From: Styela clava
Taxonomy: Eukaryota
Assembly (NCBI RefSeq): GCF_964204865.1
Contig: NC_135260.1
Span: 7,378,001 to 7,442,000, forward strand
Length of the DNA: 64,000 nucleotides
Direction of reading: 5' to 3'
Shown here: positions 1 through 64,000 of the stretch, in pieces
Layout of the letters: the number at the start of each line of letters is the position of its first letter
Numbering within the stretch: the stretch's first letter is position 1
Position numbers and translations under genes: made by a program
Notes under the pieces: model-generated
The model's input: only the letters and a program-made list of their open reading frames with translations
Databases searched by the model: none
What the model was told of the DNA's origin: nothing

Positions 1-23
1 ATATATGTAATAAATTATAATTA

Positions 24-5073
<5,050 letters not shown>

Positions 5074-5763
5074 ACTGTATACTAAGTCTAACAATCTGTA
5101 ACAAAATATACATGTATATATTTATAAATACAAACATCTACAACTTTTGTCCCTGAAAATATATGACTCCTGTTGTTTTGTGTATAAGCAGTAAACTATA
5201 TGCTATTAGGTCGGAGTGCGCCGTTCTTTTCCTGTGATTTAATTCTACTCAATAGCACAGTGATTTCATTGTGCCGGAAATAAAAGCACTGCAGTGCAGA
5301 GGTATCCGGCTGGTCATATACCAGGAATGATATGTATACTGTGTAATCAAAGGTCGAAGAAAGAACAAGAAATAATTATTACAACATCGTCTTTTACATG
5401 TAAATTTTATCAGACATATTTACCATCAATGCCAAATACTAATAGGACAATGACAGAAATTGACATACATGACGGTGTTTCCTGAGGGAGAAAATGTCAA
5501 TAAAAGAGCGCAACTCATAATAGATTTAATGTAGGATCTATCTTTTTTCTATTTTGAAGCCTTTGGATTTGTTTCGTTATCGCTACAGGCCCGTACATTT
5601 TTACCCCTACACTGCACTCGTGGATATCTGCAAAAAGGTTGATTTTGAGTATATATAAAATGATGAGCTACAAATGATATATATAACGTATATATAATAT
5701 ATATATTTTTTTCAAAACTCAAAAATGTCAAAATAGAATTCGATTGCAACACCATTTCATTAC

Positions 5764-8315
5764 TTATCGATCTGAACCGGCTTTCATAAGTTCATTGAAT
5801 TGGGAAAATTCAATTGTTTCTTTCAGATCAAAGATTATTGGAAAATACGATTTGCAATTTTTGTATAATTTCCCTGCATATTTGGGGCAAATTCCAGGAT
5901 ATTTAATAGTTTTTGTTTCGTCAAAGTTGTATTCTGTTGAGTACATGTGCCCCGACCAGGCTGAACATTGCTGCAAAAATATTAGTAAGCTCCAATTAAT
6001 ATAACAGTCAAATAGCACAAGGACTATCGATAGTAATCAAACGAATAAGTTAATCACAGCTTTCAAAATCAAGTTTAGGACACTTGGAATTTTGTTCCCT
6101 GTTTCGTGAGCTGTATTGGAGTAAGAATTATTATTATTATTTAAGGTCACGTTTTCAAAATTTGAGAATACATTGATCGAATTATATTTTGTGTGAATTT
6201 TTCCCAACGGAATAGTAAAGGCTGCTTGACGACATCTTAATCCAAAAAAGATTAAAAATTTAGTCACTATAACTATAAGTGAATTAAAATTCAAGCTATC
6301 TTCGAAACAATGCTTTTCTACCTGGCATAGCATTTCTTCCAATAGATTTCTACAAGTTTCAGACATGTTTTTGTCTCTTGCAATTATTTCGTCAAGTTTA
6401 TCTTGAATTTTCTCAACTTTTTGTGCATTGCAGCAACCGAACCATTCGAACTGTGCACACAATTTGAATTTTCTACTCGCATCTCTTGAAATAAAATCTT
6501 CGTATAAGATTGATTAGACGACAAAGAGAATCCGTGTGGCAACGTAAGAAGTAATTGTACATTCAGTGTAAATATTTTATCCTGGTGGAAAGTATTCTCG
6601 TCGGTTGGCGCAACGTTCTATGCGTTAGGACACGCTTGCCATCGCATTTCAGTGGGCGCTCCAGAAGCATGTGTACCAATATGGAGGTAACTAATTTTGT
6701 TCGCTTATTTTACATCATATTGCGTAAAGGAACTGAAACCTATGGAAGCGGGTATATTCACTTGGCTAACACAGACAATCCCCGCACTCGGAATAGAACT
6801 ATAACTCGGCCTAACCTTAACCTGGTACACATACTGCAGGAGTATCATTCAGTGTACCCCGCGGAGGTTCGAATTCCGAGGGATAATTATATGCGAGAGG
6901 ATATTCGATCTTCTCGCCGTCTCAGGAGGGTTCACGTTATCACTGGTGTGTGATACGGCTTCCACCATCATAAAATCCATGCATTCGAAACAGATAACTA
7001 ATCCCATACAGGAGATTGACTGGCAACCCGATGAGAGAGCGTGGTTTGTCATTCGAGTAAGCTATCTTATCGGCTTTCCTCTCCCCAGAAATCAATATAA
7101 TAATAAAAAAAATCTTATCTTAATTTCAATAAACATGTTTTAGTGTTCAGTTTTAGTGAATTTCAAGATTACTATAATTCGAATATGCCCAGCATTGTGA
7201 AGTAAAGCAAATTTCAGTCTCGTCCTTTTTCGAAGATGGGAGATATAATTTGGAAATTACAAATGATCGAAATTGTTGCCGCCCGCTAATTAACCTGATT
7301 AACTCTAAACCTCAATATAAATAAATACGTTAATTATAGAAGTTTAGCATGTTCGACTGGAATTGCCTCCAAGACTATTCAAACATCTCTTTAATATTCT
7401 ATTTGCTCATATAGTGAAAGTCACGTTAAAATATAACTGTCAAAGATATAAACACAAAGCACAATTATATAAATTACTTAGAATAAAATTTCCAGATGAT
7501 AGCTAGATTATTGATAATTTCCAATTGAACCTCACATACTAAATTTTTGCTGACGCCCCATTTTAAAGGCCCCTCGCATCGGTCATCCAGGTGAAGTGTT
7601 GATATTTTCCAATAAAGCCTTACTGAAAAAGCCCTCACGTTTTTACCCGGGCCAAATTTAAATCAATTCTTCCATTTCCTACTTTTCCTAAAATGAACCC
7701 ATTCTTGAACAAACATTTTTTTTTCGTTTCTGAGAAAAGCGTTTAAGAGCTGAGCATGTTTGTAGTTCGGGTCAGAATTGACCTAAAAAAACTTGTAAAC
7801 ATTGTAGGCTACGCACACACTAGGTGATGAAATCATTGTTGCAATGGCAAAATCTGATGCGTATTGAAGTTCATATTACAATATTCGATTTTAGGTATAA
7901 TTTATATTTTCAATGTAAAATGAGCGATAACTTTGTTACAATAGATAGTCATGCGAAAATTTAATTTCTATCTAAATTTTAAAAAAAATTCGAAAAAGAA
8001 ACTTTTAATTAAAATAGAAAAAGTGGTTAATATTGCATTTCGTATCTTGTTTATAAATGTATCCTGTCATTCAAATTCACAAGAAAATGCATCATTATGT
8101 AGCCTAATACTGTGTTAAAAAAAGAATACGTTGTTATATATATATATGTATGTATGTACAGGCTTATATTTATATACCTTTAATAGAAAATACCAGATGT
8201 GTACTAACCTGATTGTAGGTGCACTATCGTCCATACATATAGGGTGTGCGTCTGACATCATTTTAAAAAATATAACAAAACAATAGCAAATCGGTGTTAT
8301 TGCAATTTTATACAT
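5764..8315 (-). pseudogene. Truncated duplicate of the HHIP-like 5' end (exons 1, 2 and partial 3); intact 158-aa frame ending in a junction-derived stop
   Basis: Exons 8209-8315, 6322-6484 and 5764-5970 are near-identical to the downstream copy with intact splice sites. The frame ends AGSDR-TAA at the duplication junction. Confidence 0.8.
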
Positions 8316-10348
8316 ACTGTATACTAAGTCTAACAATCTGTAACAAAATATACATGTATATATTTATAAATACAAACATCTACAACTTTTGTCCCTGAAA
8401 ATATATGACTCCTGTTGTTTTGTGTATAAGCAGTAAACTATATGCTATTAGGTCGGGGTGCGCCGTTCTTTTCCTGTGATTTAATTCTACTCAATAGCAC
8501 AGTGATTTCATTGTGCCGGAAATAAAAGCACTGCAGTGCAGAGGTATCCGGCTGGTCATATACCAGGAATGATATGTATACTGTGTAATCAAAGGTCGAA
8601 GAAAGAACAAGAAATAATTATTACAACATCGTCTTTTACATGTAAATTTTATCAGACATATTTACCATCAATGCCAAATACTAATAGGACAATGACAGAA
8701 ATTGACATACATGACGGTGTTTCCTGAGGGAGGAAATGTCAATAAAAGAGCGCAACTCATAATAGATTTAATGTAGGATCTATCTTTTTTCTATTTTAAA
8801 GCCTTTGGATTTGTTTCGTTATCGCTACAGACACGTACATTTTTACCCCTACACTGCACTCGTGGATATCTGCAAAAAGGTTGATTTTGAGTATATATAA
8901 AATGATGAGCTACAAATGATATATATAACGTATATATAATATATATATTTTTTTCAAAACTCAAAAATGTCAAAATAGAATTCGATTGCAACACCATTTC
9001 ATTACTTATCGATCTTGATCGATATATATATATGTTGAGCCTGGGTGGTACTGATTTTTAACGATTTGTCCCGCCAGGTAGACCTAAATTTCCCGGTTAT
9101 GCAGTATGTATGACAGTCATAAATATTATTTTTATTTGATATTAATACAATTTTACTTTTTAACAGAGGCAGCCGATTTACACACAAATTTGCAACTCAC
9201 TTCTCTAGTCTAGATAGAGAGATAAATTGTATATTGCATGCTTGTCTAACACGCACTGTCCCGTTTATTTTTTGCTCCAGATGGTAAGATTATATATGCG
9301 GCCTTATGATTCTGCTGAAATCATGTATATCCCATCCAAACGAAACAGTTAAGTGAGTAAAAAGTCTAATAATGCATCGCGTGTGTTGAAATCATTGTAA
9401 ATATGGATTTGAGAATATGATATTTTTCAATCAAATCATTGGCAGCCTATAATTATCAGTTTGATATCAACATTTGGAAAAGTTGAAATTGGAAAGATTG
9501 GTAATGAAAATAGCACTGAATGTTTGCAGACCAATAAATGATTTCGAAGTGTTGTTTTGAAATCTGTGTTAAATATATTTGTAACCACACGGTTAGCCCC
9601 AACTCCATTATATTACCCACGACCACGAACTTTGCAAAATCTCATTAAAATGACAACTATATTTTCAGGAAGGCAAAAAATGCACAGTTTCTTTGTCAGG
9701 AATGATATATTTCAGAAACACAAAATAAAAAATTCAAATATCAAGTACCTAATTAATGACTTGTAAAAATTCTGATAACAACAGGCAATGAAACTGCCTC
9801 TTTCGCTTCATTATATTTTTTGTTGTTTACCACTGGAGGCGCTGGTGGTACATACGTTCACAGATTTTAGTGATTGTGACATCATAATACCCCATGCGCG
9901 TTTGCTGCGCGCGCTGCTTCAGGACCTTGATTCGACCTTCTCAGGACTGTGGGATTTGTGGTGCAAGGTTTTCGTTGTCTGGTTGCAGATTTGTAGTTCC
10001 AAGATTTTAATTGTATTTTCATATATTTAGATTTAATAACATTAACTTAATTTCAATAACTGTCCCAATCAACTGTCGATTGTTTTGTAAGCTGAAAGCT
10101 ACACTGTCAAGTACGTATTTCAGTTTATTGTTTTTATATTTAGAGAATATTTCGGTTGTACCGTGTTCTATAATGACCACTTTTGTAATCAGCCGCAACT
10201 GTTATTTTACTGGCGTAAACCTAAACCTGCGTATGTTAAGTTCAGTTCTAATGTGTACAATTTTGTTTAGTTAATGATTTCAATTGTCGAGTTATATCTT
10301 GCCGGCACATTTTTTGTTGTAATTATTGTTTGTTTTATTTAGAAAACC

Positions 10349-10505
10349 GTACTGCCGTACTTCCCGTACACGTATTGATGTACTCTCGTACTGACGTACT
10401 CTCGTGTCCACGTATTGACGTAATCACGTACTGTCGTATTCTCTACTTTTAACATCGTACCGACGTATCTTCGTACACCTGTACTTTCCTGACAATAAAC
10501 GACAT
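10349..10505. repeat. Degenerate ~8-bp minisatellite (CGTAC/TGACGTAC-like)
   Basis: Recurrent gtac/acgt units visible directly. Confidence 0.7.
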
Positions 10506-10606
10506 CAACTTGTACTGTTATACGCGTCTTTTGCATTGGAGTGACAAAATCAGTTTACTAAAACAGATCGACCATCTAAGAATTACACCTGGTGTGGGCG
10601 CTAAAG

Positions 10607-12266
10607 TAGGGTTGCCATACCGTCCGGAAAATTCCGGACATGTCCGGAATTTAGGGTTAAATTTTGCGTCCGGGAGGAATTTTGAAAAATGCTCAAATGT
10701 CCGGAATTTTACTGCATCTGCAATTGTAATGTGAACACTGCTAATACAGAACATTGTTATTTCGTACCGTGCGCATATTTTTACTACGAGGTTGTATGGA
10801 ATTTTAATATAACAGAGCGTTTTCCTTATCAATGGTGTTAGAGTTGCAAACGTCAATGAGAGATGCTTGGAATACCTGTGCAAATGGATGAAACCAATGG
10901 AAGAGTTTACTTGTTTCAAATGGATAACCTTGAACGAGATACCAAGTTGGAAGGATGTAAAGCAGGGGTTGGCATCCTACGGCCCGCGGGCCAGATCCGG
11001 TCCGCGGAGCAATATAATCCGGCCCGCGACGCTTCACTGGATTATAGTAACAAAACAGCTGTTTTAAAGATTATATTCTTTACGTAACAGAATTAATTTT
11101 GCGACACGCGTACGCTAAATTATGTTATAACTCACAATTGCGCGTTTAATGACCCTATAATTTAATTATAATTACACAAATGGCAACAAAACGCAGAAAA
11201 GTTGATGCTTAGCGCAAATGGTTTAATGGTGCAGAAAATATTCAAATGGTCAGTCTTCGTGCGCTGCTCTAAATTTAACTTCTGATCTGTGTGAAAAAGT
11301 GTGATTCATCGGCTATCCGTTCGGTTTTCAACATTCTAAAAATATGAGGCCCGCCAATGACTTGCAACCTTTGGTTTTGGCCCGCGAGCGACAAAAAGTT
11401 GCCGACCCCTGATGTGAAGCCTTGCCTGGAACATCTGATTAGTAAACGGGTTGATGTGGACGATGATAAATGCTTTGACCGATTCTGTAACTTGAAGGAA
11501 GCAGTTTGTGGAAAGTTACCTACAAGACGAAGAATTTATTAAACTGCCAACGCATAAGAAATGGTGCAAATATTTCGATCAGTCTACGAACATCACATGC
11601 CACTCCAAAATTTTGAGGATTGAACTGTTTTTCTTTGCTGTTACATCCCGCAATGCCAATGTAGAGAGAGTCTTTTCACTGATGCAAAGTCAGTGGACTA
11701 AAGAGAGAAACAAGTTGCGACTATAAAAGGCATGTTGACTCTCCAATATAATTTCAATAATATGCACTGTAGTGAATTGTTTTCATTTTTGAAATCAGAC
11801 AAGAAGAGAATTAGATCTTCAGAAAAATATGCATGGTCAGAAGAGTAAATTTGTAGTGATTGTCTTTAATTTGTTTTAAGCATGTAATTGCTGTTTTTCC
11901 GTTTCGGCACAATCTAATTCTCATTCTTATTTTTCACTCTGAAGTTGAGATTTTTTCAGTCGACGGCCCGTAGCTATATTTAGAGTGTGCTTACCTGCCT
12001 GGTGTGAGATTCTGCTTGTGACTGAAGACATTACTTTTCATTTCGGTAGCTGGCGCTTTAGAATGAGTATCGTATAGCGTTTGCAGGCTTAGCATTTCGG
12101 TAGCGCATATATATGGTCTCATGAAAATAGGGACCTCCAGAAAGAAGTATGCGCACCAAGATGGCGCACAACCTGAACATAGTTTTTGTGTACCGGTTAG
12201 GACTAAGGTTGTGCGACATAGTCATGCACTGTCCGGAATTTTGCTTTTTCAAATATGGTAACCCTA
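10607..12266 (+). mobile_element. Defective hAT transposon (TAGGG termini, Blackjack-like) with transposase remnant
   Basis: TIR TAGGGTTGCCATA / TATGGTAACCCTA with perfect 8-bp TSD CGCTAAAG (10599-10606, 12267-12274). Frameshifted hATC remnant NANVERVFSLMQSQWTKERNKL at ~11420-11830. Confidence 0.9.
10963..11411 (+). mobile_element. hAT (Charlie-like) MITE nested in the Blackjack-like element
   Basis: TIR CAGGGGTTGGCA / TGCCGACCCCTG with TSD ATGTAAAG/ATGTGAAG. Confidence 0.85.
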
Positions 12267-12325
12267 CGCTAAAGGCACTCCAAATTTGGCGTCTACAGGC
12301 ATGCATCAATAGTGTTGCAATAGAA

Positions 12326-12770
12326 CAGCGATCGGCTCCGGAACCGCATGCGGCTCTTCGTTCTCGGAGCACTGGTTCAAAGTGTCTACAGCAGTTTGTC
12401 GTTTGAAGCAATGGAAATTCAATAAAAGTCGGGGGCTTAAAATCGATTACTACTCACTAATTACACGTCACAGCGGGTATAAGTCGAAAGCGGTAAAAAT
12501 AGGTCGCATTAAGTTGATTCAAATCTGTCAAAACAATCTTTTTCATTTCATTTTTCAAGTTCTTTTCATTTCATCGTAAACTGATTTAATGCATCATTCG
12601 GAATTCATTCGGTTTCTTCTAAGTAATAATTAGGATATTGCATCATGAGTGGTTTTTAGAGAGTTTTGATAACCACTGACATTAGAGTAGATATTGCGGC
12701 TCCGAGTGGGTTTGAGTTTGACGGAAAGGATGCCATTGGATCTTTCAATTCTAAAGGTTGCCGACCCTTG
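12326..12770 (+). mobile_element. hAT (Charlie-like) MITE
   Basis: Degenerate TIR CAGCGATCGGC / GCCGACCCTTG with TSD CAATAGAA/CAATTGAA. Confidence 0.7.
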
Positions 12771-13206
12771 CAATTGAATAGACTACAGAGAATGGATATC
12801 TCCTAAAATTGCCAATCATATTTTTTCGATAAACCAAAGATTTTACATAAGAAGTTACAATACCATGTACCTGAGAATGCCAAGTTACCTGTTTAGGGTA
12901 GTTACCTCCAATTAAGGTAAGACTACAAGTGTTGTCTGATCCCTGATGTCATCACTACTGTTCCTGCCAAACGAACGATCATTCGAAATGGAAGAAAAGA
13001 GCTGTGTTTAATTCTGCCCATGGTTTACTCAAATGAAAACGAACAACAACAACAAATGTTTTCACCTTTTAAAGCAATTAAAGCTGGCACCAAAACCTTA
13101 CCAAGATCAGTCTTTAACAACATCTCTTTGATCCTCGAAGTGACTATAATTCAGTTGCCAACGCTGTGTGAATACTAATAGATCGACCGAGATCGATAAG
13201 TAATAA

Positions 13207-13291
13207 GACATCCCCCGAAAATAAGCTCTGGTATTATTTTTCGGAAGAAAATTGGAATACGACCCGGTCTTATTTTCGGGAAAGCACGGTA
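13207..13291. mobile_element. Tc1/mariner (Tc2/pogo-like) MITE fragment
   Basis: Inverted CCCCGAAAATAAG / CTTATTTTCGGG, ending ..CACGG-TA. Confidence 0.5.
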
Positions 13292-14755
13292 TTTACCATT
13301 CTTTTTCGTTGGCTATTAGAACCAAGTAGCTTTATTTATTTTAAACCTTTGCTATGGAAAACCAGTCCTGTTAACTTGTTGCTGTCAATCAGAAAGTTTT
13401 CTCTGTGATCAATTCCTCTTTCTACTATGCCCGAGAATGCAGAAGCTTTATCTAATCTTCACGGATGTAATGGATCAGGCAATTAAATATTTATCAATAC
13501 TGTGTTAGATACAAAGGAAAGTTGTTAATCGTTGAAGCCCATGCATATATATATTGTTAAAATATATATAATTCAAAAATAAAAAACAACTATTTCATTA
13601 GGTTTGAAATTTTTATCGAAATCATCGGATGGAGTTAAAAAGAGACACGCCCAAATCCTATAACCAAGTCTTAATTTAGAAATTTTTCAAAATAATATTA
13701 AACTATTTTTTTCCAGGTTCATCATAAAGTGTTACGGAATTTCTCTTCTGCATCGTATAATTCTGTATATAGATATAAAGTACTGTATATATTTTTGCTC
13801 TCCGCCTATCGATCTAAAAAAAAGGAAGCAATGTTATTCGTTGAATTCACACTGAAGACATATATATATTGTAGCTATCAGTTTGGGTTACACGAAACTA
13901 ACTCCATACCCTTTCGTTATGCATTTTCGTCAGTGGATCCGTATAATGCAAAGATGCTGTCGTGGGAATAAGGTTCAATAATCCATGAGATTTTGAGGTG
14001 TTAATGTGCGGCAAGACCTAAATGTATATTGTATACAAGAGCTCAGCGCAAAAGGGCAAGTAACATAAGGTAATTAGGTAACACTCGATCGGTGTAGTCC
14101 CAGCTAAAGTGGGGTGTTTCATGTAACCCAGGGTTTGTTACTGCGTGATTCACCATAAACGTTCACGCGTATTGAATGATTAGCATCGTAACTAAATCCA
14201 TATTCCACTTGAAATGGTTGGCCGAGGTTTGTCATCATTGCTCTCCCAAAAAATAAATATGTAAACGTTATGCTTTCGAATATTTAAGATCTATTTATCA
14301 CTTTACTAATTTTTGACAAAAGAATCGCGTAGGTAGGAGTGAGTCGGACGCAAAGTTTGTATCGGAAAGTAGATTACAAATACTAAATTATGCTTGCACA
14401 TTTGTGTACAAGTATTCGTCTTCTTCTTTTAATTTACTTTATTGTACCCTCTCAACACCAACACTACCGATGCTACTGCAGATTGCGCGTTAATTGCTGT
14501 GCGGAAACTATGGATGGAGTTAAGTCTGCTACGGCTTTGATATTACGTCATAATTATGACTAACCAACCGTAACAATCCAATATTCTGGTTCGTGTTAGC
14601 TGCAGTTTTATTTTATTGCTTGTCAATATAGCACGAAGGATATCATTTTTGATCGACTGTTATAGTGCTTGTAGTTGAGTTAGAGACAGCGATATCATTT
14701 GCTGGGCAGCAAACATTATAATCTTTGTTTTTCGAAAAATAGCACACACCTTTGT

Positions 14756-17700
14756 TTAACAAGGTATTTCACAAGTTGGTCCTTTGAACGAAGAAGTACA
14801 GGTACATTCGTATTCTTCTTTATTGAGATTTCTACACTTCGCTTTATTTTTGCATGGTCCAGAATCACACGGCACTGAACAATAAATATCAATTAAAAAT
14901 ATATTTGTAAAATTTATATTTTTGTATTTATAAAAGTATACAGTATTGGAAAGACAGATGCCAAATTTTAGAAGATTCATAATTTGGTAATACGATTTTT
15001 CACGTCATACCTCGTAACAAGTAGGTATGTTGTATGTACAATCGCTCATGTAAGCTCTGAAAGACTGAGAATATCGTTAGAATAGTCGTAAGTTGTGGCT
15101 GTACCCAAATCACCATTCCCACGGCAAACTGATATTTAGGAATTTTCCACAGCATTTTAACAAAGATGATCTTAAGCAGATCTTAGTCTTGTTAGACTGA
15201 TCTTGGTCTTGAGAGATGGTATTAAAAGCAATAAACAAAAACGCCAACCTCATTAATTCAGTAAATCTTACTTTCACAAATGACTGACGCCGCCTCTGAT
15301 GAGCCACAATTGTGATTGCCCCATGGTCGATGCACGCAATCAGATATATGAGCCTCGTGTCCATTGCACCGAACATCGTCCAACCAGTATCCGCAATTAC
15401 ACTTTCCGAAGTGAGCATCGTGCACAGCTGCGATGGCGCCCGAATAATCGAGCATGCGACAAATCACATGAGCATCTTCTAGGTCCCATAAATCGTCACA
15501 AATTGCACGCCACTCATCATCATGGTAAATTTCAACTCGGCCTTGGTGATCGGCAACTCCATCGACGATTCTTACTATGTCATCTGATTCTAAAATTAGA
15601 CATTAAAAATAAATAAATTCGAAACAAAGTTGACTGTTGATATGATATCTCCGTTCAATCGTGTCTAATTTCAGAGGGAAAGAATTTGTACCGGTGGGGC
15701 GAAACGAACTATTTGTCAAACCATAAATATATACTACTAATACAAACTACTACTTAGATTAAATCATTTAGATAATATTAGATATTAATCCTTTACTGTT
15801 CATTACCAGGTCGCCTTGGCGTACCTATTGCTTTTTTTAGTTTTATTAAATAAAAAATTTATATAGTTCTACTTTATTCTATTTATCACGTTTTGTTAGT
15901 GTCTACCAACGGTGCCGCTCGTTCTCCAGATTTGGTATTTTCAGCATGGTGAAAAAAAAATTTCACTGATGACTGGATTTGACGAAATGTTAGGATCACG
16001 CCTATAGTATCCCCGTGTACTGTTGAGACTTACCCAGTCTTGAAGACTACCTACCTTCTGTACAATCGTCCACTCCTTCTATGCAATCACATGAATAAAC
16101 CGAATCGGTATGCTCTTGGAGCAAGCAATATCCGAGCCCTTCAGTACAAGGTGGATCGCATTTAGATTCGCCTGAATAATTTAAATAAAATAAGTACTAG
16201 TAAGTTTTCTTCTTTTATTTAATTAAATATTTCAAAATTTAATTCTAAATGAATTTAATATCTGGAAAATGCGAAAAAAAGAAAAATGAGCTACTTTGGT
16301 ATGCGATTGAGATCGCGTTTTGAGCAAGTGAAATCACATATCAAAGTGGCACAAAAAAATTATTCTAGTCATGAAATAATACCCTCAACTGTGCATAATC
16401 CGTCTCCGTCCAAACCAAAATTGCCTGTACATCTACATTCAGCCGATGAAAATCCATCAAACAATTTTCCGTTCACACAATCAATTGTTGCACAATCTAC
16501 CAGTTAATATAGAATCATAAAGAGATTTAACAGATTTTTTCCTCGTTAAATTAACTTTAATTTGTTTTTATTCCCTCATTTTAAAAGTATTATATATAAC
16601 AAATCAACTGCATAATCATTATACAGAATATGTAATTTTGGCTTATATTTTATAACGAATTTATCAACATGCTTGAAATATTTCCATTTTTGTTTCTCAA
16701 CAGTTAAAATAGTAATATTAGATCAGGAAATAAGCCTAGCGCGAGCAGTCTCCAATAATATAAACATTATGATACAATATAATAACATAAATCGGACAAA
16801 TGTAATAAGTGTTTTTAATGAATCATATACATTGATGAAATCAATAATTCAATTGACGGAAATGTTTCGTAAGCTTATGTAATAGCTATACAGTCGTGGA
16901 ATCAATTTACTTTTTTCAAGTGAAGCCTATCTTCTATAATTTATAATTTGTAAAAACAAAAGGTTTATAAACATAACTATACATAAAATAAAGGGTATAC
17001 TCCCGGAGTATGTGAACCAAGATGACGGACACCGGAACGTAGTATGTGTACCAGGTTAGGGTTAGGCCACAATTCAGGTACAAATACTATGGAAGTCACT
17101 TGGCTAGTCTCCGAATTTGTAATAGAACTAAAATAAGGAAAATTGGAATAAAACTATGGCCCAACCCTCCGGTGTCCGCCATCTTGGTTCACATACTACC
17201 AAATATATGGTACTCCCGTAGTATATGTACCAATTTGAGGTTGGGCCATAATTCATTCCAATTTCAGTTCTATTACGAGGTCGGGGACTGTCTGTGTTAG
17301 CCAAGTGAATATACCCTAGCCCATAGGTACATTTATACAACTTGATGTAAAGTAGGCGAACAAAATTAGTTACCTCGTATTGGTACACACACTTCTGGAG
17401 CTCTATTTATTTCAATACATGCAAACAAAAGATTTTGCAACGCTCGAACATAAATAGAAAATGTTCGCAGATTGAATGTACAAATACAAAAATTTAAATA
17501 TTATATAATAAAATCATTCATATATAAGATCTTGCCTATTTCATTGCACGATTTCCCACAAAAGCCTGCAGCACAACCACATTCTCCTGAAGTTATTCCA
17601 CATGTCCCATCGTTGCCGCAGTCATCATTCGAAACGCATGCTTCACCTGCTCATAAAATACTCTAATTAAAATAATCATAATATTTTAAATAATGTCAAA

Positions 17701-20357
17701 ATTGATTAGCTATGCTAGTGTTTAAAATTAGCCTTATTTTTGTTTGTTTGAGAACCCGTGAAGGGTTTGGGTACCGGCTGATTTAGCGCCATCAAATTCG
17801 ATGACGGTTTGTTGGTGCGAAATGAATCTGTCCTAACGGATATAATTTATTATAAATATATTCTATTTTTTTTTTTAAATTTAAAATATTTTTTCATTAT
17901 TAAATCTACCCTAAGACTGAATTTATTTTAATTTTTATGCGTCCGTTTAGCTTGGTTGTCGACAAATCGGATACCGTCATAATTTCGTTTTCAAAAGGCG
18001 ACACCATATGGCTAGCGAAGTAATCACTAACACAATACGGCATCATACACTACGTTACTCTGATCGGTAAAGCAACTGCCGGTATCTAATATACCAATGC
18101 TTAACTTCTCTTAAGCAGTGAACTCCTGCATCTTCGTCGTGTTCACAATTATGATCTCCCCACATATCATGTTCACATCTTGAAATATGCCACTCGTCAA
18201 TTCGGCAAGTAACATCTTCCAGCCATATCTGTCCTTCTCCTTCACCGTAGTATGCGTGACTGTAGAAAGCAGAACAATGGAAATAAAAGCTACTCATATT
18301 TTAGCAAACTGCATCTACGGAATGATAATTTTAATATATATAAGAATTTTAAGGCCCGAATTGTCAAACTAGTCAATATCAAAACTTTATTATATTTAGA
18401 ATCGATGGCATGTCCGGCTAAAAACAAATTCATCATATATCGTTAACACAGAATCACTAGAATAAAACTATGTTCACGTTTCTGCAGTGCATGTGCGACG
18501 AAATATAAAGCAAACAGTTGGCCATTACCGAAATCAATATTTAAAACTAATTTAACTTGTGGGCGCGTCACCCAGGACCAAGTGCTTGAAGCTTTAGACT
18601 TTGCTATGTTGGTACCGCTGGTATCGGATTGAAATCTATTGTCCACCAACCGACCCCGGGTAAAATATATTGCAACGCCACGCCTACCTATTTCTCGCTG
18701 GAATTTCATAATCCTAAATCTATTAAATATAATAAAATTTTATGATAACTATAAAGTAGTTTGTGTACGTGTGAGCAGCATACGCCCGCTCGAATCCCAG
18801 CATATGACAAACTACATTTGCTGCTTCAATACTCCAATTATCATCACAAATTGTTCCCCAGATTCCATCTCGTTTAATGAAAACCGTTCCTTCATTACTT
18901 TGTGTTCCAAATTCAAGTTTAACTTCCTCTTGTGGATCTGTTTAAAATTTATAACTGTCCTATTACATTGTACGAATTTAGATTTTGGCTTCAGCTAGGT
19001 CATTGTTGAACAAATGCAACCATTTATTGAAGTAGTAATATATTGAATAAGTTACATATAACCGAAAAACTTGTGACTTATTCAAACATAGAACTCAATT
19101 TTGCCCCCCTTTTGAAAGTGCCCACAACGAGATTATACTGAGTGAGCGACGGGGCCAAAATTCTTGTGCCAAAACCCTTTTTTCACATAATTAGTTTGTA
19201 TCACTGACCGGTGGTGGAAAGGAAGTAGGTGACACCTCGAAAATATCCAAAAAATGACAAAAGTGAATGAATATTAAATGTCATCCACTCGTTGACGAGT
19301 TGATTAGTTATGTCCAATAACGGGATTTAAGGTTGTTGTAATTTTACTCCAGGTGGATAAAAGAAATGTACGTAAGAAAATTTTTTAGAACATAGGAATA
19401 CTTAACATTGGAAATACACTCCACACCGGCAATGTCGTCTGTTTCGTCACAGTCATAAATAGGAATTCCCTGAAAAATGCAGTCGGAAAGATGTTCCTCC
19501 CGTCCCGAACATTGGACACGATTCATCCAGACAGGACCATCACCTCGACCATATTCCGGATAATTAAAATGTTCGACCGCTCCATCGAATCCCAACATTC
19601 GACAAACGACGCGAGCATCGTCAATATCCCAGTCATTTGAACAAATATCTCCCCAAACGTCATTGATTTTTACTTCAATTCGGCCTTCATTGTCGTGATT
19701 TCCATTAGCCAATCGAATGTCTGATATCATGCCTGAAAGGTAACAATATCGATTAAAATATCATCTAAAAATGATCTTGAAAATTACTTGGAATATATAT
19801 GTCTTATAATTCTGAAATTGAGTTAATATGTCGCCAGAAAAATTGTAATTGAGCAATATTACATTTTTTGTCTCTTTGACCGTGTCCGGTGCATTCCAAA
19901 AATTTGTTTATGTCGTATTCTCGTTCTTCTGCAAAACAGGTATAAGTGATAAATAAAACATAAACACATAATTGATTTTGAGAATGCTTTCTATCCTTGC
20001 TTTTTAAATTCGATAGGAGTCATTGTTCCGACATTATAGATCTTCACAATTGTTGTCAAACCTGGTACCGGTCGTATAATTAATTACTACACAAGGTTGC
20101 CTAAGCTAAAATTTTTGAAATAACCCGACATATTGAATAGCGATAAACATTATTCCACTATATCTATTTTTATTATATTTTGGAACATGGATGATGATGA
20201 TGCTTTGGGGTTGATAATGTTTGCTTGCGTCAACCGCAGAAGGAATATGTCCATTTAAATATTTACAGTTTTTAAATTAAAGATACATACCTGCGCTGAC
20301 AGAAATTGAAACAAAAAGAAGACAGAGTAATATCCTAAGTATGATAATTAAAAGCAT
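14756..20357 (-). CDS. Secreted SRCR/EGF protein (DMBT1-like), ~498 aa: SP-SRCR-SRCR-EGF-EGF-EGF-like-SRCR-EGF
   Basis: Exons 20291-20357 (signal peptide), 19406-19732, 18769-18937, 18105-18259, 17536-17646, 16383-16496, 16055-16171, 15272-15589, 14756-14874; total 1497 nt in frame. Motifs EGRIEV..WGDIC..DARVVCRMLG and WLDDVRC. Two donors are non-canonical in this model (see findings). Confidence 0.9.
16994..17404. mobile_element. Composite Merlin-like MITEs
   Basis: Family motifs GTATGTGAACCAAGATG, GTGTACCAGGTTAGGGTTAGGCC and GCGAACAAAATTAGTTACC. Confidence 0.7.
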
Positions 20358-21565
20358 AGTTGCTGTAAAGGCCTAAAATGTAATAGTGGTATTTCCCTTA
20401 TTAATAAGTATTTACTTTATTATTAAGAACTCATTTTTGATTTCAAGTCGGCAGAGGCCTTGGAGCACTCGCAATATTTCCTTGGGGTACCGGGTTAATC
20501 TAACTTTTATTAAATGAGATACAAAGTAACAGATACTTTTGGGAGTAGGAAAAAGAGTAGACAATGTATATGAGAGCAGTTGTTATCGTACAGTTTTATT
20601 CTGATTGAAAAGTTTTTTTTCACAACCGTTTTCGAAACTTGTTCGCCCTTGAATTATCAAAGATCGCGAGTATTTTTCTGCTCTATTCAATTGCAGACGA
20701 CATTTAATTTGCAAAGTTTGCTTGGTTGTATTACCAACTGATTCTCCTTTGTCTTTCACTATTGTCATTCTTCTCTTTGTCTCTAATATATATTGGGGAA
20801 AGTCTACAAGCAAATCAACTGAATCGGGTTCAGTGTGAATAATTATCGCGTAACACTGAACTCCTATTATATATTTATTGATAAATGCCTTGCTTTTCCT
20901 ACAAGCTCAAAGGAATAAAATTAACAATAGCATATTTAATGTGTATCTACAATCGTTTCTAACAAAATAATAAAAAGTTTTGTTTAAATTTAGTATCAAA
21001 TTAAACACGAATAACACTCATAAAACCTAAATCGTGTATAACTGATTGCGTACAACGTTAAGTTATTCAATTGATATAATTTTCTTGATTTTAACGCGTT
21101 GGATCGCATGAGTAATGTTTACTTGTCCATATCGCACGTAAAATTTGTAGTTATGTAACAGTCTTCCGTTAGGAATATGAATTCATTGGTTTCCTTAGAG
21201 GTATTACCTATAAATATCCGGCTATTTATTTATATTAAGATATTCATCAAGAACGTCGCATTGCTAAAATGAACAAGTTTGAAATTTGGCTAAATGATAC
21301 TGCCTTCAATGATGCATAGTAACAATCGTTTTGGCATGAGAAAACTTGATAGCGGCGGGGTTGCGATTTTGCAGACTCAGCTTGGCACAACAATTTTTTC
21401 CTAAATATGTTTTTTTACAGGTTAGCTTCAGGAATTGGCCGTATAGTACTACGTAGAGTGATCAGTACTCTTGGAAATATCCTCAAGATTTTTTTATTAA
21501 TTACTATCCATATATAAGCGAGGAAATTCTCAAACCTTAAAATGTTGTTTTCGATCCTTCTATAG

Positions 21566-22313
21566 CATGGTCGTCCAACCCGTGGCCCGCCGAAGGTTTC
21601 CGAGTGGCCCGCGCGGCATTATTCGAATCTGTGAAACCTCCAAAAAAAAAAATATTCCTCATCATTCAAACGCGCGAGAAGCACCACCCATGGTCGTCCA
21701 ACCCGTGGCCCGCCGAAGGTTTCCGAGTGGCCCGCGCGGCATTATTCGAATCTGTGAAACCTCCAAAAAAAAAAATATTCCTCATCATTCAAACGCGCGA
21801 GAAGCACCACCCAGCTATCGAAAGCTTATTTGTGTCCCTTTGTGAGCGTTATTCCTGGAGAGAGATGTTTGGATTTATTTTTATCGTCTGCCATGTATTT
21901 AAATCTGTTTTTCTGTGAAGCTAGAAGAGGCAGTTTTGATGACCTCAATATTTGACAGCAGCAAGTTTTTTCGCGGATGAACCATGTCAAATCCCCCGTG
22001 CGATCACTAATTTCTGACAGTCATATGAAAAATTCGCTATGCATTGCAGCATCGTCCATCGCACCGAACATTGACAAACTTATTGAATAAAAGCTTACTT
22101 AAGTCATACTTGACATCGAAATATCTATGTGTGATAAACTTTTGACTTAACTGTATCTTCGTATTTTCAATGCTTCATAATTTTGGTGTGAGGGCTTTGT
22201 TTGGTTTTTCATTAATCTGTAGTCGGTGTAGTGGAGACTATAACATAACAACCTTGTCAAGTGGCCCGCGCACTCATTCGTAAACTAAATGTGGCCCTTT
22301 GGCCAAAAGGTTG
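21566..22313 (+). mobile_element. Defective hAT (Charlie/SPIN-like) element with tandemly duplicated 123-bp 5' end
   Basis: TSD TTCTATAG/TTCTATGG. 123-bp repeat at 21566-21688 and 21689-21811. Transposase C-terminal remnant QVFSRMNHVKSPVRSLISDSHMKNSLCIAASSIAPNIDKLIE at ~21962-22090. Confidence 0.8.
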
Positions 22314-22590
22314 TTCTATGGGATTTGCGTGAATGCGGGGTGTGTAGAAAACAGGTTCCAACCTTCGTTTTAGTTTTATTAAAAAGAACAATAGACACAA
22401 TGTGTTGGCCATTTATTTGTTGAAAAAGTCACATAAAATATAATACCTTAAAGAAAATTACATCACATGCATATTCAATCAATTACCATTCTTCAGAAAT
22501 CAAGAGTCAAATTAGAGTTATTAACAAATCATCGTCAATGTTTCGATCAACTGAACATTTTGAAATGATGTCTGTAAGGTTATTTGTGCT

Positions 22591-23247
22591 CTACAAAGCA
22601 TTAACATTTTCTCTTCGTACATCAATCTCAGACATGTATCCGACGAGCAACTCTATGAGGTCATACCAAATAGAGATATCAGACATTTGGTTGCTATCAA
22701 GGGCATCTGCCGTTGGATCTGACGTTTCAATTAGGTTTGTTTGTTGTTCGTTTTGAGTATACGCGGGATAGGCGTGTTGGTAGTAGCATTTAATTCCGTA
22801 TCTGCAGTTTCCCCTGCCTTGTTGAAATCGTCTGCATGGTGTTTTCGACATTTCATATTTGTGGTTCAACATCAATTTTCTTTTTTCCCGAGGGTCCGTC
22901 ACCCAATTGTTACTAGGTGTGACGAAATAAGAGGGTACGCGACAAGCAGGACACGCTTTGGTTACTGGACTCTCCAACGACCTTGTACACCGCCATGTTA
23001 TTATGCATTCAAAGCAAAATACATGCGAGCAGTTATCCAACAGGCCGTATTTATTATTACTGTCTCTTCCTTTATCGAAGCTTTCCATGCATATTCCACA
23101 GGTTGGCTGTTCTTGTTCTGCTGATGAATCGCTACCGGTACTGCTTGCTTTTTGCAGCTCAGCTTCCTTTCCAGGTCTATCTGATTCGACAATGTTTTGC
23201 CGGTTCCTGTAACCGCTAGAAACTATTTGTGATTCGATGCTGTCCAT
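22591..23247 (-). CDS. Intronless makorin-like RING E3 ligase (C3HC4 RING + C-terminal C3H finger), 218 aa
   Basis: CGICME..YGLLDNCSHVFCFECIITWR..CPACRVPSYFVTPS..WV and PCRRFQQGRGNCRYGIKCYYQHAYP are makorin signatures. No N-terminal C3H fingers are seen. Confidence 0.88.
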   Translation of the reverse strand: MDSIESQIVSSGYRNRQNIVESDRPGKEAELQKASSTGSDSSAEQEQPTCGICMESFDKGRDSNNKYGLLDNCSHVFCFECIITWRCTRSLESPVTKACPACRVPSYFVTPSNNWVTDPREKRKLMLNHKYEMSKTPCRRFQQGRGNCRYGIKCYYQHAYPAYTQNEQQTNLIETSDPTADALDSNQMSDISIWYDLIELLVGYMSEIDVRRENVNAL

Positions 23248-23777
23248 TTATTCTTTTATTCCTCGATTCCAGAAGTTAAACGACCTATTCTAGTTATCAT
23301 AGTTGAACATTGTCTGGGATTTGTAAGTTACAAGTCGCAGTTTATCAACGATGGCAGAGCGTTTTTCTTTCTCATGCTGTGCAAAGATTTGTCTAGAGCG
23401 AGATAACAATACAATGACCAAGGGGGATAATCTTGCGATAATTCGCGAGAAGAACAATAGCTTGTGCTAATTTTGATTAAATCCATTCAAGATGCAGAGA
23501 AAGCACGATTTTAGAACTGCGATAATATGCAATCGGAATAGGGTTAGCATATATCGGGCCAATAATAGAAAAAGACATGATAAAAATAATATCTAAGATG
23601 TAATTATATTTTTTACCTTTAAAATTAAATACGATATCGCAGGAGATATGAATGACTTGATACTTTGAAGGTTCAAATTGAAGGCGAAACATACCATACA
23701 TGATCCCGTGAGGTGATCAAATTATTGGGTTGTGTGAATCAAATTTTAAAAGCATTATGTCAAACACCTAAAACAAG

Positions 23778-24007
23778 GGCATTCCCGTAATATGTGCACT
23801 AAGATGGCGGACACAGGAACGTAGTATGTGTACCAGGTTAGGGCTAGGCAATAATTATATTCCCATTTTCCGTATTTTAGTCCTATTACGAGCTTGGGGA
23901 CTAGCCAAATGACTCCTGTAGTATTTGTACCTGAAATCATGGCCTAACCCGGTACACATACTACGTTCCGGTGTCCGCCATCATGGTTCACATACTACGG
24001 CAGTACC
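23778..24007. mobile_element. Merlin-like MITE
   Basis: GG..CC termini with perfect 8-bp TSD AAAACAAG. Confidence 0.85.
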
Positions 24008-24415
24008 AAAACAAGCAATGTTTTATTATGGAACAAATCTTGCATATAATGAATTTGAAAAGTAACATTTTTAGTAACTTTTGACACCAAAGTTCACATT
24101 GGAGATCGATAACCCACAGATACAATCTTGATCTTCTATGCAACAGCGTCATCCAATTTTATTAAAAACTATAACCAGCTCAATAATTTGACTCGCTCAC
24201 TCAAATGCATGTTGTGCAGGGTAAGATTGGAGAAATGATTCAAAGTACCATAATCTATGAAGTGGCTATAGTTTACGAAAAGAAACGACATGTGTTGACA
24301 AACACTTCGGTTTTCACACTTTACCATCCTACCATGATGCACGACCCAACATCTTCCTCCGTTCGCGACAATCAACGGGTGCAAAACAAATTCTATTAAG
24401 CTTAAGGTCAATAAT

Positions 24416-26810
24416 CCAGGGGTCGGTCGCTTCGCTACCCGCGAGGGGAAATGTAAAGAAATGTGTTTAGTAAGGTAAAAAGTAGGTGTTTGTTCTGATT
24501 TTGTTGGAAGACCCTGGTCGTTGCGCCGGACGAATGGCGGCATTCGTCCGGCGCAGTGCCCCCGACCTTTTTAGTCCAATAAATAGTTTAAATACTAGGT
24601 TAGAAACTGATCATCCCCAATGGGAATCAAGTTTTATTAATTTTATTGCACGTGATCACTCAACTGTGACGAAATTTTTTTGACATAAACTAGACCTCAA
24701 TTAACTTGTATGACCCAAATATGGCATCTCTACCTATTACCATTCTCGAGATATAACGTAAAATCACTGGAGCATGACTGAGGAGTTGGAGAAAAAAAAT
24801 TCCTTTCAAAATGGATTCAAATAATTTTTCCAAATATGCCCATGCTTTCACTTTCTCAATATGTCCTTTCAGAGGCTTGCAATAAGCCAAAATCACTAAA
24901 GCGTGACTGGGGAGTAAGAGAACAAAAATTTCTTCAAAACAATGTTAAACTAATTTTTCCAACCATACCTATCTATTTCATTTCTCAATAGCTCCATTTT
25001 TAAGTGCGCAACCTTCTTACGCCACTGGAGGGCGATTGGGAGGGGGAAACACCAATTTTTCAGTAAAGAAAATTTCAAATAATTATACTCTTTGAGAATT
25101 AGGCAAATCTTGGCCCAAAACCCCATTCACATGCCTCAGAATTCCCTAAAAACAATAGAACCCAAGTGGGCGTGGCTTTGCACGGGTTTTCTCACCAAAG
25201 AGGGCGTGGGGGCACAGCCCCCACCGCCAAAAAGACTTGGAAAAATTCCTAATACTCGGGCAAACGCTTTCCGGCCCCGGAAACTTAGCTAAATGACCTC
25301 TAAACCCCTAAATCACTCTAGCGTGACTTGATTGACAGCTGATTGACCAATGAACAGCCTCGGGCAACAAAAACCCCGTTTTGACCCCTTTCCTCTGGCC
25401 CGATCGTTTCCAAAAATTTTCTGCGTCATGCGGACAGGGATATCTGACTAACGTGCTAATCACCTACCTCATCAGCCCTACCCTACATAGTGGAAATGCT
25501 CATCAATCGGTCTCCCACGCATAGAATTTTAACTTCCACCTCACGTGCAACGTTTTCTGATTTAGACTGTGCATTCGCACTTTCAGTGCGACAGGTTGCG
25601 AGACCATCCAGGGGAGGTCGCTACGCTACCCGCGAGGGGAAATGTATAGAAATATTTTTAGTAAATTAAGAAGCAGATGTTTGTTTGAAGTTTGTTGGAG
25701 GACTCGCGTCGTTGCGCCGGACGAATGGCGGAAATTCGTCCGGCGCTCTGCCCCCGACCCCTTCAGTCCATTAAGAAGTTCAAATACCACGTAATAAACT
25801 GATCACCCCTAACCGGAGTCCAATTTTTCCAATTTTAAGGTCCGTGATCACTCGACCGTGACGAATTTTTTTTGACACAAACTAGACCTCAACTACCTTG
25901 TATGACCCAAATATGGCACCTCTACCTTCTACCATTCTTGAGATATAACGTAAAATCACTGGAGCGTGACTGAGGAGATGAGGAAATAAAATTTCTTCCA
26001 AAATAGATTCATATAATTTTTCTTAACATGCCCATGCCTTTACTTTCTTAATAGGTCCTTTCAGAGGCCTGCAATAAGCAAAAATCACTAGACCATGACT
26101 GGGGAGTGAGAGAAAAAAAATTTCTTGAAAAAAGCATTAAACTAAATTTTCCCAACATACCTATCTATTTTATTTCTCGATAGCTTCGTTTTTAGGTGCG
26201 CAACCTTCTTACGCCACTGGAGGGCGATTGGGAGGGGGAATTCCCAAAGTTCAGGTGGTGAAATATTCTATATATTAGTCCCTTTGAGATTTGAGCATCA
26301 CTTTGCCCAAAAACCACTTCCAAGTGCTCCTAATAGCCCAAAAACCATATTACCTAAGTGGGCGTGGCTTTCCACACGTTTTCTCACCACTGGGGGGGCG
26401 GTGGCAGTGCCCCCACCCCCAATTACACTTGGAAAAAATCCCAATACTCGGGCAAACGCTTTTTGGCCCCGGAAACGGAACTAAACGGCCTCTAAACCCC
26501 AAAATCACATAGCGTGGCTTGATTGACAGCTCAATGTCGCGCATCCTTTAATTTTTCCACTAGAACCCCGTTTTGGCCCACTTCCCCTAGTCCGATCGTT
26601 CTGAAAAATTTTGTGTGTTAGTTTGGTAACTTCCACCCGCTACATGCCAAGTTTCGTCCCGATCGGCCCTCCAGTTTTCTGGGAAATAGTCAATCTCACA
26701 GTGCTATCGCTTTATAATGGAGCTATTTGTCTTCTGTGCAAAGACTTCTGATTTCAACTGTGCATAACGCACTAAAGTGCTACCCTTTTGCCTTACCATC
26801 GAGGGATGTA
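24416..26810. mobile_element. Head-to-tail tandem of two diverged ~1.19 kb Helitron/Helentron-like non-autonomous units
   Basis: Units start at ~24416 and ~25608 (CCAGGGG..GGTCGCT.CGCTACCCGCGAGGGGAAATG). Both keep a GC-rich hairpin, the AAGTGGGCGTGGC motif and a 3' GCAC..GTGC hairpin. The tandem is certain; the class is inferred. Confidence 0.6.
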
Positions 26811-26970
26811 ATCATTAACAGTTTGTGAGCAAATTCTTACGCATGGTCGTTGCCAAAATGATTCACAGAGCTTTTAAAAAACTGTGAACTAGGCCAGGTC
26901 AAAATAATATTTTTCAAAATGAATTTCCTGTTGAGGTATTGCATTCTCGCAATCAAAGCGTGATGATTAT

Positions 26971-27166
26971 TGGACACGTAGTGGACACAACGACCGTTAT
27001 GTTGTTTTTGTTCTTTAAAAAGTTTTAAAGAAATCGCTTTTCTCTTTGATTACTGAACCAATTGCTTTGAAATTTTCAGTGGTTAAAGATGGAATTTTTT
27101 GCCATAAGGGTATTACTTTTATTTTTTGCTATTACGTCATCAAAATTATGTGGCGCTACGTGTCCA
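26971..27166. mobile_element. MITE with TGGACACGTAG inverted termini (related inverted copy ~43730-43875)
   Basis: TGGACACGTAG / CTACGTGTCCA. The internal sequence recurs in reverse at ~43.8 kb. Confidence 0.55.
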
Positions 27167-27730
27167 TATATTTGAGCATAGCTCTCTTGTTTTACTTGAC
27201 AACGATTCTGTGTGGCCCGTAAATGGTCAGTGATATTGAACTTTGAACCCAATTTTGAGTGTTGTCTAATTATTATGAAAATAACTAGAACTATTATGAG
27301 AATTAACTTTAACTGTTCAGAACTCGAGTTTGTTCAAAGTTTTTAGTGCGGAAAATTCATTCTATAAGATAAGATAAGAAAAACACATAACATTAAATTA
27401 ATTTTCTATTTGTTGAATGTTGTTATACGAACGAAAATACTTCATATCAACCTACTGATAACAGATATAATTTATCACCTGACAATTTGTCCGTCAATGT
27501 TTATTACGCACCCTCGCCGTATCCCGCTATGATAAAGTTATCGAACTTTATCGCAATTTGTAGCCTTGTAACACTTTCTACACGAACAACGAATTATCAA
27601 TTTCGCAGCTCCGATTAGCACTAAAACGCATCGAGATGTTGTGATTCTGCTTTGAAGCTTCAATACATAAATATAGTTGTTGGTGGCAGCAAATCATTCA
27701 GTCTTAATACGATTATCTCAACAACACAAT

Positions 27731-28390
27731 ATGAACTCGAAACAATCATCTTGTGCAGACCAGCAATTAACCAACAAAGATTCTCAAGACAAATGTTGTA
27801 AAGACGATGAAATTGTTTGTGGAATTTGTATGGAAGTCGTATGCGAGAAGGAAGATTCGGAAAGAAGGTTCGGATTACTTGACAATTGTGTCCATGCGTT
27901 TTGCTTTGAATGTATAATACAATGGAGATGTACTAGGTCATTAGAAAGTTCTGTCGTCAAATTATGTCCCACATGCCGGACTGCGTCTTCGTTCGTGACG
28001 CCCAGTGAAGAATGGGTTACTGATCCAGAAGAAAAGAAGGCTTTAATGATCAAACACAAAAAGGAAATGTCACTCACACCATGTCGAAGATTTCAGCAAG
28101 GCAAAGGAACCTGTCGATACGGGACAAGGTGTTATTATTTGCATGCGTACCCAGACGGCACAACAGCAGAAGAAACTATCAACCTCTTTGCTCAAAACCA
28201 ACTTAGATATCCAAGTGCAAGGGCAGGGCGAGGCACATGGTATGAATTTGTTGAAGTAATTCATCGAAGAGTCTCTCTCAATCCACAAGATTTATTTGAA
28301 CTTGTTCGAGTCATGCATATTCATGCTCAAACCTTGGAAGGGCTCGGATACCAAGCTGACTATGAATGGGTATTGACTGGTCGTCGATAA
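27731..28390 (+). CDS. Intronless makorin-like RING E3 ligase (RING + C-terminal C3H), 219 aa from first ATG
   Basis: CGICMEVV.EK..RRFGLLDNCVHAFCFECIIQWR..CPTCR..FVTPS..WV and PCRRFQQGKGTCRYGTRCYYLHAYPDG. Confidence 0.9.
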   Translation: MNSKQSSCADQQLTNKDSQDKCCKDDEIVCGICMEVVCEKEDSERRFGLLDNCVHAFCFECIIQWRCTRSLESSVVKLCPTCRTASSFVTPSEEWVTDPEEKKALMIKHKKEMSLTPCRRFQQGKGTCRYGTRCYYLHAYPDGTTAEETINLFAQNQLRYPSARAGRGTWYEFVEVIHRRVSLNPQDLFELVRVMHIHAQTLEGLGYQADYEWVLTGRR

Positions 28391-29729
28391 AATACTACAG
28401 ATACTACGTTGATATATTACCTGCGAACGTTCAATCAGTCGCGCAAAAGTAGATGAATTAGAAGACATGCGGTTCTTTCGGTGGAATGGTTCTTCGGGGA
28501 AACAAGCAATGAAAACCGGAGAAGTGATTGTAATACACTGCGGAAAGTAGTAGGCCATAAGAGAATGTGTTGTCAAGTGAACATGGATTTGAATTTGTGT
28601 AATGATGTAGAAATAAATCCTATGAAATATACAATGTCGTTTTTTTTATTATTTTACTTCAGACAAACAACTTCAAAACATTAGCGACATATTAGAAGGA
28701 GTATATTTAAACGTCGTTAAGATACCATACCCGTGATACGATATGTCACTCAAATATGATATAAAAAAAATTTCAACCTATTCTATTGTATGGTAAAATT
28801 GTACAAACTAAGCCACGCTAATTTACTAATTCGTTACAGCCATATGTAGTCATGGCATAAATCAGCGTGTCAACCAACAACTTAATGTGCTGCGCTCAGT
28901 TTTGATTTTGATTCCAGTCATCAGAATTAGCGAGTGAAATAATAGCCTATTTGTGTCGAAAGTGCAAGGAATGGAAAAAGACGACCTACGTCTACCCCAC
29001 TAGATTTTACCTATCGATATAACAATGCGATGTATGAAACCTATGTATAGTATATAAATAATATATATCATTCAATCATATTACTCCAATTAACATGTGT
29101 AAAAAGTAATCTCATGAGTGAAGAAAAAGTTTAAGGAACACGAAAAATAATATCAAATGAAAAAATTTTGAACATGTTACACCTGGCAACAAATTCACGC
29201 TTGAAGATATGCAAAAATACTAAGGCTCGAGGAATATGATTTATTCTTAGGGTTGAAAGTAGATATTGACTGCGTTTATGAGGATCCATTCCAGTAAACG
29301 AAATCTTACCAAAAAAAATTATAAAATGAATACTGCCTGTCAAATAGTGCACCCGAAGGTTCTGATCCTAATATAAAAGGGATTGCTGGACGTCCAGCCG
29401 TAGGGTAGTTCACAAAACCACTTGCCAGCAAGGGTTTCCTTTACTACTCAAGACACAATTAACATATTATGACACAATTTACTAGTGTTGACTCTTCCGA
29501 TACCCCGGACTTGTATAGCGACAATATAGTTTTGTTTGCTATATGATTAGGTCATATTATCGAGTTTTCTCTGAGAGGTAAACATGAAAATTCAATTCCG
29601 CCGTTTTAAATAAAAAAAAAAAAACATTTTTGATCAATTATAAGGATATTTGAAAAATAAAAAAGTACGAAGGGAGTAAAAAATAGTCATCGCCAACGTG
29701 TATTTCATATTTTTAGCGTTTCATGGTAA

Positions 29730-32700
29730 TTATGTCGAATGCTGTTTCATAGGTGATTCCACATCTTCCTTGTTTTCTGTATTTTTTTCTGTTGATGCGA
29801 CATCTGTAGGTTGATGAGATTTTCTTTTTCTCCATTTTTCGAAAGTTTCGCTTGAATTATTCCAAGAATTAATGAAGGATAATGAAATGCTTTTTGCTGT
29901 TGCTGCTCGCACTTCCTTCCCCACAATGCAGTAAACCACGAACACAAAGAAACCTTGCAAACCGTTGAGAACGACATTCACGTACATAAAAACAAGCTGC
30001 GTTGTTTGGTCGTTTGCATCTATATTACAAGAAAACGAATACGTATTAATTTAGCTATTAATAGCTATTGAAGATAAATTTGGTAAAAGATTGTGTTCGG
30101 ATTAAGAAGCAGTCCATTACATATTATGATATCAACAAAGATTAACAACACAAGTCGCCTAGCTTTATCGCTGATCAAACTGTGCTTTTTATTGCCACCA
30201 ATGTACAATCATAATTATTATAGGGGAGTGTATAGGTGCATTTATAAACAAAAAACTATTTTCTAACTGTCTTTTTTTATTGGTATCAATGCTCATAATT
30301 TGCCACTAATAGTAGAAATTAAAGAAATTAACGCGAAGAGAGAAGTACGACTGCCAATATCGGAATCCAGTCGCCTTATGATAGTTTAATGTTCACTCAA
30401 ACAAGCGCGCGTATCGTACTAACTAATGCGTATTATTACAAAAGAAAAAAATCGTTTTAATGTTTATATGATTACATTTTCCACTCAATGCGAAATTAGT
30501 ATTACAAAAATTTAGAACATCGCGAACTCGAAAAGTTTGAGAATTTCTGTGTTATTAATTTATCGATAACAATGAGGAACAAATACGTATCAAATGTCTT
30601 GTACGCATAACTTACTTGCAGCAAACAAAAACATCCACGGAATTCCCAACGAAGGTATGAGTAACGCAGCTGCTTTCAGAGACGCACCAAGATATTTCAG
30701 GTAATCAATATCAAGTATGTGTTTATTTTTTCCTTGTTCCATTGGCTTGAAATTCCTTGCTTCCAGCGTCTTGCGATAAACAAATACCGCTACTCTTATT
30801 ACTATAATGAAGTTTATTAGTAACAGAATAGCCACTGGTACTATCGCTGACCAACGAATACCAGACATCGCACTTAACCAGCAATAATCGTACATGGGGA
30901 TGGTATTCGATTCCGAACCCACACTTTTTGAATACAGATCGTTGAGTTGCATATATATGCCACTTGAAAAACCAATTGCTGCGACAATGGCACAAACTAT
31001 TCCAGGCATCCCCCAGCTAATTATCATCGACGTTATTACGATTTTTCGTCTTTTTGCACGTACGAACGCTAATCCAGAGGTCTTGATGAATAGGAGAGTT
31101 GCTTCATTTGTCATCCAAAATGCTAAAAAGAGAGTTGCAATTTAGCGCATTAATGGAAAGTGATTAAAAAATCTGTAGAGTGTGAAAACAATTACACCAA
31201 TGAATACACTTGAACACGTTAATTAACAAGTTTTCACCGGTTACCTGGTACGGACCGGTCGAGAGGCGTGGTGATTAAGCCGTCTTATCGGTTTTCTTTT
31301 TCCCAAACACTATTCTATGAACATTGTGCTTGATTGGTAATGCACATCTTGTGTAGCTGCCTCTAAATTGAAGCCAGCTGTCAAATGGCCGCCTAATATA
31401 CCCTCTACGGGTGAGGCCATTCAAATGATGATTGGGACCATAAATTATACCAATCACTTACTCAACCTATAAGTAGTTGTTCACAAAAATAGCAAACGAA
31501 ACTTGAATTCAAAATTTGTAGCTATTTTATGAGGAAAATACTGACTATGAGTTCTCACTATTCGTTTGAACATTACTGCATGATGAATTAGTATGAAAGG
31601 ATAAATAAATGCGTTAAATAAAAAAACCATTATTTCAAAATTATTTTGTCCACTCGGCTAAAAAATTTGTACAGCTCACTTGTTATATTTCTATTAATAG
31701 AATACATCAAGTACTTCAATTTTAAGCAACGATATGTCTGTCACATTTTGAAGGAATACTCTATACCAGCTCTTTCTCCAGGGAAAAACTTTGTTGTTTT
31801 CGGGAGAAAATACTTGAATATTTTCTATACGAGATAGTTTTAATATGATTCTTTAGCTAGTATGGTATAATTGTACATATTTAACGGCACATTATAAACT
31901 ATCGAAACTATCAAAAGCCAGAGTACGAGTTACTTGTTCCATGAGTTGCGGATTTTTAAAGATAGGAAAATAACGGAAAGTGGAGTGTGGAAAAGAAAAA
32001 ATAAGATTCAAAATAGGAAAAGGGAGCAATGTTTTGAAAAAAAGTTGGACAAGTAATTCTCTATACCCTTTTAAAGCGTGTTAGATCTTTATCATTTGAG
32101 ATATTTCTTAGACGTAATGTTACTTTGACCCAAGAGAGCTACCTAGGATATGAAAGAATATTTAAACTACGATTAGTAAGTAAAATATTAACGTGGAGCG
32201 TATATCAAAAATTTACCTGTCGACAACAAAAAGAAATGCATAAGCACTGCAGTAGCACGACAGAAGATTGGGTAATGTAGAGCTATGTCACTCATCAATA
32301 TCCAGAAATGCAGGAGAGCCAATGAGACAACAAGATTGATTTGAATCGCAATTCTTTCTCCTCTGACCTTCTTTCTCACGCTTACAAGAATATAGAATGT
32401 AATTGCAAGAAATACTAGAGAGATTGACTGCATCGCTATTGAAGCAACCTAAAAGAAGAAAATATAGGAATCAATATGTAGGCGAACATAATTAGTTACC
32501 TCCATATTGGCACACACACTTCTGGAGCGTCGCAAAATTTTTGATGGTTATTTTGAGTGTTTTTGCGAGTTGGATCTTACATACTGGTTTACATGTTTCA
32601 TAGTCAGCAATTTGATTCAAAACATTTAATCAACTGCCATTTAAAAGCACTGATAGCTAACTTTAGCCAAGTCTATCGTAGTTTTTTCGGGACTAATTTT

Positions 32701-35700
32701 TGGTTACTAAGCTAAAGTTAAACTACTTGGAAGACAAAATGACCATTGAATTCTTCAATTCATACTTCGGAAACACAAATAAAAACTGATAAATATCAGG
32801 CAAAATCACAAAAACGAGCCAACTTTAAAAGCAATGCGTGGAAATCTGTCTGAATAAAAAAAGGACCTGGTCGGCTGCTAAATTTTCAATTGTTTGCCGA
32901 TTAACTACGTCGATGCTCGATGAAACAACCATCGATTCCACATTTATAGTTTTACCAAATTTACTATTTATATTCGAAGCGACCCTTTTCTATGACAATT
33001 TCTATTCACCAAAATAAAAAAAAGGCAAATTGTTATGTGATATCATGATTAATATCTGAATAACATCTATTTAGGTTTTAACAATTTTTTTGTTCCAGCA
33101 AATATTTCCAGTAAAGATTCCTAGTGGAAATAACCAGTCCTCGTCACTGTTTGAGTTATAGTTCAGTTAATTTCTCCTTACCAAGAGTTAAAGTACATAA
33201 TTATGACGACAATGCATTAGCATTATGAAACTCGAATATCGTCATCGCTTACTCATGTCAATCATTGTCATATTTATGGACGCGTACTATGTATTCGGAA
33301 GTAACTTAGATAGTACAACAGACTTTGCAAAATATATTTCACATATACAAATAAAAAATAAACAACATTTAGTAGCAATTTCAAGGTTATTCCGTTTGGG
33401 GAGTACTTGAGTAAATAACTTTAATGTAATTAAGTTCTCTGTAATGACGTTGCTTAATCTATCTATTTATAACGCTACACAACACGTATTATGTCTCTGA
33501 ATTTTAAGAAAAAAATTCTTTGTCATTACCATTTGTCTTTCAAATTCAAAACTGAAACCTTCAGTAAGTATGTTACGCATGTAAACCAGCCCTTACGTCA
33601 CTAAATTTTTATCGTGTCTTTATTGTTTTTCTACCATACGAATTAGAATGCGGCTGTGCATTGATTCAATAACACTATACATATAATAACACTCAACATT
33701 TGTTTCAATTTACTCAAGTTATCTAATAAAAAAGAAAGGGAACACACCTTAACTCCGTGTGGAACGACCACTGTTTCTACAGCAAGTATGACTGCAAAAG
33801 TTGTAGTATGAGTACTGACACATTTTGCTATGTCCCCTTCTTGAATGCAATCGCAACCACTCCGGTTGAAATTCGAATTGGAATCAATGAAAACGCATTG
33901 CGGTTGAAGCCCAAGGAAGCGACTTGTGCTTGCCAACAAGGATTCATCTCCATCCTCGAATGTCAACCTTCTGGCAAGTTTTGCTATTGTTTTATTTGCC
34001 TCCAATTTGTAGCGAAATGATATTCTCGATGCACTAATAGGTTTTCCTGAATTTCCAATTAAATTAATAAGAAGTATCCGATTGATTGGCTGTGATAATA
34101 CAGATATCTTCTTGTTTTGGTCATATAATAGAACTGATTCACGTATTAGATTTTCTGCCCTTTCACCATTTAGTTCAGCGCTCGCCAGTTTAAAATTACG
34201 TTGTTCTGTTGGAAATGATACCGAGGGATCTACGCTGAATTTTCCTAGGGTTAAAAGTTCACGAACGCCGATCAACGGCACACCATTGGAGTTGTGTATT
34301 TTAACGTGTTGAAATGTTCCCCGACCAGTTGAGCGATTGCAGTTTGTATTTTCGTTTGCCGCGTGACGTACAAAACATTCATCCATTTTCAATAAAGATT
34401 TGGAACCATTGCATCTTTGTTCATAATTGTTCTGACATAAATCTATAACAAATAAAAATGTTTTGTATTTGAACCTATATATATATCCTAATAAAGTAAG
34501 AAAATGCAAAAAACAGCAACCCTATTTCAAACGTCGCAGTTGGACAAACACGGCTGTTGTCATGTCAACATATACACAGTCGTTTGATTTTCAACGACTG
34601 TGCGACTGAAATAGAGATCCAGACCATGTTGCAAGTGCTGAATTTCCAGTTGAAACTACGTTACATTAAACAAACCCACTATCCACATGAAAATCCTTTA
34701 CTGAGCAAGCCATTCATATGGCGATTGGGACAATCTTATATCCCTATTCTCATGACCATTTACTATTTTCTTAATGATATGAAAATTAAATGGCGCTCCC
34801 GTAGTATGTGAACCAAGATGACGGACACCGTAACGAAGTATGCGTACCAGGTTTGGGTTAGGCAATAATTTTATTCCAATTTTCGTTATTTTAGTTCTAT
34901 TACGAGTTCGGGGACTATCCAAGTGACTTCCGTAGTATTTTTATCTGAAATTTTGGCCTAACCCTAACCGGATTCACATACTACGTTCCGGTGTCCTCAA
35001 TCTTGGTCCACATACCACAGGAGTACCGAATAAACAATACCTGTTCGAGAAATTGTGTTTCCGTAATAGTTTCATTGAGACTATTTTGAGGTAATGCGGT
35101 GAAGAGTATTGAAACAATAATGTGAAAAGATAGTGTGACAGGTGCAATGTGTACATGATGATTAACGCATCATAGTCAAAAATATTAAAACTACAATGCA
35201 AATGTATTCAAAGCACATATCATCAAGTTGATAATACTATGTCACCAGGCTCACAAGTAGGCTTACAGTGCAGGAAGTGTCGTGAAATGAAAACGTGAGC
35301 TATTTCGAAAGCTTATTTCACGCCCGTAAAGGCAAGTCTGTATGCAAACTATGCAATATCAGACTGTAAAATGGAATCAAAAACTACCGTTCACTGTTGA
35401 CAGTGACTGAAAACATATGTGATACCACATGCATCACAAATATCACAAATGTGGTTGCCTTTAAGCATGCAGCTTCACATGGTATTTCATGGTATTTTAC
35501 CATCGTCCGGAAATGATTTTTCTGTGGTAACAGCGACAGACCGAAATGGACTGGATGGAGTTGGTTCAGTATTTTCTGTATTGTGTGTAGAGCGCTGAGA
35601 CCTAAGTGCGATTAAGGTCGTTGGATTGGTCATATCAATCAAATCGCCCGGAACTGTTTTATCTGGAAATGCAGCTCAGTATAATTTATGAATATTGTCC

Positions 35701-38700
35701 ATTTTTAGTTTAATTATCAAGTATGAAATGAACCCAGAAACCACGAACTAGGCATGACTATATAAAAATGACCTTCTGATTGAATATGCGAACCAATTAC
35801 GTCATGCGATAATCAATTTTTTAAATGGATGTTTCCCCGATGATTGACCTCAGAAAAATTTTACTCTACCGTTGTAAAATCTTATATTCCGCCTAAAATG
35901 ATTAGCCAAATCGGTGTTTGGAAAAACTTCCATTCACGTCTTAGTTGTGAATTTTTTTTTCACTTTTTTATATTTTATATTGAACAAATTTGAAATGTTC
36001 ATTGTAATCCATAGAACAATGACACGTTGAATTCTCGACTAGACAAACTTTTTACGCTACTCCTGTAGTACATGTTAGGGTTAGGCCATAATTTTATTCC
36101 GATTTCCTTAAGCGGTCTGGTTGAACTGAGAATATTTTAGTTCTATTACCAGTTCGTGGACTGTCTGTGTTAGCCGAGTAATGAATATCCCCCTGTTCAT
36201 AGGTTTCAGTCCCTTTACACAACTTGATGTAAAACAGGCGAACAAAATTAGTTACCTCCATATTTGTACATATACTTCTGGATCACTTTTTTAACAACAG
36301 TTACATACTACACTATTAGAATGCATTTTTAATCACGTTTTGCTGCTATAGTCCACTTGTACTCTTGCACACGTGTTCTATAGACAAAGTTTTGAGCTTG
36401 CTGCGTTTTCCTATGACTGCAAAACTGGGAATTTTCGAATATCTGATGATTTCAGAATCGAATCGAATTTCTCTACTAATCGAACCGTATCCTTGGAAGA
36501 TATTTAATTTAATACAACGACGTAATTGTATGCGACTTTTTTTATTGTAATGGGTCGTAAAGATACATAAATTACTGAGAACATGGATTCAATCGATCAG
36601 ACAGTTCGCTGAGTTGCCACACACAATAAGAAATGTTTCATCAATAACTCAATAAAAAGAATCTTATGTCAGAACTTCATTGTAAAAGTATGGCTTCAAT
36701 ATAAAGAATTCGAGTAATTAACCCCAACCTTTGGCGGATAAAAAAAATGACAAGATGGGGGCACTTCGAAATTTTTGTCTGAACCGTTTCAAATAATTCA
36801 CTATTCGATTCGAAATTCCCAGCCCTATATGACCAGCAGGAAAGTGACAAATGCGTTGATATTGCCCGACTCGATCGATGATCATAGATGTCTAGTTTAA
36901 AGTATCATTACAAAACATTGTAGAAAATCATATTTTTATCGACCATTCCCACTTTTGAACAATAACATTAAATTTTTATATTGCATATTAATTAAGATAT
37001 TCAGTAAGCACGACTATACACCGATATTACAAGAGTGCTGAAATATCGAAACTATGAGAACTATTTTCAACGTAATCTACGCACAACAATCAACAATATA
37101 TATGTGTATTTCAGGCACCCGGTGAGTCGGGTGATACCCTTTATTATTTATAATATATGATATTAGATTTAATTAATCATCATATTATTCCATATTTAGA
37201 AAAGCGAATCCGCAAACTCGAAATTTTGCTAAATATAAAAACATTAAAATGACACTGAGTACTCACGTGGTTCGAGTTTTATATTTCTGTACAATCCTAA
37301 AAACAACGAAAATACTACATGACTTTCATGGTTTGGCAGTTATTGAAGTTAGAATAAGTATTTATTGCAGTAATTTAATTTTATCGAGTGGTTGTATTTA
37401 ACTGGTCTTTCTTGGTTTACATTACAACATATAAAAAACATTAAAATAGGAAATGACTTCGATTAGTTTACAGATTTACATGTTTAGATTGACGGACTAT
37501 TGTTTTCAGTCATATTTGGTGATAAAAATCGTCAAATTATAACTGCCGATTTTGTGGAGGCCTAAGAAACAGCTGGATTGTAATTTAAGATTACTCTGCA
37601 ATTATTATAAAAGTGAAAAGATACGATTTTTTTAGGTCAAATCTTTTTGTGCATGTACATAAATAAATACAATGCATCAAGAAGGTGAGAATCTGGAGAA
37701 TAAAGGGCAACAACGCAAAAACAAATGAGATTTCTATTATAAATAGCCTGATAAAAATGACGTTTCATTATATTTAACACAGAGTCTGTCGTATTCTAAA
37801 CAATTTATTCTATTACCTGCAAAAATGTTGTTCGTGGCACCAATATTCGGCTGAGTAGAATTTACACCTGAAATAAATAAACGAAATGCCAGGAATTAGG
37901 AGTATAGTCTAAATCAAAAACCGACGGAAAATGGTTTTGAAAAGATCTTTTATTGGATTGTGATTTCGAATACGTTAAAATTGATTCATTACAACAAAAT
38001 ATTGATAAGTACTGAATTGGGAGCTCCGGAAGTATGTGCATCAAATGGCGCACAACCTGAACATAGTATGTGTACCAGGTTCAGGTTGTGCGCCATCTTG
38101 GTGGACATACTTCAGGAGCGCCCTAAATTGTACTGACAAACTGATAATAAATTCAGTAACTGTGACCTGGCCGAAAAAAATACTGAGGAAATAAAAAATT
38201 ATACTAAACTAATAAATAAATATTTGAACTAAAAAAAAAGTAATTTATTGAAATATGCTGATTCTAAATCTGAATAAAGTATTTTTTTGATATTAAATAC
38301 TTTTCATAATAAATATTTGATACCAATATCCATTGTTCAGTCTTCGGAGAAAACCTTGATTTTTAAACGGAGTTGATTTTGCACGCAAAACTTTTACTGA
38401 ACTTTTTTTGGTACTCCCGAAGTATGTGAACCAAGATGGCGGACACCGGAACGTAGTATGTGTACCAGGTTAGGGTTAGGCCATAATTTCGGGTACAAAT
38501 ACTTACCGAACTCGTAATAGAACTAAAACAAGGAAAATCGGAATAAAATTATGGCCTAACGATGGTAAATTACATCGTTTTGCTAACACCGGTTGTGCTT
38601 CATTTATTATCAACATGATTTTACCTGGTGGCAAGCATGCACTATTTAGTCCGCTATCTTGGTTAACATACTTCGGGAGTATCAGGTATAATAGGGTTGC

Positions 38701-41546
38701 GCTGCGTCATGATCTTGGGTAAAATAATAAAGGGAACCCTGTGACTTGGTTATTCTTAGTTTATCTGCCTATTTTGTAAAAGAATTACTTAGATATTATT
38801 AGATTTATCTCACTACTATTTTCACAAATTGTTGGGAGAAGTTTGTTACAATCCTCAGCAACGAACGACCAGTTTCCCTTGCTGGTAACGTTTATCACTT
38901 CAAGTTCCATGGCAATGCAAGAGTCGATATTTCCATGCGAAATATTCAATGTAATGCCATAAAGTGTCCCATCAAGGCTCGTTATGTTTGTGTTATTTGG
39001 CTTCTGAATATCTGTTGAAATATAAAACAAAAGTATCAACTCCATGGCAAAATTTTCGAAATATTTGTATCATAAAAATAGCGTGTCCGGAAATTTCGCC
39101 AAAGGAAATCTCGCCACAGGAAATCATGCCGCAGTAAATTTCGCACCATAGAAAAAATTCGCCACATGAAAAATCGCCGAAAGAGCATTTTACTGTAAAA
39201 CAAGTATTTGTGATAGAAACAGTTTGGTTTGGAGGGTTGGGTTATGCTCCTGAACAACAAATCTTTTTTAAATAAAACAATATTTTAAAATCTAACGGTT
39301 TTTATCACAAATACTTGTTTTACAGCAAAATGCTCTTGTGGCGATTTTTCTATTAGATAACTTGAAAAATGTTGAACTTGAAACATTTGTTGAGTGTCAT
39401 TATATGTATAGTGTAATTGAATCAATGCACAGCCGCATTCTAATTCGTATAGTAGAAAAACAATGAAGCCAAGATAAAAATTGAGTGACGTAAGCGCTGG
39501 TTGTATACATGCGTAACATATTTACTGAAGGTTTCAGTTTTGAATTTGAAAGACAAATGGTAATGAAAAAAAAATTTTTCTCAAAATTCAGAGGCATAAT
39601 ACGTGTTGTGTAGCGTTATAAATAGATAGATTAAACAACATTATTACAATGCGGCGATTTTTTCTATGCAATAAAATTTCCTGCAGCGAGATTCCATACG
39701 GCGAAATTTACTAGAACCTAAAAATAGGTCCGTAGCTTAGCAATGAGTACCGATTTTTTCGCAAAGATGGCGGTTGGTCAGGCGCAATGCAGTGTGGTGA
39801 GATAATATTCGTAGAAATATAAAAATTTACTGTCTAATATATTAAATGCCAACTATAATTAGAAATACGAAATTTCCCAAGTACTGTCTAAGTGATTTTG
39901 GCTCAATTTCCCAATTTCCTAATTTTTAAAAATCATCCTATACGCGTCAGAATGATATATGAAAAAAAAAACATTGTCCAACAATTTTTTATGCTACGAA
40001 AAAAAAGTGTAAACAAATTAAACGCATTTCGGCACCATGACGTAATTGATTTGATTGAAGTCATGGCTAACAAAGTTAACTGTGACATTCGCCAAGACTT
40101 GGGCTTGTTAAAAACCCTTGACGTAATTTGGAATGCCATGGTATCGTATAAGTTTGCATTGAAATTACCGAGAGATCTATCACAGTTAAAGACGAAAAAC
40201 AATACGCAGAAAACGTGACTAGAAGACACTTATTATCCCTCGAGATTTTTTGCGTAAATATCTATTTTCCCAAACTAATTATAAACGCATATTGGGGAAA
40301 TACGCCTATGGAAGGATTAGTAATCTCCAATTGTTCCAAGCAGTTTAAAACTATTTTTTTATCAGAATTTACACTCACTTGCCCACGCAACTGTAGCACC
40401 ATGTTCAGCAGCAACTTTTGTAACTAAACATGCCTCGTAGTCGTTTGTAATCGTTGCAATTCGTTTATCAGGACATGCGGTTGAATCACCAAACCTACGG
40501 TCCCCATCTTGTCCAAAAAATTTCTTTCCTGTTTGCAATGATAAACAATGGCGTTCTTCATTTAATATTTACCTAATGATTATATTCAGTGATGGAATTC
40601 AAAATTTTTGGCAGCCGGTTCCATCACACAAATGACATATTTTTCAGCCGGTTCTGTTGCAAAAAATCATGTTTTTTCAGTAATGCCAACCGGTTCGCTG
40701 ATCTAATAAAATTCCGTGAGACGATTCTATAGAACCAGTGCGAACCGGCTGAATCCCACTACTGATTATATTGTATCATGACAGCATATACACTATGTTA
40801 TACAACACAGAAAATCAAGTTATTAAACTCCGCAATGAGAGATTTATCATCAATTACACCAAAATGGATCTTCGACTGCGATGCAATCCATCCAAGACTA
40901 TGCTTGACGCGTTCATGCTGCCACAAATTATTTAAAAAAATCTAAATACGATTTTACTTATCATAAAGAATCCATGTTATGGCGAACACATTTTTGCTCT
41001 GGCACATAATAAATTCTCAACTCTCTAGTATACTTTTGATCTCCAAAAATAACATCTTACCCATATTGTTCTGCACGTTTTCAATATCCTTGCATAAACG
41101 TTTGATATCGTCAGAATTTGTCATTCCGATTTTTATGCTTTCTGCAAATATAAAATTGTTTTTTAAACACGAGCGGAATCTTTGAAGGTAAGTGTTAAGG
41201 GTGAAATTTATTTGATAATGAAAAAATCTCTCTGAGTAACCGTGGGTGCTGGTGTTTTTAGCCATTGTTGATTATGCCTGAGCATAAATCAACTGCAATT
41301 CTGTGCAATATACGCCAAATCTCAAATGTGATTGCTTCATCTATCACGTAAGCAGGCACACCATCACAATTCTACACAGTCTCATATAGAAGAGCCTCCG
41401 CGCGCTTACCTTCATCGAAAACTGAACTTTCAATGAAAGTGTTGTAAATGCTCCTCCTACATTATAGAAATCAATTAATCCAAAAATTTACCTTCACACA
41501 TCACTGTAAGAGTCCACACCAGCAGCAAGAAACTTTGTAAATTCAT
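29730..41546 (-). CDS. Adhesion GPCR (~820 aa): signal peptide, degenerate C-type-lectin-like region, S/T-rich stalk, GAIN/GPS, secretin-type 7TM
   Basis: Canonical phase-compatible exons: 41492-41546, 41410-41421 (tentative), 41061-41141, 40379-40528, 38814-39011, 37817-37867, 37267-37296, 35501-35662, 33748-34442, 32217-32448, 30616-31122, 29730-30019. Motifs HTTTFAVIL, IQINLVVSL, HFFLLST.FWM, SWGMP, CWLS, NGLQGFFVFVVYC..KEVR. Confidence 0.9.
33440..33662. repeat. ~220-bp dispersed repeat; inverted copy at ~39420-39648
   Basis: TAATCTATCTATTTATAACGCTACACAACACGTATTATG.. matches the reverse complement at ~39.6 kb. Confidence 0.8.
34792..35027. mobile_element. Merlin-like MITE (further copies or fragments at 12131-12220, 32470-32531, 36055-36286, 38410-38683, 53043-53118)
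   Basis: GGCGCTCCCGTAGTATGTG..CACATACCACAGGAGTACC termini. Confidence 0.75.
36420..36827. mobile_element. hAT-like MITE (TAGGGCTGGG-type end)
   Basis: CTGGGAATTTTCGAAT / ATTCGAAATTCCCAGCCCTA inverted ends with TSD-like TATGACTG/TATGACCA. Confidence 0.55.
38020..38122. mobile_element. Palindromic Merlin-like MITE (similar copy 44759-44850)
   Basis: Near-perfect 103-bp fold-back with TSD CTGAATTG/CTAAATTG. Confidence 0.85.
39082..39718. mobile_element. Mutator/foldback-like element with modular TIRs
   Basis: 9-bp TSD TAAAAATAG. TIRs are built of ~15-bp AAATTTCGCC repeats; an internal inverted repeat lies at ~39175-39345. Confidence 0.7.
40587..40764. mobile_element. hAT MITE
   Basis: TIR CAGTGATGGAATTCA / TGAATCCCACTACTG with perfect TSD ATTATATT. 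Confidence 0.85.
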
Positions 41547-44500
41547 ATTGTCATTTGCACATATTTTAATCTATTTGAAAAATATTTAATTAGTTCATCG
41601 TGCTAAAGTTTAATTAATATTATCAATTGGAATTAAGAATAACATTTGTTAAAGGTTATTTTTCAACGCATATGTTATATTATCATTCCGGACAGACTGC
41701 AACAAAGGAGAAAATTATCGCTATTACATTAATAATGGTAAATTCAGATATATTATGGTATCTATCAATGACAAAAAACGTTTGTCTTCGTCGGTCAATC
41801 ATGGCAAACGCCACACATCACATCTCAACACTTTTAATTCTTTTTTTGTCCTACCTAACTAAATATATAACCATATCTTTTTTTAACCCTGCCTTATCAG
41901 TTATAGTCACTAAAATTAGCAGTAAATAAGGTGTTCGATTTGATGATGAGGTATGACGTTCTCAAAACCACACGCCTAACAAATAGCTTGTTATAACCTG
42001 CTTTCTATCTAACATTTGAAACGCTTGCCATATTTTTGGACCCAAAGTTATGTAATAGTTAAGACATGGATGATTCGTCGTATGATTAAAATATTCATCG
42101 ATTTTGCGGCTTTTACAGCTTCCGAACTTCGCACATGAGAACGCTGTTATACCATACCTAAAATTGGAACTTTTCGAGCTGTCTAATACTATTCTATCCA
42201 ATACAGAATAGTACACTGACATACAGAAGAACGCTCAATTTGTCAGTCATACTTGTGAACTTTCGCCATGCGGTAATTACCCTTTTAATGTCATTGGCGT
42301 CCGCGTGTGTGGTACACACAACTAACTACTAATCAGTGTAACTTCCCTTCCATCATGTAATTTTATTTTGGTGCTGTAATGTCTCCATGACGAATACCTC
42401 GACTGGCATGAGTCAATAAATGCCTGTACATGTTAAAACGAACCAAGCGCCCAATCAATATAAAGTGACCGAGCCAAAATATTTCATTACGTATTTGGCA
42501 TTTTAAACCGAAATCTATCTCATAATTTCGAAACGGTTCACTAACCTGAGCAGTACCAAACTAAAAATTTCGCATGGTTTTGCTAGTAACTGCTCAATCA
42601 GCGAGCAATAAACAAATGTTCTCATTCGGTACTCGCTGACGTACAACTTCCTAATTTCTACAGTTAAAACGGTGCAGTGAATTACGTCAAAACGGAAAGG
42701 GTGAAATGCTTTCAGATATAGCTAAATGTCGTGTGACTTGGAATATAATCAGCCCTCGAATCATAATTTCGGTATATATATAACTTTAATTCCTATAGTT
42801 ACGACCAAAATCACAGTGAATACATAAAGCGGATAGCAGCTCACTAGTATGACACCAAACAACAATGGCGTATTTGTTGACTTTTGCATAGTTTTCATCT
42901 ATTATCAAAAAGTCAATGTTTCGTTATGTAACTATCCATCTTCTGAATGATATGCTGCTATCTGATCCACTCGCTATATACCGTAGAACTGGTTCAGCAA
43001 AATTGAGTTCCTTGTACATACAGTTTAGCTTATTTGTTTCTATACGCATAATTTGGATATTGCTCTATTCAATGCGGTAGCAGTGGATGAATTGACTGTC
43101 ATTGACGTAAGTCGTGACGTGGAACAATACAAGTTGAAACGTTGCATTTGATTTAAATTAAATTTGTACCGAGGAACAAAAAATATGAAAAGGTACTAAT
43201 ACTAAATTTAAAAAGTTAAATGTACTGCTTCCTATTACAATGCAGGCTCAATCTAAGTAATGCGTTGATGACAAAATGAATTTCCGCGTTCCTCAAGCCA
43301 CACTATATATTAAAGCCGACAGTCATAAATTCAAGCCAACGGCGACAAAATATTCCAAGAGAATATCGTTAGAAAACAACCCTTTGAAATTGCCGGTGAA
43401 ATAGCATCGTTCCAGTTCTTAACTCCTATTCATTGAAACCTTAGAACGGCTAATTTCGATTGAATCCCCATTATTGTACATCGATGCTATAACAAGTCAA
43501 TTACCCACTTTCAAACTGACCTAATTTCGAGGACGTAAACACAGGCTAAAGTTCGTGTAAATGTTCCGTAGATATTGAGGCAAAGACTTCTGGATAAACT
43601 ACTAAATTTAAATAAACTATGAATCAGTCTTCCAAAGCTTAATCATTTGCTCACTATATTACAGTACCAGTAATCTTCCTTTTTAATAAAAAAAACTCCC
43701 GACTTCGCAAAAATGTTGTGCCATTCTCAATTTTGATTACGTCATCCTACAACATTTCAAAGTGAAAAATAAAAATAATAGCTTTCTGACGACAACAACG
43801 ATCTTCAACCACTGAAAATGTCAAAGCCATTGTTTCAGTAGTAAATGAGAAAAGCGATTCGTCAGAACAATAACAACCACAAAAAAAATACTAACAACAA
43901 CAACTCTTTAATAAAACGATTCATAGGTCCTCTTCGTGTTCGACAAGAAGATTTCATTTCTCAACACTATGGTGATCAAGAATAAGAAAGCGATCGATAT
44001 GTACTTTGGTGTCCAATTATATATATATATAAAATATCCTACTTTATTCGAGGCCTTTCACATCTTGGAAAAGCCATGAACATGGAAAATGCAAATTAAG
44101 ATGCAGGCGCGTTTTCAGCAGACTTATCAGTAAGTTCCGATTCTTCAAATTCAAAATAGAAGACCGTTGGACCCAAAGTGAACCATTGGATTGTTTTTTC
44201 GCGGTTCTCTTTAAACTACTGGGTCATTTGCAAATGTTTGGTTGCTAGGGAAGAGAACTGTAACCCGAACAAAATTTGGTTTTTCTATTGATTTTTCGTG
44301 GAGCTTCTTGGCCAGTGGCCCTAAAATTTTACTCAAGTTTGATCACCTTGTTCATATATTCCATGTGGTCCTTTATTGCAGAAATATTGAAATGAAACAA
44401 ACTTCATCCACCTTTTTATTTATATATAACTTGCTATGCATTTTACAGTATTCAACGCCTTCCAAAGTGGAATTGATAGAAAACTTTTTGAACACTTTCC

Positions 44501-45872
44501 CAGGACTGCGTGTAATTGTGCGGAGACCACCAATGGCACCTCGATGAAGCTTAAAATTGTTCCGTCCCGTTCCATTTTAAACCGGAACGTCAATATTTCG
44601 GAAATGAACATCCCTAACCAAGGACGCATCAAGAATTATCAAAAGAATGGGTTTCAAAAACACACATTAAGGATTCAGCGCATCGGACAGTTCCACGCAA
44701 TGGCTTCTGAAACAGTAGCCGTAATTGCTTCCCTCGCTTGAAAGCGCATACTTTTCAGGGACCTCCAGACGTATGAACCTGAACATAGCATGTGTACCCG
44801 GTTAGGGTTCAGGTTGTGCGCCATCTTGGTGCACATACTTGGGGAGCGCCCTTTTTAAGATGATGATTTTCGCGTTCTGACGATAATTTAAGAATGAATA
44901 ATATTGACTTCGCCAACACGATTACTTGAATTTTAATCTCAGGGACTATGGTATAGTTTCCAAATGTAACAAAAGATACCGTGTGCTGTAAGTATATAAA
45001 CGAAACTTTGGCGATTTACAGTGTTCGAAATTCAGTGTCCTTTTGTCTTTCGCGAAATTCCTAAAATATAACTTATGTATTTTTTTTCTTTCATTTTTAG
45101 TACTGTATAACACCGCCTTTCAGTTCTATTATTTCTCCATTGGCAGTCGAATATTTGAATTCACTTTTTTAATAATCTCTGGCTTCTCGGCGCTGATGAT
45201 TACGATCCGATTAAAAAATTAATTATCGACGACTTCGTGGCGCGGGGCGTACCTGTGCAGACGGTTGCGGGAATATACCGTAGCTTATCGACATGTGACC
45301 AATGTTCACGGCCTAAATACCTACGTCACGTTGACGAAAGCGATTTCAACAAAAGAGAACCCTGGGAACATCGCACGCGTTATTGGCTTTTATTTTTTGT
45401 TCTTGCGAAAATTTCAATAGCGAAGAATGGGTGCACAATCTGTGACTGGTTCAGGTCCCAACTAGAGGCAATACAGACATGTGGCATTGATACATCACAA
45501 TGTCTACTTATACGGTGGCTAAACTTCTTACTCTCATCCGAAAAAAATGTTGATACCAGGATCGCTATAACCGCATTTCGCAGTAAAGTGGGATAGGGAT
45601 AATCACGCGGACATAACTCGTCGGCAGTACTGGCGTGTCCAGACGCTCGCTATCTCAAAATAAAATTCCTAAAATAGACAAGGCGACCAATCCAGTATTC
45701 ACCAAATTTCCAGTGATCCTCTAAGACGCATTTTCACAGCGAAATACCAACAGAAAAGGTTGGACAAAAAGAATTTATCTGAAATATTCAATGTGATTCT
45801 GCAGGGACATAAACAGTAAAAACGAAATCCAGTGATAGTGCAAAAACGAAAAAAATAAAACGTATAAGGACA

Positions 45873-48800
45873 TCAGAATCCAAACTTTTGCTTCTCCATC
45901 TCAATCTCCTTTTGTCGCCTCATGATGCGACTGTTTTTTTCTTTTATCTTTTTTATCTTGGCTTCTAGAAAGTCTTCCTTTTTTCCAGGTTTTGGGGGAC
46001 GATCGTCTCTTTCAACATTCGTATCACGCATTCTTCGTTTTTCCGATTTTGTTATACTGTCTTTAGGATCCTGCTTAGACTTTTTAGAGAGCACTCGTCT
46101 GCTTTCAATTTGCATTTGTTGTTTATCAATATTACAGTCTGAAGTATGTTTTCCAATACGGTCTTTTACACTATATCGCTTTGCTTGGTGATCGGCCTTT
46201 CTTTCTTGAATTACGTATTTGGCGGATGTAGTGTCTTTGCGACCAGAAACAAGAATTTTCCTTTTTCGATGTTTCATGTCCCGTTCCTTTTTTTCCTCAT
46301 TCATATCTTTTCTAGAAGACCTGTCATATATTTCCTCACCGGGATAAACTTTTTTCATTTTTGGAGCAACTCTTATATAAGAAGAAGGAAGGATTGGTTT
46401 TTTAGATCGCGGAGCATCGGAATCATAATCGTGAGAGTCTCCACCAGTTTCAGATTCTGATGATTCTCCAGAGGACTCAGAAGATGAAGAATTCTCGCTT
46501 TCCCATTTAGGAGATGTCTTACGTACAGGTTTTTGTATTCTTTCATTGTGTATAATCCTTTTCTTCGTTTCTGGTACTTTAGTTATACGACCCAGTCTTT
46601 CGTGGACAGACTTTCTTGGTTTCTGTGGCTTCACCTACAAAGCAGAAATTATTTATAAGACCAAATGATAGTCAAAAGTACAGGAAATCTCAGTGGTCTT
46701 TTTGAAGACTACACAGCTTGAGAATAGTTGTATTTGACTCTAAAGCAGCAGTTTACAACCATGGCTCCGTGGAACGCTAGGTTCGGCCAGTACAGAGTAG
46801 GGCTAGGATTCACAAACCACCAGGGGTACACGAAAAGATTTCCAGGGGTACTTGGAAGGCAGTCGAGTTTTTGTGTGTTGCCGTTTTCAATATCCTTTAT
46901 TACTACCAGAGGAAAATGTGTGTGTGTGTGGGTCCGCGTGGATTGTTTCGTGAATGAGGGGTATAGGGGTGGGCCTGGTATAGGGGTTCGCAAGTTGACC
47001 TCTAAATCGGGGAGTCTCTATATTATTATGTATATTGTTTAATATAGTCAAATACTTACTAGGGTTTGGCACTAATATCAAACTTGTTATACTTTAAATA
47101 GCATTTTGTTTTGCCTGCATTGGGTTTGCTCTAAATATATACTTATAGTTGATACAATTCAGACAATTGAACTGGATTGCCTTGAGGAATGTTTCATTGG
47201 GGTGTCGTTCCACAGAGAAGATTGAAAATCCCTGCTCTAAAGCCTATAAACTCTTCTAAATTATGATTCAGATTTTCCAATCAAAATTGACGAATATTCC
47301 CACTCTGATTTGGACAAAAAAAAACTTGACTACAATGTCTTTCAGTGAGACCTCCGGTAAAAAAAGCAATAACAGTTAGATTTAAAAACCATCATTAAGT
47401 GACAACGTTACTAAAGGGATCAGACAAAAGAAAGCATACTTTTTCGTCTTCAGATTCAGGTTTTGGAGAAGATTTTGGAACAATTCGTCTGCTGTCTGGT
47501 AATCGGTGAACATCAGAAGATTTCTCAGCTCCTGCAATGAAAACTTCTAAAATGTACACTGAGTTTTTAAAATTCGTTCATGATTTAAGGCGAACTAAAG
47601 TTTTACGACCAAAACGTTGTTTAGACTTGTAGAAAAAAAAATGAGATTGTTCAGGTAATTTGCAAGCAAGGAAATCTAGAAACATCTTAGTTTATTATTA
47701 TTATTAAGGCCATAATAAAACTGTTTTTAACTGCCTGCAAGATTGCAGTAAACAAAAAATAGCTGTTGGTTACAAAGGTAACCACATGACCAAAGGTGTA
47801 TGTAATAAATTGGGTAGGAACTACTTACTTTCTTTGATTATCAGTGGCTTTATTTGGAGGGGAAGGTGTGAATAGATGTTGTATAAAATATGGTTTATCT
47901 AGCATACCGGTTCTCAACTGGCCGTGGCCCACAGAAGCATGTTCTGGGCTACAAATCAATTGAAAATTGCTAGAGTTATTGATAAATTTTATTGTAGTAG
48001 TGATGAATGATGTTTCTTCTTGCTAATTGGTAATTTTTTTTTTCATTATAAAGTGGAAGTGTTTATTTTTGTGGGAACAATTTCTTGTTTTTCTTGTAGT
48101 TTTTCTCTTGCTTGAGAAAGTTAATAGGCCACAGTTTTTGTGCAACGAAAGTGAGCCACTGGAGAAAAAGGGTTGAGAACCACTGTTCCAGAATATTCAA
48201 ACAGCTTATACAAAAGCTATAGATATTTGAAGATTTTCCATGAAAATATTACAAAGCTGTAATATCGTACTGCTTTCAAACTTATACGTACTTTTCGTTT
48301 TCTTCGACTTAGTTTGGGAAAGTTTCCTTGATTTTCGGTTGCTGGAGATGTACTCACCATCGTTGCTTTCATCATCATCGAAGTTTCCTATATAAACCCA
48401 ACCAAGTTCAAACGAGAGAAATAAAAGATCAAAAACGAGACAAAAAATGGACAAAAAACAACAGAATAACGTGAGAAATAAATGCCTGGTGAAATAATAT
48501 TACTCATAAAATATATTATATAGAAGAATCGGTACTCCAGAAGTATGTGTACCAATATGGAGATAACTAATTTTGTTCGCCTACTTTACATCTTACGTAA
48601 GCCTGAGGGCAGGGGGTATATTCACTTGGCTAACACAGACAGTCCCCGAACTAGTAATAGAACTAAAATAGAAAAAATTGGAACAAATTTATGGCCTAAC
48701 CTGGTACACATACTACGGGAGTATCGAAGAATCAGCATTTAGATAATTACATGTTGATGCATAATAGTATGTCACCAGGAATTTCAGCACAGTGAAATAT

Positions 48801-51800
48801 ATTGCAAAAAAATACAGCATAAATAGGTATAAAATGATTGCATAATTTTAAATTGAATGCATAGTTAGTCAAAAAAAGGTCATTAACATTTTTCTAGCAG
48901 TGATAGAAGGATGTGTAATAATGTTAAAAATACTATTGAAATAACAAGCAACACTACTTACAAATATTGCAGATTAAGAAATAGAACACGAATATGGTAT
49001 TTGAAATAAATTTGGCAAAAATATTGATACAACGGAAATAGTGCAAAACTATATAAAGAATCAGGTTTTATTTTGATTGTAACAATTTTAATAACTATAA
49101 AAGATTGATGCAAATGAATTTTTTTAATAAGTATAATACAATTTTTTTTTAATTGGTGTCAATTTTTGAACGTACAAATAAGAGGGTTGTGGATATTGAT
49201 ATCATACTATTAGTACATACAAGTCTATAAATTAACAATTCTTCTTACAGGTACAAAAATGATATTCATACAAAACTACTGTTAAAAAAATTATTCTTTT
49301 TTATCATAGATTGTTAACGACCTTATTTATTTTATTACTTGATAAACTAATTTATTTGAAAGTTGAATCATAAAAAATTTTTAAACCAAAAAATTTTACT
49401 TGGAGGTACAAAAAACTATACAATTGAAAATTCGAACAGCCAAACTATCATAATTATTCACATAATAAAGTTATTGAGAATGTTAGTACATGAAAAGATA
49501 TATTTGTGGATGTCCATTTCTTAAAAAAAGTTGATCTTAACTAGTAATATTATTAATATTCTACAGTAGCGAATGGCAAAAATTGAATGCCTCACTACTC
49601 CGAAAAAATGTTTTCGAACATGGATAATCGTATATTTCCAAAATTGCCTTGTGTTAGTATGAAAAATTTTAACAAAGCATTTTAAATATGTAGAAATTAA
49701 ATTTAATAATGCAGAATAGTTGAGATAAACATTTTTCAAATGATTTTCTATTTTTATTGTGTCAGAAATTAGGTGAAAATCTATTTTGTGTGGCAACAAG
49801 TTTACGATATTGGATATAAAAGATTTCAACTGTTTGTTTTGGACACCCATTCTACAATTGCAGTAAATTACACAATAGTAAAACAGCCATTACAAAACAA
49901 TGAATTTTGCATTATGTACTGACCACTAGAAATAGACGCAAAATTATCAAATATTGCATAGGAGCAATTTCTGCTGAAGTGTGTATATACAGTAAAAACT
50001 ATGATTAGTAAGTAAAAGCATTAACTCAGTGATGCGAAGTCCCACTGCAGACCTACCATAATAAATAATAGCATAGAAGAAAACCAATAAGACTATTCGG
50101 CGATCATGACTAACTTATTTGCAGAAAACGAGCACTCCCCTTTTAAATCTAAACCAGCTTCATACATGGAGACTTAAATTATAAGACCTAACATTCTATA
50201 ATTTAAAATACCGATAACATTACCACATTTTTCAAATATCACAAAAATCATAAATAAAGTGTTCAACAGACCTAATACATCATCGAAATCAGGAAGAACA
50301 ACGTCATCCACGGCAAATACTTCTTCTTCCTGTACGTCAGAATCAGCTGCATCACTCGAGGAATTTTCATCATCATCAGATGAAGATGTTTCATCACTAG
50401 ATGGGGTTGTTTGTTTTTTCGAATGTATTTTTCTACTTTCATTGGCAGAGTTTTTTCTCTTATTTCTTCTGATTGTGTCTGTTTCATTTTCAGATTTTGG
50501 TGGCAGTACACTTCGTCGTCTGTTTTGTGGAATAGGGGAATCGTCTTTATCTTCATCTCGTATTTTGTGTTTATTTTGTTTCAGTTCATCAGCAGATGAC
50601 AGTTTTCTTTTCATAGTCAAATTTCTATCATTTTCAATTTGTCCAGATTGTTCATGTTTTCTTTTCTTTGTCGTTTTTATTTGTTTTTCTGATGACGTTC
50701 TTTTACTTGATGATGAAACATCAGTATTTGGCCTAAAATAACGAATAAAATTGTGATAAATTTTTTGAACGGATCTTGAGAAATGTACATTTTCCTTGTC
50801 CCATGAAATATTCTTGCTATACCTCACCATTGCAGAAAAATTACAGTGTATATATTTATTTTAAGTGTATATTCAAGAAGTGGCGTTTACAAACTGGTTT
50901 ACATCTTTAAATTTCCCAAAATGTACAAGACGATGCCCAGAAGAAGTACTGAAAGCTAATTTTAAAAGCATAGCTTACCCTGTCTATAAATGCAAATTGA
51001 TGGTTAAATTGTATATTTTATACCAAAACTTTGATATCATATCATAACAATACCGCGCAAAACATTTGAAGTAGGGTAAATGTTCAAAATCATTTGTGAA
51101 TAAGCCATTATTACAGAAATAATGGAAGTATAGCTGCAATTTGAATGAAACGTTAGCAGTTAGATTGATGGATACAAACGTGGAGTGTCGTTGATAGAGC
51201 GAGCCAGATGACTGGTGTGTATGAACTAGATAAAAGTCTCCACCAAATGGTGAAAAGAGGTTCTTTATCGTATGCTGGCATTTTTGGCTGACATTCAACA
51301 GTGAGCAATTTAGAAAAAATTGCACAGGAATTATATATAGCCATACCTATTTTGGAACTATCAATTTAACGAGAGGAGAACGGTTCACCTGCGAAGTGTT
51401 GGGGGTACATGGAAACCATCCAAACACGCTTTCGTGATGCACAATCTTTTAGCACACCTTCCGTGACAAGTTAGTACCAGAAGATGATGTACCAATTGCG
51501 GAAAAAAAATAAAAAACTAAAAAAAAGCGGAACTTCGCTTTGTGTGTTATATGTAGACTTATCTCGGGCATTTTGTCCATTGGTATATATTTGTATCAGC
51601 GCTTTTAAAATTGAAAACAATCCAATTAGAATGTATTCATACGCTCATTCATATTCAAATAAATATACGCGATTCAATACGTGAGTCAATACAAATATAT
51701 TTAAGTATAAAAATATTTATAAACATTTAAATCGTTAACTAATGAAGGACCTAACCTACCTTGTTATTATAATCCTCCTTGCTTCATTTAAATCAGGCAG

Positions 51801-54800
51801 TTTTATATTATCTGGTGAACTCTCTCTTGATCGAGATTTCGACTTTTTCTTTGGTTGTGTTGGAGGAGGAATGCGACTGCTTTTCTTTTTTAAACTTATA
51901 ACTCCTGTTTTCCTGACAGGAGAAAAAGCTCGACGCGATGTTTGTGAGCTATCTTTTGTCGATGTGGTTTTTTTCTGATGAGGTTCATCATCAACAACAA
52001 CATTTTGTTTAACAATCCCTCGTGTTTCTAGTTTCTTTCTTAAATCCAAGTTTTGATTGTTTTTTGAAGATGCCGAGTCCGGTCTGGCGGATATTTTAGA
52101 AGTCTTTACTGTTGGTGATGAACGGTCTTCTCTTTGTGACTTTCTCGATTGTGATGGTCTAAAATAATGAAATAATGCTGAAAACCAGGGAGAATTTCAA
52201 CAGAAAGTGCTATTCAGATAATTGCATCATGATGGTACCCTATAAATAATATCACTAAATGTTTATTTAATTCATCATAAATACAATGATTTGAAAAATC
52301 AACCAAATTACTAATAAACACTAGATTAATTAAAATTTGTCACCTTTCTGCATCTCTAGATCTCGATCTTTCTTGATTGTTACTTCCTGACATTGATCTT
52401 GTTCTTGGTCTTCTCTGAGTTTGTTTGGTTTCAGTTTTCTGCAATGAGAGGATAATCATCAGGTCAGTATAGCGATATACGATAGAACTTGAGTTCAGTG
52501 TGATTTTATTATTATTTGGAGTTAGAGTCGCTTTTTTAAAATTCTCACAAAGTGGAAATTTGAAGCTGAAGTAGATACTACAATTTCAGACCTTGATGGT
52601 GGCAATCAAAGTAAAGTTCTGTAACAAATAATGTACTAAGTTGACTAAGTATTTGCAACAGACAATTAAAGAGGGCCTGTATACAGTTTCGTCAAAAAAA
52701 AAGGGTTTGCTCACAGTTGGGAACTTCGTTGCAGTTGTAATTTTTCCCAGTCCAAAGTTGGAAACCGGGATTTGTGTATAAATTGGAAAAATATACATAA
52801 AGTCGGAGGAAAATTACTATTTGCATGTGAAAAATATCAAAAAAATTACAAATATCTTGTGCAACTAATTAATTAATTAATTACATGTCATTCAATGAGT
52901 CAGTCAAAGCGAGTCAGAGTGAATTATCATCATATTAATAAAATTTGAAAGTGAGAACAATAAAACTGATACGAGTTGTGAAAAGCATAATGTTGTCATA
53001 AAACCACAATTTCTTCGTCTTGTGCCTTACAATGGTAAAGTGGTACTCCCGTAGTATGTGTACCAGGTTAGGGTCAGGCCATAATTTCATTCTGATTTTC
53101 CTTATTTTAGTTCTAGTATTAGTTCCATATTGATTGGAAGATTAAATGTAAGAAACATTCAGATATTGACAGTAAAAATATGATAAAAAGATCTTTTCCA
53201 ATTTCATCCAAACTAATACATTCACCCACCTTTTCTTCAACTTCAACCTCACTTTCACTCGATATAAAACTTAGATCAGAAGTTCCTACGCTATCTAGAT
53301 CAGAATCCCTTCTTTGTCTTGGCGGAGAAAACTGATTTTGCTTCATGAAAACTGGAATTGTGTAAGTATTGGGCTGTGCAGGCATTGCCACTGTTGTTAT
53401 ATTTTCTTTGGCAGGTGGAGGATTCACTGACCTAAATAATAATATAACACAAATTGTGAATTGTTAAACAATTGATGTAAACGCCAAGCTCAATATTTAT
53501 ACTGAAACTGATTAGAAAACGTACTTGATAAGTGATAAAAATTGACCAGAATAAAAAATTAGAATTCGGTTGAAAACCGAAGACTTATCGTTCGGAGGTT
53601 AGGGGATCCCCCAAAACAGTGGTCTTACTCCATAGTGACACCGTGTGTCCCATTACTAATTAATTAATAACTCGCTAATAATACAACAAAATCCATCCAA
53701 AATTGATAGGCTCCTGTTCCGAACTATGATGAATGCACATGCAAAATTTGGAGCAGATTCAACCTCGCTTTCACAAGATATTGCGTGTATCGAACAGACA
53801 AACAAACAAACAAACAGACAAATACCTATCAACATACTTACCGATCTTAAGATCGATAAGTAATTAGAGAGCAGCATTATAAAAGTGAATATAAAATACT
53901 TCAAACAAGGGCTGTGGAGACGTAATTTAGAATGTTTTATATTAAGTATTAGAGTTCGGGTTGTATTTTCAGAATTTTGAATTCATCTGAGTTGGGAATC
54001 AGAATTTCAGATAGCTTTGTAATAATTTAAGTCAGGATTCCTGATAGAAATTCAAAAAGACCAAAATTTTTTGAGCTGGAATCCGACGTCTGAGTCAAAA
54101 TTCTTAGCAACCTAAATGACAGCTCCAAGTTGTTTTTAAAACAGCTCGAGTTTGGAGTCGCAGTCTGTTTCTCAAGACTTACATGTTACAGCATTTCTTC
54201 GAACTATATTAAAAATTTGTTTGATGTGAAAATTGTCAATTAGCCTCTATGTAAAATAATTTACCCACCAAACAGCTTCTTTGTTAAATTTTGAAGATTG
54301 TGTTTTTGGTTCATTAATTGGGAGTTCTACAACTGGAGGTGAAACTTTTGTAATCGCTTTCTGAGGTTTAGTATTTTGTTGTTTTGCTTCACGTTTTGCA
54401 AGTATCTTTTGTAGAGTCTTCGGTGGACCACTCTTGGATTCTTCGGCTATTTCGTCACTTGCCTTGAAATAACAGAACAAAATAGTCAAAAATAAGTTAC
54501 TTTATAAATATTAGTAAACCACAATTTACCAGATAGTTTAGACATCATTTCCTGAAATAAACATGATCGACTAACAGTTTATGAGCATCCCATGTATACA
54601 GAACTAATATTTTATTATCAGTAGCTATTTTTTCAATATCTTTTTTTCAATCCTTTTTTTATTGAGACCTTGAAATTGAGCAGGTAGAATATTACAATAA
54701 AAAAATCTTGCTTGATAAACATGGAGTAAGGTAACAAACAACGAAAGTCTGTAAAGTTCTGTTCAAAAATTCACCTTATTGAAAGTCATTCAATTTAATA

Positions 54801-57800
54801 TGTCAATGAGATTTAATAACATTTCAAGTAGCCTAATCGGATAACATAAGATTGAACAGGAAGCCCTACTCCCTGCTGTACAATTGTTGCTTGCTAATAC
54901 CTATCTTCATATCCAACAGACAAGATAAAAATATATGGCAAAATACTAATCAATATGCATGTACCTTCGAACTAGTGCTTGTCTTTCCTGTCGGTGGTTT
55001 AACTGGTTTTCGCTTTTCAATCACTTTTTTCTCTACTTTTACTGGAGGTTTCTTTTCTATCGATGGTGGTTTATCCACTTTCGTTGGTTTTTTAGGTTTC
55101 TCCTTTTCCGGTCTATCTTCGAGAAAATCATCAATAGCTGCAAGAATATCATCTTCCTCATTTGGATCATGAATTGATATGTTGTCATCACTAAGATGTT
55201 CAGTTTCTACAATGTTTTTGTCGTTTTCTACAGAAGATTCGTCATTTTCGTTTTCAACTTTTTCTCCATTTTCATTCTCGGCTAAATCTTCACCTTCATC
55301 AATTGCCGTATCGAATTTATCAACATCACTCACTGAGCTGAACGATCTAAAAATATAAATATTCCATGTTCAAAACAAATTGGTGGTAGACGTTTTCTCA
55401 TGGAGGACAGTGAAAAACGAGTGAAATTTTAAAAGTTATAAAGTAAATTAGTTGATATGCATACTATTCTCAAAAAGATCATCACTAAATATTCAAAGAA
55501 TTAGGTATGAACAAAGAAAAATGATAAATCTAATAGCAAATCAGGAAATCAAATAAAAGAAATCTCTGATTTGACACAAAAATTCATATGTTTGAATCAT
55601 ATTGAGTCAGATAGAAATATTTTTGAATCATTTTTAAACAAAATTGAATATTAGAGTCTGTTTTATAATTATTAATAAATAAAAGCCTTTGCAACATAGC
55701 AGTATCTGAAAAATTCTCGATTTTTAGCAATTTTTCTCTATAATTATGGTATATATTTTTATCTCAAAATGAAACTAACTTTTCAGAAGCGACTGATTCA
55801 ACATCAGATTGTTCTTCTTCCTCATTATCATCAGAATTATTTTTTTTCTCAATAGCTGTATGCTCCTCATCTTCATCTGACGATGAATTATCATATCGAT
55901 CAAACTTCGTTGGTACTTTTGGTTCTGGAACGACTTCGGGCTTAGATTTTGGTATATGTTTTTGATGTTGTTTTTGCATTGAAGGACGAATATTCCTTGT
56001 CTGAAATCTTTGTCGGACAAACTGAGACTGAGGTCGAACTGTGACTACCGATGATGAATGCATGCTGATTGCTGGCACTGAATATAATAAATTACGTTTA
56101 ATTAAATTTTACAATTTTGTGGATCGATATATCATAACAGTTATCGCTAAAAACAGAGACGTTTCTTTATCCTTCGTCCAAATCAACCTATCGATAAATA
56201 GATGTTTAGATAATCACCGAGCTTGTTCGAACTTTCATCAAATTGCTTCGATCTACTTATATCATATGTATCAACATAACCTGTTTTTTTAATTAGATAT
56301 TACTCCTCGATATGCTAGTGTGGTTTCTTTATCATATTCAAAACTACGCAAATTACATTATTTGCACACTGGTTTAAAATTTCAAAAATCAAATAGAAAT
56401 AATATCCACCAGTTTTGATAATCTGTGGCTGTTGTAGACAATAATAAAAACAAAACATACCTGAAGTGTTAGGACCAGGCGTTAGGCTGATCAAGTTACT
56501 TCCAGTATTTAAATCCCTCGTACCAGGTGTGGGTAGAAGAGGAGGCCTTAATGAAGGATTTCTTATATGATGAAAATTCCCATGACGAGGCCTGGGTTCT
56601 CTCATTCGAATAAAGTGTCCTGGAGATGGTCTCGTCATTACATGAAAATTTGGTGGTGGCTCTCTCATACGCAGAAAGTTTGGTGGGACAGGTGGCGCTG
56701 GTTTTAAAATCTGACCAGATGCCGGAGGTGGAAACAACCTCAAATGAAAATTCACTGGTGGGGTGGTAAATCGTTCTCTCAATCTGATAATATTCCCAGG
56801 TAATGGTGGAGGTGGAAGTCTCATTTGAAGTGGATTGCCAGATGGTGGCGGCAATGACATCAACGTCATCTGTAAATAAAAGTAAGTTAAAAAAAATGTT
56901 CATATATAATCTAACTCGCATTTTAAAATCGTTACTCTTGACACTTAGGAATTACAGTTTTATCATTAATAAATTTGGTCAATTTGCAAAATTATCTAAA
57001 TTCAAAACGTCTTCTAAAATGTAATTTGTATAAGATTCAAATGAAAATAATTGCTGTTAAGGATTCTAGAACAATAAATTATTCAGAAATAAAGCGTTAT
57101 GGAATATTGCTTATTAAACTGAAAGTTTTTTTTTCCTCATTTAATTCTACTCCGGGTTTAAATACAGAAATAGCAAAAAGGAATCTTGAAGAAGATAAGA
57201 TAATATTTGAGTGATAATTAAGAATAACATAACAGTTTTCTGTGAAGCAGCAAGAAAGTACTTTTTGTGGAAATAAACTGTTTTTCTTATTACTTAGATA
57301 TGTATATTTGCCAATTTTTTATCAAATAAATTATGAAACAAACTGAAATACTCATATTTCTAGCATGTGCGCTATAATCAATGGAAAAAAACTAGCAGAA
57401 ATTCTTAATGAAACATAACTTGTTGCTTATATAAAAATCAAGATCATTTACTTACTGGGGGCAAGTTGAAAGTATTTTGTTGTAAAGTAACTTGTGTTGC
57501 TGCAGGAGATCGATACTCTGTTGGGGTCTGTTGAAGTTCTGTAAGTCGCTGTGAAATAACCTGAATTTTTTGATTGGCTTTCCTGGTCATGAGGGCGGCC
57601 AAGCGTAATGCAGATAAATCTTCTTCATCTTCTTGTGGTTCGGCCTCCTCTTGTGCTTTTGAAGACAATGACGCAAGAGCAGCTGAGCGTAACGCAGTGA
57701 GATCTTCATCCTATATAAATCAGTATTATTAATATATCATTTTTGATTTTGAATTGATATGATATCATTTTTTTCGCAATAACTAACAGGTTGAGATGTT

Positions 57801-57805
57801 TTCAT
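45873..57805 (-). CDS. Uncharacterised ~1,198-aa low-complexity (Pro-rich, acidic, RS/K-rich) protein, probably nuclear
   Basis: Canonical phase-compatible exons: 57788-57805 (start tentative), 57456-57710, 56461-56869, 55780-56077, 54965-55346, 54269-54462, 53230-53431, 52344-52438, 51760-52158, 50272-50732, 48358-48387, 47440-47531, 45873-46634. Confidence 0.82.
46798..47234. mobile_element. Degenerate hAT-like MITE
   Basis: GGGGTACAC subterminal motifs and 3' end AGATTGAAAATCCCTG. Left end and TSD are unclear. Confidence 0.4.
47903..48185. mobile_element. hAT (Charlie-like) MITE
   Basis: GGTTCTCAAC / GTTGAGAACCACTG inverted ends. Confidence 0.55.
48531..48725. mobile_element. Merlin-like MITE
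   Basis: GGTACTCC..GGAGTATC termini with perfect 8-bp TSD GAAGAATC. Confidence 0.88.
53581..53864 (+). mobile_element. Helentron/DINE-1-like non-autonomous element (HINE)
   Basis: 5' ACTTATCG, core CATGCAAAATTTGGAG, (CAAA/CAGA)n microsatellite, and 3' hairpin ACTTACCGATCTTAAGATCGATAAGT (53836-53861). Confidence 0.7.
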
Positions 57806-59239
57806 GTAATTTGATCGAATCAAATTATCTTCAACTCTATCACAATATTTTTGAAAATAATAACGTATTTCTCCTACTACAGAGTTATCGTACCAGGGAG
57901 GCGTGTATAACTTGATATAAATTTTAAAACGTACAAACATAGGCCTAACTTTTAAATCAATATAAGATGAGAATACATAGGTTTAACAAAATAGGTCCAA
58001 GGGCAACACTTTTCTGCTTTTTACAAACATGATTATAATAAATGTAGTTTAGCATTACCAAGATCGCCCAGGGAATAGTATTCTGTTTTTTACATTTTTC
58101 AGAAATAATTGACGCCCTTTTTGGTTATACCAATATACTTTCATACTGCAGTACGGCACACTATACAGATCGAGCCACATTGTCTCGTTTCAGAGGAACA
58201 CATTTTACCGATGATCAGACACCCCTCCTTTGGGAGACGTCTGGACATTGTTGTCCCTCAATATCGGTAAAAATACTGTATAATGAAGTTGCGGAAAATA
58301 CTACAAAAAAGCGCAATCTAATAACGTCATCATCGAATTCCTTGAGAAAAAATAATCCGATTTACTGAAGGAAAAAAAAATTTACCGTGGCATTCGAGAG
58401 TTTTTAGCAAAACGTCTCGTTTGTGAGACACATGGGAGTGTTTGTTTTATTGTACCAAATGGAGGGAAATTCTTGGAATTTGGATAGTGTGCCGTACTGT
58501 AGACTACTGCAGGATCATGCGGCAATTTCTCCACGGATCGCACAAAAATCGGAGAATAACTACCAGTATGGTACCGAAATGCAGAATGTTAGACAAAGAT
58601 TTATTGCCACAAAAACAAAATCAACACTAATATAAGCATAACACAATAAAGAAAATATTTCAGCAGTAATAACAGTCTGACAGTGATGATTACCGGTATC
58701 ATGTAATTATGTAGTAAGTTATCAAGGGGCAATTTAGGATTTTGAGAAGTCATGTATTGATTGAAGCCGATCATGTCCAATGGAAGAAAAAAAAGTTTGT
58801 TTTTCATTGGACGCAGACCGGGATCAAAAATGGAAAAAATATGGACAAGAAAATAATATCATCACAGACTGACAAATTCAGTAATAGAGTGCATGTCACG
58901 GCGGAACTAACCTCAAAATCCATAATTTAGCAATATATGAATATCCCTTCTCTGTTCTGGAACTACAGGTCCCTTGGACAATTAGTCGGACGATAGTCGC
59001 AGAAGTTCAGCACACTAACAGAAGGAAGCTCCAGCCTAAAGGTGCGGTAACTTTTTTTCACCACTATTTTAGCGATGTCGAAGCTGTGTTGAAAACCGGA
59101 GTCAAGTCTGGTGTAACCGGAGCTATATTACAGTTCAGGAGAAGAAAATAAATTAACGCATTAAATTTTAGAATCTTTATTGAAAAGTATTAAAGATGTG
59201 AAGTATATTAGAACCTAGGGAACAAAAAAAATCTTTGCA

Positions 59240-59549
59240 TAGGATAAGATAGGATTTACATATTTATCCCGGGGGAGAGGAAAGCCGAGAAGACGGCTTA
59301 TCCATATGGCGAACCAAGCCTCTCGTCTGGTTACCATTCCAAGTCGGGTATGGGATTAGTTAGTTATTTGTTTTCGGAAGCATGGACTTGGTGGTGGAAG
59401 AAGCCGTAACCGACCAGCGGTTACGTGAACCACCCAACGACGGCGAGGAGTCCAGCAATCCTCTCGCACATAACCATCCCTGCATGGGATTCGAACCTGC
59501 GAACCCACGCAGAGTAATTATAGGTGCGGTGGCGAGTGTATTCCTAACG
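59240..59549 (-). mobile_element. tRNA-derived SINE, 5'-truncated by a hAT-like insertion
   Basis: Minus-strand B-box GGTTCGAATCCC and (ATCCT/ATCTT)n tail. Homologous to 3360-3881; degenerate relatives at ~14040-14260, ~29345-29520, ~31245-31305. Confidence 0.8.
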
Positions 59550-59798
59550 CAGTGTTTCCCAACCCGAGTCCGCGGTCTCAAATGAGTCCGCAGAGCGTTC
59601 AAATGAGTCCGCAACGAGTCAGAAGTTCACTGTTTTTGCGAAACTTGATTAACTATCAGCCAAGTTAGGATTTGCGTTAGAATTTACAAAAAAAAAATGA
59701 AAAGTCGGTTTATTCACATGACATTATTCGCGTCAATAATCACTGGTTACTGAGTAGGGCTGGGCATATATTCGAATATTCAACTATTAGAATAGCAT

Positions 59799-62700
59799 AT
59801 TAACCAATAATTTGGATAATGGAAGTCAAATTCTATATAATAATTGACGTAATCGAAATATTGAAGAGATCTTTCTAGTCTTTCTCGTGTATGAGAAAAT
59901 GGATATTTTCCCATGTCGGGTGACCCATAAACAACCGAAATATTGAAGAGATCTTTCTAGATCATTCGAAATATTGAGTCTAGATCTTTCTCGTGTATGA
60001 GAAAATGGATATTTCCCATGTCAGGTAACCTATAAACAAGTGTAATTATTGTAAGAAGGGTACCGAACATTCTAGATATGAGCAAAAATTGCTCCGTGGG
60101 AAACGAGATTTTTGGATAATAAAGAAAGGTACCGTTTTTGGCGAGCGAGATGAAAAAGATGTTACCGTTTAAATAGACATTTTGATCGTGGTTTGCCCGG
60201 CTTTTTCTATTTCAATTCGTTCGATACAGCAACCGGCTTTTCTATTCGTTCGATACAGCAACCGGCTTTTCTATTCGTTCGATACAGCAACCGGCTTTTC
60301 TATTTCAATTTCGATGCAACAATGCTAATTCATCACCGACTTGGTTTTCACGATTGAATGACCGTGTTTTACAGGAATAATCAGTGTAAGAACGGTCTCG
60401 AATAATCGAGAAAATTGTGTATCCCTTTAAATGCGATCTCAAACATTTCAAGCGATCGTCATCCTTATCGTCAAATATCAATAATTCTGATGATCGCTAC
60501 GCTACTGTTATGAATAATAACTTGAAATTATTCATCACCAGAAGTCGTCTCACTGATGACGCCGAATATCGAGATTATTATGGATTATACTTAACAACCG
60601 CAAGCAAGTCTTTATATCTTATTACTTAGTATTGTTTTGTACGTTTTTTTAATTTTGTCTTACTGTCATACTTATTGTAATTATGTACCTGTTATTGTTT
60701 TGGTGGTTTAATTTTGTTATGGTAATTTTGTAACTGGTATTGCTTAGTGGGGTTTGGTCTATATTGGATAGATATTACGTAAGTTAAATCAGGGGTGAAT
60801 CATTATAAATTACCACATATTACCCCACAAATGTCAAAAGGTCGATTTGTTGACGAAATCGACCCACAATTCGGACTTCAAGATTTGGATATTTCTGAAA
60901 CTAGTTCAGTTAAATACGAAATAATTAATAAAGTGCATTGGCAAAGTTTTTTCTCCAATAGAAATAAAACCAGCTCTATTCCGAGTAATAAAGATACCAG
61001 TGCGAATCCCTACCTAATAGACATGTTTAGAAACGTACTTCATCATGTTGTTTAATTTTAAGTTTTTTTATATTCACTCTTTTTTATATTCACTCTATTT
61101 CTAAGATATAGTACTTTTCCATTTGTATACATATGATGTTACAGTTTGGCTTTCAATTTTGATGAATTAATGGTAGAAGAATTTGAATGTTTAAACTTTA
61201 AATGACTTTCGAGAGATTTATAATAACTGAAAGCTTGGCGGGAATTAACAACCCCTTCTTGATTGGATAGATTTCGTTATTACTAAAATGCCCTTGAAAG
61301 TAAATTCAGTGATTGAATGAGCTCCACGCTCGACTTAACAAAAATTAGACGGAAAACGTTATATTCTCCGAAAAAGCCCGAAGCTGGCATAACAAAACAA
61401 AAAAAAATGCGCTACTTCAACCCGACATGGGGCAAATATAGACCAACTAGGTCGCAAAATTGCAACAATGCGCTATTTCAACCCGACATGGGTAAATACA
61501 GACCAACTAGGTCAAAAATTGTAACAATGCGCCCAGAGGCACCCATGAGGATGACCAAATGGGGTCTAAAGGATCTTTTTCAGATGAAAAAGTCAAGCTG
61601 GTAACGCGCAAACATTGACACGTAACAGAGAAAGAAGCTCAGTCGAGCAGCCAACTAGGCTTATGATTTGATCTAAACACCAAGAAAATATTCAAGTGCC
61701 CAATTTCCACCAAATGGAGTGGCAATTTTTCGTCAATTCAACGTCTATTTTTCGCCAGTTTTTCAATTTTTTTTTTGTTGGTTTACTGTGTCATACGTAA
61801 TCAAGAAAATATTGCAGTACTAATTTCCCACCATTTTATTGTTTCATTCCCGCCTTTTTTGTTTGTCCGATTTTCAGTGTCTTATATATTTTTGCCGTAG
61901 TTTTCTCGCAATTTTCAGTGTCTTATATATATATTCGCCTAATTTTTAATGTTTCATTCTTGCCCATTTTATTGCAGTGCCCACTTCCCACTGGGAATCA
62001 ATAAACCATCTTTTCTTCATTTTTTAAAGTCATTATCGCCTAATTTATCTAATAGTAAATCGTACATTAAACAAGTGCTCACAATTTTGAAAGTCGTGTA
62101 GGTGAGAAGAAGGTATAATAATACCATTACTGTTTCACTGAATTGCACAATTCAAATGCCTTTCACAATACAAATGTCTCATCCTTATAATTTGAAAAGA
62201 CCCCAAGTCAGAATCACAATAAATGGGGCTACAATGAGTTCTTAAGTTGTATGTTTTTAATTCTTGCATGTATAATTAGTGCTCAAATTTCATGTTTTTC
62301 TTCTTGTATATAAATCTTTCAATTGCCATTTTAAATAACCAAAATTAAGGAATTTGTCTTGTCGTTTCTGAGTCTTATGTCTTATTGATTAATTACACTC
62401 GACCATTTTTTCTTGCTCTTCGTAGTGGATGTTTTGCTCTTCATCCGACAGTTTTCAAACAAATTACTTTGACATTTCAAATTGCCATCTTCAAAAGTTA
62501 CGAGATTTGATTACTGTCATGATAATTTCGATTTCATTCTTATATTTCTACAATTATCGGTTAATTTTTAATATGTGCTTTTAAAATATTTCACTTGTGG
62601 TGCCAGGAATGTGTAACAAATTAACCAATAATTTGGATAATGGAAGTCAAATTCTATATAATAATTGACGTAATCGAAATATTGAAGAGATCTTTCTAGT

Positions 62701-63177
62701 CTTTCTCGTGTATGAGAAAATGGATATTTTCCCATGTCGGGTGACCCATAAACAACCGAAATATTGAAGAGATCTTTCTAGATCATTCGAAATATTGAGT
62801 CTAGATCTTTCTCGTGTATGAGAAAATGGATATTTCCCATGTCAGGTAACCTATAAACAAGTGTAATTATTGTAAGAAGGGTACCGAACATTCTAGATAT
62901 GAGCAAAAATTGCTCCGTGGGAAACGAGATTTTTGGATAATAAAGAAAGGTACCGTTTTTGGCGAGCGAGATGAAAAAGATGTTACCGTTTAAATAGACA
63001 TTTTGATCGTGGTTTGCCCGGCTTTTTCTATTTCAATTCGTTCGATACAGCAACCGGCTTTTCTATTCGTTCGATACAGCAACCGGCTTTTCTATTCGTT
63101 CGATACAGCAACCGGCTTTTCTATTTCAATTTCGATGCAACAATGCTAATTCATCACCGACTTGGTTTTCACGATTG
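59799..63177. repeat. Pair of near-identical 558-bp direct repeats (59799-60356, 62620-63177)
   Basis: Identical by eye, including an internal duplication and three 29-bp AACCGGCTTTTCTATTCGTTCGATACAGC units. Confidence 0.95.
61406..61531. repeat. 60-bp tandem repeat (2 copies)
   Basis: AATGCGCTA.TTCAACCCGACATGGG..AAATA.AGACCAACTAGGTC repeated at period 60. Confidence 0.85.
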
Positions 63178-64000
63178 TGAGTGTGTTTTATTGTAAGTCA
63201 ATTTATTGTGATATATTATCTGTGGAAATAAAAATCTTTACAGGCAAATGGGTCAGATCCTTACTGTTATATAAAATTAACAGATATCTCAAATTGAACA
63301 CGTAACCTACTATATATTCTGTTTTTGGAGTCAGATACTTATCTAATTCGCTTAATAAGAAAGCAAAGTCATCAGAAGTTACAGTGTAAATGTACGCACA
63401 GTAGTAATGTCGAATTCACAAAAATACGAGTCAAAACAAGATATAATCGGGCACTTTACCACGCATTTTTGTGTCCACGGATTGTCATGATATTTTCTGA
63501 GTAGTATTGCTCTTATTTCGTCAACACAACCGCAGTTTAAAAGAATCACACATGGGGATGGATTGAATAGTTTATGCAACAGAAAAAAATCACTGAAAAG
63601 TCGGCTCCTTTAACGAGTGACGTATACGCGACGATTACTTCAGAAGTTGTCGCGAGAATTTCATTTGTAGAAAACCAGACAACCTTATCCATTCTCTTTT
63701 ATACCATATACTAACTCAAGAATTCTTATATGCATAATTAAAATAGTGAATATGGGGGGAGCTGACTCTGATGACCGTATGGTCGTATCGCTCCTCCCAG
63801 TCTATACCGAAAAACTCTACATATCATTGTATATATTTTTATTGTTGCTATTGTTTCAGTATTTTTTTTTTCTGGTTGACGAAAATAAATCTCTTTCTCT
63901 CTCTCTCTCTCTCGATGAATATGTATTCTTGATTTACTAATATATATACTTCAAATATATTTTTAATAAATAGTAAATTAAGTTGTACGTTCCGGAAATT

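What the first reader, a model, noticed from the sequence alone, without database searches (positions are those of the whole stretch)
18100..19410. Two SRCR-exon donors that fit the frame best as non-canonical G|TTAAG (TT-AG) 5' splice sites
Seen: the receiving exons (acceptors at 18937 and 17646) start in phase 1 and have in-frame stops just upstream, so upstream acceptors cannot be used. After the last Cys of SRCR1 and SRCR2 there is no phase-1 GT before the stop. At the position where the third SRCR exon has A|GTAAGA, the minus strand reads AAT G|TTAAGT (19406) and GAA G|TTAAGC (18105), i.e. consensus G|GTAAG with +1 G>T. These cuts give symmetric 327-nt and 324-nt modules and a 1497-nt ORF. 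Known: U1 can recognise GUUAAGU sites by shifted pairing, and TT donors are documented only as rarities. Inference: a retained non-canonical donor class; because of the redundant G it is formally equivalent to GT..CA. Weaker alternatives exist: AAT|GT to a third AG, GAGT|GT losing a Cys, CACT|GC, or an unseen microexon.
Basis: partly seen in the sequence, partly recalled or inferred. Interest (0 to 1): 0.72.

Follow-up and report, generated by a model that had tools for sequence, protein, structure and literature searches.

The report
Two TT-starting introns in one gene
In a sea squirt gene for a likely secreted scavenger-receptor protein, two introns begin with TT instead of the near-universal GT and assembled transcripts join the exons exactly there; such introns are a known rarity in humans, but two in one gene is unusual.

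Summary
Confirmed. Spliced contigs from 4 probable RNA runs (2 studies) join 19406 to 18937 and 18105 to 17646, as predicted. DNA contigs match both G|TTAAG sites. It also has one GC donor.

TT is no common class here: 0 G|TTAAG donors among 956 dynein introns (spike-in recall 75 of 84), and 0 clear cases against 74 G|GTAAG donors at EGF, sushi and LDLa exon ends, so under about 0.2-0.3% of introns. U1 and U6 are essentially standard; 3 of at least 743 U1 copies complement TT, which is background variation.

Best reading: ordinary U2-type TT-AG introns like human ETV1 and FBXO9, read by normal U1 in the usual register. A GT..CA cut, a 1-nt exon or a private allele is less likely but not excluded. 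Unexplained: two TT donors on non-sister domains (37% identical), and the gene's three non-GT introns have its three weakest acceptors. The scan noted a single TT-AG intron in another genome (e1-7590094).

The parts
20291..20357 (-). Exon 1, coding part (start codon; hydrophobic N-terminus, likely a signal peptide); GT donor
   Evidence: RNA pieces 20291-20374; CDS equals P0298; signal peptide judged by eye
19863..19928 (-).
   Evidence: joints 19928-20291 and 19731-19862, cut +1; donor at percentile 4.5
19406..19732 (-). Exon 3, SRCR domain 1, 327 nt, phase 1-1
18938..19405 (-). Intron 3, 468 nt, ATG|TTAAGTAT ... AAACAG (TT-AG)
   Evidence: joint in 4 of 4 runs; DNA contig identical; donor context percentile 64, acceptor 13.6
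18769..18937 (-). Exon 4, first half of SRCR domain 2; weak GT donor
   Evidence: donor percentile 1.4
18105..18259 (-). Exon 5, second half of SRCR domain 2
17647..18104 (-). Intron 5, 458 nt, AAG|TTAAGCAT ... GAGCAG (TT-AG)
   Evidence: joint in 4 of 4 runs; DNA contig identical; donor context percentile 89, acceptor 3.7
17536..17646 (-). Exon 6, EGF-like module, 111 nt
   Evidence: EGF-like by Cys pattern only
16497..17535 (-). Intron 6, GC-AG (TAG|GCAAGA), holds a high-copy repeat
   Evidence: loose end at 17536 is the reverse complement of the start of exon 7 in 4 of 4 runs; acceptor percentile 3.3
16383..16496 (-). Exon 7, EGF-like
   Evidence: exons 6+7+8 = 342 nt fill positions 536-877 of the X2 contig
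16055..16171 (-). Exon 8, EGF-like
   Evidence: as exon 7
15272..15589 (-). Exon 9, SRCR domain 3; canonical A|GTAAGA donor
14756..14874 (-). Exon 10, EGF module and stop codon
   Evidence: Pfam EGF E=0.003, below the curated cut-off

Best explanation
Both introns begin TT and end AG in the genome, assembled transcripts join the exons at those points, and the ordinary major spliceosome likely does the cutting with normal U1 snRNA. Inferred steps: (1) U1 pairs in its usual register across -1G and +2..+5 (TAAG; also +6..+8 TAT at intron 3) and tolerates one C8-U mismatch at +1. (2) After hand-over to U6/U5/PRP8 the cut falls before the TT. (3) Any cut one base upstream, at the overlapping GT, shifts the frame, meets a stop at codon 194 or 278 and would be removed by nonsense-mediated decay, so the pool looks clean even if the sites leak. 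Each site most simply arose by a +1 G>T change that survived only because the rest of the donor was near-consensus. The product is a 520-aa, likely secreted SRCR-SRCR-EGF3-SRCR-EGF protein of DMBT1/CD163-like type.
For: Shown: joints in 4 runs of 2 studies; DNA identity; CDS identical to RefSeq XP_039273184.2. In this genome's donor matrix the TT register scores at percentiles 64 and 89, the -1 GT register at 0.9 and 0.5. Both acceptors are ordinary YAG. U1 5' end ATACTTACCTG in 81 of 87 sampled copies and in the first 100 listed of 743 matches; U6 ACAGAGA in 53 of 58 copies; SNRNP27 C-terminus RQYMNR intact (that this Met is M141 is recalled). Human aAG TTAAGTAT (FBXO9) and aAG TTAAGTtg (ETV1) splice at +1 TT in a reporter, FBXO9 also at -1 (PMC6280755, section 6). 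-1 cuts give early stops.
Against: mRNA cannot tell TT..AG from GT..CA (both = 1 and 2). The RNA runs are from other samples than the DNA runs. Only one unspliced RNA contig (X2, 19236-19411) covers a donor, and one of its two differences is unlisted, so TT is not shown in the animals whose RNA was read. At the human rate (9 high-confidence TT sites, 269,375 junctions examined; PMC6280755 passages) two in one 9-intron gene would have a chance near 4e-8 (hand calculation), so something is left unexplained. Intron 5 lacks the +5/+6 GT that favoured accurate TT use in the human reporter. Contigs drop minor products, so efficiency is unknown.
Confidence: 0.8

Rival explanations
1. GT..CA register: the cut is at the GT one base upstream and the 3' cut falls between CA and G, giving the same mRNA.
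For: Formally allowed by the shared G. /GUUAAGU is the known shifted-register donor (PMC4856993 passages describe the shifted register; the exact motif is recalled), and -1 cutting occurs at human TT sites.
Against: Needs a second anomaly, cleavage inside an intact YAG, at both introns. The -1 register scores at percentiles 0.9 and 0.5.
Confidence: 0.06
2. A 1-nt exon (G), or a two-step recursive cut: GT(-1)...AG-G-GT...AG, with all four ends canonical.
For: Each TT intron holds exactly one AG-G-GT (G at 19176 and 17910), and none of the six GT introns of the gene does. 18% (66 of 363) of 350-600 nt dynein introns hold one, so both by chance is about 3%. A single-nucleotide exon is reported in Arabidopsis (PMC4674806, search listing only).
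Against: The internal sites are very weak: intron 3 acceptor percentile 0.1 and donor 0.3; intron 5 acceptor 7 and donor 14; upstream GT donors under 1. No half-spliced joint was listed (low cover). The flanking context is exactly that of proven human TT donors.
Confidence: 0.04
3. Private alleles: the sequenced animal carries two +1 G>T changes, and the spliced RNA comes from animals with canonical GT.
For: RNA runs (S2, S4-S6) are other samples than the DNA runs (S10) and differ from the window at scattered sites. No RNA-side contig proves TT.
Against: Needs the same rare change twice, both at near-consensus donors (8.7% of donors), in a gene whose frame is intact. Unbroken X10 contigs suggest no second allele at either site.
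Confidence: 0.05
4. A variant U1 (C8>A, 5'-AUACUUAACUG), fully complementary to G|UUAAGU, serves these donors.
For: Three such full-length copies with normal-looking upstream sequence lie in the C5 array, against one truncated C8>T copy.
Against: 3 of at least 743 copies (0.4%), scattered among normal neighbours and carrying other sporadic changes; mean per-site variation in U1 positions 12-110 is 1.8%. Expression unknown. Human TT sites need no variant U1.
Confidence: 0.05

Closest known systems
Human constitutive TT-AG U2-type introns (ETV1, FBXO9; also DDX46, NPIPB3/4) - PMC4176328 (passages), PMC6280755 (section 6 and passages)
   Same: G at -1, TTAAG at +1..+5, normal AG, in-frame mRNA; intron 3 (ATG|TTAAGTAT) combines the exon end of the FANCC mutant site with the intron start of FBXO9.
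   Different: Two such donors plus a GC donor in one 9-intron gene; an ascidian; intron 5 lacks the +5/+6 GT; cut site not mapped by reporter or lariat here.
Mutant +1 G>T donors: FANCC c.165+1G>T (PMC6280755) and C. elegans unc-73(e936) (PMC6140464, passages)
   Same: +1 G>T donor. For FANCC the paper shows competition between the -1 GT and the +1 TT; for unc-73 in-frame use rises with the SNRP-27 M141T allele.
   Different: Those are damaging mutations with low in-frame output; here the TT product is the only one assembled, and SNRNP27 keeps its Met.
Genome-wide non-canonical introns of larvacean tunicates and the copepod Eurytemora (PMC13326754 outline, abstract and section 21; PMC7072748 passages; PMC5714493 listing)
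   Same: Tunicate context; non-GT donors used in real genes.
   Different: There, about 10% to 95% of introns are non-canonical (AG/AC, AG/AT, GA-AG). Here 950 of 956 dynein introns are GT and 6 GC; TT is a rarity.
RefSeq XP_039273184.2 / .1, Styela clava, 'scavenger receptor cysteine-rich type 1 protein M130-like' / 'DMBT1-like'
   Same: The .2 protein is identical to the 520-aa translation through both TT junctions; the .1 protein (6 substitutions) reads through them too.
   Different: A database prediction; no paper found that notes its splice sites.

Membership tests
U2-type TT-AG intron (ETV1/FBXO9 type) | Genomic intron starts TT and ends AG | tested here: met
   (X10 contigs, 0 other letters)
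U2-type TT-AG intron (ETV1/FBXO9 type) | mRNA joins the exons at that point | tested here: met
   4 of 4 runs, 2 studies; other samples than the DNA
U2-type TT-AG intron (ETV1/FBXO9 type) | U2-like consensus around the TT (G at -1, AAG at +3..+5) | tested here: met
   percentiles 64 and 89 among 956 donors
U2-type TT-AG intron (ETV1/FBXO9 type) | Chemical cut before TT rather than before the -1 G | not testable with these tools
   needs lariat sequencing; joints are ambiguous by 1-2 bases
U2-type TT-AG intron (ETV1/FBXO9 type) | Site conserved across individuals or species | tested here: inconclusive
   no relative genome held; one RNA-side contig covers one donor and has an unlisted difference; no other tunicate protein among the best 120 listed of 615 hits
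Genome-wide non-canonical donor class (Oikopleura/Eurytemora/Fritillaria type) | Non-canonical donor in a percent or more of introns | tested here: not met
   0 G|TTAAG of 956 dynein introns, recall 75 of 84; 0 clear against 74 in-phase G|GTAAG at domain-exon ends
Genome-wide non-canonical donor class (Oikopleura/Eurytemora/Fritillaria type) | Matching change in snRNA or splicing factors | tested here: inconclusive
   3 of at least 743 U1 copies C8>A, at background level; U6 box and SNRNP27 standard; U2AF, PRP8 and snRNA methylation not examined
U12-type (minor) intron | RTATCCTT at the 5' end of the intron (motif recalled) | tested here: not met
   introns start TTAAGTAT and TTAAGCAT
SRCR-domain protein (PF00530) | SRCR domains above the Pfam cut-off | tested here: met
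   3 stretches, E=3e-83

The most novel reading that the evidence does not exclude
The gene has been selected to keep a set of handicapped introns: two independently arisen TT donors and a GC donor, each paired with one of its three weakest acceptors, around symmetric phase-1 SRCR and EGF modules. Together they act as a splicing throttle (the -1 cut feeds nonsense-mediated decay) or as a module-skipping switch for an innate-immune receptor. It would be a natural, multi-site test case for how spliceosomes choose between -1 GU and +1 UU, possibly helped by the huge U1 array and its C8A copies.
Probability: 0.2. Interest if true: 0.62.

Novelty: new member of a known kind. Interest (0 to 1): 0.38.

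Why it matters
+1 G>T donor mutations are usually scored as null in medical genetics, and natural TT donors that work are few (9 high-confidence sites in one human survey). A gene with two of them, one lacking the +5/+6 GT thought to help, adds natural sequences for finding the rules of TT use. It also shows that GT/GC-only gene finders would break this gene. It does not point to a new spliceosome or a new intron class, and the gene model is already in RefSeq.

Tried and rejected
Genome-wide TT class: a purpose-written spliced aligner on 17 dynein heavy-chain regions (800 kb) gave 950 GT and 6 GC donors. With any donor allowed it proposed 10 non-GT/GC calls (TA, AC x2, AA x2, AT, TG x2, GA, and one TT as CAG|TTTTGG in the poorly aligned C4b gene), none G|TTAAG; these 10 were not resolved further. 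Four further dynein-like loci (C9:9.53 Mb, C1:6.79 Mb, C4:14.04 Mb, C13 pieces) were not fetched. EGF-end pattern with TT: 11 matches (reversed control 19), 3 in phase, only L167 a real EGF, and it has a canonical in-phase donor 21 nt further on, so it is counted as ambiguous. The 74 in-phase GT matches (42 of 47 EGF, 26 of 26 sushi, 6 of 8 LDLa) were counted by length, not checked one by one. SRCR paralogues in 48 loci, read by eye: no other TT donor seen. Recent duplication of a TT-bearing exon: SRCR1 and SRCR2 are 37% identical and do not group in a weakly resolved 103-column tree of 55 rows; no formal one-clade test was run. The two introns align no better than random pairs (70% of nulls score as high); only +6..+17 look alike (8 of 12, 1.5% of null pairs). 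No listed holder is on record as RNA; the RNA label is the tool's guess, backed here by spliced contigs. Unspliced RNA contigs occur in GT and TT introns alike and cannot rank retention. X1 and X3 gave no spliced contig among the listed pieces. The first U1/U6 tally had an offset error and was redone. Supplementary files of the papers were not read; they may list further natural TT sites. Literature searches found nothing on TT donors in Styela or other ascidians; most subscription papers are not in the library.

Full report
What is there. The window is G000:C14:7378001-7442000 of a 377-Mb animal genome. A 99% identical database protein is labelled Styela clava, an ascidian. On the minus strand lies a ten-exon gene, 20357 to 14756, coding for 520 aa: a hydrophobic N-terminus, a 22-codon exon, SRCR1, SRCR2 (split by an intron), three EGF-like exons, SRCR3 and a last EGF. 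Its translation is identical to RefSeq XP_039273184.2, listed on a contig of the same length as C14. An older version with 6 substitutions reads through the same junctions.

Observation. The two donors are as described: AAT G|TTAAGT (19406) and GAA G|TTAAGC (18105). Contigs of four probable RNA runs from two studies join 19406 to 18937 and 18105 to 17646, with skipped ends CT..AA on the + strand, that is TT..AG (depth figures 18-35, 111-169 letters on the shorter side). The three other joints in that stretch are GT-AG. The exon at 17646-17536 ends at a GC donor and continues into exon 7. Contigs of a DNA run span both donors with no difference, which argues against an assembly error; that run may be the assembly's own sample. 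The RNA joints exclude the third-AG, GAGT|GT and CACT|GC alternatives.

Is TT a class in this genome? I wrote a spliced aligner and modelled 17 dynein heavy-chain regions against other dyneins: 956 introns, 950 GT and 6 GC. Allowing any donor gave 10 weak non-GT/GC proposals, none G|TTAAG. When 84 real G|GTAAG donors were changed to TT in silico, 75 were recovered. Genome-wide patterns for EGF, sushi and LDLa exon ends gave 42, 26 and 6 in-phase G|GTAAG donors and no clear G|TTAAG (one ambiguous EGF). G|GTAAG is 84 of 970 GT donors. Zero or one case against about 149 such donors bounds TT at roughly 0.2-0.3% of introns (hand calculation). At that ceiling a 9-intron gene has two TT donors with a chance of about 1e-4, so a few such genes could exist among some 20,000 (gene number recalled). 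At the human rate the chance is about 4e-8. So either this species has well more TT donors than human, or this gene is special; my data cannot separate these.

Spliceosome. U1 genes form a very large array: at least 743 matches, the listed ones mostly on C5 at about 750-bp spacing. The 5' end is standard in 81 of 87 sampled copies. Three copies carry C8>A, the exact complement of G|TTAAGT, but at 0.4% this is below the 1.8% mean per-site variation of the array, so I do not credit it. U6 ACAGAGA is intact in 53 of 58 copies, and SNRNP27 ends RQYMNRKGGFNRPL.

Mechanism. Shown: the genomic TT and the joined mRNA. Inferred: normal U1 pairs in the usual register. Against this genome's donor matrix the TT sites score at percentiles 64 and 89, while the overlapping GT one base upstream scores 0.9 and 0.5. 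A cut at that GT with the normal AG gives stops at codons 194 and 278, so such products would be degraded and the assembled pool would look clean. This matches human work: ETV1 has a constitutive TT-AG junction (PMC4176328, passages); ETV1 and FBXO9 sites splice at +1 in a reporter, FBXO9 also at -1 (PMC6280755 section 6); nine high-confidence TT sites were found in data covering 269,375 junctions, all primary sites (passages).

Rivals. GT..CA gives the same mRNA but needs cleavage inside an intact YAG. A 1-nt G exon is formally possible, since both introns hold one AG-G-GT (about 3% by chance from 66 of 363), but the internal sites of intron 3 are among the worst 0.3% of real sites. A private allele cannot be excluded directly, because RNA and DNA come from different samples and only one RNA-side contig, with one unlisted difference, covers a donor. 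Two identical rare changes, both in the near-consensus context, make this unlikely.

Left unexplained. SRCR1 and SRCR2 are 37% identical and not sisters in a weakly resolved tree, so the two TT donors are not copies from a recent duplication. The three non-GT introns have the gene's three weakest acceptors (percentiles 13.6, 3.7 and 3.3 against 46-86; 1 in 84 by rank, noticed after the fact), and three of the six GT donors are weak too (4.5, 1.4, 7.7).

Verdict. Real, RNA-supported and already in RefSeq as a protein model. It is a new example of a known rare kind of intron, not a new class. I found no paper on TT donors in ascidians. Papers seen: PMC13326754 (outline, abstract, section 21), PMC6280755 (section 6, passages), PMC4176328, PMC7072748, PMC4856993, PMC6140464 (passages), PMC4674806 and PMC5714493 (listings only); no supplements. 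Interest 0.38, for the double occurrence and as a natural test case.

Noticed in passing
G000:C5:2.38-4.67 Mb (L035, L037-L051, L053-L060, L161-L164): Very large tandem array of U1 snRNA genes (at least 743 pattern matches genome-wide, unit about 750 bp), including three C8>A copies; a second U1 type sits on C2, C10 and C18. U6 genes are tandemly arrayed on C1 at about 19.46-19.60 Mb.
   Followed up: partly
G000:C5:15083432-15096364 (L061, L062): A dynein heavy chain with a DYNC2H1-type Pfam domain lies in one open frame of 4311 codons with no intron, while the 17 other dynein regions modelled hold 30-68 introns each; likely a retroposed gene.
   Followed up: partly
window 22594-23247 (-) and 27677-28387 (+): Two related single-frame RING plus CCCH (makorin-like) ORFs on opposite strands.
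   Followed up: no
window 30593-34521 (-): Adhesion-GPCR-like gene (GPS and 7tm_2 Pfam hits).
   Followed up: no
window about 16998-17376: High-copy repeat with inverted parts inside the GC-AG intron (very high depth in DNA and RNA runs).
   Followed up: no
L167:2093 (minus strand of G000:C1 about 13.039 Mb): An EGF exon with no GT before its stop ends GAAG|GCCAGA, a likely further GC donor; the EGF exon before it has both an in-phase G|TTAAG and a canonical donor 21 nt further on.
   Followed up: no
window 21501-21918 (+): Short direct duplication (a repeated stretch of about 120 nt) visible in the ORF translations.
   Followed up: no
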